A stretch of 63,087 nt of DNA, the filler included, from Parasitella parasitica NRRL 2501 (Eukaryota > Fungi > Mucoromycota), in assembly GCA_025201805.1 (NCBI GenBank). It is 4 parts of 4 records of this genome, joined end to end, with 100 filler letters (N's around TTAATTAATTAA, not from the genome) between each part and the next. Parts side by side here need not be neighbours in the genome. Positions count along the whole stretch, not along the records: positions 23,625 to 48,450 come from MU619421.1; 3 more parts are not named here. One strand, given 5' to 3'. The notes beneath the pieces are model-generated. The model was given only the letters and a program-made list of their open reading frames with translations. It was not told the DNA's origin and ran no database searches. The first letter of the stretch is position 1, and every line of letters begins with the position of its first letter. This document shows positions 1-63,087 of this stretch, piece after piece. The position numbers were made by a program, and so were the translations under genes.

Positions 1-95
1 CATGATAAATATTGAAAAATAAAAATGTTTTTGCGGGTAATTTTTGATAGAGACATTGCCCAGTGGAACCCAAGTTATGCTCAGATAGCGATGAT
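1..95 (+). repeat. Fragment of the ~335-bp repeat family (also at 22850-23210 and 46340-47625)
   Basis: atgataaatattgaaaaat...gatagagacattgcccagtggaacccaagttatgctcagatagcgatgat matches 22895-22968 (+) and the reverse complement of 46343-46420. Confidence 0.85.
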
Positions 96-2513
96 TATTC
101 ATCTAGTAAATATCGTCAATTTATAGGACTTTGAAGATCAGTTACTAGAGTGCTTCGCGTCCCATCTTTGGATGCATTGACTACTACGCGATAAAAAAAA
201 AATAATAAAAAAGCGGAAAGGATATACAATTATAAGTCTTCGATATTTATTCAAAGTTAAAAAATGTAAGCCAAGATCCATCAAGTTGAAAGATCTTGGA
301 TGTATTTATATAAAATATAATCTGTATATTTCATGTTACTAATGCAGTAACTGGATTGTCTCCAATTTAGGCTTCATGGGAAAGCAGTAACGACTGTGGT
401 TTATAAGGAGTACAAAGGTGTACAATTGTCTTTATATGTTGAATGTTAATGATGATATTTGTCATGTTCAATGTTGTTCTCAAGGACACGGTTCTTAATA
501 AAGAAATGTCTTACTAATTCAAATAAGATGTGTGAAAGACTGCCAGTAGTTCACATCAGACCAGCTACGTTTAATTGTTTTTGCATAGTACATATGTGTA
601 CAGGTAGTAAAGTTGAAACATACAGATTTAATCAGATGTCAATATAACACAAAATTATATTAAAGTGTAAACATTAGATTAAAAATTTATACATTAATAA
701 TATGAAACTTAATACATATGAAATGACTTTTGAGATAGGTACAATTTGTTATGAACCGGTGAAGAAGCATAAATCAAAATCAATCATATTTATCTCCAAA
801 GAGACAATTCATCTCCTTCTTGCCTGACTAATACACCTTACCATTCTTGCCTAACTGATCCACGTTATCATTATTATCTTATTGATCTATACTAGATTAT
901 TACCTAATTCATCTACATTCTTGCATATTGTTGTGAGGGTGCGGTAATGGTTTGTAAGTTTACTTGTACTTTCAGTAGTATACGCTCATTTAACTATTCA
1001 AACAATTCCTTCATGGCAAGTAGCTATTAAAAACCAATACTACTTTTATGGTGCAAGGGTAAATAATAAACCAAAAAATAAACAAACTAAAAAGAGATTC
1101 CAATAACTGAAAAGAACTGATGTTTCTATTTTTGATAATGTATTGGATATTTATATGCAATGCTTTGTTTATCTGGGTCAAACGCCACGACTGATCTGGA
1201 TGTGGACATGACCGCTCATTACAATCTACACGGTATTCTAGTTCACATTGCAGTGAACTAGATAGTTTGCAAAAAGTATAAATAGAAGACATTTTGACCA
1301 GCAAGAGTTTTTCTTCATTAGATCTCCTCAAAATATTCCTCCAGCAGCCTTTCTTATTTATTTACCACTTTCCCTTATTAATAATAATCTTCTTGTCTAA
1401 ATAAAACTAGCTGCATAGCTTCTTTTATTTATCTATCCCTGATTATCTAATAAGGCCTGAAATCCCTGATACAAACGTGTATACTCACATCACTTCCCTC
1501 AGTTCGCAAAAAGTAAAGGCCCTCTCTATTTTGAATGTAATTTACGGGTCTTTACTTGCTTTATATTAAAATTGAGGATAAACCATCTTCATCATAAATA
1601 ACAGACATTTGTTCATAACGTCTGCTAAATGAACCGTAGAACCGAGACCAAAAAAAGAAAACCTTATAGGATCGGCTCAGCACTATCTGATTCAAACATT
1701 TATATATGATGATGCGTTTTTAATAAATAAAATCAAGCATTTCATGGTGATTATATTCTTATAACTATACCCCACCATTGAATATGTATATAATACAAGC
1801 CAAGTAACAAAATCAACTAGTTAAACAGCTGTCATTGTGATTATTACTATAGCCTCCTTCACGTCTTCAATTAACAGTGGTGGTGCCATCCTCGTATGAT
1901 GGCAGTCGGGATATTTTTATACTGATGATTTGTATAATCCGATAGAATCATATGCTATTTTCGTGGTAAACAGGATGCTTAGTACTTGTAGGATTAATCA
2001 TGTAGATGTTGAAAATCGTATACATCAAAACTTGGTATTTTGTCAAGATAAATGTGGCCCAAGTATTCTGATTTATGCATCGTGGAAAACCAACATTGTC
2101 ATTTCTTCAAATGATACTAGTGGAAAGCGACCAAGGTTCGGTTTCCGTATGACAGAAACATTTCCTAAACTTATATAGCTTTTATTTCATCGAAAATTGA
2201 TGATTTTACATCTAGAAATCAAAGATTTCATCTGAAGATGTATAATCATGCAATACTACTATGCAGATAATAATGCAAATATATGCATTTTAACATTTAT
2301 GATGGTGGCGCATCTTTTGGTGCCTTACCATATAGGTTTTCGAATATTGCTTGAATACAGATTGAATTTGCGTCTCACGTAATTTTGATGATGAACGTTA
2401 CTTGGACTTGTGTGTAAAGGAAAAAAAAGTACAAAAAGCATTGTTTAGACATTATTACTTTCGCCTCTTTCTCCCGCTTTTTTTTTTTTTTTCTTGACTA
2501 TAAAAGCATCGTT

Positions 2514-4079
2514 ATGGACTCAAAAATATTTCCAGCAAAAGAAAAGATCAACACTCGTGAGCATTACTTGAAGATAAAGCAATATTTGCCGGTAAAGACT
2601 GCTGGTAGTATCATCTATCACCGAGGCGGCACGACCCACACAAGAGACGACACAGATGTTGAGTTAGATTTTCGTCAAGAAAGCAACTTTGCATATCTTT
2701 CTGGAGTAGAAGCAGCTGGATTCCATATTGTTATAGTGCTGGAAACCGATACAATTTACCTGGTTCGACCTGATATACCTAAAATAGAGCAACTCTGGAA
2801 GGGCATACCAGAACCTGATACAGCCCTGATGAAGAAATACAACGTGGACCACATTCTATTGGACACACAACTCAAACAATTCTTGCAGCATCTGGAACCG
2901 ACGGTTATTTTAACGCTGGATATCACTAATATCGACTATGATCGCTATATCCCAATGGGATTTGAAAAGCGGATTGACAGAAATCATCTCAAGGCTGCTA
3001 TACACGAAGCTAGATTAACCAAATTTCCATGGGAAATATCCCTACTACGTTATGCAGCACAGATGTCATCTCACGCTCACATGAACTTGATGTCGTATTG
3101 CGGAGATAAGTTTAGACATAATCAGAGAATCAATGAAGCAGAGCTGGAAGCCAGATTTCGGTGGATATGTAGCAAGAATGGGCTTTTAAGGCAGTGCTAT
3201 ATTCCAATTATCGCCTCTGGGTCAAGAGCAGCTGTTTTGCATTACACACAAAATGATAAATTAATCCCAAATGATCAACACGCGCTTGTATTGGTAGACG
3301 CCGGAGGAGAGTATCGCTGCTACGGAAGCGACGTAACAAGGACGTTTCCTGTTTCAACTCGATTTTCGGATGAAGCCAAGACGATCTATGACATTGTCTT
3401 GAAGGCTCAAAATGTAACGTAGTAAATCTTTGATTGGGTACTTTATCTTAAATCATTACTATTAATATTATTATTGACATCTAGGCTGTGTTAGCACGAT
3501 TAAAACCGGGAGTGTTCTGGAAAGACATGCATGATCTAGTTGTTCACATCTTGTGCCACGAGTTGGTGAAAATTGGTGTCCTGATTGGAGAAGAGGAGGA
3601 GCTTTTACAGTTGCAAGTCTATCGAGCATTTTATTTCCATGGCAAGTATAAAAATATTTGCTTATCGTACCTTGGAAAGACCTGATAATATACAAAATGC
3701 CATGCATACTTATATCAAAATGTATGACAATACAGGAACGGGACATAGCGTAGGCTTGGATTGTCATGACGTGGGAGGAAAATATATTAATATCATGGAA
3801 AATACAAGAAAGGGGATTCCGCTCCATTTGCTACAAAAGCCGCTGGATGAAAATATGGTGTTAACTGTTGAACCAGGTCTTTATTTTAATGATGTGAGCA
3901 TTGATGTATGGACCAAGAACCCAGGTTACAAGCATTATTTTGATATGGACAAAATCAACCAATATCGGGTAATTGGAGGAGTTCGCATTGAGGATACCGT
4001 CTTGATTACATGTGATGGAATCGAGAACTTTACTGTAGCACCAAAGCAGACGCAAGACATTGAAGCTCTAATGCATTAA
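2514..4079 (+). CDS. Xaa-Pro dipeptidase/aminopeptidase P (peptidase M24B, prolidase-like), 3 exons
   Basis: Motifs FRQESNFAYLSGV, LVDAGGEY..YGSDVTRTFP, FHGTGHSVGLDCHDVG, TVEPGLYF, GGVRIED; introns 3414-3484 (GT-AG) and 3642-3735 (GC-AG) restore the frame. Confidence 0.95.
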
Positions 4080-4202
4080 CAAAATAATGAGACTATAATT
4101 GTATACACCTTTTCATTAAATCGGCGCTTTTTGTGGCCATGCACCCTTGCCCCGTTTGTTTTTGTGAGGGCATCTCCAGTTTTGTCCATTGTTTAGCGCA
4201 AA

Positions 4203-5231
4203 ATGCACTTTCGTTTATTCAGATCATTCACTCTAGCCCAGATACCCAAGGCAGTCGGCTTTACCGCAGCAAGGCCAGCCATTGCTCGAATCGCTTGGCA
4301 GCAGCCTGTTTTGACAACAACTGCTACACGTTTATATGCTAAGAAGAGCAAGGACAGCAAAAAGAAATCTCATGTCGAATCCAAAGCAGCAGCATCAGCT
4401 GACCAAGACGACCAAGAGGAAGTTGTCCGTTATTTCAACGAAGAAGAGACGCAAGAAAAGTTTGACAAATTGATATCTCAATTGAAGGAACATTTGAGTG
4501 TAATAAGAATGGGAAGAGCCAACCCTTGTAAGTTTTTTTTTTTTTTCCTTTTTTATTGATGAGAACCAAGATTTGCTTCGAATCTAACAGTTGGATATAG
4601 CCCTGCTGGATAATGTTCGTGTGCGCATTGAGCACTCTCATTTCCCCCTGAAAGATCTCGCTCAAGTAACCATTAGAGACCCTCAGACACTCTTGGTCAC
4701 TGTTCATGATGCTGATGTAAGTAGCGTAATGCGCTGGTCGATTTTGTGATTCGCTGTTAATGCAGTAGACGCATATAGTACATGTCAGCCGTAGACAAGA
4801 GCATCCGTGATGCTGGATTAAATTTGAACCCTGTTATCGACAACAAGGTGATTCGAGTTCCTATTCCCAAGTAAGTCATAGGCTGATCAATCAAACATGA
4901 CAAAAGACTGATCGATTAAACTGCAACATGTTAGGCCTACCAAAGAATCCCGTGATAAAATGGCCAAGCTTGTCAGCACAACAGGTGAGCAAAGCAAGCA
5001 CAAGGTGAGATCTCTTCGTCAAGATGGCATGAGACAATTAAAGCAGGATTACAAGCATCACTCTGCAGACGAAATTAAAAAACTGGAGAAAGTTGTAAGC
5101 ATAAACAGATGACATAAAATGGCATCACATTAGGCTAATCTGGATACAAACAGGTTCAAAATTTGACAGACAAGCACAACAAGACCATCGATGAACTATT
5201 GAAGGCCAAAATCAAAGAAATCCAATCTTAA
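4203..5231 (+). CDS. RRF1: Mitochondrial ribosome recycling factor, multi-exon
   Basis: Arg-rich N-terminal presequence; IRMGRANP|SLLDNVRV, LKDLAQV, DKSIRDAGLNLNP, VIRVPIP.PTKESR; final exon ends AKIKEIQS-TAA. Confidence 0.9.
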
Positions 5232-5421
5232 TAAAGCAAATCTTATTGATCAATAATAGCGCAGCAGCAGCATTGGAATTATTTTTTTTGGAGGGGNNNN
5301 NNNNNNNNNNNNNNNNNNNNNNNNNNTTTTCGTATCACCAACTAACACTTGAATATAAATAGGCTTTTAGCCTAGCCTCTCTTTAGTTTTTTCCCTTTCC
5401 TTTTATTTCAATCAAACAGAG

Positions 5422-7283
<1,862 letters not shown>

Positions 7284-7569
7284 TTTTTATGTATATCTAT
7301 CGTTCTTTATTATCTTCATAATATATTACTTCACTATAATAATTGCCCATTTAATGACTCATACATATACTGAATCAGCCTGCAAGTGCAGCGAGAAAGC
7401 ATAAAGGAAAATGTAAAAAAGATCTGCCGATATCAACAGTCGAGCTGGTTTAAGAATGCTCCTTATTATCCATAATGCAACAAGGCTTAATAAAATATAT
7501 TTTGTTCTGATCAGTCAACTAGTATTGTTGCTAAATTAAACTTAGAGTTTTTAGAGAGAACCATAAAAA

Positions 7570-7639
7570 ATCTGATAAATATCTGGTACTACAGGCGATG
7601 AGTAATTATGATACACAAAGCAATTCACTTTTATCTGAT
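7570..7639. promoter_or_regulatory. Two ATCWGATAA GATA-factor (SreA/Sre1-type) motifs upstream of the Sfh5-like gene
   Basis: ATCTGATAA at 7570-7578 (+) and TTATCTGAT (=ATCAGATAA on minus) at 7631-7639. Confidence 0.4.
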
Positions 7640-7909
7640 TTAGCTTATCATCCTGAATTCCATGCATTCGTTCACCTTCTTTGTTATATAGCGAGTACTT
7701 TCATGATCCTTTAATCAGTTGAATATGCATAGAGATGTAAAATTTCACACTGCTATTAAATGTATAAAAAGGCTAAACTTGAGGATCTTATATGAAGTGT
7801 CACGGTCTGTTTTTTCTGTGATACGTATATAAGCTATAGAGAAGAGAGTTTTTTTTTTATTTTTTACTTTTCTTTCTCTTTCTTGCTCTTAACGAAATAC
7901 TGTATAATT

Positions 7910-9037
7910 ATGCAACCTATCACTGCTGCAGAAAAGGAATCAGTAGATAAATTAAAGGCAAAATTAAGCGATATCAAGCAGGCAGCACAAGTTCCTGAAG
8001 GATGTAAGCTTTGGGACATCTCACTTGATCAAAAATCGACTGATTCTAGACTCGATGTTCTTTTAGTCAAATTCATTAGAGCCAGGTACTTATTAGAATT
8101 AATAGCTTATGCGATGTATTAATCGAATTCAAAATACATATAGAGAGTCTGATTTGAGCAAGGCTACTCAAATGCTGACTGACACTCTGATTTGGAGAAA
8201 AGATTTTGGGGCTGATAACCTTTTAGATGAGGCTATTGATGATAGCATTTTGGGATCAGTCAGTTATATTTACAAGACAGACAAACAAGGTCGTCCTGTT
8301 TGCTACAACTTTTATGGCGATATCGATCAGGAAAAGGTGTTTGGTGACAAGGACAAATTCATTCGCTGGAGGATTCAAGTCATGGAAAGAGGAGTCCAGC
8401 TAATCGACTTTGTCAATACGGATTCCATGGTTGTCATTCATGACTACAAAGATGCATCTCTTTTTGGTCGTTCAAGCAATGCAAAAGCAGCTACAAAAGA
8501 AATCATCAAAATTATGCAAGATAATTATCCTGAGTTTTTGGTAGGTGTCAGCTAAGATAACCATAAATGCCTCTTTGTTGATTTAAAGTTCTGAATCAGG
8601 CTGTCAAATATTTTGTTAATGTACCTTACTGGGGTAGCTTAATCTTTAAGCTGGTTCGTCCATTGTTGTCTGAAGCAACGACAAAGAAATTCGTAGTCTG
8701 TTCAAAGTAAGAGCGCAAGTTTAGAAGATTCTATAAAACGGTTTCTGACTCAATTTTATTTATACATTTATATAGTGATGAACTCTATCAGTCATTGACC
8801 AATTCAATCGATGAAGCTAATCTACCCAATGTTTACCAAAAGTCGAGGGAAAAGCAACCACACGAAGAGAGCTCATCTGCTGACATGACTACATCTAAAG
8901 CAGCAGCAGTAGCCCCTATTATAGCTGACGTACCTGATAATGACAAAGCGGCTGCCGTGTTGACCTCTGAGGAACCAATTGCGAGCGTTACAAATAATCA
9001 AGAATCTGCCAACACGACTAACACCACTACTGCTTAA
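7910..9037 (+). CDS. SFH5: CRAL-TRIO (Sec14-family) protein, Sfh5/patellin-like, 4 exons
   Basis: LVKFIRAR, MLTDTLIWRKDF, PVCYNFYG, FIRWRIQVMERG, VIHDYK, QDNYPEFL|AVKYFVNVP. Confidence 0.85.
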
Positions 9038-9341
9038 TAAAAAAAAAAGATATTATTTGTTCATCCAGATATACACCTCCCTAATATGGATAGCATTATG
9101 TAAAAATACATCTTTAAACAAAGTGTCTTGTGTGGTTCATATGAACCGACCCTTCTTTTTTTCTTATCTTCCGGCCCAGCACCACCAGGACATTTTCCTT
9201 TTGGTAAGTAAGGAAAGTTTGATTGGTTTAACCCTGTCTAGCATTTTTACCATTTATATCATTAAAAATTCCCTTTTTTTCATATATAAATACGCTGTAT
9301 TCTTAGATACCCTCTTTTTTTTTTTTGTACGCATATATCCC

Positions 9342-10083
9342 ATGTCATTTATCAACACAACTCAAGTCGTTTCAAATAACTCTGAAGCGTTGCTAGGTAA
9401 TATTCATACGGTGTTTGCTGATTCGCACATGTCTGACCTTGTATTGTATAGCTTTTACGACATTAACAGCACAGAATCTACTAAATTGCTCAGCTAGCAA
9501 AAATTGCAGATCATTACCACCGTTAAGCGACTTTATCCAAGATCTGTATTCAAGAGCAACATCTAAAAGATCTTCTTATCGAGGAGGATTATCTTGTGCA
9601 GTAAAACTGTTTGCATTGATATATCTTTTCAGATTAAAATCCAAATTACCTGATCATGCCAAAGGAGGATTCGATACACCCTACCGATTATTTCTTGCAG
9701 CCGTGTTGGCGAGCTCCAAATATCTTTCTGAAACTGGTACCGGTTTGACCAGCACACATCTGTCAGTTTTGACAAACTCTGTATATACACCTAAAGACAT
9801 CAATCAAATGGAGAGAAGCTTTTTGGGTTTAATCTGTTATGATTTATGGGTGTCCGCCAAAGATATTCAGTCTTTCATCAAACTGTACGGCGATCTAATT
9901 CAAGTGGACATTTGCAATGTGAATTTACCACAACAGCCTATCGCGAAACGTTGCAATGAACATAATAATACCATTGATACCATTCATAGCAATGTTGCCA
10001 CAACTGCAACAGCTTCAACTGATACAAATAATACCAGTACTGCTGCAGCAACAAAACCGAAAGCGATTTTGCATCCTGCTTGA
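9342..10083 (+). CDS. Pho85-type (Pcl1/2-like) cyclin
   Basis: LPPLSDFI, ALIYLFRLKSKLP, TPYRLFLAAVLASSKYL, DINQMERSFLGLICYDL; probable intron 9397-9493. Confidence 0.85.
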
Positions 10084-12196
10084 GATTTTCACCCATACCT
10101 ACTATGTATATATATATACATGTAAATACTCTGTACATATACGCAATAAATTTTGGTTTTTCCTCCTTTTCTTTTTGACAAGGTATGGAATTTTATGCTA
10201 CTCTTTTACTCTTCACATGTAAAATTTTTACATTTAAATGTCCAATCGTGTATTTATAACAAACATCAACTTTTTATAATCACATGAAAATTAGGTTTTT
10301 ATGATAAAAGCACAATTCAACCAAGCGCCAGCATTATCGCATGATTCCGAACTGTTCTTTGATCGCAATGGCGATGCAATTTTGATACAGTTAAAGCACG
10401 TTTTAATACGTTTTATTTTACTAAAACACACAGGTAAGTTGACATTGCAAAAGACGAAAACTACCTTTCAAGTGCTCTCAAGGACCTGGAGCTTTTATAC
10501 TAAACGGGAGAAAGCGCGAAGGGGCAGGTTTGGCAGGTTTAAACTGACCCTGGGAAGCTACAGATGCATACGATTAGATTCTTGGCGTAACATGCGCACA
10601 TCTTTCAATGTGACATTTTGAGGATGTGTACGAAAAGCTAGAACTTCCAATCTCTCAGAACAACTCACAAATTACCACTGGCAACTATCATATAAAGAAA
10701 CTAGGCTGAAATGATGCAATTGATAAATCGATTGTGATAGTAAAAGAGTTGTCAACAAGCCTCTATAATTACAAGCAATACATACAATAGATTGCAAAAG
10801 TACGTGGTTCTGTCTGTTCAGTCTAAGGGGTAATTGAAGCATCCCAGAATGTGCGAGTGTCAACATCAAGTAACCGAACAAAGTCTATTTATTTGGTCAC
10901 GAAATTTGCCCGGTGTGGTGTGTAAAAAGGGGCTAATTTTTTTTTCAAATTGAAAAAATCAAACTGGGGGTGATATATTCCATGTATACGCTTATAAACT
11001 CCATTTTCCGGGATTGCAGAAACGTTTTTATGATATAATATGAGTTAGAAGGTATACGGCGCCAACTATCGTGCACATTGGCGATAGCGATTCTATGAAT
11101 ATGCCGACACTTGGTGTCAATACAGTTGTCATTTTCAGAGGTCGGCTGCTTTTCTCTGCCGATATCGATTGATTAGAAGACTTGCTTTGTGAATATTATA
11201 ATAATGAACCGTACCAATTGCTTTGGCTACCCCAATATGTGCGCGTCGATTTTTACGTTAATGTAATTGCTCAATTGAAACAATAATTAACAAAGCAAGG
11301 CTCACTGTTTCGACAACTGTATCCGAACTACCGTAACAGATAGGGCACCAAGGATTCAGGCTACTTCGTCTGACATCTGCCTTAAATTTAATCTTTATTT
11401 GAAAGTATATACTCTGGCAGAGTGGTTTTGGTATTACCTCTTTTGCACAAAATTTAGCTATACTCTTCTATAAATCAGAGCGTATGCCGCAACAAGCACA
11501 ATCATCGCTACTATTTCGACAATTATTATGTACTAAGAGTCTTTTACTGATTATTTTACTGATCACGACCGTTTGCCAAATTGGAGGACTCCATACCATT
11601 ATTTCATCTCACAGATGAATTACCCACAGTCTACACAGGATATGCCGATGCGTAAATAGCTAATGTCTTGGTGTCAACTTGAAAAGAGGTGGTTCAAGAG
11701 ATGTATCTTGTCAGCATTATTACTGTTGTTTGATTTAACAGTGGGAGTCGTCGTGTTACGTGGCTGGTATGAACCATAGGTCTTTGCTCCTCCTTTTTCC
11801 TTGTTAATTAAATACATAAAACGAAATTTATTTTGTGTAATATTGCATTTTCGCTTGTCATGTTCCTGTTGTATTCGCTGTACTAACTGCACAGCATGAT
11901 GATTGACAACAATCACCGTTAAAAAAAAATAGCAAATCCAGAAAACCTCTCGTAATTGCAATTTTTGATTACTTGCTTTATTTAGAAGGTCATCTTCTTG
12001 CACTTCTAAAGATGATTTGTTTATATTAAAGTGCAAAAGTCGAAAAATCAAGGTACCTCGAGGGAACCACAACCTCGAAATTTGATATAAAAAGGCCATG
12101 TGGATTTGACATGTTTTATTGTTTTACCTTATCCTCTTCCATTCCTATCCACTTAAAACAACCCCCTTTCCTTTCCCTATATATAGATAAAAAAAA

Positions 12197-12913
12197 ATGA
12201 AGTTTTTCCTTGTCCTTGTTCTTTTGGTGGCCATGTTGTCATTGACATCTGCTTTGTCTGTTCATGAAAAGCGCCGTCATGAGCACAGGTCTAGAGGCAA
12301 AGGCCGTCGTAATAGATCTTCATTGTCGTCGAAAAAGGCTGCCCAGTCTTCCAAGAAGTCAAGATCTACCACCACCACCACCACCGCTACTACTTCCACC
12401 ACCAAGAAAGCTTACAAATCGTCTACCAAGAAATCAACCAAGAAATCAACCAAGAAATCAACCAAGAAATCGACGACCAAGTCAACGAAATCAACCAAGT
12501 CTTCTGGCCCTACACGTACTGCTAGTGCTACGACTTCAAGGAAATCTGCAACCACAACTCTCTCCACCAAAAAGCCTACACAAACCTCTACTTCCAGTGG
12601 CGGAAAATACTCTGGTGAGGGCACCTATTATGATGTTGGGCTCGGTTCTTGTGGCCAGACAAATTCCAACAGTGAACTGGTAGCAGCTTTGAACGCTCCT
12701 CAAATGCAAAATGGCGCCAACCCTAACAACAATCCTCAGTGTGGAAAGAAAATCAAGGTAACCAATCCTGCGAATGGCAAGTCTGTCACTGTGAAGATTG
12801 TCGACACTTGCCCTCCTTGCTCGTCTGGTGATGTTGATCTCAGTCCAAGTGCTTTTTCTGCCATTGCTGATATGGACTTGGGCCGAATTCCCATAAAATG
12901 GGATTGGGCCTAA
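12197..12913 (+). CDS. Secreted RlpA-like double-psi beta-barrel (expansin/loosenin-like) protein
   Basis: Signal peptide, EKRR dibasic site, Ser/Thr/Lys-rich linker with KKST repeats, GEGTYYDVGLGSCG...VKIVDTCPPC...DLSPSAF. Confidence 0.92.
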   Translation: MKFFLVLVLLVAMLSLTSALSVHEKRRHEHRSRGKGRRNRSSLSSKKAAQSSKKSRSTTTTTTATTSTTKKAYKSSTKKSTKKSTKKSTKKSTTKSTKSTKSSGPTRTASATTSRKSATTTLSTKKPTQTSTSSGGKYSGEGTYYDVGLGSCGQTNSNSELVAALNAPQMQNGANPNNNPQCGKKIKVTNPANGKSVTVKIVDTCPPCSSGDVDLSPSAFSAIADMDLGRIPIKWDWA

Positions 12914-14102
12914 GTCTTTCTTTTTTGTGTATTTGTAAAAGGAATAAACCTTTGCTATTCAACTAGGCTGGTTTTCCTAGTTGTATCAATAATGTATACT
13001 TTAAAGTTTTGTTATTAATTGCTGTTGCCTTTTTACGTTCGAAGCACTTCTAAAAATAGTCAGCACGCAATATTAAAGCACGTTGTAAATTATTACTGAA
13101 TATATCTATTAGTGCCCGAAAGGCCTCGAGAAGATCTTTGTAGCGCTCGATCAAGAATTTCAGGCACATTATTTGGCTTATATTAGCAATTACATCTTTC
13201 AAAGGTTTAGAAAAAAAAAATCAACAGATGAAGCACTGAATAGTCAGCGACCAACATATACCGTAGATTTTTCGCAAAAAGATGCTCATAATATAGAAGA
13301 TGGGTCAATCATTAAACAATTTCTGAAAGTTGTAATATGCATGTCTGTATAATAAGAGCCATAGCCCTATATGCCGATGTCCGTAGTAGAGTAACAATTG
13401 CCCTAGAATCCTCGGTTCTGCGAAAATAGGCGGAATTCCAATGTCCTATCTGCTGGTGCACCATGCAACAGGCCCTTCTTTTGCTGAGCATCCGTTGCTG
13501 TTGTAGTACATGTGGGTGCTGCTACTTGACTTGGCCTAAAAAAGGTGCCTGGGATGCGACGGAAACGGCCATTTGTAAAAGCGTGTTTGCTGCATCTAAT
13601 TTGATTGAAAATGCACTGATGCTCTGAATAGGAATATTCGCAAAAGAACTGCTCGTATATTGTAGACATTTATACTACGAAATGAAGAAAGTGGTTTACC
13701 AAAACAAAATTTATATGCTCTTGGCGAGATTGTGCATCGTACCCACTACCGAAAACCAAGATTGCATAAAGTTTCGCTACAAACATCGCGCTTTTTTTTT
13801 TTTTTTTCGATATTGCAGCGAGCGATGCTTCCCCTAACTCCCCTCTCCTCTCCTTCCATTCTCGGCCAAAAAAAGCAACCAAAACAACCTCCCGCTACGC
13901 CCCCTACTCTCAATAAGAAAGTCGCCTTAAAAATTTATTTTTGATCCAATCAACCCGGCCCAAAGCGCTCAACAAACGAGGGTAAACGACCACAGGGAAA
14001 AAAGTTTTTTTTTTTTTTTTTTTTTCGTTTTATAATTTCGGGCGGAAACGATTCCCTCTCTGTTTCCCTTTTTTTCCCATAAACAACAAGAACATAAAAA
14101 AA

Positions 14103-14729
14103 ATGGTTTTACAAGTAAGTGATAGAAATCGCGTAAGTATCTTTTTATTTCTGGGGAGACCTGCATTTCTGTTTATTTATCGGCCTTGATGATAGATGGA
14201 CCAAGTCATCCAAAGCCTCTCAAAAAATTTAAAAGAGTTCTCTGAAATTATATTGAACGCAACCGAGTCTATTGGTACCAGTGCTGCTGGCTCCGCCGCA
14301 TCTACTGCCGCTGAAAAGACAAAAAAAAAGAAGGCTGAAAAGGACCCCAATGCTCCCAAGAGAAACTTGAGCAGCTACATGCTCTATTCCCAGTCTGTCC
14401 GTCCCGATGTTGTCAAGAAGAACCCCACACTTTCGTCTGTTGATGTTGCAAAGCTCATTGGCGAAATGTGGAACTCTCTATCCGACAAAGAAAAGCAGCC
14501 TTTTGTCAAGGCGGCCGACAAGGAAAAGACTAGATTCCAAAAGGAAATGGCCGAATATGAGAAGAAGGGCAAAGCAGCATTGGGCGAGCCTGCTGAATCC
14601 ACACCTGTTAAGCGTAAGGCTGAGGAACCCACTCTTGAACCCGTCGTTGAAAAGAAGGAAAAAAAGAAATCTAAAAAGTCGCCTGTTGAGCCTACTGATA
14701 GTAAGAAGCGATCCCACAAGAAGAAGTAA
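14103..14729 (+). CDS. HMG-box chromatin protein (Nhp6/Hmo1-like) with Lys-rich tail
   Basis: KDPNAPKRNLSSYMLY...AKLIGEMWNSLSDKEKQPF; short first exon MVLQ with intron 14115-14195. Confidence 0.9.
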
Positions 14730-14953
14730 AGAAAAAAGCTGCTCAACAAAGGGGGCATCTTTTTTGCCATTATAGTGTATCAAAAAACAAACAAAAATAT
14801 CCTTTACCACCCCCCTCCCCCATTCTTCTCCTTCTTTCTATATACATGTTTAACTATTGAAATAAAACGGTATTTTTTTTACCGAGTTTATTCCATTATA
14901 AAATGCTCAGGTGTTGAGAAATCTGCTTTCTTTATTGCTTTCTCCAAACAGCC

Positions 14954-16530
14954 ATGAGATCAGTTTCTGCCCCAGCAAAGTATAATCGTGGCGATGCGCT
15001 TCAAGACGTCGATATAATTGAGCTGGTTCCAGTTGAGCAGGTGATGAAATCGCCACCGGCACCACCAGAAGCCCTAAAATATGGTGGCAGGGAATCAACA
15101 GATCAGCCGCAGGACTCTGATCAAGAAGGCCTCGCGAGAAATGTGTCCAACACAAACACACTATCCAGTATCATGTAAATAAAATTACCCATATGCATGT
15201 ATAAAGGAATAGCGTATAAATAAAAAGTTCAAGATGTGTGGTAGCAGGTACAGGTATATTGGCCATTGCACATGCTCTTGGTCAGTCAGGCTGGATAGGC
15301 TTAGTCTATTTGATAGCGAGTGCGTGTATGTCACATTTCACCGGCATCATCCTAATCAAATGTCTGTATTCCGCAAAGTATGTGTTGTTTATATTGCAAT
15401 TGGTTCCTGAATTAATTTGGTGGATACGCCGTGCGCAGGCATAATGGCGGCGGACGATTGCAAGATTATGCAGACATTGGGCTTGCTGCGTTTGGTAAAC
15501 CAGGTCAAATCATTGGATGGGGGGTTTCTCAGGCATTCCTGTTTTTGACGCCCACCATCTACATGATACTTGCGAGCGAGAACATCTCGGACATGCTGGC
15601 ACAATATGGCTTTGTGTGGCTAGGAAGGCGAGCATGCATCTGGCTCATAGCCATTATCGTCGGCGTGCCTTTTATACTAGTGAGGAATATGAAGGACGTT
15701 TCGTTTTTGAGGTATTTGCTTTATAAATGATGTATTTTACACCTAAAACTAAATCAAGAAAAAAAAAAAAAAGTACGTTTGCTTCCCTGTGCACTGCATG
15801 TTTACTGCTGATTGTCTGTGCTGTTGCGATGTCGTCCTCTGATTACACGGAAAAGATACATTCTGTCCATCACGACATTGCGATTCCCAAAAACATTCCA
15901 ATTGCGTTTAGTACATTTAGTTTCTCCTATTGTGGGCATGTCATTTACCCTCATTTGGAGGCTTCCATGATCACGCCCAGAAGATGGTCCAAAGTACTTT
16001 TGGTGTCCACCTGTGTTATCAGTATCATGTACTTTACAATGGGTCTTGTATGCTACCTGGTTTTTGGCGATCATGTCCAGTCGCCCGTATACAAGAGCCT
16101 GCCTGCAGGCTCATCCCAAAACGTTGCCATGTTTGTCATCACCGTCCATGTCATTCTTGTCATTCCGTTTTATCTGTATGTTTTCACGACGAGGATCGAG
16201 CAATGGCTAAAGATCAAAGACGGTAATGGCACGGGTAGGCTCATGCGGACCTCGCTGCGTATGGCACAAGTCATTGTTTGTGGGATTTTCGCCATGTTTA
16301 TACCCTACTTTTCTGACTTTATGGCATTGGTTGGAACTATCTTATCAGATACCTTATCTTTCGTGCTACCTTCCGTTTTCTGGTTGAAATTAAACTGGTA
16401 TCGTCACCACCAGGAGAAGACAGACTACGAAGCCATTGTTTGTTTCATTGTGGCCTTGATGGGAGTCTTTTGTGCCACTTTCGGCACCATTGATGCAGCT
16501 AAACAGCTATACCACGATTATGTAAGATAG
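14954..16530 (+). CDS. Amino acid/auxin permease (Aa_trans, Avt1-like) transporter, 4 exons
   Basis: CVVAGTGILAIAHALGQSGW, DYADIGLAAFG, FSFSYCGH.IYP.LEASM, PYFSDFMALVG; many transmembrane segments. Confidence 0.9.
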
Positions 16531-16676
16531 ATTGCGGTGTGTGTGTGAGAATAAATCATAGTTCCAGTATGCTAATATGGCAAAGAATAAAGATAAGATA
16601 AAAAAAAAAAGCTATAAAAATGGGCGTTTTCTAGTGTGAATGTTTGCATTAATTTCCTTCTTTTTCTTTCACTAAA

Positions 16677-16958
16677 ATGACTTTTCCTACTGCAATTCGC
16701 TTCCAAAAGACAATCCAACAAGATACTTTGCTTTTGCAAAAGGTGATCCAGCAGATCCGGCCTGAGCTGATCAAGGCTGCGACTGCAAGCGCTCCAAGGA
16801 CAACTACTGCCACTACATCTACAAGATGGGGTGACATTGAAAAGAAAAAGATTGAGACCAATGCAAATCCTGCTGTCGTATTTGACTCCTTGCTGCAAAA
16901 GTCTGCCTCTGTTGCCAGCAAGGAACGCAATAACCGCTTTGAAGATACTATTTTGTAA
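16677..16958 (+). CDS. Small hypothetical protein (93 aa)
   Basis: AAAATG start context, TATAAAA at ~16613, CT-rich leader, coding-like composition; no recognised domain. Confidence 0.55.
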   Translation: MTFPTAIRFQKTIQQDTLLLQKVIQQIRPELIKAATASAPRTTTATTSTRWGDIEKKKIETNANPAVVFDSLLQKSASVASKERNNRFEDTIL

Positions 16959-17383
16959 GAAAACCCCGTATATAATAAATCAACACATCAATTTCATGCA
17001 AAACATCTATTGTCAAATGATTTCCCCAATCGCATTGTAATAAAATACCATTAATCGCTGGTTTCAATGATATTTTAAATAGTGGTCCTGAGAGTGGTGC
17101 TATATGACATAACGAAACCCCATCTGTTCAGCGTTTGATGGTATGATTGGTACCGTAATCCGTCCAGTGTTGTCGTTTGCTTATTGCTCTTGACCCTCTT
17201 CCTCCCCCCCCCCTTTTTTTTTGATGTTCAGCTGACAGCCCGGCTGATGTGAAATAATGTAATCAACATTTCCGACCAATGCCGCTTGTTGCTTGCATGG
17301 CAAGTGGTATAAAGCATGATATTTTTATAGGAGATAAAAGCTCGTTTCTTCTCTCTTTTGTTGTTAAAAAAAATCACAAAAAC

Positions 17384-18488
17384 ATGATAACGTCTACTAT
17401 ATATTTTTGTGTCAAGCTGGGCCTCTTACAGCTCTATCCTGCCTACATCTGCTACAAGGCCGTCAAAATCAACAATCAGCAGGAATTTGGATCTCTTTTG
17501 ACCTTTTGGATTGTGTCCATCACTTATCTCTCGGTCGAGTATTTTTCGGATATATTCTTATTCTGGTATGTTTACTAAACAAAGTGGCCAAGTATGATAC
17601 TCACTGAAAAGCAAAGGATTCCGTTCTACACTGAATTTAAGCTGGTGGTTGTGCTGTGGCTCATACTACCTCAGACCCAAGTAACCTATATTTGTGCTGC
17701 CTTGCATGAATGGAATCTAACAAATCTTGCTTAGGGGACCTCTGTGTTTTATACAAGATATCTGGACCCATTTTTACATTCGAACGAGGAACACATCGAT
17801 AATGCGCTTTTAGAGATCCAGGCAAAACTAAAAGAAACTATTGTGCTATACGGAAAGAAGCTGATTGACAGCACAAAGCGGTTTATAACAGATGCCGTTT
17901 TCAAGGTTAGTGATAGTAGCTGTAGCAGCAGCAATATGACTTTATGACAGCAATTCATGCTATCGTTAGGGTCACGAAGTTGAACAAGAGACAACACAGA
18001 GTTTTACTGCTGAGCAGGCACAAAAAAGTGAAAAGGAAGCAGCGGCTATCGATAACGGAAGAGGAGGATACATTATAAATCCATATAGTTTGTTTTCTTC
18101 TCTGATCACAACTGCAGCGAATAGATATCAACAACAAAATAAACAAGATACCCCTTCACCACCATCACCATCACAAGCAACTGTTACAGTTGAAGCGCCA
18201 ACTCCTATTACAAGTAGCGGTACCACTGTAACCACCAAACCTGCTGCAAGTGCTGCGGCAGAAGATAACAACAACAACAAACTTGAGCGTACGGATAGCC
18301 ATGATTCTTTACAATCCTACGTCAACATTAAAGAAGGGAGCAGTGTCAACACAACACCCGACTTGTCAGGTCCAAAGCAAACTGGGTCAGAGGCATCTGG
18401 AGCTACTTGGGGCGGTTATCTTGCTAGTTGGATGAAGAAGCCCTCTTCTTCGTCAGTGATTGTTACTGAAGATAAGAAGCAAGATTAA
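17384..18488 (+). CDS. TB2/DP1/HVA22 (REEP/Yop1-like) family protein, multi-exon
   Basis: LYPAYICYKAV, LLTFWIV, FW|IPFYTEFKL..VLWLILPQTQ|GTSVFY..YLDPF...EEHID. Confidence 0.88.
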
Positions 18489-19267
18489 ATAAATAATCTT
18501 TTTTCTTTGTGTAATGAGCACATTTACAAAAATGATGCCTCAATTAATAGGGATATAAACTTTTCCTAGTTCAGGTATATCTTTGGGAAAGGGGGGGGGG
18601 GAGAGAAACGCTTTGATTTTGACTTTGATTTGTGCAATGATGCAACGGAAATCAGCAGATGACCTGGTCATAGGTTTCAAACAAGTTTGTCAATAGCCCT
18701 ACATGAAAAGCTAGTTCTACAAGATTACCAAAATCAATTTGAAAGAGGTCCGGGTTAGTTTGTAAGTCTCAAAACAATTTCCATGCAGTAAAATCATTGT
18801 TCATGCAATGAAAGACGTAAGCTTATATTCATTTGATGGTATGAATCCAACATACACTCTCAGGACGTTTACTGCGGGAAACCTGTAAAAATCAAAAACT
18901 GGTTTCAAAACATAAAAGGAAACCATCATGCATGAATAGCGACAAATTAGCTTTAAACTTGGTATTATTGTATACTCTGATATTATATATTTTCTTTTAA
19001 AGAACCTCTTTTTGCGTATAATGACATGGTTGAAGGACCTTGCCTTGACATCAAAACCATCCGAATTATGTTGATGAGTAGAAAATATGGGCTTTTTCAT
19101 GCGAAATTTTTACGTGAGTGTGTGAATATATCATACTGTGACCGGATCAAACTGTTATCACTACTCCCTTTGTTTGTCATGTTGTGGTGATTATTTGATG
19201 GCTTTACCAATGGGTGTATGGTTTCATATTTTCAGTCTTTTTTTCCTTACTTTTTTTCAAAATAAAC

Positions 19268-20458
19268 ATGTTGCCTAGACTGTCCCGTCCTCGAAGTTCT
19301 AATCCACTTTTTACAGTTGCTTTTGCTGCTGTTATGGCCAAAAGAACTACTAGATTATTGCACTCACAACCTGTAAACCCACTTTATAAAGAAAAAGAGG
19401 AAGAATCGAAACAAGGAAGGGCAAACGAAATTATTGAAGCTGTTCTCTATGGATCCAAAAAAATCAAAGAAATCGAAAACCAAACGCATTCAAAGATGCT
19501 CGCGAGAGGAAAATATGTGCATGAACTTCAAAGTAGGTCAAGTTCTATTTGACATGCCAGCATCCAAAAGTCATTTAAAATGTATATTCAAGTTCATAGA
19601 GTAAAGCCCGAGAAAGTCGATGTATACAAGGAATTGGTGTAAGGAAATAGTGTCTTGGCTGTTGACCTTCTAACATAGTTATGTAGATCCAAACACCTTC
19701 CAAAAATTGCTAATGATCCTCTGAACGATGTCCATTTATGCGGTAGCTGGTCTGTTGAAATCGGCCAACAAGATTCATTTGGTTAGTGGATGCAATTTGC
19801 ACACGCACACATAGATGCACATTGACACTGTTGCTACTATAGTTCATATTTGGGAGTATAAGGGTTATCCCGGCCATAAACAGACGTTGGAAAGATTAGA
19901 AAATGATACTAGTTACATCGAATTCATGAATAACCTTCGACCTCTTTTGATCTCCCGCGAAAACAACATCTTGCTTGAGTTTGACTTTTGGCAAACATCC
20001 CCTCCAAAAGTTACAAATGGCATATTCGAACTTCGTAAATATAACTTAAAGCCTGGTAGGTTATTGGAATGGGAAATGTATTGGCGTAAAGGGCTTGAAT
20101 GTAGACGTCAATTTTGCGAGCCTGTGGGCGCCTGGTTTACTCAATTGGGTGAACTGAATACCGTGTATCACATGTGGACATATCCGTAACGTATCCATTT
20201 ATGATTGAATCCTACCTATTTTTTCACTTACTCGTGTGCTCATAAATGGTTTTTTTTTAAAGCGATCTGCAAACTAGGAAATCTACTAGAGAAGATGCCT
20301 GGAATACTGAAGATTGGCCCCAGACAGTTTACAATACGGGTAAATATCAAATTTTTAAAATTATATATCACAGTATTAATTAGTCGAACATAGTCCGTTT
20401 AGTAGACAATATGAATTCGTTTATATTAAAACCATTAGCATATAGTCCTTTGAGATAA
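19268..20458 (+). CDS. NIPSNAP family mitochondrial protein, 6 exons
   Basis: HSKMLARGKYVHELQ, GSWSVEIG, HIWEYKGY, IFELRKYNLKPG, GAWFTQLGELNTVYHMW, C-terminal LKPLAYSPLR. Confidence 0.93.
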
Positions 20459-20462
20459 ATTA

Positions 20463-21982
20463 TTAAATCTTTGCGAAACACAGTGTGGCATTTGTACCAC
20501 CAAATCCAAAGCTGTTTGTGATAGCAGCTCTCACTTGCTTTTCTTGAGCTACGAGTGGAACGTAATTCAAATTAAATTCTTCGCTTGCTAGGTTATGTAA
20601 ATTAAGTGTTGGAGGGATTATGTTTGTATGCACAGATAAGATTGAGAAAATCGCTTCTACAGCACCAGCAGCGCCTAATAAATGACCTGTTGCACCTTTG
20701 GAAGAAGATACATTGATGTTATCCCAATGACCATCAAACACAGTCTTAATGGCCCTATTCTCTGCCACATCTCCTGCGGGAGTACTTGTAGCATGCGCAT
20801 TTACATAATCTATATCGGCCGGCGAAAGTCCTGCTACTTGTAACGCTCGTCGCATGGATCGAGTGGCACCATGCCCGTTTTCTGGAGGAGAGGTCATATG
20901 ATGTGCATCACCAGAAAGTCCATATCCCTTTAATTCAGCATACATTTTGGCACCTCTCTTCTTTGCATGTTCGTATTCCTCTAATACAACCATCCCTGAT
21001 CCCTCTCCCATTACAAATCCAGATCTATCCCTGTCAAAAGGTCGCGATGCTTCGGTGGGGTTGTTCTCATATTGTGTTGCTAACGATTTTGCCCGTGCAA
21101 ATCCGGCAATTGCTAATGGATGCACGGATGCTTCGCTTCCACCAGCAACCATAACATCAGCATCTCCATATTGAATAAATCGCATAGCATCGCCAATAGC
21201 ATGGGCTCCAGTTGTGCACGCTGTTGATACGGCATGGTTAGGACCCTAATAAACTAATATAAGTTTACTGTCGCTGTAAACTAATCTTATTAAAGAAACA
21301 GTAACTTACCTGGTACCCATACTTCATAGTAAGATGACCTGCTGCCATATTGATCAAAATTCTTGGAACAAACATAGGTGACACTTTTCTATACCCCTAT
21401 TTTTAAAACAATTTAGATTTGCCATTCTTTATGTATGTGGGTTCTTTCAAGAAACGTTACGCCAGATGAGTAGGCAGTTGAAGTGTCAACTATATCTTCC
21501 AAGCTTCCCATACCAGAGCCTATGCAAACACCCTTTCATTTTATGATCGGTACTTCTTTTTTAATTCCAAAAAGTTCAAGCATCAGCATTCAATACTTAC
21601 AGTTCTCTCTTTATCTAAATCATTCTCAGGTATCCATTGAGCATCGTTGATAGCTTGACGTGCTGCTGCGATCGCATAATGGGAAAACTTTGCCATTGTT
21701 CGATCGTCCTAATTTAGCTTTAGTTGAAGATACCGCGAAGAGAAACCGTCTTCTCACCCCTTTATCAAGCCATTCACTTGCTGTAAATTTTCCTTCCTCA
21801 TAACTGCCTCTCGGTACTTCTGCCGCAATTCTTACAGGTAATTTTTCAAAACCCTCGCGCTCAGCTAATGAGATAATACCGCATTGACTTGCTAATAGAT
21901 TTTTCCAGGCCGTCTTGACTCCTACGCCGACAGGACTGACAATGCCCAATCCAGTAACTACAACTCTACGTTGTACTGCCAT
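20463..21982 (-). CDS. CEM1: Mitochondrial 3-oxoacyl-[ACP] synthase (KAS II/OXSM), multi-exon
   Basis: [21 protein letters not shown] (catalytic Cys), [25 protein letters not shown]. Confidence 0.95.
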
Positions 21983-22849
21983 TATTACTGTGAGAAAATG
22001 CAAAGTAAAAGAAAAAGCGAGGGAAACTTTTAAAACTAGATATTTTTATAAATGCCCAACGGAGATTGTAAACTACGATGCTCCTGCCAGCCGTCAATTT
22101 GCTGCCGTTTGATCAGAACTTTATTGTAATGAAGTTAAAACCTTAAAAATTCCTATATTTTATAAGATTTCAAAATTCATAATTTCTTTATCGCAATCAC
22201 TGATTTCACTACTATACTTTGGATCTTATACACAGCAGCATATATCAAGTAAATATCTTGCTTTCATCCATAAATCTGGAGCCCTCCGAAACATGCAATA
22301 TGCTAAAAAAGTACTCGTCTGATAGCCCTGCTTGCACCTACATTGGCCCTGCTCGTACCTATATTGGCCTTGCTTTTTCTATATCAAAGTTCAATTATAC
22401 GCTGTTTATATGTAATTTTATTTGAGAATTGTTGTTGTTCTTTTGCTGAAAACTTTTTATAACATGCCCCATCACATAGTCCAAATAATATATAAATGTA
22501 TGCATCACCGTATAGTACCCCTGATTGTACTTGTATCAGTCAATTAGTCCAACAAATCCCATACATTCTTTGTTCGTAAAAATGAATGTTATAAACGTTT
22601 ATTGATTTATCAAAAAGTTTTATAGAAAGTAATCAAGTAGAGATCCGTTTATCAATAAACTTCTATGTGCCGCGTTCAGTTTTATACTGATCAAATATTA
22701 ATATACGATTAGATGTTTTAATCTTTGATAAAAGTTTGTCATATATTAAGATCCAATATACGAATTCGATACATCAAACCTCTTCAAGGCAATCTTCTCT
22801 CAAAATGTCAATTCTTTGATTTAATCGTTCAATTCATGCCCAGAAAAAC

Positions 22850-23210
22850 AGGACCACGTGATTTCATATTTCAAGCTCCGACGGCGAAAAAACCAAAATG
22901 TTTTTGCGGGAAACGTTTGATAAAGACATCGCCCAGTGGGAGCCAAGTTATGCTCAAATAGCGATGATCATGCCTGATTTTATGGCGCATAAGACAATGT
23001 TTATTCTGTTCTTTATCGAAGGTTATCATTGATAACATGCAATTCTGATATATAAATTTGTGATATCATCAGATAATTTTGTAGATATCAATAAAAACAT
23101 GGAAGCCAATGTTGTTGCCAGATAGCGCCAAGTCAATGCTAAGTTTTCCAAGTTAGATCTCGGTTCTACGGTGATTTTAGCAAAAGTTATGAGCAAATAT
23201 CTGATAAATA
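22850..23210 (+). repeat. Single unit of the ~335-bp repeat family
   Basis: Reverse-complement match to 47260-47610 (e.g. catggaagccaatgttgttgccagatagcgccaagtcaatgctaag). Confidence 0.9.
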
Positions 23211-23261
23211 TAGTATCATAATGATAGATAGGAGATCATGGTAATGTACTTCAATCGAAAA

Positions 23262-23339
23262 TTGTGAAATGCTTGTGTAAACTGGAGAATAAAGTCTCTG
23301 TTTCAAATCAAGAAGGTTATTCCTGTAAGTATCACAGAT
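23262..23339 (+). repeat. LTR fragment shared with the solo LTR at 57513-57923
   Basis: gcttgtgtaaa.tggagaataaagtctctgtttcaaatcaagaaggttattcctgtaagta.cacagat also occurs at ~57597-57666. Confidence 0.85.
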
Positions 23340-23624
23340 TGGCCCTGTACCCATATCTGGAGTTCAGAATTAATTTTTTAATGAGGAGAGCCGCAAGCTC
23401 TCCTCATTAAAAAAAATTCCATATTCGAGGTATAATCGCCACTAGATATCTCCTAAAGCATTTAAATTGCTTTGTATCAAAATCCTTATGAAGAAATTGA
23501 GAAATTTACAATAAATCCCCCCCCNNNNNNNNNNNNNNNNNNNNNNNNNNNNNNNNNNNNNNNNNNNNTTAATTAATTAANNNNNNNNNNNNNNNNNNNN
23601 NNNNNNNNNNNNNNNNNNNNNNNN

Positions 23625-24133
23625 TTGATATGTTTCATTGTTGAGATTGATCCAAGAATATGAGCTGATGTAACATATCAAATAGTTTGTTCGCACCTTG
23701 ACATTTGAGAGCAAGTCCGTATATCTTGTTGATGTCATGGCAGCCGAGACATTGCGATATCCAGTGACCGTAGAGATATTATACTGATTCGTATCTGATA
23801 CAATCATATAATATATTTGCAGTAAATCAGCAAGCGTAGTGTACTTGTAGGAATTGATATAGTGCAGATGTAGTAGTGCGTATACATCAACATCATGATC
23901 CATTGGGATATGTTCCTGAATTGTGTTCAGGATTGAGTTTACTTGAGTTTGACTTCCGGTTGGGAAATTGACACATCACCAGGGTCTTACAGTAAAGGGT
24001 AGTCATGATTGTTATGCCAGTGTCAAAGGGCGCAGCGTAATGTTATTATTATGTAAATATGATTTGTATAAAGTAATAAAGACTTTTCTGAATAAAACCA
24101 GATACAAAATTGAAGACTTTAATTGACATAAGA
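23625..24133. mobile_element. Nested solo-LTR fragments of three families
   Basis: 23625-23892 is the reverse complement of LTR 52396-52660; 23893-23978 is the reverse complement of 26935-27020; 23979-24133 resembles LTR 55787-55997 (ccagggtcttacagtaaa...gtagtcatgatt). Confidence 0.75.
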
Positions 24134-24613
24134 TATGATCTCTATTTATACTAAAATATATCCCATTCAATGTTTATCCACATAACATCTGATGTTTGAC
24201 AAGAAGTGTCAAACCTTATTAAATCACAGCATTTCCAGGCAGACCTATCTTTCTATTTTACATTAAAGAGAAGATTGGGTAGGATGTCTTCCCGACATCC
24301 CGCGATCTGATCTAAATGTATTCTTTGAATAAGCCTGGAACCTTGCAAGAGGTTCAATTACACACTTGTAGCTTATATTCCTTACATATTTGTAAAAGAA
24401 TTACCAAAAATTAATATCATGATCCCTGCATTATGACTAAGTTAGATATGAGATAAAAGACACCTTTATTATTTTAAGATACACTTAATTTGTTGAGACA
24501 AGCTGAATTTCCTATGAAAAAACAAAGGTGCAGGCTAACGTCCAATTATCAAACCAGCGACATTTCTTATCCAATTACACTACACACACCACACATTATG
24601 TGTGGAAAAAAAG

Positions 24614-24686
24614 TGCGGGTAAAGCGGATCGAACGCTTGGCCTTTAGATCTTCAGTCTAACGCTCTCCCAGCTGAGCTATACCCGC
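24614..24686 (-). tRNA. tRNA-Phe (GAA), intronless
   Basis: GCGGGTATAGCTCAGCTGGGAGAGCGTTAGACTGAAGATCTAAAGGCCAAGCGTTCGATCCGCTTTACCCGCA folds as a cloverleaf; a T7 Pol III terminator follows. Confidence 0.97.
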
Positions 24687-25399
24687 ATTTCTTTCGTTTT
24701 TCCATCATTTTTTGCTACCCTATCCTGGTAGAAACACTTTCACTTCAACAAAAAACGTATTTTCTCGACAGTCAGCAACGCAATCAACTCGAAATTATAC
24801 CAATATACTTGCCTTATATTAGAGTATCTTGTAGTATAGTTTCAGCCTTGTGGAACAACTGCCTCATATTCTTTTTTAAATTGCTGTGCCAGAAAGGCAT
24901 GAGATTAAGCAATTATTAGATTGGTAATTCTTTGTATACAATGACAAGGAATAAGCTATTAATGTACAATAGAACATGATGTAATAAACTTGGCATTAAA
25001 TACCAAGTTTAATGTTTAACCATGATGACAAATAGTGTTACAACAGATATAATCTAGTATAAAAAGATGGCATTTTCTTATCAATAAAGTCATTAGTTTT
25101 TGTGTCTGATTTTATTTTTATAAAGTTATACATTTTTTGAGCAGATCATATTTATATATCCTCTGCGCATAACAGATCATTTCATACTGATCTACAACAG
25201 TAGCGTTGTTCAATATTAGCATGTGCAAGAGTTGTAGGAGATTGTACTTTGTAGATCAGGAGTGCAAGCTTCCACATACACTTGCTAATGTTTACTTGTG
25301 CTTTTCGTGTATTTGGTTTCTTCATTGGGTCAGCCATGATTCGTCTGGATTTTATTTCATTGTAATTTTGGTACCATATAATAGGTGACATTTCACTAC

Positions 25400-26432
25400 G
25401 ATTATAGTTACCATCTCAGTTGTAGTAAATAATTGAAAAGATATGAATACCCTGTATTTATATGCTAATAAACGAGATATACTTCTTTTATTTGTTCGGA
25501 TACAGCTGAAAGCTGTGAATTATTACTGTGGAATCGGTATAAACTGTTATATGGATTCACGGAAAAAAATTATAATAAAAAAACAATAAAGTCAACTTGA
25601 TAAAGGTATAGGTTTTATTATCAAATCGACAGGTGTATAAAGCTGCCGTTCATCTACTGGCCAGGTAGATGAACCTTTATATACTTAAACTGTGGATAAA
25701 TGTTCTACTCTCGCAATATAACATGTACGACAATACTGCGTAACTAGCATCTTAACTTTGTGCTAACCTACATATCAGCAGACTCAAGATAACTTAACTA
25801 TATTTGAGTCAGGAGATAGACTTTACCCGAGGTAGTACCCTGATCAATCTTCTATGCGAAGATTATTAATATCGATCCATAAGCGTATATCATTCCTTGA
25901 ATAGTCTTATCCAGTCTATAATATTAATAGTATACATGTCTGAGTGTATATCACTTGGGATTCATCTTAGCATATATCGGTATATGTAGCACGTCTATAG
26001 CATGTCATAAGCATATCTATAGCATTGCACATATTGTACAAGTCTGTAGTACATGATGTATCTGTAGCTAGTATCATGGATATAAGTATATGTCTTGTAG
26101 TGCGTATCTGGAAACTGGGGATACGCATCTGAAGCATAGATCTTATATAGCATAAGCTCGTAGCATATACTAAATCTAGTAAATGTCTAAGGCTTGTGTC
26201 GAGATATAAGTATCAGTCTATAGCGTCATCCATCCTAATGGTGCCGTCTCTAGCTTATATCTTATATAGTATAAATCTGTATTGCACATCTTATTATCTG
26301 TGCGCATATGTAGTTTATATCAATTTAAGGTAACTGGATGAATCTAGAAGTGGAATGCAGATCATCATAGTGAATGTATTTCACAATTACAAGTCTCTTT
26401 TTATTATATTAAAATATCCGAAATATACATCA
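25400..26432 (-). mobile_element. LTR-like repeat split by an 859-bp TG...CA insertion (25527-26385) with ATTAC target-site duplication
   Basis: Flanks match the uninterrupted copy at 52745-52905 (gaattattacaagtc); ATTAC is at 25522-25526 and 26386-26390. Confidence 0.85.
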
Positions 26433-27064
26433 TCCTCTACGCACAACATTTATTCCTTATTTGTAAAAGAATTAAAAACAATTAATATCATGATTCGTAC
26501 ATTATAACTATGTTAGATATGACGCATGTAGCTTTTATATGGACACAACACGAGGAACAAATCATCTTGTAAAATCTGACAATTTGTCGTCGAGAATTGA
26601 AGTAATCACATCGGATATTCTGGAAGCAAAAAAATTCTCAGAAGCTTCAAAAATAGTACAGTAATTGTCTCCTGCTTTAAAAAACTTTGGTTTGAATACC
26701 TTTAAATAAATGTATGTTCAATAAAAATCAATGGTGTTAAACGTCCATCGAAAATCAGATCAGAACAATGGATAAACTGTGATCAATGACAAGTTTTCAT
26801 TGACTCGTAGGACACTCACTGATGTATCAATTCTAAAACCGGATGTCAATTTAATATAAACTCATACTGAAGAGTAAAACTCATCAGATCATAAAATAAT
26901 ATGACATGACATTTGAGATAGAGACAATCTTCCCTGATGTGTCAGTTTCCCAACCGGAAGTCAAACACAAGTAAACTCAATCCTGAACCAATTCAGGAAC
27001 ATATCCCACTGGATCGTGTTGCTTATTTATAACTCAACATGACATGTTCATGGACAATAGATAG

Positions 27065-27240
27065 AATCTATCGTTCCACTCTCTACTACACCATGTCTCA
27101 CACTTGTATCTTATCCTCCCATCAGTCCACTTAGATTCACTAGTAAATAAACCATCATTTTTTCCATGTAACAAACGAGATCTTTACCTGATTAATTCAC
27201 AACCGTTTTATTTGAATAATTTCTCATTCTGATAAATCAC
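27065..27240 (-). repeat. LTR-like dispersed repeat
   Basis: Reverse complement of ~48278-48450. Confidence 0.85.
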
Positions 27241-27834
27241 TGATAAATCACAGTTATCGACAGAGAAAATAGCCTTGATTGAGAGAGTATCCCAAACATT
27301 GTAATTTCAGTAAAATTAATTTCATAATTAAAAAATACCCAAAAAGTTGGATTTCAAGTACAACACCATACCAACGCTGCTACATTGACCGACTAAACTT
27401 TAGTATGGCGCTCTCGTAGTTGATTATTCTTGACCTCTAAAATAATGCCCACGCATATCCAGAATATAATACTCTAGCTGCATCGTCTAGTCTTCACATA
27501 CTAGACATCAACAGCACTTAGCACTAGATCCAATCCAGATACGGTTGTCATGACAATGTAGTCAAAATAACAGTAACTATTGTATTCTATGGACACAACA
27601 AATATTAAGATCAGCTTGTTACTAGAAATTCTGTTGCATTATTTTTCATGACGAATGTAAGGCCATTTCAGATGAACCTACATGGATTACGATATGAATC
27701 CATCAAATGTTGCTGATCAACCGAGCTATATGATTCTTATTAAATTCAAGCATTCGTTAAACTACAACGTCTTTTATTAAGAAAAAGCTCTTTTATTAAG
27801 AAAAAGCTCTTTTATTAGTATTGCTTAACGTAAG

Positions 27835-27937
27835 ACAGCCCGCAGTGCAACAAAGGCCGAAAAAACTTGGCTTTCCCTTCGCTATGGTGATTTTTCGCCA
27901 TAGTTTTTTTTTGGGGGGGGGGATTGGAGACAGCTCG
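27835..27937 (+). mobile_element. Isolated Helitron-like 3' terminus
   Basis: gacagccc...aaggccgaaaaa...gatttttcgccatagtt...G-run...acagCTCGtt parallels the 3' end of the Helitron at 53833-53958 (minus strand). Confidence 0.65.
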
Positions 27938-29848
27938 TTTACCCACCTGAAAACTAACCTTTATCAATTTTTATATATACTACTTTATTATTACATTTTA
28001 TCTTTATTTTACTTTAGATACCTGAACTACATAAATAGTAAATTCAATTCATTTGGACACATTATTTTGCATTCATATATATGTTTTTTCTTTTACATCT
28101 CTATTTCATAGGTTGCAAAACTATAACGGTCTTTATTACAATTTAACGCTATACAGAACAATTTGCTCTGGCAAATTAATTTCTATAATCTTTTTATTCG
28201 CAATAACGATTGCTTGATTTGCAACAACACCTCGGGCAGAAAAAGAAATTACGTAAATGTGATTTTATCTCTATCAAATTTGGCACATCTAACGGTTAAT
28301 ATTGCGAAGTGGTTCACAGAACAATTAGAAATTGGATTTGAAAGTCTATATCTGGTTTTACTAACAAAAGAAAAAAAAAAGATCCATGTGGATATTTTCT
28401 CTCTGATTTGCATTAAAAACTGTACAGTTAGTTAAACATAATTGCACTTTTCCTCTTTAGTTTATCCTGTTGAAAAAGAAACTTATCCAGATACGAAAAT
28501 ACAAATTTAGAAAATCGTAAGCATTTTAGTATTAAGTAAAATGTTCTAATCAGCATATTAGAGATCGATCCACTATCTATCTTTTGGTAGGTGTTCCCCC
28601 ACCACCACAAGAATCGAAGTAAATCAAAATAAAGTATAACAGTTAAAATCTATCTCCCCAGACGAGTTGCACCGCATACTGTCAAAGTTACCAAACTTAA
28701 AACAGAAGGGTTTGAAATATATCTTGTTGTCATTATGTACGTCCAGAATGCAAATTAATAACAAACAATGATCATTTTCTTTTTCATTAAACGTGTCAAT
28801 TATGATAATCAGGTTCAAAAGGTCAACTTGATTTTGACTTTCAGGGGAAATTTACATGGTTTTCGGAGCATGGTTGCAATCACCGCGCAAACGAAATGAC
28901 TTTTACAAGCACCTTTTCCAAATGAGATTATCTATTATAATAACTTTTTTTCTTGACATTATAAATAGATCAACACTCATATAAGATAAACTAACTTTAT
29001 TGAAACTGAATGCGAAAAATGATTGATTAAAAACAGGAAAATAACCAGTAAAAGGTCTCAATTTGAGCGGGTATTCTCTAATAAACTTGCTTCATTTAAT
29101 GCTGTGGTACACGATGAACAATTCAGAGTACGCTTTGTGTGATAATGAGATATACATGTACAAAATACTGTGACTAATGGGAAAAAATAGAGGACAAAAA
29201 ATTAAAACAATAGATGCATATGTATAGTATTATCAGATCTGAAAATCAAGTAAAACATGGTGTGATGAATAAATGAGCAACATTAAAATCAAGGAGGTTG
29301 AATGGGAGTAATTTCTCAAGATATGTTTAAAAGAGATGCTGTTCCGAGCCCCATTAACTAGGTGTAAACTGTATATTTTTCAGTGTGACAGATCCCTATT
29401 TAGGTGATTATGTACACAGTTTGTATAGTGCTTTCATTCAGCAAACGCACGTCCGTCATAAAGCGATGAGTTGCCAAGTTCAAAGATACTAAAGGCGTGC
29501 AAGTACTACATTTGTTTCACTATGCAGATCATTTTTGAGTATTCCATGTTGTTTTCAAATAAATAGCTTTTAACTCTGTCCAATGTAGTAATCTACAGTG
29601 GGGATCCAACTATAAAAAAAAAACTGCACCCACTCTCTCGCTTATACTGTATCGTTGTATTTGTATAGGAATCTGTCCCTCAACCTTATTGCTGTTCATT
29701 TCGGCATCCGCTTTTTAGCCTGCTTATAAAGATTCCTAGATCTAAACGAGAAAGCATCTATTTTCCTTCTCTTTATCCTTTATCCTTTATCCTTTATCTT
29801 TCTTTCTTTTTTGATCGTTGTTGCTTTAGCATTTGACACAATACAGAA

Positions 29849-31855
29849 ATGAATTCCACTCAAGAATCAAAAAAGTGGCATCAAGCTACTTCATTGCAGC
29901 ATCCAATGAATGACACTAGCAATATGCCTCAATCACCCCAGCTACAACAGTATTCTCCAATGCCAGCAATGGATCACCTTAGTTACGGCCAGTCATTTCC
30001 TCAGGGTCCTATGCATCCTCCTGTGTAAGTACCGTTGCTATTTTCCTATGATGGTGCAACATTGCACTCATCTTAAAAAAAGAGCTTTTTAACAATTTGA
30101 TACACTATAGCCATAACCATCATCATCAGCTTCCACCCCAAAGCAGCTATTCGCCTGCTAGAAAATCAGATTCAGATCCTCACTTACCTGGGTAAAATAG
30201 GCTGTAATAGTCATTAAAACTAGTTTTAATAACATACTTATTCGCTACATCTAGTATGATGGCTCTTTCTCAACCTGGTACTCCTCGCCCTAACCACCAC
30301 ACATCTCCAATCCCCAAAAAAGCACATGCAGATTATACCACTTCATCATTCCACGCTGCTCCTTATGCTCATCCTGCTCTTGTTCGCAAAAGAGGAAGAA
30401 GCGAACTGTTTTCTACCGAGCTGGGTCCATTCTTTAGCTCCACAAAACCTGTCGACAATTTATACGGGCTGGACAGATCAACTTTGTAAGTGTTTTCTCT
30501 CTCTTTGCACTCATCCTTTAATAACAAATTTCGACAGATTGACTCTTCGCATCCAAGCTAAAATGGATAGAGGCTTCTTTTTGGCCGATAACGATTGGAC
30601 ATGTTATCGCAGAAATTATTTTCAAGTGAGTGGGGCTTTTGGTATTCATGGTTTGAACCATTATTACGCTGATCAAGAAACGCAATGCTTGGTTCAAGTG
30701 GACGGTGCCTTTCACCCAGTCCGTAACTTTTCCATGAACATCTCAGCCCGTGTCTCAAATAGTGATAAAAAGATCGATTTGGTCCAACATACCCCCAAGA
30801 GAGATAAAGGCCCTCAATCTACACCTACCGCTAGATTGATTATGCCTGGTGGCAATCTGAGCATGAGTTCTGTGGGTGCCAATCAAAGTATAGTTACCTT
30901 TGAAAGAATTCAATTCAAAACAGCCACCGCAAATAATGGCAAAAGAAGAGCTGCTCAGCAATACTACGTTTGCTTGGTCGATCTTTATGCTGAAATCGAA
31001 GGCAACAAGAAGATTAAGATTGCCTCATGTCAATCTGCTCCTTTAGTTGTACGTGGTCGAAGCCCAGGTCATTATTCTGATAATCACGACAGATATGAAA
31101 GTACCAGCAACTCAATTCCTGTGGGTGCAGTTAATCCTCCTCCTTCCTCTCAGCTCCAACATCAAGAAGGCCGGTATAATACTGCTACTGCTTCTACTTC
31201 TGCTCCTTTTACTCGACCTCCAATGACACCTCCTGGCGTTATGGGGCCCGATTATAGCTCGCCCTATTCTTATCAACCTTATCCTACAAACTATTCGCAT
31301 TTTCCTGGTGGACAAGGACCAATGCAAGGTGGTATGTTGCCTCCTACACCAACTGGTCAACATCCATCTCATCACCACCCTCACCACTCTCAACCACAGC
31401 ACAACAGCAGCTCTTATATGATACCAAGCATGACATCAGACCCATCTTCATCCGAGACATCATCTCCTGATCTTTATAACGGAGAATTTGGCCATGGAAA
31501 CAACGGTGGGGCACCTGCAGCTAATGGTGGCAATAACGTGTTGCACGAAGAAGCTAATAGAATGAACCAACCACCCCAATTACCCCATCCTCATCATGGT
31601 ATGAACCATATGCATATGCCTGCTATGGATGGCAATGATTGGCGTGGACGTATACCTAGTGGACATCAATCTCCTGCCATTGGATACGAACATCACCCAA
31701 ACTCATATTTCTCTCAATCTCCATCAAACAATAGTGGCCCAAGTGCTTTTTCTAATCCCCCTGCTCAAACTACGGCTTATGGTTCCACTCATGTTGCTCC
31801 TGCTTCAAGAAAATACACATCAAGCCCTACTACAATCCAACAACAAGCATCGTAA
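29849..31855 (+). CDS. Ndt80/PhoG family (p53-like fold) transcription factor, multi-exon
   Basis: DNDWTCYRRNYFQVS, LVQHTPKRDKGPQ, FERIQFKTATANNGKRRAAQQYY, PLVVRGRSPGHY; low-complexity P/Q/H/S termini; start codon less certain. Confidence 0.93.
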
Positions 31856-32258
31856 AACATTCAGTTTAGATATTAACTTAATACCACACAGTCCGCTATT
31901 TTTAATTCTTGTATAAGCCTTTTGTTTGAATCTATATAACTTTTTCCAAGACCATGCTATTTTTATATCTCTATTACTGTTTTAAGCTCTTTTTATTACA
32001 AAAATATATATGTGTTATTATCATCATTATCATCATTACCATCTTTTGACATTTTATATATGGTGTCACATTTTTATTGTATACGGCTAATCTTGACCTC
32101 CCTTTCATAATAAACAGTGAAAGGATACACGAGCATATTCGACAAACAATCTGATAGTGTCTATGTTTCACTTACGTCGTTGCACATACATACGGATGTT
32201 TTAACCAATGTGACTACTGGAGTAACTTAACGAGGTTTTATCTTCTTTGCCTTTCATC

Positions 32259-34249
32259 ATGCCTCTGGAATGCAAAGAATTCGAGACTCTTTTGCGACAT
32301 AATCAACTGGAATCAATTACAAATAACCGAGAATTCATACTGTCTTTCCTTGATCAATTGCATACAGTAAAAAAGCAACACGCTCTTTACCATTGAAAGT
32401 GTTTCGTAACAACATACGCATGTAGATTTTGAAAGAGCTGACTACTTCAAAACAATGTTATGAAATCTACCCTCAAATCGGGTCACTTTTAACTCAAGCT
32501 TCAGTAATTTAAACATACATACTGCACATGAAAATCTAGCTAATCCTTCATCACTAAGATACATCCTTATATAGGCCATGATTTCGATATATCAAAGCTA
32601 GTATTATCCTGTCTCATGGAATATGCTAAACTGAATCTTGAACCTACCAACAATCATCCAATTGCATCAAAGTAATGTTTAAAAACAAACATACACTCAT
32701 TTTATTTATTTATTGGTAGTTCTGATCTCTGGTGCATTATTCGATTGCGGCGTCTTATAAGTGTAGAAAAATCTCAAACATCCAATGTCGATATTCTAAT
32801 CGCCAAAATATTGGAGCTACTGGATAAACAAGATAGCAACAGTGCAGCATTAAATAAAAGGATTTCAAATGCTTGCTTAGGATTAGTGCATGAAGAAAAG
32901 GCATTCCCTGTTATCGAGAGATTTGTTTGCCTTGCATTATCACAGCGCGAGGAGGTTACAGCTGATTTGATCAATTTTGATCCACCACAGAGGCTGCTTT
33001 CTGATCAATTCTTGAGCCATCTTGCGGCAAATGATTGTTTGCGTAAACAAGCAGTAATATGCTGGTCGAATGAGACTAAAACAAGGTACTCCTTGTACCA
33101 ATTCTATTTAACAATAGCACTGGCTAAATGATTAGTAAATAGGTTGTTGTTGCATTATAGTGAATTACTGGACACCGAAATTTTAGATCTAATTGCACTG
33201 TATATTTACCCGAACAATTATACTAGCATACATGCAATACAACAGCAATTGTGTCAATACCATCTTTTGAAGATTGCTATGTCGTCCTCTGCCCTGAGCG
33301 AAATCTTGATAGCCAAACTGGCGTCATATGTGGTTTTACTTGCAGATTGGAGAGTCGTACGTATAATGCAAAGTGTTTACCGTATTTTAGAGACAGCAAG
33401 ATCCTGCAAAATATTCACAGAATTTATCTCACAAGAATTTAAGTCGTTATCCAATTATATTTACAATGGATCGTTGACGTCCATCGAAACCAGAAGGAAC
33501 ATGATTTGGTGTTTATCATTAGCCTCCATCCGAAATATTTGGCCACTTATTGACACACTGGTAAATTGGGTGCAAACATCTGATCTATGGAGCTGTGTGG
33601 TAAGTTGTGTATTCTGCGTGAAATTATTAATATATAATCTGATGGGATTTTCCAGCAGGAAGACATTCTTGTATATGTCAATTGGATAATATGCCCCACA
33701 AACGACAACAGAGAATCCCGTTCATTCGACGATTTAAAAAGCTGGATTCAATCAAATCAAGGTACATTGGGAGAACTATTTCACAAGCACTAAGTGGTAA
33801 CACGTATTCCTTTCCAGGAAAAGGTCTTTTTCACAACTTGGCCAGTCTATGGCGTAAATTATTCAGCGGCAATGCAGTTATTCTCTCCTTGTTCGTTATA
33901 TCGATTCTAAATCAATTTAGCTCTGATCAGCAAATATCATTGGTACTATCAACAGGCACAGCACACGTTAAAAAAAGCAAAGACTAATTTTTCTTGCTAT
34001 ACAGATCCAAACCATTTATTTTTCATCGGTAGTTGAAGGAGATGACCCAATGTAGGCTATTTACAATAAAAGAAAAGGAGTTTTCAACTAAAATACCTTT
34101 GGTTTAGTAGTAGGACTGTCGATGATAAGAAGAATAACATGGCAAATATTTATATTCTATTAGATTCCTTGGAGGATTTAGAGTCTATGATACCCACAGT
34201 AAATGTCCCACACATTATAAATCATATTCATGTGCAATTATTAAAGTAA
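32259..34249 (+). CDS. Multi-exon alpha-helical protein, putative FANCC (Fanconi anemia group C) homolog
   Basis: Introns 32367-32425, 32504-32558, 32672-32719 and later ones give a continuous ORF; the spliced N-terminus FLDQLHT|ILKEL...IYPQIGSLLTQAS|IHPYIGHDFDISKLVLSCL resembles FANCC as recalled; 3' exons are approximate. Confidence 0.65.
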
Positions 34250-36052
34250 AACTTTAAATCGCTCGGGATAAAAAAAGCAGGGCCTTTCATGCTTTTTGTT
34301 TTGGGTATTTCATACAATATTAGAAGATCTTGGGCCTTGTTTGGTACAACAACTTATAGAGTTTCGTATGCTTCCACTAGTGAAACATTGCACACATTCT
34401 TTTCTTTTTTTTATTTTATTTTTTTGTAAAATCACAGTGCCACAAAAAAAAAGGGAGCTTTTAAACCGAAGCTGGCTATGTTGCACATTTTTCAGCCATC
34501 TTTTTCCTGTGCTACGAAGTCATACTGCTTTGTATTAGAGCTTTTAATAAAATACTATTGAAATTTTGCGAATAGCGCAATCCAATTTCTCTTTATCTTA
34601 TGACACAATTCGTTTTCTGATCTATTTCAATTGATAATATTTGATGAGCGTTTTCCGGGAATGTATTAGATCCGCAAAAATGATTGAGCGAGAGAAGGAA
34701 GGCATTTACGAGCATGCGAACATCCCACTTAATATCGTTGATCTACTTGTCTTCCACAGCTTGATAGAATCGGTCATTTTTTTAACCGATTCAAGTGCTT
34801 CGAGACAAACCATATGATTTCTCAGAGCTCGTAAAGAAATAGCAAAAAAATGAACAATACAGGGAAGGTTTCAAAGTGGGAAAGGAGATACTATAGATAT
34901 AATTAGAAGTTTTCAATCCGTATCAGCCATTGTTCCAGCGGTTGGGTGAGCTAAAGATGGCTTTTATCCTGCTTCGGTTATTCCAGTATTGGATCACGAA
35001 AAGGATCATGGGACCCAAAATAAGAAATCTAAGCGTAAATTAAAACTGTATTTCAAGCAATAAAACCTTTGTGCAAATCAATTCATAAAGAAGAAGACTA
35101 AATGTTGTGAGCATAACACCCACTGAAGAGTTGAAAAATACACAATTTGGGGCATTGTTCATGCACAAAACAATGAAAAGGATTATTTATCAAGATAGCT
35201 GGATATATTCTTCTCCTGCGTTTCTAATCAATATCATCAATCAAGTTCTCAAGGCTTCTTTTCTATATGTGCAAATCCCATTCGGATTCGTAAATTAACC
35301 AAACGTTTGTTTATCAAGCTATCATCCCGACAGCTCAATACTTTTTAATTATGTGTGTGGCTATCGATCAAATTGACAGCCATTTAAAGCGGTACGCGCA
35401 TTGTTTAAAGCAGTGCGAGATTAAGCATGATATCAAAAGGCTTTAGTGCACAGGATTTAGTTTGTATCACTGCATCAAAGAAAACTATGCGACAACATAC
35501 TTGTTCACTGAATAACATGTAAGAACAGTTGTATTGAGAAATATTCTACATTTGAAAAATGCAGCACTTGCGATAGCTTTTTATATATAGCTCGTAAATG
35601 TACATCCTGAACTTGGTAATCATTGGGTGCATTATGGATATCTGCATAAGGGGGCTATTGGTTTGGAGAGATATTTGGTGCTTGTAATTGAAATCTATTA
35701 CATCTATTATGCCGTGCGTATAGGTTAATTAAAAGTGTGCTTGAGCCTTATTCTCCATGAACTCTCTCATTTCCCAATGATATGTATTTTTGGATACGCT
35801 GATAATTGCGTTTACTTACCCAAACATTTGGAGCTTTTGATTTTGAGTTTGTGGACCACATTAAGCCTACTTTAAATAGCCGAAAACAAAAGAGTGAAAA
35901 CACACAATCCGCATGATTCATAGTGTGTGCGAGCCCCATACTATTGGAAGAACCCCTTGGTTTTTTTCTTGCCCTTTTCCCTTTTTTCATCTTGAGAGTT
36001 TCTTGTTTACTCTTTCATCTTTTTCTTTCTCAAAAAATATAGTACAATAATA

Positions 36053-37128
36053 ATGGCTGCTGTAAGTAATACCTTTTTATCAAAAGATATATAACTTGGC
36101 TAACGTATTGGTGAATAGGAACGTGAAGACCAAGTAAGATAAAAAGTTGAAAAGTGTTTTCTAATAGGACCAACTTTTCCCTTCCTCTCCTATTTTCAGG
36201 TTTACATGGCAAAGATTGCTGAACAAGCAGAACGTTATGATGGTAAGTTTCATTCCCTGCGTTTTCACACCTATAAAATATGCCAGTATATTAATGATAA
36301 CGACGATAATAATAAAAGAAATGGTGTTATATATGAAGGAAGTTGCCAAGGTATTGTTTATTTACCTTATTCTATCGTATACTACTAAACTCTCAATAGT
36401 TGTCGGTTGATTTAACTGTTGAAGAGCGCAATCTTTTATCTGTCGCGTTTAAAAACGTGATCGGTGCTCGTCGTGCATCCTGGAGAATTGTATCATCAAT
36501 CGAACAAAAGGAAGAAAGCAAAGACCACAAAAATCAAGTTGAAAAGATCAAAGAATACAGAAAGAAGATTGAGAACGAGCTCTATGATGTTTGTAACGAT
36601 ATCTTGAGCCTTTTAGATGAGTACTTGATTCCTAATGCACAAGGCGGTGAAGCCAAGGTCTTTTATTTCAAGATGAAGGGCGATTATCATCGTTATGTTG
36701 CTGAATATGCTACTGACGAGAACCGAAAAGTTGCAGCCGAAAAAGCTCTTGACGCTTATCAAACTGCTACTGACGTGGCTCAGGTTGAACTTGCCACCAC
36801 TCATCCTATTCGTCTAGGCCTTGCTTTGAACTTCTCCGTATTCTACTACGAGATTATGAATTCGCCTGATCGTGCTTGCAATTTGGCTAAACAAGCTTTC
36901 GATGATGCCATTGCTGAACTCGATACTTTAAGTGAGGAATCTTACAAGGATTCCACCTTGATTATGCAATTATTGAGAGATAATTTAACATTGTGGACCT
37001 CAGATCTTCAGGAAGGTAAGCTGTTGTTTTTTCGTTCTTGTTGTTTGTATATTTATTCAGAAACCTTCATTGCTCATGTAGCTGAAGCTGGTAAGGCGGA
37101 CAATTCAAATCCTACAACTGACGCTTAA
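36053..37128 (+). CDS. 14-3-3 protein (Bmh/Rad24 family) with 5' micro-exons
   Basis: AEQAERYD|[67 protein letters not shown]. Confidence 0.98.
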
Positions 37129-37321
37129 ACCTTTTTCATTTTTATTTTTTTGTTTCAAATCTATTTTCTCTCTTTTTTCTTTGATGAATTTGATACAGAT
37201 AAAATACTTGACAAATGAAAAATAAAGACCCTAAAAAACTGCTTTTTTGTTTATGTTTGTTTGTTTTTATTTTCATTATTTTAAAAGAGAACAGGGGGTG
37301 GTAATCGTAGGATAAAGGGGT

Positions 37322-38359
37322 CTACATGTCTTTAACAGCCTTTATATCATCGTCTAAATCGAGGTCTTGACGTAAAGCCCAGTCTTTACATATCCAAACC
37401 ACATGTTTCCAATCAAATTCGCTCAAGCCTACTGTGGCTACAGTCTTATCTTGGTATGCACCAGATATGGAGGACATCCATGCTACGAACACATCTGCAT
37501 TTCCGCCTTGATCTATTGTTTGCTGTAACCGTTTCTCTAATCCTTGAAGTTCTTTCTCTAATCTTCTCTTTACAAAATCAATACTATTCTTCCAGCGACT
37601 TGTCTTTACAATATGAACAGCGCGCTGCATTGACAAGTTAGCTAAATGATATCTCATGTCATCATGAATGTTGTCTACAGGCGAACGTTCTGCTGATTTA
37701 ATGAATACATCTGCCATAATAGCCCAAACACGATAGTCTAATTTTCGCCCTTTATGGTACAAGATGCAGTTGTCTATAGCTTCTGAATAGCGGCCCACTA
37801 ACGGATAAAACTTGGCTCTCACTAAATAAAGTCCAAAATCTTGGGCGTACTACAAATTATGGATCAGTGAAATTGGAATGAAAAATAGAGGCACTCTTAC
37901 TGATTTATCAAGATTCAACAATTCCTCTAGTGTATCCAATCGATTTAATTTAGCGGCACAATGCATGGCAATATCAGTAATTTCTTTAGTGCCTGTAACT
38001 TTACATTGATCATTAGTTTTGACAACTCGGACGTATTCAAGCGCTAATGCCAAAGCTTTATCGTATCGCTTATAAAAATAGTCATGCTCAATGGCATTCT
38101 TTAGTTGGTTCGGTCCATGTTGCTCCAGCATGATTTCATCTATGCTCTTTCTATTCTCATGGAACCACTATGCCTTTGATTAGTCTTTCTCTAGTCTAAA
38201 AATTTCAGCATTTTCAATTTATGTATTTACCCCGTCTGTTTCTATTTTGGCTTCGTACTTTGCTTGCGCAGGGACAACCCGTTCCTTTTTGGTTTCGAAA
38301 TCATCTTCATCAAAATCAAAACCAAATAAACCGCCTTGTTCTTCTTCTAGTAATGCCAT
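37322..38359 (-). CDS. Conserved TPR-like protein, C8orf76-like, 3 exons
   Basis: N-terminus GLFGFDFDEDDFETKKER...KYEAKIETDG|WFHE, then DYFYKRYDKAL and helical repeats; resembles C8orf76 as recalled. Confidence 0.6.
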
Positions 38360-39021
38360 GCCGAGGATAACTGAGGTTGGTTGATGAAAATTTTAATTGA
38401 AATAGTGTAGGGTTACCGCTCAAACAGTCACCATCAGTTTCATGATTTGTCTGCAATGCCATCATCAACAGAATGCTAAATACATGTAGCATCTAAGCTC
38501 AAATCAACCGACAAGTACCCTAATAGTGCTAATACAAATATATCCAAACAACGAGTGGTAAAAACGTGTTTGACCCAAATAAAAAGCGTAGCAGACGGAT
38601 TGACAGTAGGACAAGAGGTGTACTGGTTCACTTTTTTTTTATTCGAAATGAAATGGGCTTGAAACAAAGCTAAAAAGAGAATAAACTGCTTAATTTCAAT
38701 CTGTTAGCATGGTTCAGCATTTATGCTTTAGAAATAAAAAAAGGTATAACTCATGTGTACACGAAGAAAGACGGGTCCCATTTCCTTTTCTATTTACAAA
38801 CAAAACATGCAACAGCAGTTTTTGATTGATTCTGTCAGGGTCTCATAATTTAGTAATCATCATAGCGAATCAAATGACGCAAAAAATTGAGACATACGTC
38901 TCTTTTTTTTAAATACGTATAATGAACGTATTCATGAGAGAGTAGATATTTGTGCATTTGGCTAGAGATTTAATATTTTTAGGTTACACATATGCATGGT
39001 GAGTGTCTATAATAGCAAAAG

Positions 39022-39106
39022 ATCTGATAACACAAACATGTTAATTTTTGTCATCGCTCAAAAATTTCTTTTGGATTTGAGAGCCCGAGGAGACAACTGT
39101 ATAAAA
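39022..39106 (+). promoter_or_regulatory. ATCTGATAA iron-repressor GATA motif plus TATA box upstream of the siderophore synthetase
   Basis: ATCTGATAA at 39022-39030, TATAAAA at 39100-39106, ATG at 39160. Confidence 0.6.
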
Positions 39107-39159
39107 ACCTAGGCATTTCTCTTCCTTCGACATCTTCTCTCTTACTTCTACTTCCAAAA

Positions 39160-41276
39160 ATGCCTGTTCCTTCAATTGATTTCGATAGAAACGAACATTT
39201 TGCAAGCTTTGCTACTACATCTCGCTTGGTTGCTTGCTTGACAAGTGAATCCTTAATTCCTGCCTATTTTATACCTGTTGCTAAGGAAACCGAAAAATCC
39301 ATAGGTCTTTGTTTGTTGCTTCGTCCTGTCAAGGGCCAGGAGGAAGCAATCATCCATCAAGTTACATTGGATTCTGTATTGGCTGTCATTCCTTTACGTG
39401 GTCTTCCCATCTTGGATACCGATACTTCTGTCAATTGGAACGGCGTTGTCTGTACCCGCATTTCTCTAATTGATAGTCTGGATATGCAACCCCACATTTA
39501 CTCTGTTGTCACCGGCACTGGTGATAAGCGTAGATCTGGTGACGATTATGTTAAGCAAGCGCTGGTCTCTGTCTTGTCTCCTTCAGCTACCAATTTGAGC
39601 GAGTTTCATTTACAAGATAGCTATGACGCAGTTCATTTGTGGCATCGTTTTGCTAGCGATTTCGAAGTCAATGGTAAATTGCGGGAACAGATTGGACAAG
39701 AATTAGGTTCCTCGATCAACTTTCAAAGTAAGCGCAGGAAACATCATAATGATTATACTTCATGCCAACAGAATTCTTTTATAGAATACACTTATGATCA
39801 TCCCAAGCAGCTACCCGGTTTAGAATCATCTACCATTGCTTGGGAGCAATCCGTTGTTGAAGGACATGCCACTCATCCTGTAAGTAATTGATTTTAACTA
39901 GTGTGGTTTATATATTTATGAGTATGAGTAGATGCACAAAGCCCGTAAAAGCTACCCTCCTATGAAAGCTTTACATCCTGGGTCATACGATTTAGAGCAT
40001 CCACAGATCCGTCTTGTTGGCCTTCCCAGACAAAGCGCGGTCCTTCGGGGTGACTATGAGGAGCTTGCTCAACCTCTTGTCAATGCTCTTTTCGAAGTTG
40101 GTGGAGATGCCAAGCAGTTGCGTTCTAAATTCTCTAATTATACATTCATTGCTATTCACGAGCTTCAATTGCCCAACATTGAGCAAAAGTTCCCCGATGC
40201 TCACATCTTCCCTGCACAGTACTCCCTCTACGTTGAAGCCTTGGCATCTCTCCGATCAGTCGCGAAGCCCGATATTTTGCCAGGTTTAAGCGTCAAGTTA
40301 TGTCTGGGCATCAAGATCTCGTCTGCTCTTCGCACTGTCACTCCGTTCACTACCTATTTTGGCCCCGGGTTTTCCAAGCTGGTGCCCAAACTTACTTATG
40401 ATCGTGATGTGTTATACGTTGAACGAGAATTAGGTACCATCTGTTATCGTCACGATGACTCTGATGTAGCCAAACATTGCAGTAGTGTCATCCGTGAGGC
40501 CATTGAATATAGTCCTGAATATAAAGACGATTTGTTTATTCCGTGTGGAGTTCTTGTTGAAAAGATCCAAAAGCCTGATACTGATGAAACGCTTGTTACT
40601 CGAGTCTGGGGTTTGGACACTAAGGAAAAGAGGATTGCATTTTTGGAGAGGTAAAGATCATGGCTTTTTGAAAATGCAGTGTCGCCTTACTCGTTTCGTC
40701 TAGATATATCGACCTAGCCCTCCGCGCTTTTTTACCACCTTGTCTCGAAAATGGCGTCGCTTTTGAAGCTCATGGTCAGAATACGTTGGCCAGATTCGAT
40801 AGAAAAACTGGTAAATTGAAGGGGTTTGTGATTCGTGATTTTGGTGGCGTAAAAGTGCACAACGAAACTCTGAAGAAATCTATTGGCGAAGAATTAGATG
40901 TCTTACCTGAGAGTTGCGTTGAGGCACATTCCTTGGACGAAGTCTCCAAGCTTTTGTACCACACCCTTTTCCACTGTCAATTCCAGCGTTTGATCCGTGT
41001 GTTGAATCTTCATTATAATGGCGTTGGCTGGGAAATGGTTCGTAACAAGATGTGTGAACTGATCCCCAAGGATCATGTCATGTGGCCGATGTTTATGGGA
41101 CATGAAAAGGTGCCGGGTAAATGCTTGGTTCGTATGAAGATTGACGAACTTTACCGTGATGTAAGTGATTTTTATAATATCTCGCCATGTAAATTTAAAA
41201 CAAATGATTATAGTACATTTACCGCCCTGTGCCCAACATGATTTTTTTCAAACCTCAGCAAGTTCCCCGTGTTTAA
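39160..41276 (+). CDS. rfs: NRPS-independent siderophore (IucA/IucC family) synthetase, rhizoferrin synthetase-like, 5 exons
   Basis: WEQSVVEGHATHP|MHKAR, ALASLRSV, KLCLGIKISSALRTVT, GVAFEAHGQNTLAR, IRDFGGVK. Confidence 0.93.
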
Positions 41277-41532
41277 GAAGCTTTGCGTTTGAATTAGGCG
41301 TGCTCCTGTTGTTTACTCGTATGTAAAACATATCACCATATCTCGAATTTTGTACAAATCCCAATCGATTTGCTTATATTGCCCTTTTATACACGTTATT
41401 TCTCACCAACACTCCCAACTCATTTAAAGCATCATCCATCGAATAAATATACACACTGTATCGTTTTATTAACGCCTTATTTATACGGCCATTCGGAATA
41501 CTGTTTTGGGGAGACCGAGAAAGTCTATGACA

Positions 41533-43270
41533 TTACACAAGATCCAAAAGATTATCTCTTTTTTCATTCTCCCTTTCCATAAAGTCATTCATATGTGCAG
41601 AAGTAGAATATCCATGAGCTTTCATATCTGCTAATGCTGCTTCTAATCTGGGATCATTTGCTCTGGATAGTGTTTTCACGAGCTTAAAGTAACAGCCTCT
41701 CAGAGGGGTCATTTTAAGTTTTTTCATGCGTTCCAGGTATGTAAAAGCATCTTCATAATCCTCACGTGTGCACATCAGAGTCACCATTTTACTGAGCGAT
41801 GTAACTGATGGTTTGACGCCCTTTGTAACAAATTCTTGATAAATGGAGGTTCCTAGCTCCGTATCTTTGCAATGAATGCAAGCATCTAATGTTGCATCTA
41901 GTGTTTCGTTATTGGGTGTCACGCCAAGACGTTTTGTTTGGCCATACAGAGAGATCGCTTCGTCGTATTTTCTATTAAACGCAAATGCATGAATCACAAG
42001 ATTAAATGCAGTTACGTCAACGGGTTCTCCCCTATACGACATGTCCTCCAAAATATCTCTTGCCCTGTAAATCGCATTGACATCTCGTCCAATTTTGTAA
42101 GCTACAGGAAGCGCTAGTTTCTTGTTTGGTATAATGCCTGCTTCCCGCATAGTTGAAAACACTTTGAATGTGCTGGCAATGTCTCCAGTCGATGCAAATG
42201 CGTCGATCAAAGGTGCAAAATGACATTCGCGATAGGTGAAGCCAAGTTTACCAATAATTCGGATAACATCTCCTGCTAATATCGGGTCGCTGTGTTTTCC
42301 AGCCAAATCCAAAACGTACAAACACAGGCCCTCATCTGGACTGTATTGGCAATCAATTACTGCTTTTTTCCAGCTTGACACTACAGGAGCATACTATCAA
42401 AGCTTATCAGCTTTATCTAAAAAGAGATCCCATTTATTACAGCTTACATGTCCTTCTACAGCAGCACATCGAAGTAACCGCATGTAGAGCATCTTGTCCT
42501 TTTCTCTAAACGTTTCTAGTTTTTCGACTTCTTCTAATAGGTCAGAGGCAATCGTGGGTTCGCGTAATTGTAAAGCGATATCAATCATAGACAGATAACT
42601 GAGCAATCCTGGTACCATATCCCTTCCCTTCATTAATTCTAACGTCTCCAAAGCCCTTTCCAGCTCTAAATTTTGCCGCATACAGAGAAACATATAATAA
42701 TAAGTCTTGGTGGTTTTAGAGTATCCGTATCGCTCCATTGCATTCAGTATTTTAGCTTGTAGGATTGAATCACCTATCTTTGCAGCCAACTATTACGCAT
42801 GCTGTTACACCCCAGGTCATTGAATCAGATCATCATAGTTTTCCTTACCTCTAATGACTTTTGGCAATAGTCTCTGCTAGGCCTCAATCCTTCACCTTCC
42901 ATTTGCTTTAATAATGAATATGCCTTGGAGCTGTCACTTTGTTTTGCATAGGCACTCAGCATATGCTCGTACGACTCATTGTTTAACTTGACTCCATTCG
43001 CGCGAAGATGGTTAGCTAGCTGTAATACTTTAGTTACTGTGCTTCCAGCACCATGATGGCGGGCTGCTGAATCATCCAGTACTCGAAACATTTTCATGTT
43101 GATCTCTTCTAGCAAGGAATTCGAGGTATAAGGTCGACATGTCAAATGAACTGAATTGTTTATGCCACCTATCTAAAGAGTGAGTATTTTGGTATACGAA
43201 TCTCGGCTGTGCTCTTACTCTTTGCAAGTTTTGGCCGATACTTGCACGGACCTAATATTCTTTTGAACAT
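41533..43270 (-). CDS. Mitochondrial pentatricopeptide-repeat (PPR) protein, 4 exons
   Basis: Repeated ~35-aa helical units (SYEHMLSAYAK...MEGEGLRPS; FAPLIDAFASTGD...MREAGIIPN; AFNLVIHAFA); basic presequence MFKRILG. Confidence 0.88.
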
Positions 43271-43402
43271 CAAGCCAAACAGTAGATTGGAAAAAATACT
43301 TTCTTTGCTATCCCCAGGCTTCCCGTCATTGAGATGTGCAACGACTGCTTTTCGGTAGATGCTTTTCCTTCTGCTCCGCGTGCAAAAGAAAAGCACATCC
43401 AG

Positions 43403-44177
43403 ATGTTCCAAAGTAAAAGTTATATTGAACGCAGACACGGCAAGATAGGTGTAGATAGAGCGACCTACCTCAAACAGTTGGTACAAGAGTTTGAGACAAC
43501 AGATAATAAAGGTGATTTACCACACATTTCTATCAATTGGCCAATAGCTCATGCTTAATTAGAGGCGAAGAAGCAAGTGCTTGCCAATTTAGCAAATTTT
43601 GCCTACGACCCAATAAACTACAATACGCTCTGGGATCTTCACGCCGTAAATCTATTCCTAAGTTAGTATCATGCCAGCTGGAAACATAGTAGAAAACTAG
43701 TTTTAACATCAGCGTAATCAATAGCTTCTCTTACAGATAGCGACCCACTTTTGCGGGAGTTTGGGATAGGAGGATTAGCGAATATATGCTTGGGTAAATA
43801 GCAAGTATTGAATATGGCTCATGTGACCTAAATCATATACCTATTAACAGAGCCTCGCCATCATGAATACATCTTGTCTCAACCCGTATTTCGAGACAAC
43901 ATCATCGATTGCGTGAACGTGCAGTATACATTGAACACCAAAGTAAACGCCATGACCACTCTAATGCAGCTTATGACATTAGACAACTATGCCAGTAGGA
44001 TCAAATTAAGCATTATTTACACATATAATATGCACTAACAGCCACCCTTCTTTCTCAGCTATCTTGACAGATAAATTAAGAACCAATCTCCAGAAAATAC
44101 AGAGAGACCAGCAACATGTACAGGCAAAAAACATGGCATCTTTATTCTTGCATGACTACTACCATCAAACATCCTAA
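43403..44177 (+). CDS. ARMC7: Armadillo repeat-containing protein 7 homolog, 5 exons
   Basis: [30 protein letters not shown]...[19 protein letters not shown]...[11 protein letters not shown]. Confidence 0.9.
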
Positions 44178-44179
44178 AT

Positions 44180-44809
44180 TCACACTCTCCAACGACCTTG
44201 CTCCTGGAATACATGGGACTCACCAACCAATTCACCCTTTTTTACCCGCTGGTACAGCACGACATCCCAAAAAGTCGGAGCACTTGCATTACAAAAATAA
44301 ACATCAGCATCTTTTTGGATACTTTCAAACAAATTTTGTCCAGACACAGCAGCGCACCAGTTCCGCTGTTGCTCCTGCGTAGCTTGTGGTTCATCCCAGT
44401 ATGCCAAACTGATATGGTTGATCTTCTTTGGCCTCAACTTTGCTATTGTATCGAATTTTCGAGTTATATTTTCCATGGCAACATAGTATTCGTCAGGTAC
44501 CAATACTGGAAGTAGAAGATGAATGGGTAGCTCGGTCATTTTATCTCTAATCAGATGACTCTTTTTCTCAACTTGAGGAAGAGGAGCTTTGTGGATGTCC
44601 TGAAACGATTCTTGAAGCGACTGCTTGAACTGACCTTTTTGTTCCTCATTGTTTACCTTGAAAAATCCCGTCATTGTGATGTGGCAACTATATTTATTTG
44701 CTGTTGTTGGCCCATATTTCTCTTTGCAACCATACAAAAAATGCTCTACATGTTGCTTGAACTCCTTTGAAGGCTCTAAATAGACGATAAGCTCTATTGA
44801 ACTAGTCAT
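44180..44809 (-). CDS. Stand-alone 2H phosphoesterase (UBASH3/Sts-type 2H domain)
   Basis: Two Hx[T/S]h motifs: KYSCHITMTGFF and INHISLAY; N-terminal ELIVYLEP; intronless. Confidence 0.75.
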   Translation of the reverse strand: MTSSIELIVYLEPSKEFKQHVEHFLYGCKEKYGPTTANKYSCHITMTGFFKVNNEEQKGQFKQSLQESFQDIHKAPLPQVEKKSHLIRDKMTELPIHLLLPVLVPDEYYVAMENITRKFDTIAKLRPKKINHISLAYWDEPQATQEQQRNWCAAVSGQNLFESIQKDADVYFCNASAPTFWDVVLYQRVKKGELVGESHVFQEQGRWRV

Positions 44810-44908
44810 AGTAAGAGTTATAAAAACACGAACAGGGAGAAAAAGAAACCGAAAATTTATAAATTAATCCTCTTTAATATACACAAACAACAAATCCCAA
44901 TAAGAGGT

Positions 44909-45433
44909 CTAATAATTGCTTGATTGTCTATCGTAATTGGCACCACCAGCGCGTCTAAGTTTTGTCATAATATCATTTTCTTTCAAATCTTGGAGAGAAA
45001 ATGCAGATATCTCGACATGGAAATTAGTGATCACACGCTTGACATCAGTAATTTGGATAGATAGTTTCCCCTTACGCATACCACTGACTTCCTCACCACA
45101 CCAAGGCACCAGGACAAACTTGACACGTTGAGAGTATCTTTTGTTGAGTTAGTGCGTGTCTATGCTCAAAGTACGTACAAATCGAACTCGCTCACTATCA
45201 CAATATACTTACTCGTCATTGCTCATGTTCATACGAAGATAGCCCCAACCTGCGACATCGCTTTTTAACTGTTCGACAAACTCATCCAGTCCTCCACTAC
45301 CTGAACCTGCAACTTGAAGACGATCAGGTCTGCCGTCCGCAAAATCGAAAAATGCCCAGTTGGTCTCGCTTTTGTCATTTCTAACGTCTTCATATGTTTC
45401 AAGAATAGCAGTATCATTTACGATCAGAGACAT
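44909..45433 (-). CDS. ADF-H/cofilin-fold actin-binding protein (coactosin-like), 2 exons
   Basis: YEDVRNDKSETNW, GSGGLDEF, NDE|YSQRVKFVLVPWCG, KLRRAGGANYD; intron ~45139-45211. Confidence 0.92.
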
Positions 45434-46339
45434 GTTTGTTAAATAGATTATCAAAGAAAAGTGGAGGAAAAGGAAGAAATACTTTTAAGGCTGTACAGAG
45501 TTAGGAGAGGAGGATTGGTGAGTTGAGAGCAAGAATGTCCGACCTCACACCTGCTATACCATTACAGGTGATTGGCCTAATCATAACTGCTTCCTGTTGA
45601 TAAATGAACACAATACACTCAAGCGAGCAAAATTGAAAGACAGGACGCACAGAAGAAATAATAAAAAGAATATCCTGGATACAAGTAGATTTCACCATTA
45701 GTATTTAGGCGAGAAAAAAGTGTTTTAATGATAAATAAACATATTATTAAAACAGGGTTCACGGCTTTTTTCTTGTTTCCTTTAGGTGCATCTCTTGCAA
45801 TCTTATAAAAAATCATGATTATCCAAAATCCTCTGTTACACATGAGTTAGGCGCTTGTTGCTTTGACCCTCCTCCTTTTGTAGCGTTCACTTGCAAAAAT
45901 AAGATTAATTTGAGGCAACAATCATACTTAATTTGAATCAATCTATATGTCACCAATCTAATTATGCTATCTTCCTGTGCAATTTTTGTGTTGAGATCAT
46001 ATCCCTATCAAAACTAATAGCATAAAATAGCGAAATCAAATTCCAATTAAGAATATACGATATAATCATGCAACATTGAAGCACCCATTATCTATTACGT
46101 ATTGAACCTTGGAAGAACTAAAATTAATCCTTGAATTCAGTAATTAGTAGAAGATGAACTCTAAAGGAAATGAAAGGGAGAAACTAACGTAGATTATCCA
46201 GTAGAATCATAAAGAGGACATGACCACCTCGAGACAGTCAATACTGAGTTAATTTAGATTCAATCACTTGCACGAAACGGTTTGAAGAAATAGTCGTGGT
46301 TATAAGGGCGAACGAAAGCAAAATTATTATTATTGTCGC

Positions 46340-47625
46340 AATATAACTTGGGTTACCACTGGGCGATGTCTCTATCAAAAGTTATCTACAAAAACAGTTT
46401 TATTTTTCAATATTTATCATCAATATCACATATTTGCTCATAACTTTTGCTAAAATGACAGTAGAACCGAGATCTAACTTGGAAAACTTAGCATTGACTT
46501 GGCGCTATCTGGCAACAACATTGGCTTCCATGTTTTTGTTGATTTCTATAAAATTACCAGATGATATCACAAATTAACATATCAGAATTGCATATAATCG
46601 ATGATAGGCTGCCATAAAGAGCAAAATAAACACTGNNNNNNNNNNNNNNNNNNNNNNNNNNNNNNNNNNNNNNNNNNNNNNNNNNNNNNNNNNNNNNNNN
46701 NNNNNNNNNNNNNNNNNNNNNNNNNNNNNNNNNNNNNNNNNNNNNNNNNNNNNNNNNNNNNNNNNNNNNNNNNNNNNNNNNNNNNNNNNNNNNNNNNNNN
46801 NNNNNNNNNNNNNNNNNNNNNNNNNNNNNNNNNNNNNNNNNNNNNNNNNNNNNNNNNNNNNNNNNNNNNNNNNNNNNNNNNNNNNNNNNNNNNNNNNNNN
46901 NNNNNNNNNNNNNNNNNNNNNNNNNNNNNNNNNNNNNNNNNNNNNNNNNNNNNNNNNNNNNNNNNNNNNNNNNNNNNNNNNNNNNNNNNNNNNNNNNNNN
47001 NNNNNNNNNNNNNNNNNNNNNNNNNNNNNNNNNNNNNNNNNNNNNNNNNNNNNNNNNNNNNNNNNNNNNNNNNNNNNNNNNNNNNNNNNNNNNNNNNNNN
47101 NNNNNNNNNNNNNNNNNNNNNNNNNNNNNNNNNNNNNNNNNNNNNNNNNNNNNNNNNNNNNNNNNNNNNNNNNNNNNNNNNNNNNNNNNNNNNNNNNNNN
47201 NNNNNNNNNNNNNNNNNNNNNNNNNNNNNNNNNNNNNNNNNNNNNATTTTTCAATATTTATCATCAATATCACATATTTGCTCATAACTTTTGCTAAAAT
47301 GACAGTAGAACCGAGATCTAACTTGGAAAACTTAGCATTGACTTGGCGCTATCTGGCAACAACATTGGCTTCCATGTTTTTGTTGATTTCTATAAAATTA
47401 CCAGATGATATCACAAATTAACATATCAGAATTGCATATAATCGATGATAGGCTGCCATAAAGAGCAAAATAAACACTGTCTTATGCGCCATAAGATTAG
47501 GCATGATCATCGCTATCTGAGCATATCTTGCTTACCACTGGGCGATGTCTCTATCAAACGTTTTTTTGTTTTCTGTGTCGGAGTTCGAAATATAATCACG
47601 TGTTTATATAATCACGTGTTTTTGT
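46340..47625 (-). repeat. Tandem array of the ~335-bp repeat spanning an assembly gap
   Basis: 46402-46635 is repeated at 47246-47479; ccactgggcgatgtctctatcaaa occurs at 46356 and ~47535. Confidence 0.85.
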
Positions 47626-47919
47626 TTTTCCTGTTACAGCTGAGGAAACTAGGTTGGGCCTGAGAGTTATATGAATAACGATTATTTCCAAAGACAATTA
47701 AATAAAGAGACTACAAGCGATTATATCACGGAGAACGTAGGGTCTTTATTAAAGATTGAAAAGGAAGCCAGGATTGCTCTGGTCCTGGTTTCTAAAAGTC
47801 TTTATACAATTGCATTTGAATGTCAGTGTCAATATTGGAATTGAGATGAGATTCAACCTTCAATTAATAGGCGAAAACCGACAGGGCCAAGGAAAATAAA
47901 TTTTGGTCATTTCTAAATT

Positions 47920-48085
47920 GAGTTGGGACACGATTACAAAAATGGGTCACGGAATACAAAAATGGGCCACTGTTAGGAAAATGGGTCACGAATACGAAAA
48001 TGGAACGTTAATATGAAAGTGGGACAGCAACATGAAAATGTGACACATAAGAGAATACGAGACACGAACACAACTGTGGAACTCT
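47920..48085 (+). repeat. Degenerate ~20-bp tandem repeats (aaaatgggtcac-like)
   Basis: aaaaatgggtcacg / aaaaatgggccact / gaaaatgggtcacg / gaaagtgggacag / gaaaatgtgacac. Confidence 0.7.
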
Positions 48086-51000
48086 ACCGAACAGATTCAA
48101 ACAGTTTTTTTCTTGGTTCAATTTAAGGGCGTAGCCCTGAAAACAGCAACCCTTTATAGAACTTGTACCATAGTCTAGTACTTTATGAACTAAGTGATTT
48201 ATCAGAATGAGAAATTATTCAAATAAAACGGTTGTGAATTAATCAGGTAAAGATCTCGTTTATTACATGGAAAAAATTGATTTATCAGAATGAGAAATTA
48301 TTCAAATAAAACGGTTGTGAATTAATCAGGTAAAGATCTCGTTTATTACATGGAAAAAATGATGGTTTATATACTAGTGAATCTAAGTGGACTGATGGGA
48401 GGATAAGATACAAGTGTGAGACATGGTGTGATTTAGAGAATGGAACGATANNNNNNNNNNNNNNNNNNNNNNNNNNNNNNNNNNNNNNNNNNNNTTAATT
48501 AATTAANNNNNNNNNNNNNNNNNNNNNNNNNNNNNNNNNNNNNNNNNNNNAATGGTTTTTGTTTGGTCAAAAAATACAAATTTTTGGGCGAGAAAATCTC
48601 GAAAAACGGAATTGATTTTTACCCTTTTCAATGGCTTCATTTTGGCCCTCTAAACATAGGGCCAGAAAATTATGGATTTATTTTGGTCGAGACAAGATTT
48701 CGATTTTTGGCAGATACAGTAGAGCTACAGAAGTGAACAAGATATTGATGTGTAGGCATTGAGGTGATGGTTTGTTTGGTCAACTTTATTGAGCTGAATA
48801 TGCTCAACGTATGCTCGATTTTACTCAAAAACTATCAAAAAAGGCGTTTTTCGAATATTTACAAATTGGTAATAAGAAAAGGTGTTTCTATAGCGTTGTA
48901 ATCTATATGGCTAAATGCAGAATTTGTTTTTTGTCATAAAACACTTAGTACGCATATCCGATATACCTATTGCGTTTATGAGATATTTAGCAATGAACTA
49001 TACGAAAAAAAGCTCGAAACTGGTTTAGGTCAAATGTAAACACAGTGCTGAGATTCAATCTACAGCCTCTTTTTTTTTTTTTTTTTCGCTGTAAATGAGT
49101 GCAACAACTATTTTCAATTAAAGAGCAAAGTATAATCCTAATAAGTACCTTGAGTATGTATCCATATGAATCGATAGCTGATATACGGCACAATACAGGC
49201 TAAAAAACTATTTTTGTATACCTTTATTTTTGGATGAAATAAACACCAGCAAATTTGAAATGTTACCTCTTTTCCTGCTTAAACACATATAACTTGCAAT
49301 TACTGATGTCTCTGCATACTATTAAGCGATGGAGACACAATTTTCAGCCAAAATATTTCCCGATTGAACTATTATACAATATATTCATTTCTCAAACATT
49401 TCTGACCATGATTCGGATTCTGCGATGTTTGGACCCCTAACCTCATATTCGATTTTCAATTTTCAGCTTAGGGGCAATCTTTAGGGTCATTTTTAGGTAC
49501 GATTTTGGGATCCAAAGCAACTATACATCCAAGTACTAGTACAATAACTGTACGTCACCACGCTCTCTGAATGCCAACAATATCTACCTTAGTTGTCGAG
49601 ATACTGCTAAAACAAGATTTTGCAGAAGATATATTTTATAGCAAGCTATACGGATAATGATTAAGTAAGATTAGGCTTTGGTATACAGTAAATAGAGAAG
49701 ATATTATTCAGAAAGTTTTTATCACGTTAAAATAACACATTTACACAACATTTTGCTCTGCGCTTTACTGTATATGAGGAAAACGAAGATGATTTTCCAT
49801 ATTTAAAGAGAACACAATCCAAATTATACGGGAAAAGATGTTCTCTTAAAAAAGATTATATATATTATCACAACGCTAGCTTTTTCAAACTCAGGATCAC
49901 GAAAAACTCAATCCATCAATAGGAGAAGAAAGCGTTTGGTATGTAGTAAAAAAAAAAAGCTTTTTTGTGATGATTAGAGACATATTTTGTTGTTTTTGCT
50001 CCACTCGATTTATTAATGAACTGAACAAATATTCGGTTAATAAAGTGTGGAAAAAAGACACTAGTAAAAAAAACCTAGAGCATACTGCACATTACCTACA
50101 TTATTAGATTTAGAAGTATGTCATCCACAATCTTTGTTTCTACAATAACAAATAAAGTATGAGAAATCGGACATTCTGGCCTAAAAAACAAAGTTTCGAT
50201 TTTTCTGTTTAATCCATTAATTTTTCAATACAATTCACTTTAATCTTTGCACAGTAAGATAGAGCACCAACTCTTGTATGAATGTGTTGTATTATGATTG
50301 GAGAATTTGTGTTGAATCTGGCATCAAATATGCAATCAAATTGTTTCGAAATGGGTTTTTTTTGGCGAACTGAATCATTCAGAACAGAAAAAAGCGTTTG
50401 CTTTTTTAAATTCAGCTGCGTGCTCAATTAAAGGCTCTTGAGGTATAGCTGGTAATTTAACCAAGATAAATCAGCATGGAATCATTTTTCTTTTGAGAAA
50501 TCAGTACTGCAAGATAGATCAGAATCTGTATCATATTTGAATACAATACCAATAAAAAACACAATATACCTTATAACCGTAATTTTTTTAAAATGATACT
50601 GCTGTATGTCGCAGATTTCTCAATTTTGGTTGCTTGTATTGAGCAGCGCAGAGACAAGAGAAACAACCCACATGTCAATTACAATACACCATTCGAATGC
50701 TACAATGCATTCAAACTTGCCAGTCATAATTAGAAGTGTGGAGAAGAACTATGAAACTTGAAATAGCTGTGTTTCTCAATTTTTCCTCTTTTCGTCAAGA
50801 TTTTAAATTGAAATAACTTTTCATCCAAGCAACCAATTTTTAAAACATAAAAAGTATCATATTCCACAACAGCAAGTCTATCTTGTCAATTAGCTTTGGT
50901 CCACCAGATTATAGTTTTTCACTTAGTTTTCTCACTTAATATTGTTTATTATATTGCATGCATTTACTGCTTACGCAAAAATACGGTCACTGGCGTATTA

Positions 51001-51117
51001 AAAAATTGGCTACGCCTTTTTTTTTTTTTTTTTTTTTTNNNNNNNNNNNNNNNNNNNNNNNNNNNNNNNNNNNNNNNNNNNNNNNNNNNNNNNNNNNNAT
51101 CTACAATCCAAACGCGT

Positions 51118-52380
51118 GCAATTTGTGTTCATTATTGCTGGTACTATACTTTGTACCGCTTTGATTCTGGGTAAAGTCGATTTTTTTCCTTAAAAACAGT
51201 GAATAATACATACGTTTTCTAAAAGACCATAACTAACACTCTCATGCACATTTTTTATAGTATACCTATTACAAGAAAACAATATACAGGATGGCGTGTT
51301 TCTAGTGCAATAGTTCATTCAGGTATTATCATTTATTATGATTTAGTGAGAGTTTTCTTACTAATTGAAAAGTTTACATTTGTAGTTTTAGTTCTCTCTT
51401 GATGTCAAGTGGATAGCCTATCATTGAAACTTGACATTAGCTTTTTATCCGGGTCATACAGGAGCATGTAGGCTGTTTCTACTCATCGACTGTGCTTACC
51501 CTAGCAGTTTTTGAGATGGGCCATTTTATCCGAAGCTGTGAAGTGTGGTAAGGCATTTTTCGGCTATTGAGGGGGGGTATTCATTGAAATTCTACCAATT
51601 TCTATTTTTGGTCGAATTTCAAATTCCGCCTAACATCAAAACAGGGGGAAACCCTGTTTTTTTGTTTTAAAGATTTTGGGGTTGACTTAGCCAAATTAAT
51701 CGCTCGATTTATAATTTTTCAGCACCTTTTTTTTTGATAAAAAACATAATAAACACAACTAAAAAATAAATCGTAATCTTTCCACTTTACTTGAATATTG
51801 AGGCTGTTATATCAATAAAATGCCATAGACCTTGTAGCAAGACCAAGGGGTTAAAAGCCAATGTGCATGGTAAATCAGGGATTTACAGTACACCGCATGC
51901 TCTATATATAAATCTTGGTTACAGTTGTGTATGATGACGTTCGCACAGACAGTACGGTTAGTTTATATAAATACATCCAGAGGATGTATTTCTAATAAAA
52001 GTGTTACTCTTAGGCAGATTCATTTTACTGACTTATTTTTGACATAACACTTTTTACACTTTCACGATTACGATGAACTCTCAACAAAACAACAAGACTG
52101 AAACTTACGCTACTATTGCAGCACGCGCTGTTGGCTCACACCAAGCTAATCCTCGCCGAAGCAACTCGCTTGCATCTTGTAAGCGTTCACGTCGTTCATC
52201 CGACATGAATGTGGACTCTGACACCCAAATGCCTGAAAGACAGGAAGGTCATCCTAGCTCCGTATCGAGCAATATTGCTGCTTTACATGAAGCTGAACTC
52301 GATGAGAATATTGAGAGGGAATTAAGCGATGGCGCTATTCCTCTTGACACGAGCTGATGTATATTTCAGATATTTCAATA
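51118..52380 (+). mobile_element. LTR-retroelement fragment: ~690 bp internal sequence + 245-bp LTR (51805-52049) + truncated gag-like ORF (52073-52357)
   Basis: LTR is TGTTAT...ATAACA with TATA and AATAAA; near-identical copies at 53059-53829 (+) and 60005-60946 (-). Confidence 0.75.
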
Positions 52381-52395
52381 CAATAAAAAGAGACT

Positions 52396-52709
52396 TGTTG
52401 ATGTATACGCACTGCTACATCTGCACTATATCAATTCCTACAAGTACTACGCTTGCTGATCTATTGCAAATATATTATATGATTGTATCAGATACAAATC
52501 AGTATAATATCTCAACGGTCATTGGATATCGCAATGTCTCGGCTGCCATGACATCAACAAGATATGCGGACTTGCTCTCAAATGTCAAGGTGCGAACAAA
52601 CTATTTGATATGTTACCTCAGTTCATATTCTTGGATCAATATCAAAAATGAAACCTATCAAACCAATTGACAATGCTAACACAGTGTATTTTCTATTCGT
52701 GCATCAACA
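52396..52709 (+). mobile_element. Solo LTR with TGTTGATG/CATCAACA termini
   Basis: 8-bp terminal inverted repeat; second copy at 23625-23892 (-). Confidence 0.75.
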
Positions 52710-53058
52710 GTGACAACATGTTATCACATTAATCTATTGGTTATTACAGCTACCATCTCAGTTGTAGTAAATAATTGAAGATATAAATACCCTGTATTTA
52801 TATCATAATAAACGAGATACTTCTTTTATTGTTCGGATACAGTTGAAAGCTGTGAATTATTACAAGTCTCTTTTTATTGTATTGAAATATCTGAAATATA
52901 CATCATTTTTTTTTCACAAGTCAAATCTTNNNNNNNNNNNNNNNNNNNNNNNNNNNNNNNNNNNNNNNNNNNNNNNNNNNNNNNNNNNNNNNNNNNNNNN
53001 NNNNNNNNNNNNNNNNNNNNNNNNNNNNNNNNNNNNNNNNNNNNNNNNNNNNNNNNNN

Positions 53059-53829
53059 TCAAAACAGGGGGAAACCCTGTTTTTTTGTTTTTAAGATTTT
53101 GGGGTTGACTTAGCCAAATTAATCGCTCGATTTATAATTTTTCAGCACTTTTTTTTTTGATAAAAAACATAATAAACACAACTAAAAAATAAATCATAAT
53201 CTTCCCACTTTACTTGAATATTGAGGCTGTTATATCAATAAAATGCCATAGACCTTGTAGCAAGACCAAGGGGTTAAAAGCCAATGTGCGTGGTAAATCA
53301 GGGATTTACAGTGCACCGCATGCTCTATACTGTATATAAATCTTGGTTACAGTTGTGTATGATGACGTTAGCACAGACAGTATGGTTAGTTTATATAAAT
53401 ACATCCAGAGGATGTATTTCTAATAAAAGTGTAACTCTTAGGCAGATTCATTTTACTGACTTATTTTTGACATAACACTTTTTTGAATCACCTTAACATT
53501 TTTTACACTTTCACGATTACGATGAACTCTCAACAAAACAACAAGACTGAAACTTACGCTACTATTGCAGCACGCACTGTTGGCTCATTCCAAGCTGCTC
53601 CTCGCCGAAGCAACTCGCTTGCATCTTGTAAGCGTTCACGTCGTTCATCCGACATGAATGTGGACTCTGACACCCAAATGCCTGAAAGACAGGAAGGTCA
53701 TCCTAGCTCTGTATGGAGCAATATTGCTGCTTTACATGAAGCTGAACTCGATGAGAATATCGAGAGGGAATTGAGCGATGGCGCTATTCCTGTTGACGCG
53801 GGCTGATGTATATTTCAGATATTTCAATA
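53059..53829 (+). mobile_element. Second copy of the LTR-retroelement fragment (LTR 53228-53477 + gag-like ORF start)
   Basis: Near identity to 51637-52380; ORF MNSQQNNKTETYATIAAR. Confidence 0.8.
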
Positions 53830-55786
53830 TAACGAGCTGTTTTACACCCCCCCGAACTACGGTGAAAAAAAATCGACCTTCGCTTCGCTACGGTGATATT
53901 TTTCGACCTTCGTTCTTATTGGGGGGGTGCACAGCTCGCGCCTGCAGTGGGCTGTCCCACTTAAAACACAATGCTAAATTAAACGAAATATAAAACAATG
54001 GGTGGGAAAATAACATTTTTGTATTGTATAAAAATATGATGTATAACGATTGTTTGGCATGGATTTTTTGTTTAAATCCTCGAGTCAAGTTGGTTGATTT
54101 CGAAAAATCTCAGTATAACGTTTGATGTATATACTCCTTCTTGGCTTGGGATTGATGATGATTGAGAATCAACCAAAATTTTGATGTCATCTGGCCTTTT
54201 AACCCGAGATAGGGCGACGTATAATTGGCCATGCGAGAAAACTGGGACTGGAAGATACAGCCCTACAGAGTCCAGAGTTTGACCTTGCGATTTATTTATC
54301 GTCATGGCAAAAACTGGCCTGACAGGGAACTGACAACGCTTGAATTCTACGCCGACTTGCTCAACTGTCGAGTTTAAGGTAACTCAGGGTATGAGCACAA
54401 CATTGCCTTGATAAGGTCCAGTTGCAACTTCAGCCTGGATAGTGTTCCTTGTGAATGCTCGACAAATAAGCCTTGTACCATTACAAACACCGTGAGCAGG
54501 ATCGATGTTTCTGAGCATCATGATTGGCGAGCCAATTTTCAACTTGAGCTGGTGAGGTGGAAGACTACCACAGTTGAGAGAATTCATGAATTCTGATGGC
54601 AGCTCTAAAGCATCGTCTTCACTCAACGCCGTGTCAGTACTCAGGAATTCAGTGAATTCGCCGGGAAACTTCTCAAGCATGAAGTCATTTACTTCAGAAA
54701 CAAAAGCATTGGTCGGCGTCAGGATGGCCTTAGACATCAAGTTGTTACGGGTGGTATCAGCAGTGTGTGTAAAGTTGTTGCAGACATGTTGGCAGAGGAC
54801 AGAAATATCATTGCCATGCAGAAGCATATATTCGGGAATACGAATCAAGTCGGCTGTATTGGGCTGAATAGGAATGGAGCCATTGCCAATAGCAAGCAAA
54901 AAATCAGCAAAATTTTGCAATGAGGTTGCCAATGCAGCGTTATGTAATGACATGGCTTGTTGAACCCTCATGTTTGTTGTCAACCCAAGTATTTGTACAT
55001 GTGGCTAAAGGTTTGAGGTAAGAATGCATGCTTGAATGATTTCTTCTTTACTTCCATGAGGAACCACAGGTAAAACTTGACGAAAATCGCCACCAAATAC
55101 AAAAAGTTTTCCTCCAAAGGGAACATCAGCCAGTCTTTCGTCTACTTGCTACATGATATCTTTGAATGTCCTGTCTACTGTTTCAAGAACATCACGGCTG
55201 ATCATCGACGCTTCATCCCAAACAATAACCGCTGACAAAGCAATTAGTCTTGCGCCAGGAGACCTTGGTCTCAAAGAACACACAGATGAATCATTGCAGC
55301 TAAGTGGGATTCTAAACCTTGAATGAGCAGTGCGGCCACCTTTTAACAGAAGAGCCGCTGTACCGCTTACTGCAACAGAAAGAGCTATGTTACTTGTTCT
55401 TCTAACGGCTTCAAGGATGGCATTAAAAAGGAATGTTTTCCCAGCACCCCCAGGACCGTCAATAAAAAATAAATTGTTTGCAAGATGAGCTTGTTGTGTA
55501 ATGGAGTGATTGTCAAGTGCTTTCATAACAATTCTGTCAAAGATTAACCTTTGATCAGAATTGAATGGCAAGTCGGCAGGGTCAACCATAGACAGTTCTG
55601 CTTCGAGGCAAAGCTCACGTTGTTCACGCTCCAGTCTATCCATCTGACCAAATTCGCTATCAAAGTTGTCTCTTCTGTCAACAGTAGGCAATACAAATCC
55701 TTCAAAGTCAGTTATGCTGATGTTTTGTGCATTAAGCAGGTCATTGATATCCAGGATGCAGTTATTGTACGCACGTTCTTTCATTG

Positions 55787-55997
55787 TGTTATATCAATAA
55801 CATGGCAAGGTCTCAGATCAGGATCTCACATCAGTCCCAGGGTCTTACAGTAAATCATGGGTAGTCATGATTTACATTATGCAGCTAGACAGTAGAACCC
55901 TAGTGTGATGAATGTGTATATAATACATCGAGAGATGTATTATGAATAAAGGTGTAATTCTTTGGCAGATTTATTTTATCAGACTTTTGACATAACA
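55787..55997 (+). mobile_element. 211-bp solo LTR inserted in the Helitron ORF
   Basis: TGTTAT...ATAACA termini; CATTG TSD at 55782-55786 and 55998-56002; removal restores TESM-KERAY in frame. Confidence 0.92.
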
Positions 55998-57512
55998 CAT
56001 TGACTCTGTGAGGGATGGGGTTTCCTCTGTCAGCAGATAAGACCTCTGAGCAAGCAAATAGTCGTCGGATAGATTGTCCCTATGAGAATTGAAAAGTCTG
56101 AATGGTTCTGACGGTTCACAGAAGAGCAAAATTGTAGAAAACAATCTTCTAAGCATCTTGGGAGACCTGAATGTAGCACCTTCGATCAAACACAGATCCC
56201 ATTGTTCATCGTCATTTAACAGACCCAAAGCCCTTGCGGCAGCTTGAAAGGTTTCATGTAGTATTCCATCTACAGTTCTGACATCTTCGAAACTCTGTGC
56301 ACCACGAACATGAGTTAACAGCATTTGCAAGTAGAATTTTTCTGGATCCCTCGGTGAAACAGAGTACATTCTACCTATGGTTTCACGAATGCCTCTCTGC
56401 CTTCGCTGCCACCTGCCTTCTTTTTTCTGCCATGTATAAAATTCAGAAAACTCTGTGTACAAATACTGGCGTGCACTGATGATGTCAACTTGATTGCATT
56501 CAAACCAAGCAGTTAGCGTTGTATTTCTGGTCGCAGCATTTGAAGCTAACACTTGTTGTAGGTCAGAGCCTTCCTCAAAAAAAACAGTTTGCTGGCCAGG
56601 AAGATGAATGCTGAGGCGTTGGTGGGACGAATACTCTTTATGCAGGGAAAAGCCAAATATTCTCCAGGCAGCTTCAGGTGCTGAAACGTAGCGTGCATCC
56701 ACAAAGTGGTTTATTTCATCGTGGCTGACTACGCCATTGTTGCTATTCTGCTGCTGTTGATTATTACTGTTGTTGCTGTTGTTGCTGTTGTTGCTGATAA
56801 GAACATTTGCTCTATCGTGGCCTTTATAGACGTATTTATAAATGTATTTTACGGCAGCAACATTACTGCAAATTTCTACGTTGATGTGTGCGTCGTATTT
56901 GGTACATAAAAAAATATTATGGGGTACAACCCATGTGTTGTCCAAAGCAACTCCAGTACTTCTGCTAATCACCTGTCTACCATCTCTTCTTCTTCTATAG
57001 ACCGGATAGCCTGTTTCTGCTGTTATCGTTGTTTCTGCATATCTTTTTGGGAAGCCTTTAGAGCACTTTGTATCCTTCATACAGACAGCGTTGGGTTTCA
57101 GCGACCCGCACGGGCTATGCATCATGTTCCTGGTGACAGTAGCATATGCTAGTGGAAATTGATTCTGGTCCGGTATTTCGGCGGATACAACTTGATCATA
57201 CAGCCTGCTGATGTTCGCAGCTTATCTTCTGGGCATACAATAATCAGAATATGAGCGTGTGGTAAACCACGTTTCTGGAATTCGATGACGCTGACATGCC
57301 CAATTACTTTGCCCAAGATATCATTATTTGTTAAATCTTTCATTAATTCTTTAAATTTCAGTCGAAACACTCTTGAGCATAAATCTGGTCGGTCAGCAGC
57401 AGTTTGTCCAAACAAAAGCTCATTTTGTATTTCTGGCCAGTTGGGGTTGCAGGTAAATGTTATAAAGTAATCGGGCTTGCCAAGCCGTCTTACAATACTC
57501 ATTGAGTCTTGA

Positions 57513-57923
57513 TGATCTGCCATAATTATAGACAGAAGATCATGACAATGTACTTCAATTGAAGATTGAAGATTGTCCAATGATGTGATGTGATACGCTT
57601 GTGTAAATTGGAGAATAAAGTCTCTGTTTCAAATCAAGAAGGTTATTCCTGTAAGTAACACAGATCTGAGCACCAGGATAAAGGTTAAGGCTCTGTCAGA
57701 TCAAAGACGTGTAGCCCTTGCTATATAACCTCATATCGTACCCTGTCAAGTAGATTGTCACTGTGAATTAGTCTTGTCAATTAGTAATCTAAATAAGTCA
57801 CCATAAATTTATGTAGTTGTAAAAAGTATAAATAGCAGATGCAATTTCGATCTTAAATAAAGTATCTTTAGTTTTTCGTATCTCGTTAACCTTTGGTTTT
57901 TTTATTATCTTTTTGATCCAACA
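57513..57923 (+). mobile_element. 411-bp solo LTR inserted in the Helitron Rep domain
   Basis: TG...CA termini; CTTGA TSD at 57508-57512 and 57924-57928; removal restores HMAQLYQ-DSMSIVR. Confidence 0.92.
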
Positions 57924-60004
57924 CTTGATATAATTGAGCCATATGTCTTGGTCCTCCAATGAAGGAGCTAGGAAGTATTACTTCCAGACCAAGAGAGTTG
58001 GTGTCCGTATCATCATGTGCAATTGCGTCTTGTAAACCACGATAGAGCTTAGAGCGAAGGCTGGATTGATTGTGGCGAATAAAATTCAAACAAAACTGTT
58101 CAATTTTGGCGTACATGTCGACAATGTACTGGTGAAACAGTTTTCCAAACAAATGAAGACAATGATCAGAAACTCTATACAACATTAAACGAAAGCTGTA
58201 AAATTGCATGGTAGACACCTTTATACCACTCTCTGAAACGCAATCCATGGTCCATCCACCTTGCCCAGAAGGAAAAAGCAAAACATAAGCCATTGGGTCG
58301 TACATCTGATTCAGCTCGCTAACTCTTTGGAACCCGCCATCCTGAGGTCTGATCACAATATCTCGATACTTTGGCTGGTCATTGTCTTATCTTCTACCGC
58401 TACCCAAAATTAATACGCCTACCTCTGTCGAGGTCGTAGGTGCATTATATCATCGAGGATCTGGGGCTCCCTCAGCTCTAAAAACCATCGAAATATCTTG
58501 TACTTGTTCGGGATTTTCTCTTATAAACTGGGCCATTGTTTTAAAGTCTCGCACAATCGGATTGATTCGATGCATTAAGAGTTGTAGCTCTTCCAAAGTC
58601 TGAACATCTACATGAGTGGCTACTGAATGTCTGTTGCTGGCATCATTGCTGGCATCATAAACGTAAATCTGAGCAAATGCAGGCGGACTATTCTCAGTTG
58701 GAAGTAAGGACCCAATTCTATGGTAAATGCTTCCATGGATTCTGAATGCGTAAGCACCACCACGTGAATTTTGAACACTACTATCCAGGTTAACTCCCAT
58801 TGACGTAAAGCCAAGTGCGTTGTTATAAGAGCGCACATTTTTCTTGAACTCTACGCTTCTAAGATTGTTGTTTTGGACCAAATCAGCAATAGCTCGTGGC
58901 GTAGCTTCTAAAGGCGGAAGAACATATCGGCCTAAACCGCAGCATAATTGGAATCTGGTGGTCGAAACTCCTCCCTCAGAACGCTCGTGAACCCACATCA
59001 ATGCATTTCAAGAAGGGCATCTAGTAGACATTCCACCTAAAACATGTCGCTCAGGAAGATGAGCAGTCTGCATGGCAATTTTGAAAAGGCTCTGCTCCGT
59101 TTGTCTGGTAGCATTCAATGGACAAAGGCGGTTTGTCCTGCGTGAATGTCCAAGCTGTTGACATGCTGCGCATCAAACCTGGGTATTTCTCGTCAGCAAT
59201 TTTAATATTAGCCGCAATAGTTCTAAGTTTGACCTAGAATATCATCAAAACTAAATGCATCTTCAGAAAACTCAGAAGAACCGAATAAAAATAAATCAAA
59301 ATGGTCAGATTATCTAGATAAAAAGATGAAACAAAAATTTGAATTGGCAAAAAATTTTGACGATCCTGAACATTTGGTAATCCGGGTTCCATGTCGACAT
59401 CCATGGCATCGATCTATCAACAGAGAAAGCAAAATTAATACACATTGAAGAAAAAAGGGGCAAGTAAATTTACGTTGTCGTTAGCATCCGTGGTGGAAGC
59501 AGCAATATTTTCAGCATTTGCAATGTTGGCAGGATTGACTGGGCAAATCCTATGAGATCTACGACTATGACCCGTTTGATTACACGAAGCGCATCGCTGA
59601 ATATTGTCTGTATTGTTTGACATAATTTTAGAGTAGACAATTCCTATGAGATCTAGTGGAATATTCGAAGTGTGGGATCAGATGATTTATATTATGAAGA
59701 ATAGTTTTTTATTGAATAAATAATTCTATTGTATTTATACTAATTCTAATCGTTTGCTACGACATAAATAACTCTACTGTATATTTATACTAATTCTAAT
59801 TGTTTGCTACGGCATACCACTTTCTATGTTGATACCAATTAGGACCTCTTAGAATATACTCGAACTAATGCATAGTTGGTATTACTACGGAAGCTTACCA
59901 AGCAAACTTCTCGTACATTCTGGCACTGTCCTTAGCTTTTTGAAGCGCTTGTTCTTCAGAGACACACACACACACAAATTTCTTAAATTAGGTGGGGTAT
60001 AAGT

Positions 60005-60946
60005 TGTTATGTCAAAATAAGTCAGTAAAATGAATCTGCCAAAGAGTTACACTTTTATTAGAAATACATCCTCTGGATGTATTTATATAAACTAACCATA
60101 ATAATACTGTCTGTGCTAACGTCATCATACACAACTGTAACCAAGATTTATATACAGTATAGAGCATGCGGTGCACTGTAAATCCCTGATTTACCACGCA
60201 CATTGGCTTTTAACCCCTTGGTCTTGCTACAAGGTCTATGGCATTTTATTGATATAACAGCCTCAATATTCAAGTAAAGTGGGAAGATTATGATTTATTT
60301 TTTAGTTGTGTTTATTATGTTTTTTATCAAAAAAAAAAGTGCTGAAAAATTATAAATCGAGCGATTAATTTGGCTAAGTCAACCCCAAAATCTTAAAAAC
60401 AAAAAAACAGGGTTTCCCCCTGTTTTGATGTTAGGCGGAATTTGAAATTCGACCAAAAATAGAAATTGGTAGAATTTCAATGAATACCCCCCCCCTCAAT
60501 AGCCGAAAAATGCCTTACCACACTTCACAGCTTCGGATAAAATGGCCCATCTCAAAAACTGCTAGGGTAAGCACAGTCGATGAGTAGAAACAGCCTACAT
60601 GCTCCTGTATGACCCGGATAAAAAGCTAATGTCAAGTTTCAATGATAGGCTATCCACTTGACATCAAGAGAGAACTAAAACTACAAATGTAAACTTTTCA
60701 ATTAGTAAGAAAACTCTCACAAAATCATAATAAATGATAATACCTGAATGAACTATTGCACTAGAAACACGCCATCCTGTATATTGTTTTCTTGTAATAG
60801 GTACTATAAAAAATGTGCATGAGAGTGTTAGTTATGGTCTTTTAGAAAACGTATGTATTATTCACTGTCTTTAAGGAAAAAAATCGACTTTACCCAGAAT
60901 CAAAGCGGTACAAAGTATAGTACCAGCAATAATGAACACAAATTGC
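60005..60946 (-). mobile_element. Third, inverted copy of the LTR-retroelement fragment (LTR 60005-60259 plus internal sequence)
   Basis: Reverse complement of 51118-52049. Confidence 0.85.
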
Positions 60947-61789
60947 NNNNNNNNNNNNNNNNNNNNNNNNNNNNNNNNNNNNNNNNNNNNTTAATTAATT
61001 AANNNNNNNNNNNNNNNNNNNNNNNNNNNNNNNNNNNNNNNNNNNNATTAAAGCAGTAACAAACAGAGATTTGAACCTTTCGCCAGTTGCAAAAGTAGAA
61101 GCTTCGTTAAAACGATTAATCCAGTCGCCATCATCTTGTACGAAGCCCAGTGCAAGCTAAAATTTTCATTCATGCTAAAGCGGTCAAGATTTTCTCACTA
61201 GGATGTCAGGAAGCTCTACCTCAATTTTCCATAGAGTTACGGTGTCTTCAAAATTAAGCCATCTTGAAGATGTTCTTACCCAGAACATCCAAGTGCTCAA
61301 ATGCGACCTTTTTTAGTTTGCATTTTTCGAGTATGCGTTTTTCTTTTGTGCAAATATAGTTTAAACCGGACCAAAGTGTGCAATTTACACGGTAGCTATA
61401 GTGCCCATTTTAATTTGCTTACCTGTGTTAACACAGCCTAATTTTTATACAGTGAACTATCATTCTCATTTACACTCTTGTTGTACCTGTTAGCCTAGCT
61501 GGGTTTCAGGCATTACATCAAGCATCACTATATACAAAACATCATGTTTGCGTAAGATTGATCTCTGTTTTCTTTTTTCTCTACGCTAAATTTTTTTTTA
61601 CACATATGTAATGCTACTACCTATATAAAGTTCGACTAGTTTCTTATTTTGAGGTGTCTTGATAGCACTTGCAATTTATATCAAAAGAGATTTGGAATTG
61701 AAACGTTCACAAATATCACAAGTAGAACAATACCAACAGTTTTATTATCGTAAAAAAAGAGGAAAAGCAGTTTTATTCCTCGTTCTACA

Positions 61790-63087
61790 CTAAAGATTTA
61801 CGATATTGCCAGCATTTACAAACATATCTTGTTCAAAAACATGATAGCTTCCTATCACACTAAATTTCAGCTCGTCTTCCAGAGATTGTACAAGTCCAAC
61901 TTGCAGCAAAATATCAACAATTTTGGTAACAGCATATTTGGATTCGATCACTCGTTCGTTCCCTATGGCTAACTGTTGCAATCGACTTTGGTTCATGTAG
62001 ACCACTGGAATGGATTTGTCGTGGCTTGCAACTGTATGCCTTTTCATCACTTCGACAAACGCCAAAAAGTATCTCTCGCCTTGAAAGGTATGCTCGAAGA
62101 AAAAAAGTATTGTACCAACAAACCAGTGAGGAATGGATCGGCCATTTATGCTGTGTCTATGGTAGCTTCTGAACATGACCTGATGATTTCCTCTTCTAAA
62201 CTCTTCAATTTTTTTTCTGTAGCGTTCACAAGGGATTTCGATCGTATTTACCCAAGCTCGCAACGCAACAACAAAGACCAGAGCACCTGGAGCTGCCAAA
62301 GCATCATCAGAAAACAAACGACGATAAAATTTGGCAAGCGCTTTTTTGATCTTTCGAATCGTAACGTTTTCAAAGGTTTCATCCAGAGCAGCATTTTGGA
62401 AATCGTGGTTTTCGAATGGTTCCCACAACTGATTAGATGGATTGGGATGATCTAAGAAACTGGCGGAAGAGTATGGTGGAGGGCAAATACCTTGCAAATG
62501 ACTATTCGTGTCAAAAGTCCTTTTGACAAAGTTTCGGATTGCCACAGTTTCAATCAAATTTGAAGCCTGCTTGTGGGTTTGAACTTTGCCAGTAATCAAA
62601 TCGCTGAATCTACCAATAGATCTATGTATCCTCAATTACACACATTAGTTGAAGGTAATTTACTTTATAAAAAGCTGCTATTGTCTTACCTTTCCTGTGA
62701 TCTTGTAGAGTATACAACAAGTGGTTCTTGGCGCCGAATGATCCAGGATATGTGCGAAAGGTAATGCATTACAGGACGAAAAATAGAAACCGATAGCTCT
62801 CTTTCATCTCTCTTTTGTCTACAATAGTTGTGAAAGAAGGAAATGTAATCTTGGATCTCATCTAAATTGTCTTGGGTAAAACTTCATTGCAGAGAGAGAC
62901 ACATTCCACGGGTACGAGCCATTATTGCTTTTTTTGCCTCTGAATCTCTTAATTCTGGCACTATCAAGGTTGGTACAACATACTGTACGTCATAAAATTT
63001 AAAAAGATTAAATCAGCATCTTTTTACCATTGTTTCAAAATTCAATTTACCAAAGCAAAATCAAGATAGTCTACTGCTCGAGTTCCT
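61790..63087 (-). pseudogene. Degenerate CACTA/EnSpm-type transposase, C-terminal part, running off the window end
   Basis: ...VVPTLIVP..., IFRPVMHYLSHI, RSIGRFSDLI, WFVGTILFFFEH...YFLAFVEV; contains stops and frameshifts. Confidence 0.65.

Follow-up and report, generated by a model that had tools for sequence, protein, structure and literature searches.

The locus examined here raises the question of whether fungi of the order Mucorales possess FANCC. FANCC is a helical scaffold; with its partners FANCE and FANCF, it makes up the arm by which the Fanconi core ubiquitin ligase recognises its substrate. The vertebrate core complex contains the FANCL/UBE2T ligase, which mono-ubiquitinates FANCD2–FANCI at stalled replication forks and interstrand crosslinks. 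The published record on fungal FANCC is contradictory: Singh et al. 2023 mention, in a single sentence, a Rhizopus azygosporus FANCC homologue, RCH79564.1, with an HHpred probability of 100% at 15% identity (PMC10085685), whereas a 2024 survey of early-diverging fungi states that FANCC is absent from all fungi (PMC11061109). In the former work, reciprocal HHpred comparisons of RCH90546.1 and RCH79564.1 are both given at 100% probability, with 21% and 15% identity, respectively (PMC10085685). The survey relied on BLASTp at E <= 1e-5 (PMC11061109), a search that is blind to identities of 10–16%.

Gene structure of the FANCC-like locus

We analysed a stretch of 63,087 nucleotides (the window) from Parasitella parasitica, in which an earlier note, made from the sequence alone, had placed a hidden multi-exon gene resembling FANCC. 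As that note had remarked, only fragments are visible in the open reading frames: our ORF list and the sequence of 31500–35200 show coding on the + strand solely as pieces, parted by short AT-rich GT...AG stretches. Taken together, these pieces form a nine-exon gene at 32259–34249 (+) with eight short GT..AG introns (Table 1). Each of the nine exons has an open translation, 513 codons in all, and the peptide blocks quoted in the earlier note are found among these translations.

Table 1. Exons, introns and 3' untranslated region of the FANCC-like gene, with positions counted along the window
Feature	Coordinates	Strand	Details
Exon 1	32259..32366	+	36 codons, start ATG 32259; donor joint 32366>32426 in transcript contig
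Intron 1	32367..32425	+	59 nt, GT..AG; joint in X1 contig
Exon 2	32426..32503	+	26 codons; core of the FANCC-like N-terminal motif; transcript contig
Intron 2	32504..32558	+	55 nt, GT..AG; joint in X1 contig
Exon 3	32559..32671	+	37 codons + 2 nt; contig 1 end at 32671; ATG of the public model (32616) inside
Intron 3	32672..32719	+	48 nt, GT..AG; contig ends on both sides, frame, P0071
Exon 4	32720..33085	+	Transcript contig; 100% identical to P0071 residues 20-140
Intron 4	33086..33142	+	57 nt, GT..AG; joint in X1 contig
Exon 5	33143..33599	+	Largest exon, 152 full codons; transcript contig
Intron 5	33600..33655	+	56 nt, GT..AG; joint in X1 contig
Exon 6	33656..33761	+	Transcript contig and P0071
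Intron 6	33762..33817	+	56 nt, GT..AG; joint in X1 contig
Exon 7	33818..33942	+	Transcript contig and P0071
Intron 7	33943..34004	+	62 nt, GT..AG; joint in X1 contig
Exon 8	34005..34051	+	Transcript contig and P0071
Intron 8	34052..34107	+	56 nt, GT..AG; joint in X1 contig
Exon 9	34108..34249	+	TAA stop 34247-34249; sequence, transcript contig, P0071
3' untranslated region	34250..34577 (minimum extent)	+	Transcript contig 2 reaches 34577

Transcript support comes from a public run, X1, in which 65% of the words sampled from 32200–34300 are present and whose record is silent on whether RNA was sequenced. Aligned to 32000–34600, X1 gives two contigs; they are 100% identical to the window, without mismatches, and skip seven GT..AG segments, which shows that X1 contains spliced RNA of this organism. 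The FANCC-like gene is expressed as spliced RNA. Seven of the eight introns are bridged by these contigs, and transcripts bear out these seven junctions, a check that the earlier note had proposed. The exception is intron 3, which no contig bridges and whose limits coincide exactly with the ends of contigs (32671 for contig 1, 32721 for the start of the following one). Its removal closes the reading frame (split codon AA|T = N) and its retention leads to an immediate stop, and the public protein model P0071 is continuous across the junction. All three introns that the earlier note had drawn by hand therefore hold, the first two as joints within a contig and the third by contig ends, reading frame and P0071 combined.

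The public annotation and its missing N-terminus

A public model of this gene already exists, as P0071, 'hypothetical protein BD408DRAFT_93770 [Parasitella parasitica]', with 432 amino acids. Its locus is contig MU619421.1 of assembly GCA_025201805.1, with the same neighbours as in the window (NDT80_PhoG, 14-3-3, IucA_IucC/FhuF and PPR). P0071 is 100% identical to the window exons from Met 32616 in exon 3 through exon 9, and its junctions at introns 3 to 8 agree exactly with the nine-exon model. What the public model lacks is the first 81 residues, that is, exons 1 and 2 plus 19 codons of exon 3, and this stretch is backed by the transcript contig as well as by the N-termini of Mucor orthologues, to which exon 1 aligns with 53–58% identity. 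The description of the gene as hidden accordingly applies to these 81 residues, and not to the remainder of the protein.

A second protein that is also labelled Parasitella parasitica, CEP13724.1 (P0001), is 72–88% identical to the window exons, compared with 100% for BD408DRAFT_93770. Such a strong difference suggests either a pair of paralogues or two sequenced strains that belong to different species despite their shared label 'Parasitella parasitica'.

A FANCC-like family across Mucorales

Exon 5, as the query of an exhaustive phmmer search of 1.84 billion representatives, returned only 21 proteins, every named one of which is from Mucorales, and profile searches added further relatives. 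By their names and accessions, all relatives belong to Mucorales: Mucor circinelloides, M. lusitanicus, M. ambiguus, M. hiemalis, M. saturninus and M. fragilis; Parasitella; Thamnidium, Cokeromyces, Benjaminiella, Choanephora, Mycotypha, Spinellus, Pilobolus and Pilaira; Rhizopus stolonifer, R. microsporus and R. arrhizus/delemar; and Lichtheimia, Zychaea and Phascolomyces. The FANCC-like family thus occurs across Mucorales. The window exons align colinearly with these relatives, as illustrated by P0024 of M. circinelloides, the closest well-annotated orthologue, whose identity to exons 1 to 6 is 53%, 84%, 77%, 56%, 61% and 71%, respectively (exon 2 being matched by P0024 residues 38–62). All relatives are annotated as hypothetical or unnamed, and many of the models are truncated. 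When a set of 5.8 billion proteins was searched with profiles, neither a member from outside Mucorales nor an animal or plant FANCC came up, although such searches need shared 5-residue words and this outcome does not imply absence.

Sequence searches point to FANCC

We consider next what kind of protein this family represents. P0024 passes the Pfam profile PF02106 (Fanconi_C) with an E-value of 1.3e-7 and 31.2 bits, where the curated cut-off is 25, residues 2–157 being matched to profile positions 19–163. P0024 is the only one of the roughly 25 family members scanned with Pfam to reach the Fanconi_C threshold, the other ~24 falling below it. In the window itself, Pfam scans of each exon taken singly gave nothing relevant, the first 81 residues being scanned in this way as three short pieces; phmmer searches of exons 4 and 5 against the PDB likewise gave no matches. 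The Fanconi_C scan that the earlier note had named as a check thus succeeds for the orthologue, and fails for single exons and for most relatives.

When four family profiles were searched against 177,635 PDB sequences, human FANCC (7kzp_C) was the only significant match in every case, with E-values of 3.4e-4 (profile A1), 5.6e-5 (A3), 1.1e-4 (A4) and 3.2e-4 (A5). All four matches align FANCC residues ~47–120 to the part encoded by exons 1–3, exon 2 lying within that stretch. It is only in the first ~100 residues that sequence gives a signal, and the rest of the match to FANCC rests on structure. The same division runs through the colinear blocks that the earlier note had compared with human FANCC: the first, N-terminal block is significant, and those beginning RISNACLGL and RLLSDQFL lie in HMMER stretches that are non-significant alone. 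A feature search of the ESM Atlas gave low recognition overall, with Fanconi_C at rank 6.

Predicted structures match FANCC from end to end

For the structural comparison, two family members were folded with AF2: P0022, a full-length Thamnidium homologue of 511 amino acids, using alignment A3; and P0071, the window's annotated product without the 81 N-terminal residues, using alignment A5. The P0022 model is all helical, with a pLDDT of 81.5 and a pTM of 0.69. In a Foldseek search of the PDB, it places 7kzp_C first (E 1e-4, TM 0.45/0.43, 15% identity), the TM of its other matches being at most 0.24. When the Foldseek list was realigned with VIA-align, 7kzp_C reached Z 16.8 over 448 residues, model residues 1–511 being laid against FANCC 6–555; it was followed by 9a0j_C, which comes from a different model of the Fanconi core complex (Z 13.4, rmsd 5.0 Å, 251 residues), and the chain after that had Z 8.9. 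Comparison with 48,161 representative chains, which is independent of Foldseek, again ranks 7kzp_C first at Z 16.8.

The P0071 model (pLDDT 82.7, pTM 0.78) leads to the same chain. Against the 48,161 representatives, 7kzp_C is first, with Z 16.8 and an rmsd of 7.1 Å over 376 residues, and model residues 8–431 map to FANCC 96–558, a register that is as expected given the missing N-terminus. Foldseek of this truncated model gave no match at E <= 0.001 and listed FANCC at rank 50 with an E-value of 0.045; by TM, FANCC is by far the best match (0.50/0.41). Over both models, Foldseek TM values are 0.45–0.50 for FANCC versus at most 0.27 for other chains. Structure prediction followed by Foldseek against human FANCC, a further check named in the earlier note, favours FANCC by both E-value and TM for P0022 and is less clear for P0071, where TM alone does so.

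Helical solenoids call for caution in this respect, as middling Z scores are common to many unrelated proteins of this type. One could accordingly argue that this is a HEAT/ARM-like alpha-solenoid protein restricted to its lineage, with no relation to FANCC, and that the matches merely reflect a shared helical-repeat architecture. Many helical-repeat chains do align to the models at Z 7–9, a shape search of the ESM Atlas returned only generic HEAT/ARM-like clusters (TM 0.3–0.48), and most family members have no Pfam match. We nevertheless disfavour this explanation and regard it as improbable: the searches that use sequence only single out FANCC and nothing else; FANCC leads the next chain by 5 to 8 Z units and aligns from end to end and in register in two independent models; and HHpred gives 100% for RCH79564.1 of Rhizopus (PMC10085685), a protein that we infer to be a member of the present family.

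A more specific version of the same concern is that the protein is a diverged subunit of some other complex built on helical scaffolds, such as an Integrator-type subunit. The second-best structural match is indeed an Integrator chain, 7pks_V, with Z 11.6 for P0022 and 9.1 for P0071 and 348–360 residues aligned. These Z scores are clearly lower than those of FANCC, identity is 8% compared with 10–16%, and Pfam scans of the family give no signal for Integrator or any other family, all of which makes this reading very improbable.

Comparison with known FANCC proteins

The family profiles, the Fanconi_C match of P0024 and the predicted-structure match together uphold the resemblance to FANCC seen in the earlier note, and we conclude that the gene at 32259–34249 is very probably a Mucorales orthologue of FANCC: a 513-residue, all-helical solenoid, very diverged, and most likely a partner of FANCE. 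The comparison with human FANCC (7KZP chain C; PF02106) shows how far the likeness extends. The two proteins are of similar length (558 residues in human versus 513 here), both are all-helical solenoids, their structures align colinearly from end to end at Z 16.8, and the N-terminal motif corresponds to FANCC residues ~47–120; in contrast, identity is only 10–16%, and most of the fungal members fall below the Pfam threshold.

Within fungi, the nearest precedent is RCH79564.1 of Rhizopus azygosporus, likewise from Mucorales and likewise called a remote FANCC homologue, in a single sentence that offers no gene structure, no comparison of folds and no survey of the family (Singh et al. 2023, PMC10085685). 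The family described here includes members from R. microsporus, R. stolonifer and R. arrhizus/delemar. A fungal FANCC is therefore not new in kind, the Rhizopus homologue having been published already (PMC10085685), and the earlier note overrated its novelty. Arabidopsis FANCC (At3g60310) is similar in being very diverged and recognised only through remote homology; it belongs to the plant lineage, binds FANCE and FANCF, and limits meiotic crossovers (PMC10085685).

The upstream NDT80 gene and other neighbours

The FANCC-like gene lies about 400 nt downstream, on the same strand, of a gene for an NDT80/PhoG-type DNA-binding protein (29849–31855 (+), ORF 30326–31855, Pfam E 6.5e-42). The same tandem occurs in Thamnidium elegans (L002, 3166–5383 followed by 6001–8047), and some of the Rhizopus gene models run the pair together as single proteins of 920–923 amino acids (P0036 and P0053), of which residues 161–535 are NDT80-like and 564–918 FANCC-like. 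In Lichtheimia, a SET-domain gene stands upstream of the FANCC-like gene instead of NDT80.

The transcript contigs also touch this neighbour. Contig 1 of X1 (2581 nt, mean depth 503) runs unbroken from upstream of 32000 into exons 1–3, where introns 1 and 2 are spliced out, and takes in the 3' flank of the NDT80 gene and the intergenic sequence as far as 32258. It goes no further than the end of exon 3, and the rest of the FANCC-like gene is a separate contig at a depth of 58. Judging from its span, contig 1 probably starts in the NDT80 gene's own mRNA, and its extension across both genes could be due to read-through transcription, to overlapping untranslated regions, or to an assembly join.

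Further downstream, the window holds a 14-3-3 protein gene (36400–37128 (+), Pfam E 1.7e-95), a gene for an IucA/IucC-FhuF type siderophore synthetase (39160–41241 (+), present as three consecutive ORFs and as a 633-aa protein in the source assembly), a PPR-repeat protein gene (41533–42789 (-)) and an assembly gap (a run of N) at ~46.6–47.25 kb. The synthetase is presumably the rhizoferrin synthetase known from Mucorales.

Proposed role in a Fanconi-type module

If FANCC of vertebrates and plants is a guide, the Mucorales protein would most likely pair with FANCE, and the two would recruit the substrate within a Fanconi-type core complex, with or without a FANCF-like partner. From the same analogy, we infer that its partners and biochemical role would be those of a Fanconi-type ubiquitin ligase. 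Several of the other components have been reported: for Mucoromycotina, these are FANCA, FANCE, FANCL, FANCM, FANCD2 and UBE2T, and FANCI is reported as expressed in Rhizopus delemar and in Mortierellomycotina (PMC11061109), with FANCE in Mucorales reported in both studies (PMC11061109, PMC10085685). FANCF and FANCG were not found in fungi in the BLASTp-based survey (PMC11061109), which means that the fungal complex may differ from the animal one.

That negative result, together with the conserved tandem with the NDT80_PhoG gene and the one contig that spans from the NDT80 3' flank (probably from NDT80 mRNA) into exons 1–3, can also be read in another way, namely that the protein truly descends from FANCC but has left the Fanconi-type ligase and taken on another role, possibly in the sexual cycle with the adjacent NDT80-type factor. 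We consider this unlikely, in that homologues of FANCE, FANCL, FANCM, FANCD2 and FANCI are reported in these fungi (PMC11061109, PMC10085685), adjacency of genes is no evidence of function, and the linkage is absent in Lichtheimia.

Returning to a FANCC that pairs with FANCE, a bolder scenario, possible if on balance doubtful, is that Mucorales keep a working FANCC–FANCE module, perhaps with a diverged and unrecognised FANCF, and that the NDT80 tandem and the transcripts across both genes reflect joint regulation in the sexual cycle. A working module of this kind would place an animal-type Fanconi core in the ancestor of fungi, with subsequent loss in Dikarya. The plant FANCC–FANCE–FANCF module limits class II meiotic crossovers (PMC10085685), and joint sexual-cycle regulation of NDT80 and FANCC, if true, would parallel that anti-crossover role.

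Implications

An expressed, Mucorales-wide FANCC family with the FANCC fold settles the contradiction in the literature and corrects an annotation. The reasons why the family has been overlooked can also be seen in the public models, which are labelled 'hypothetical', are often truncated and, for some Rhizopus genes, are fused to the upstream NDT80; the Parasitella model loses exactly the N-terminal stretch that bears the sequence signal. For the biology of these fungi, the family provides a concrete knockout target in the genetically tractable Mucor and Rhizopus, through which a Fanconi-type crosslink-repair or anti-crossover module may be approached in fungi.
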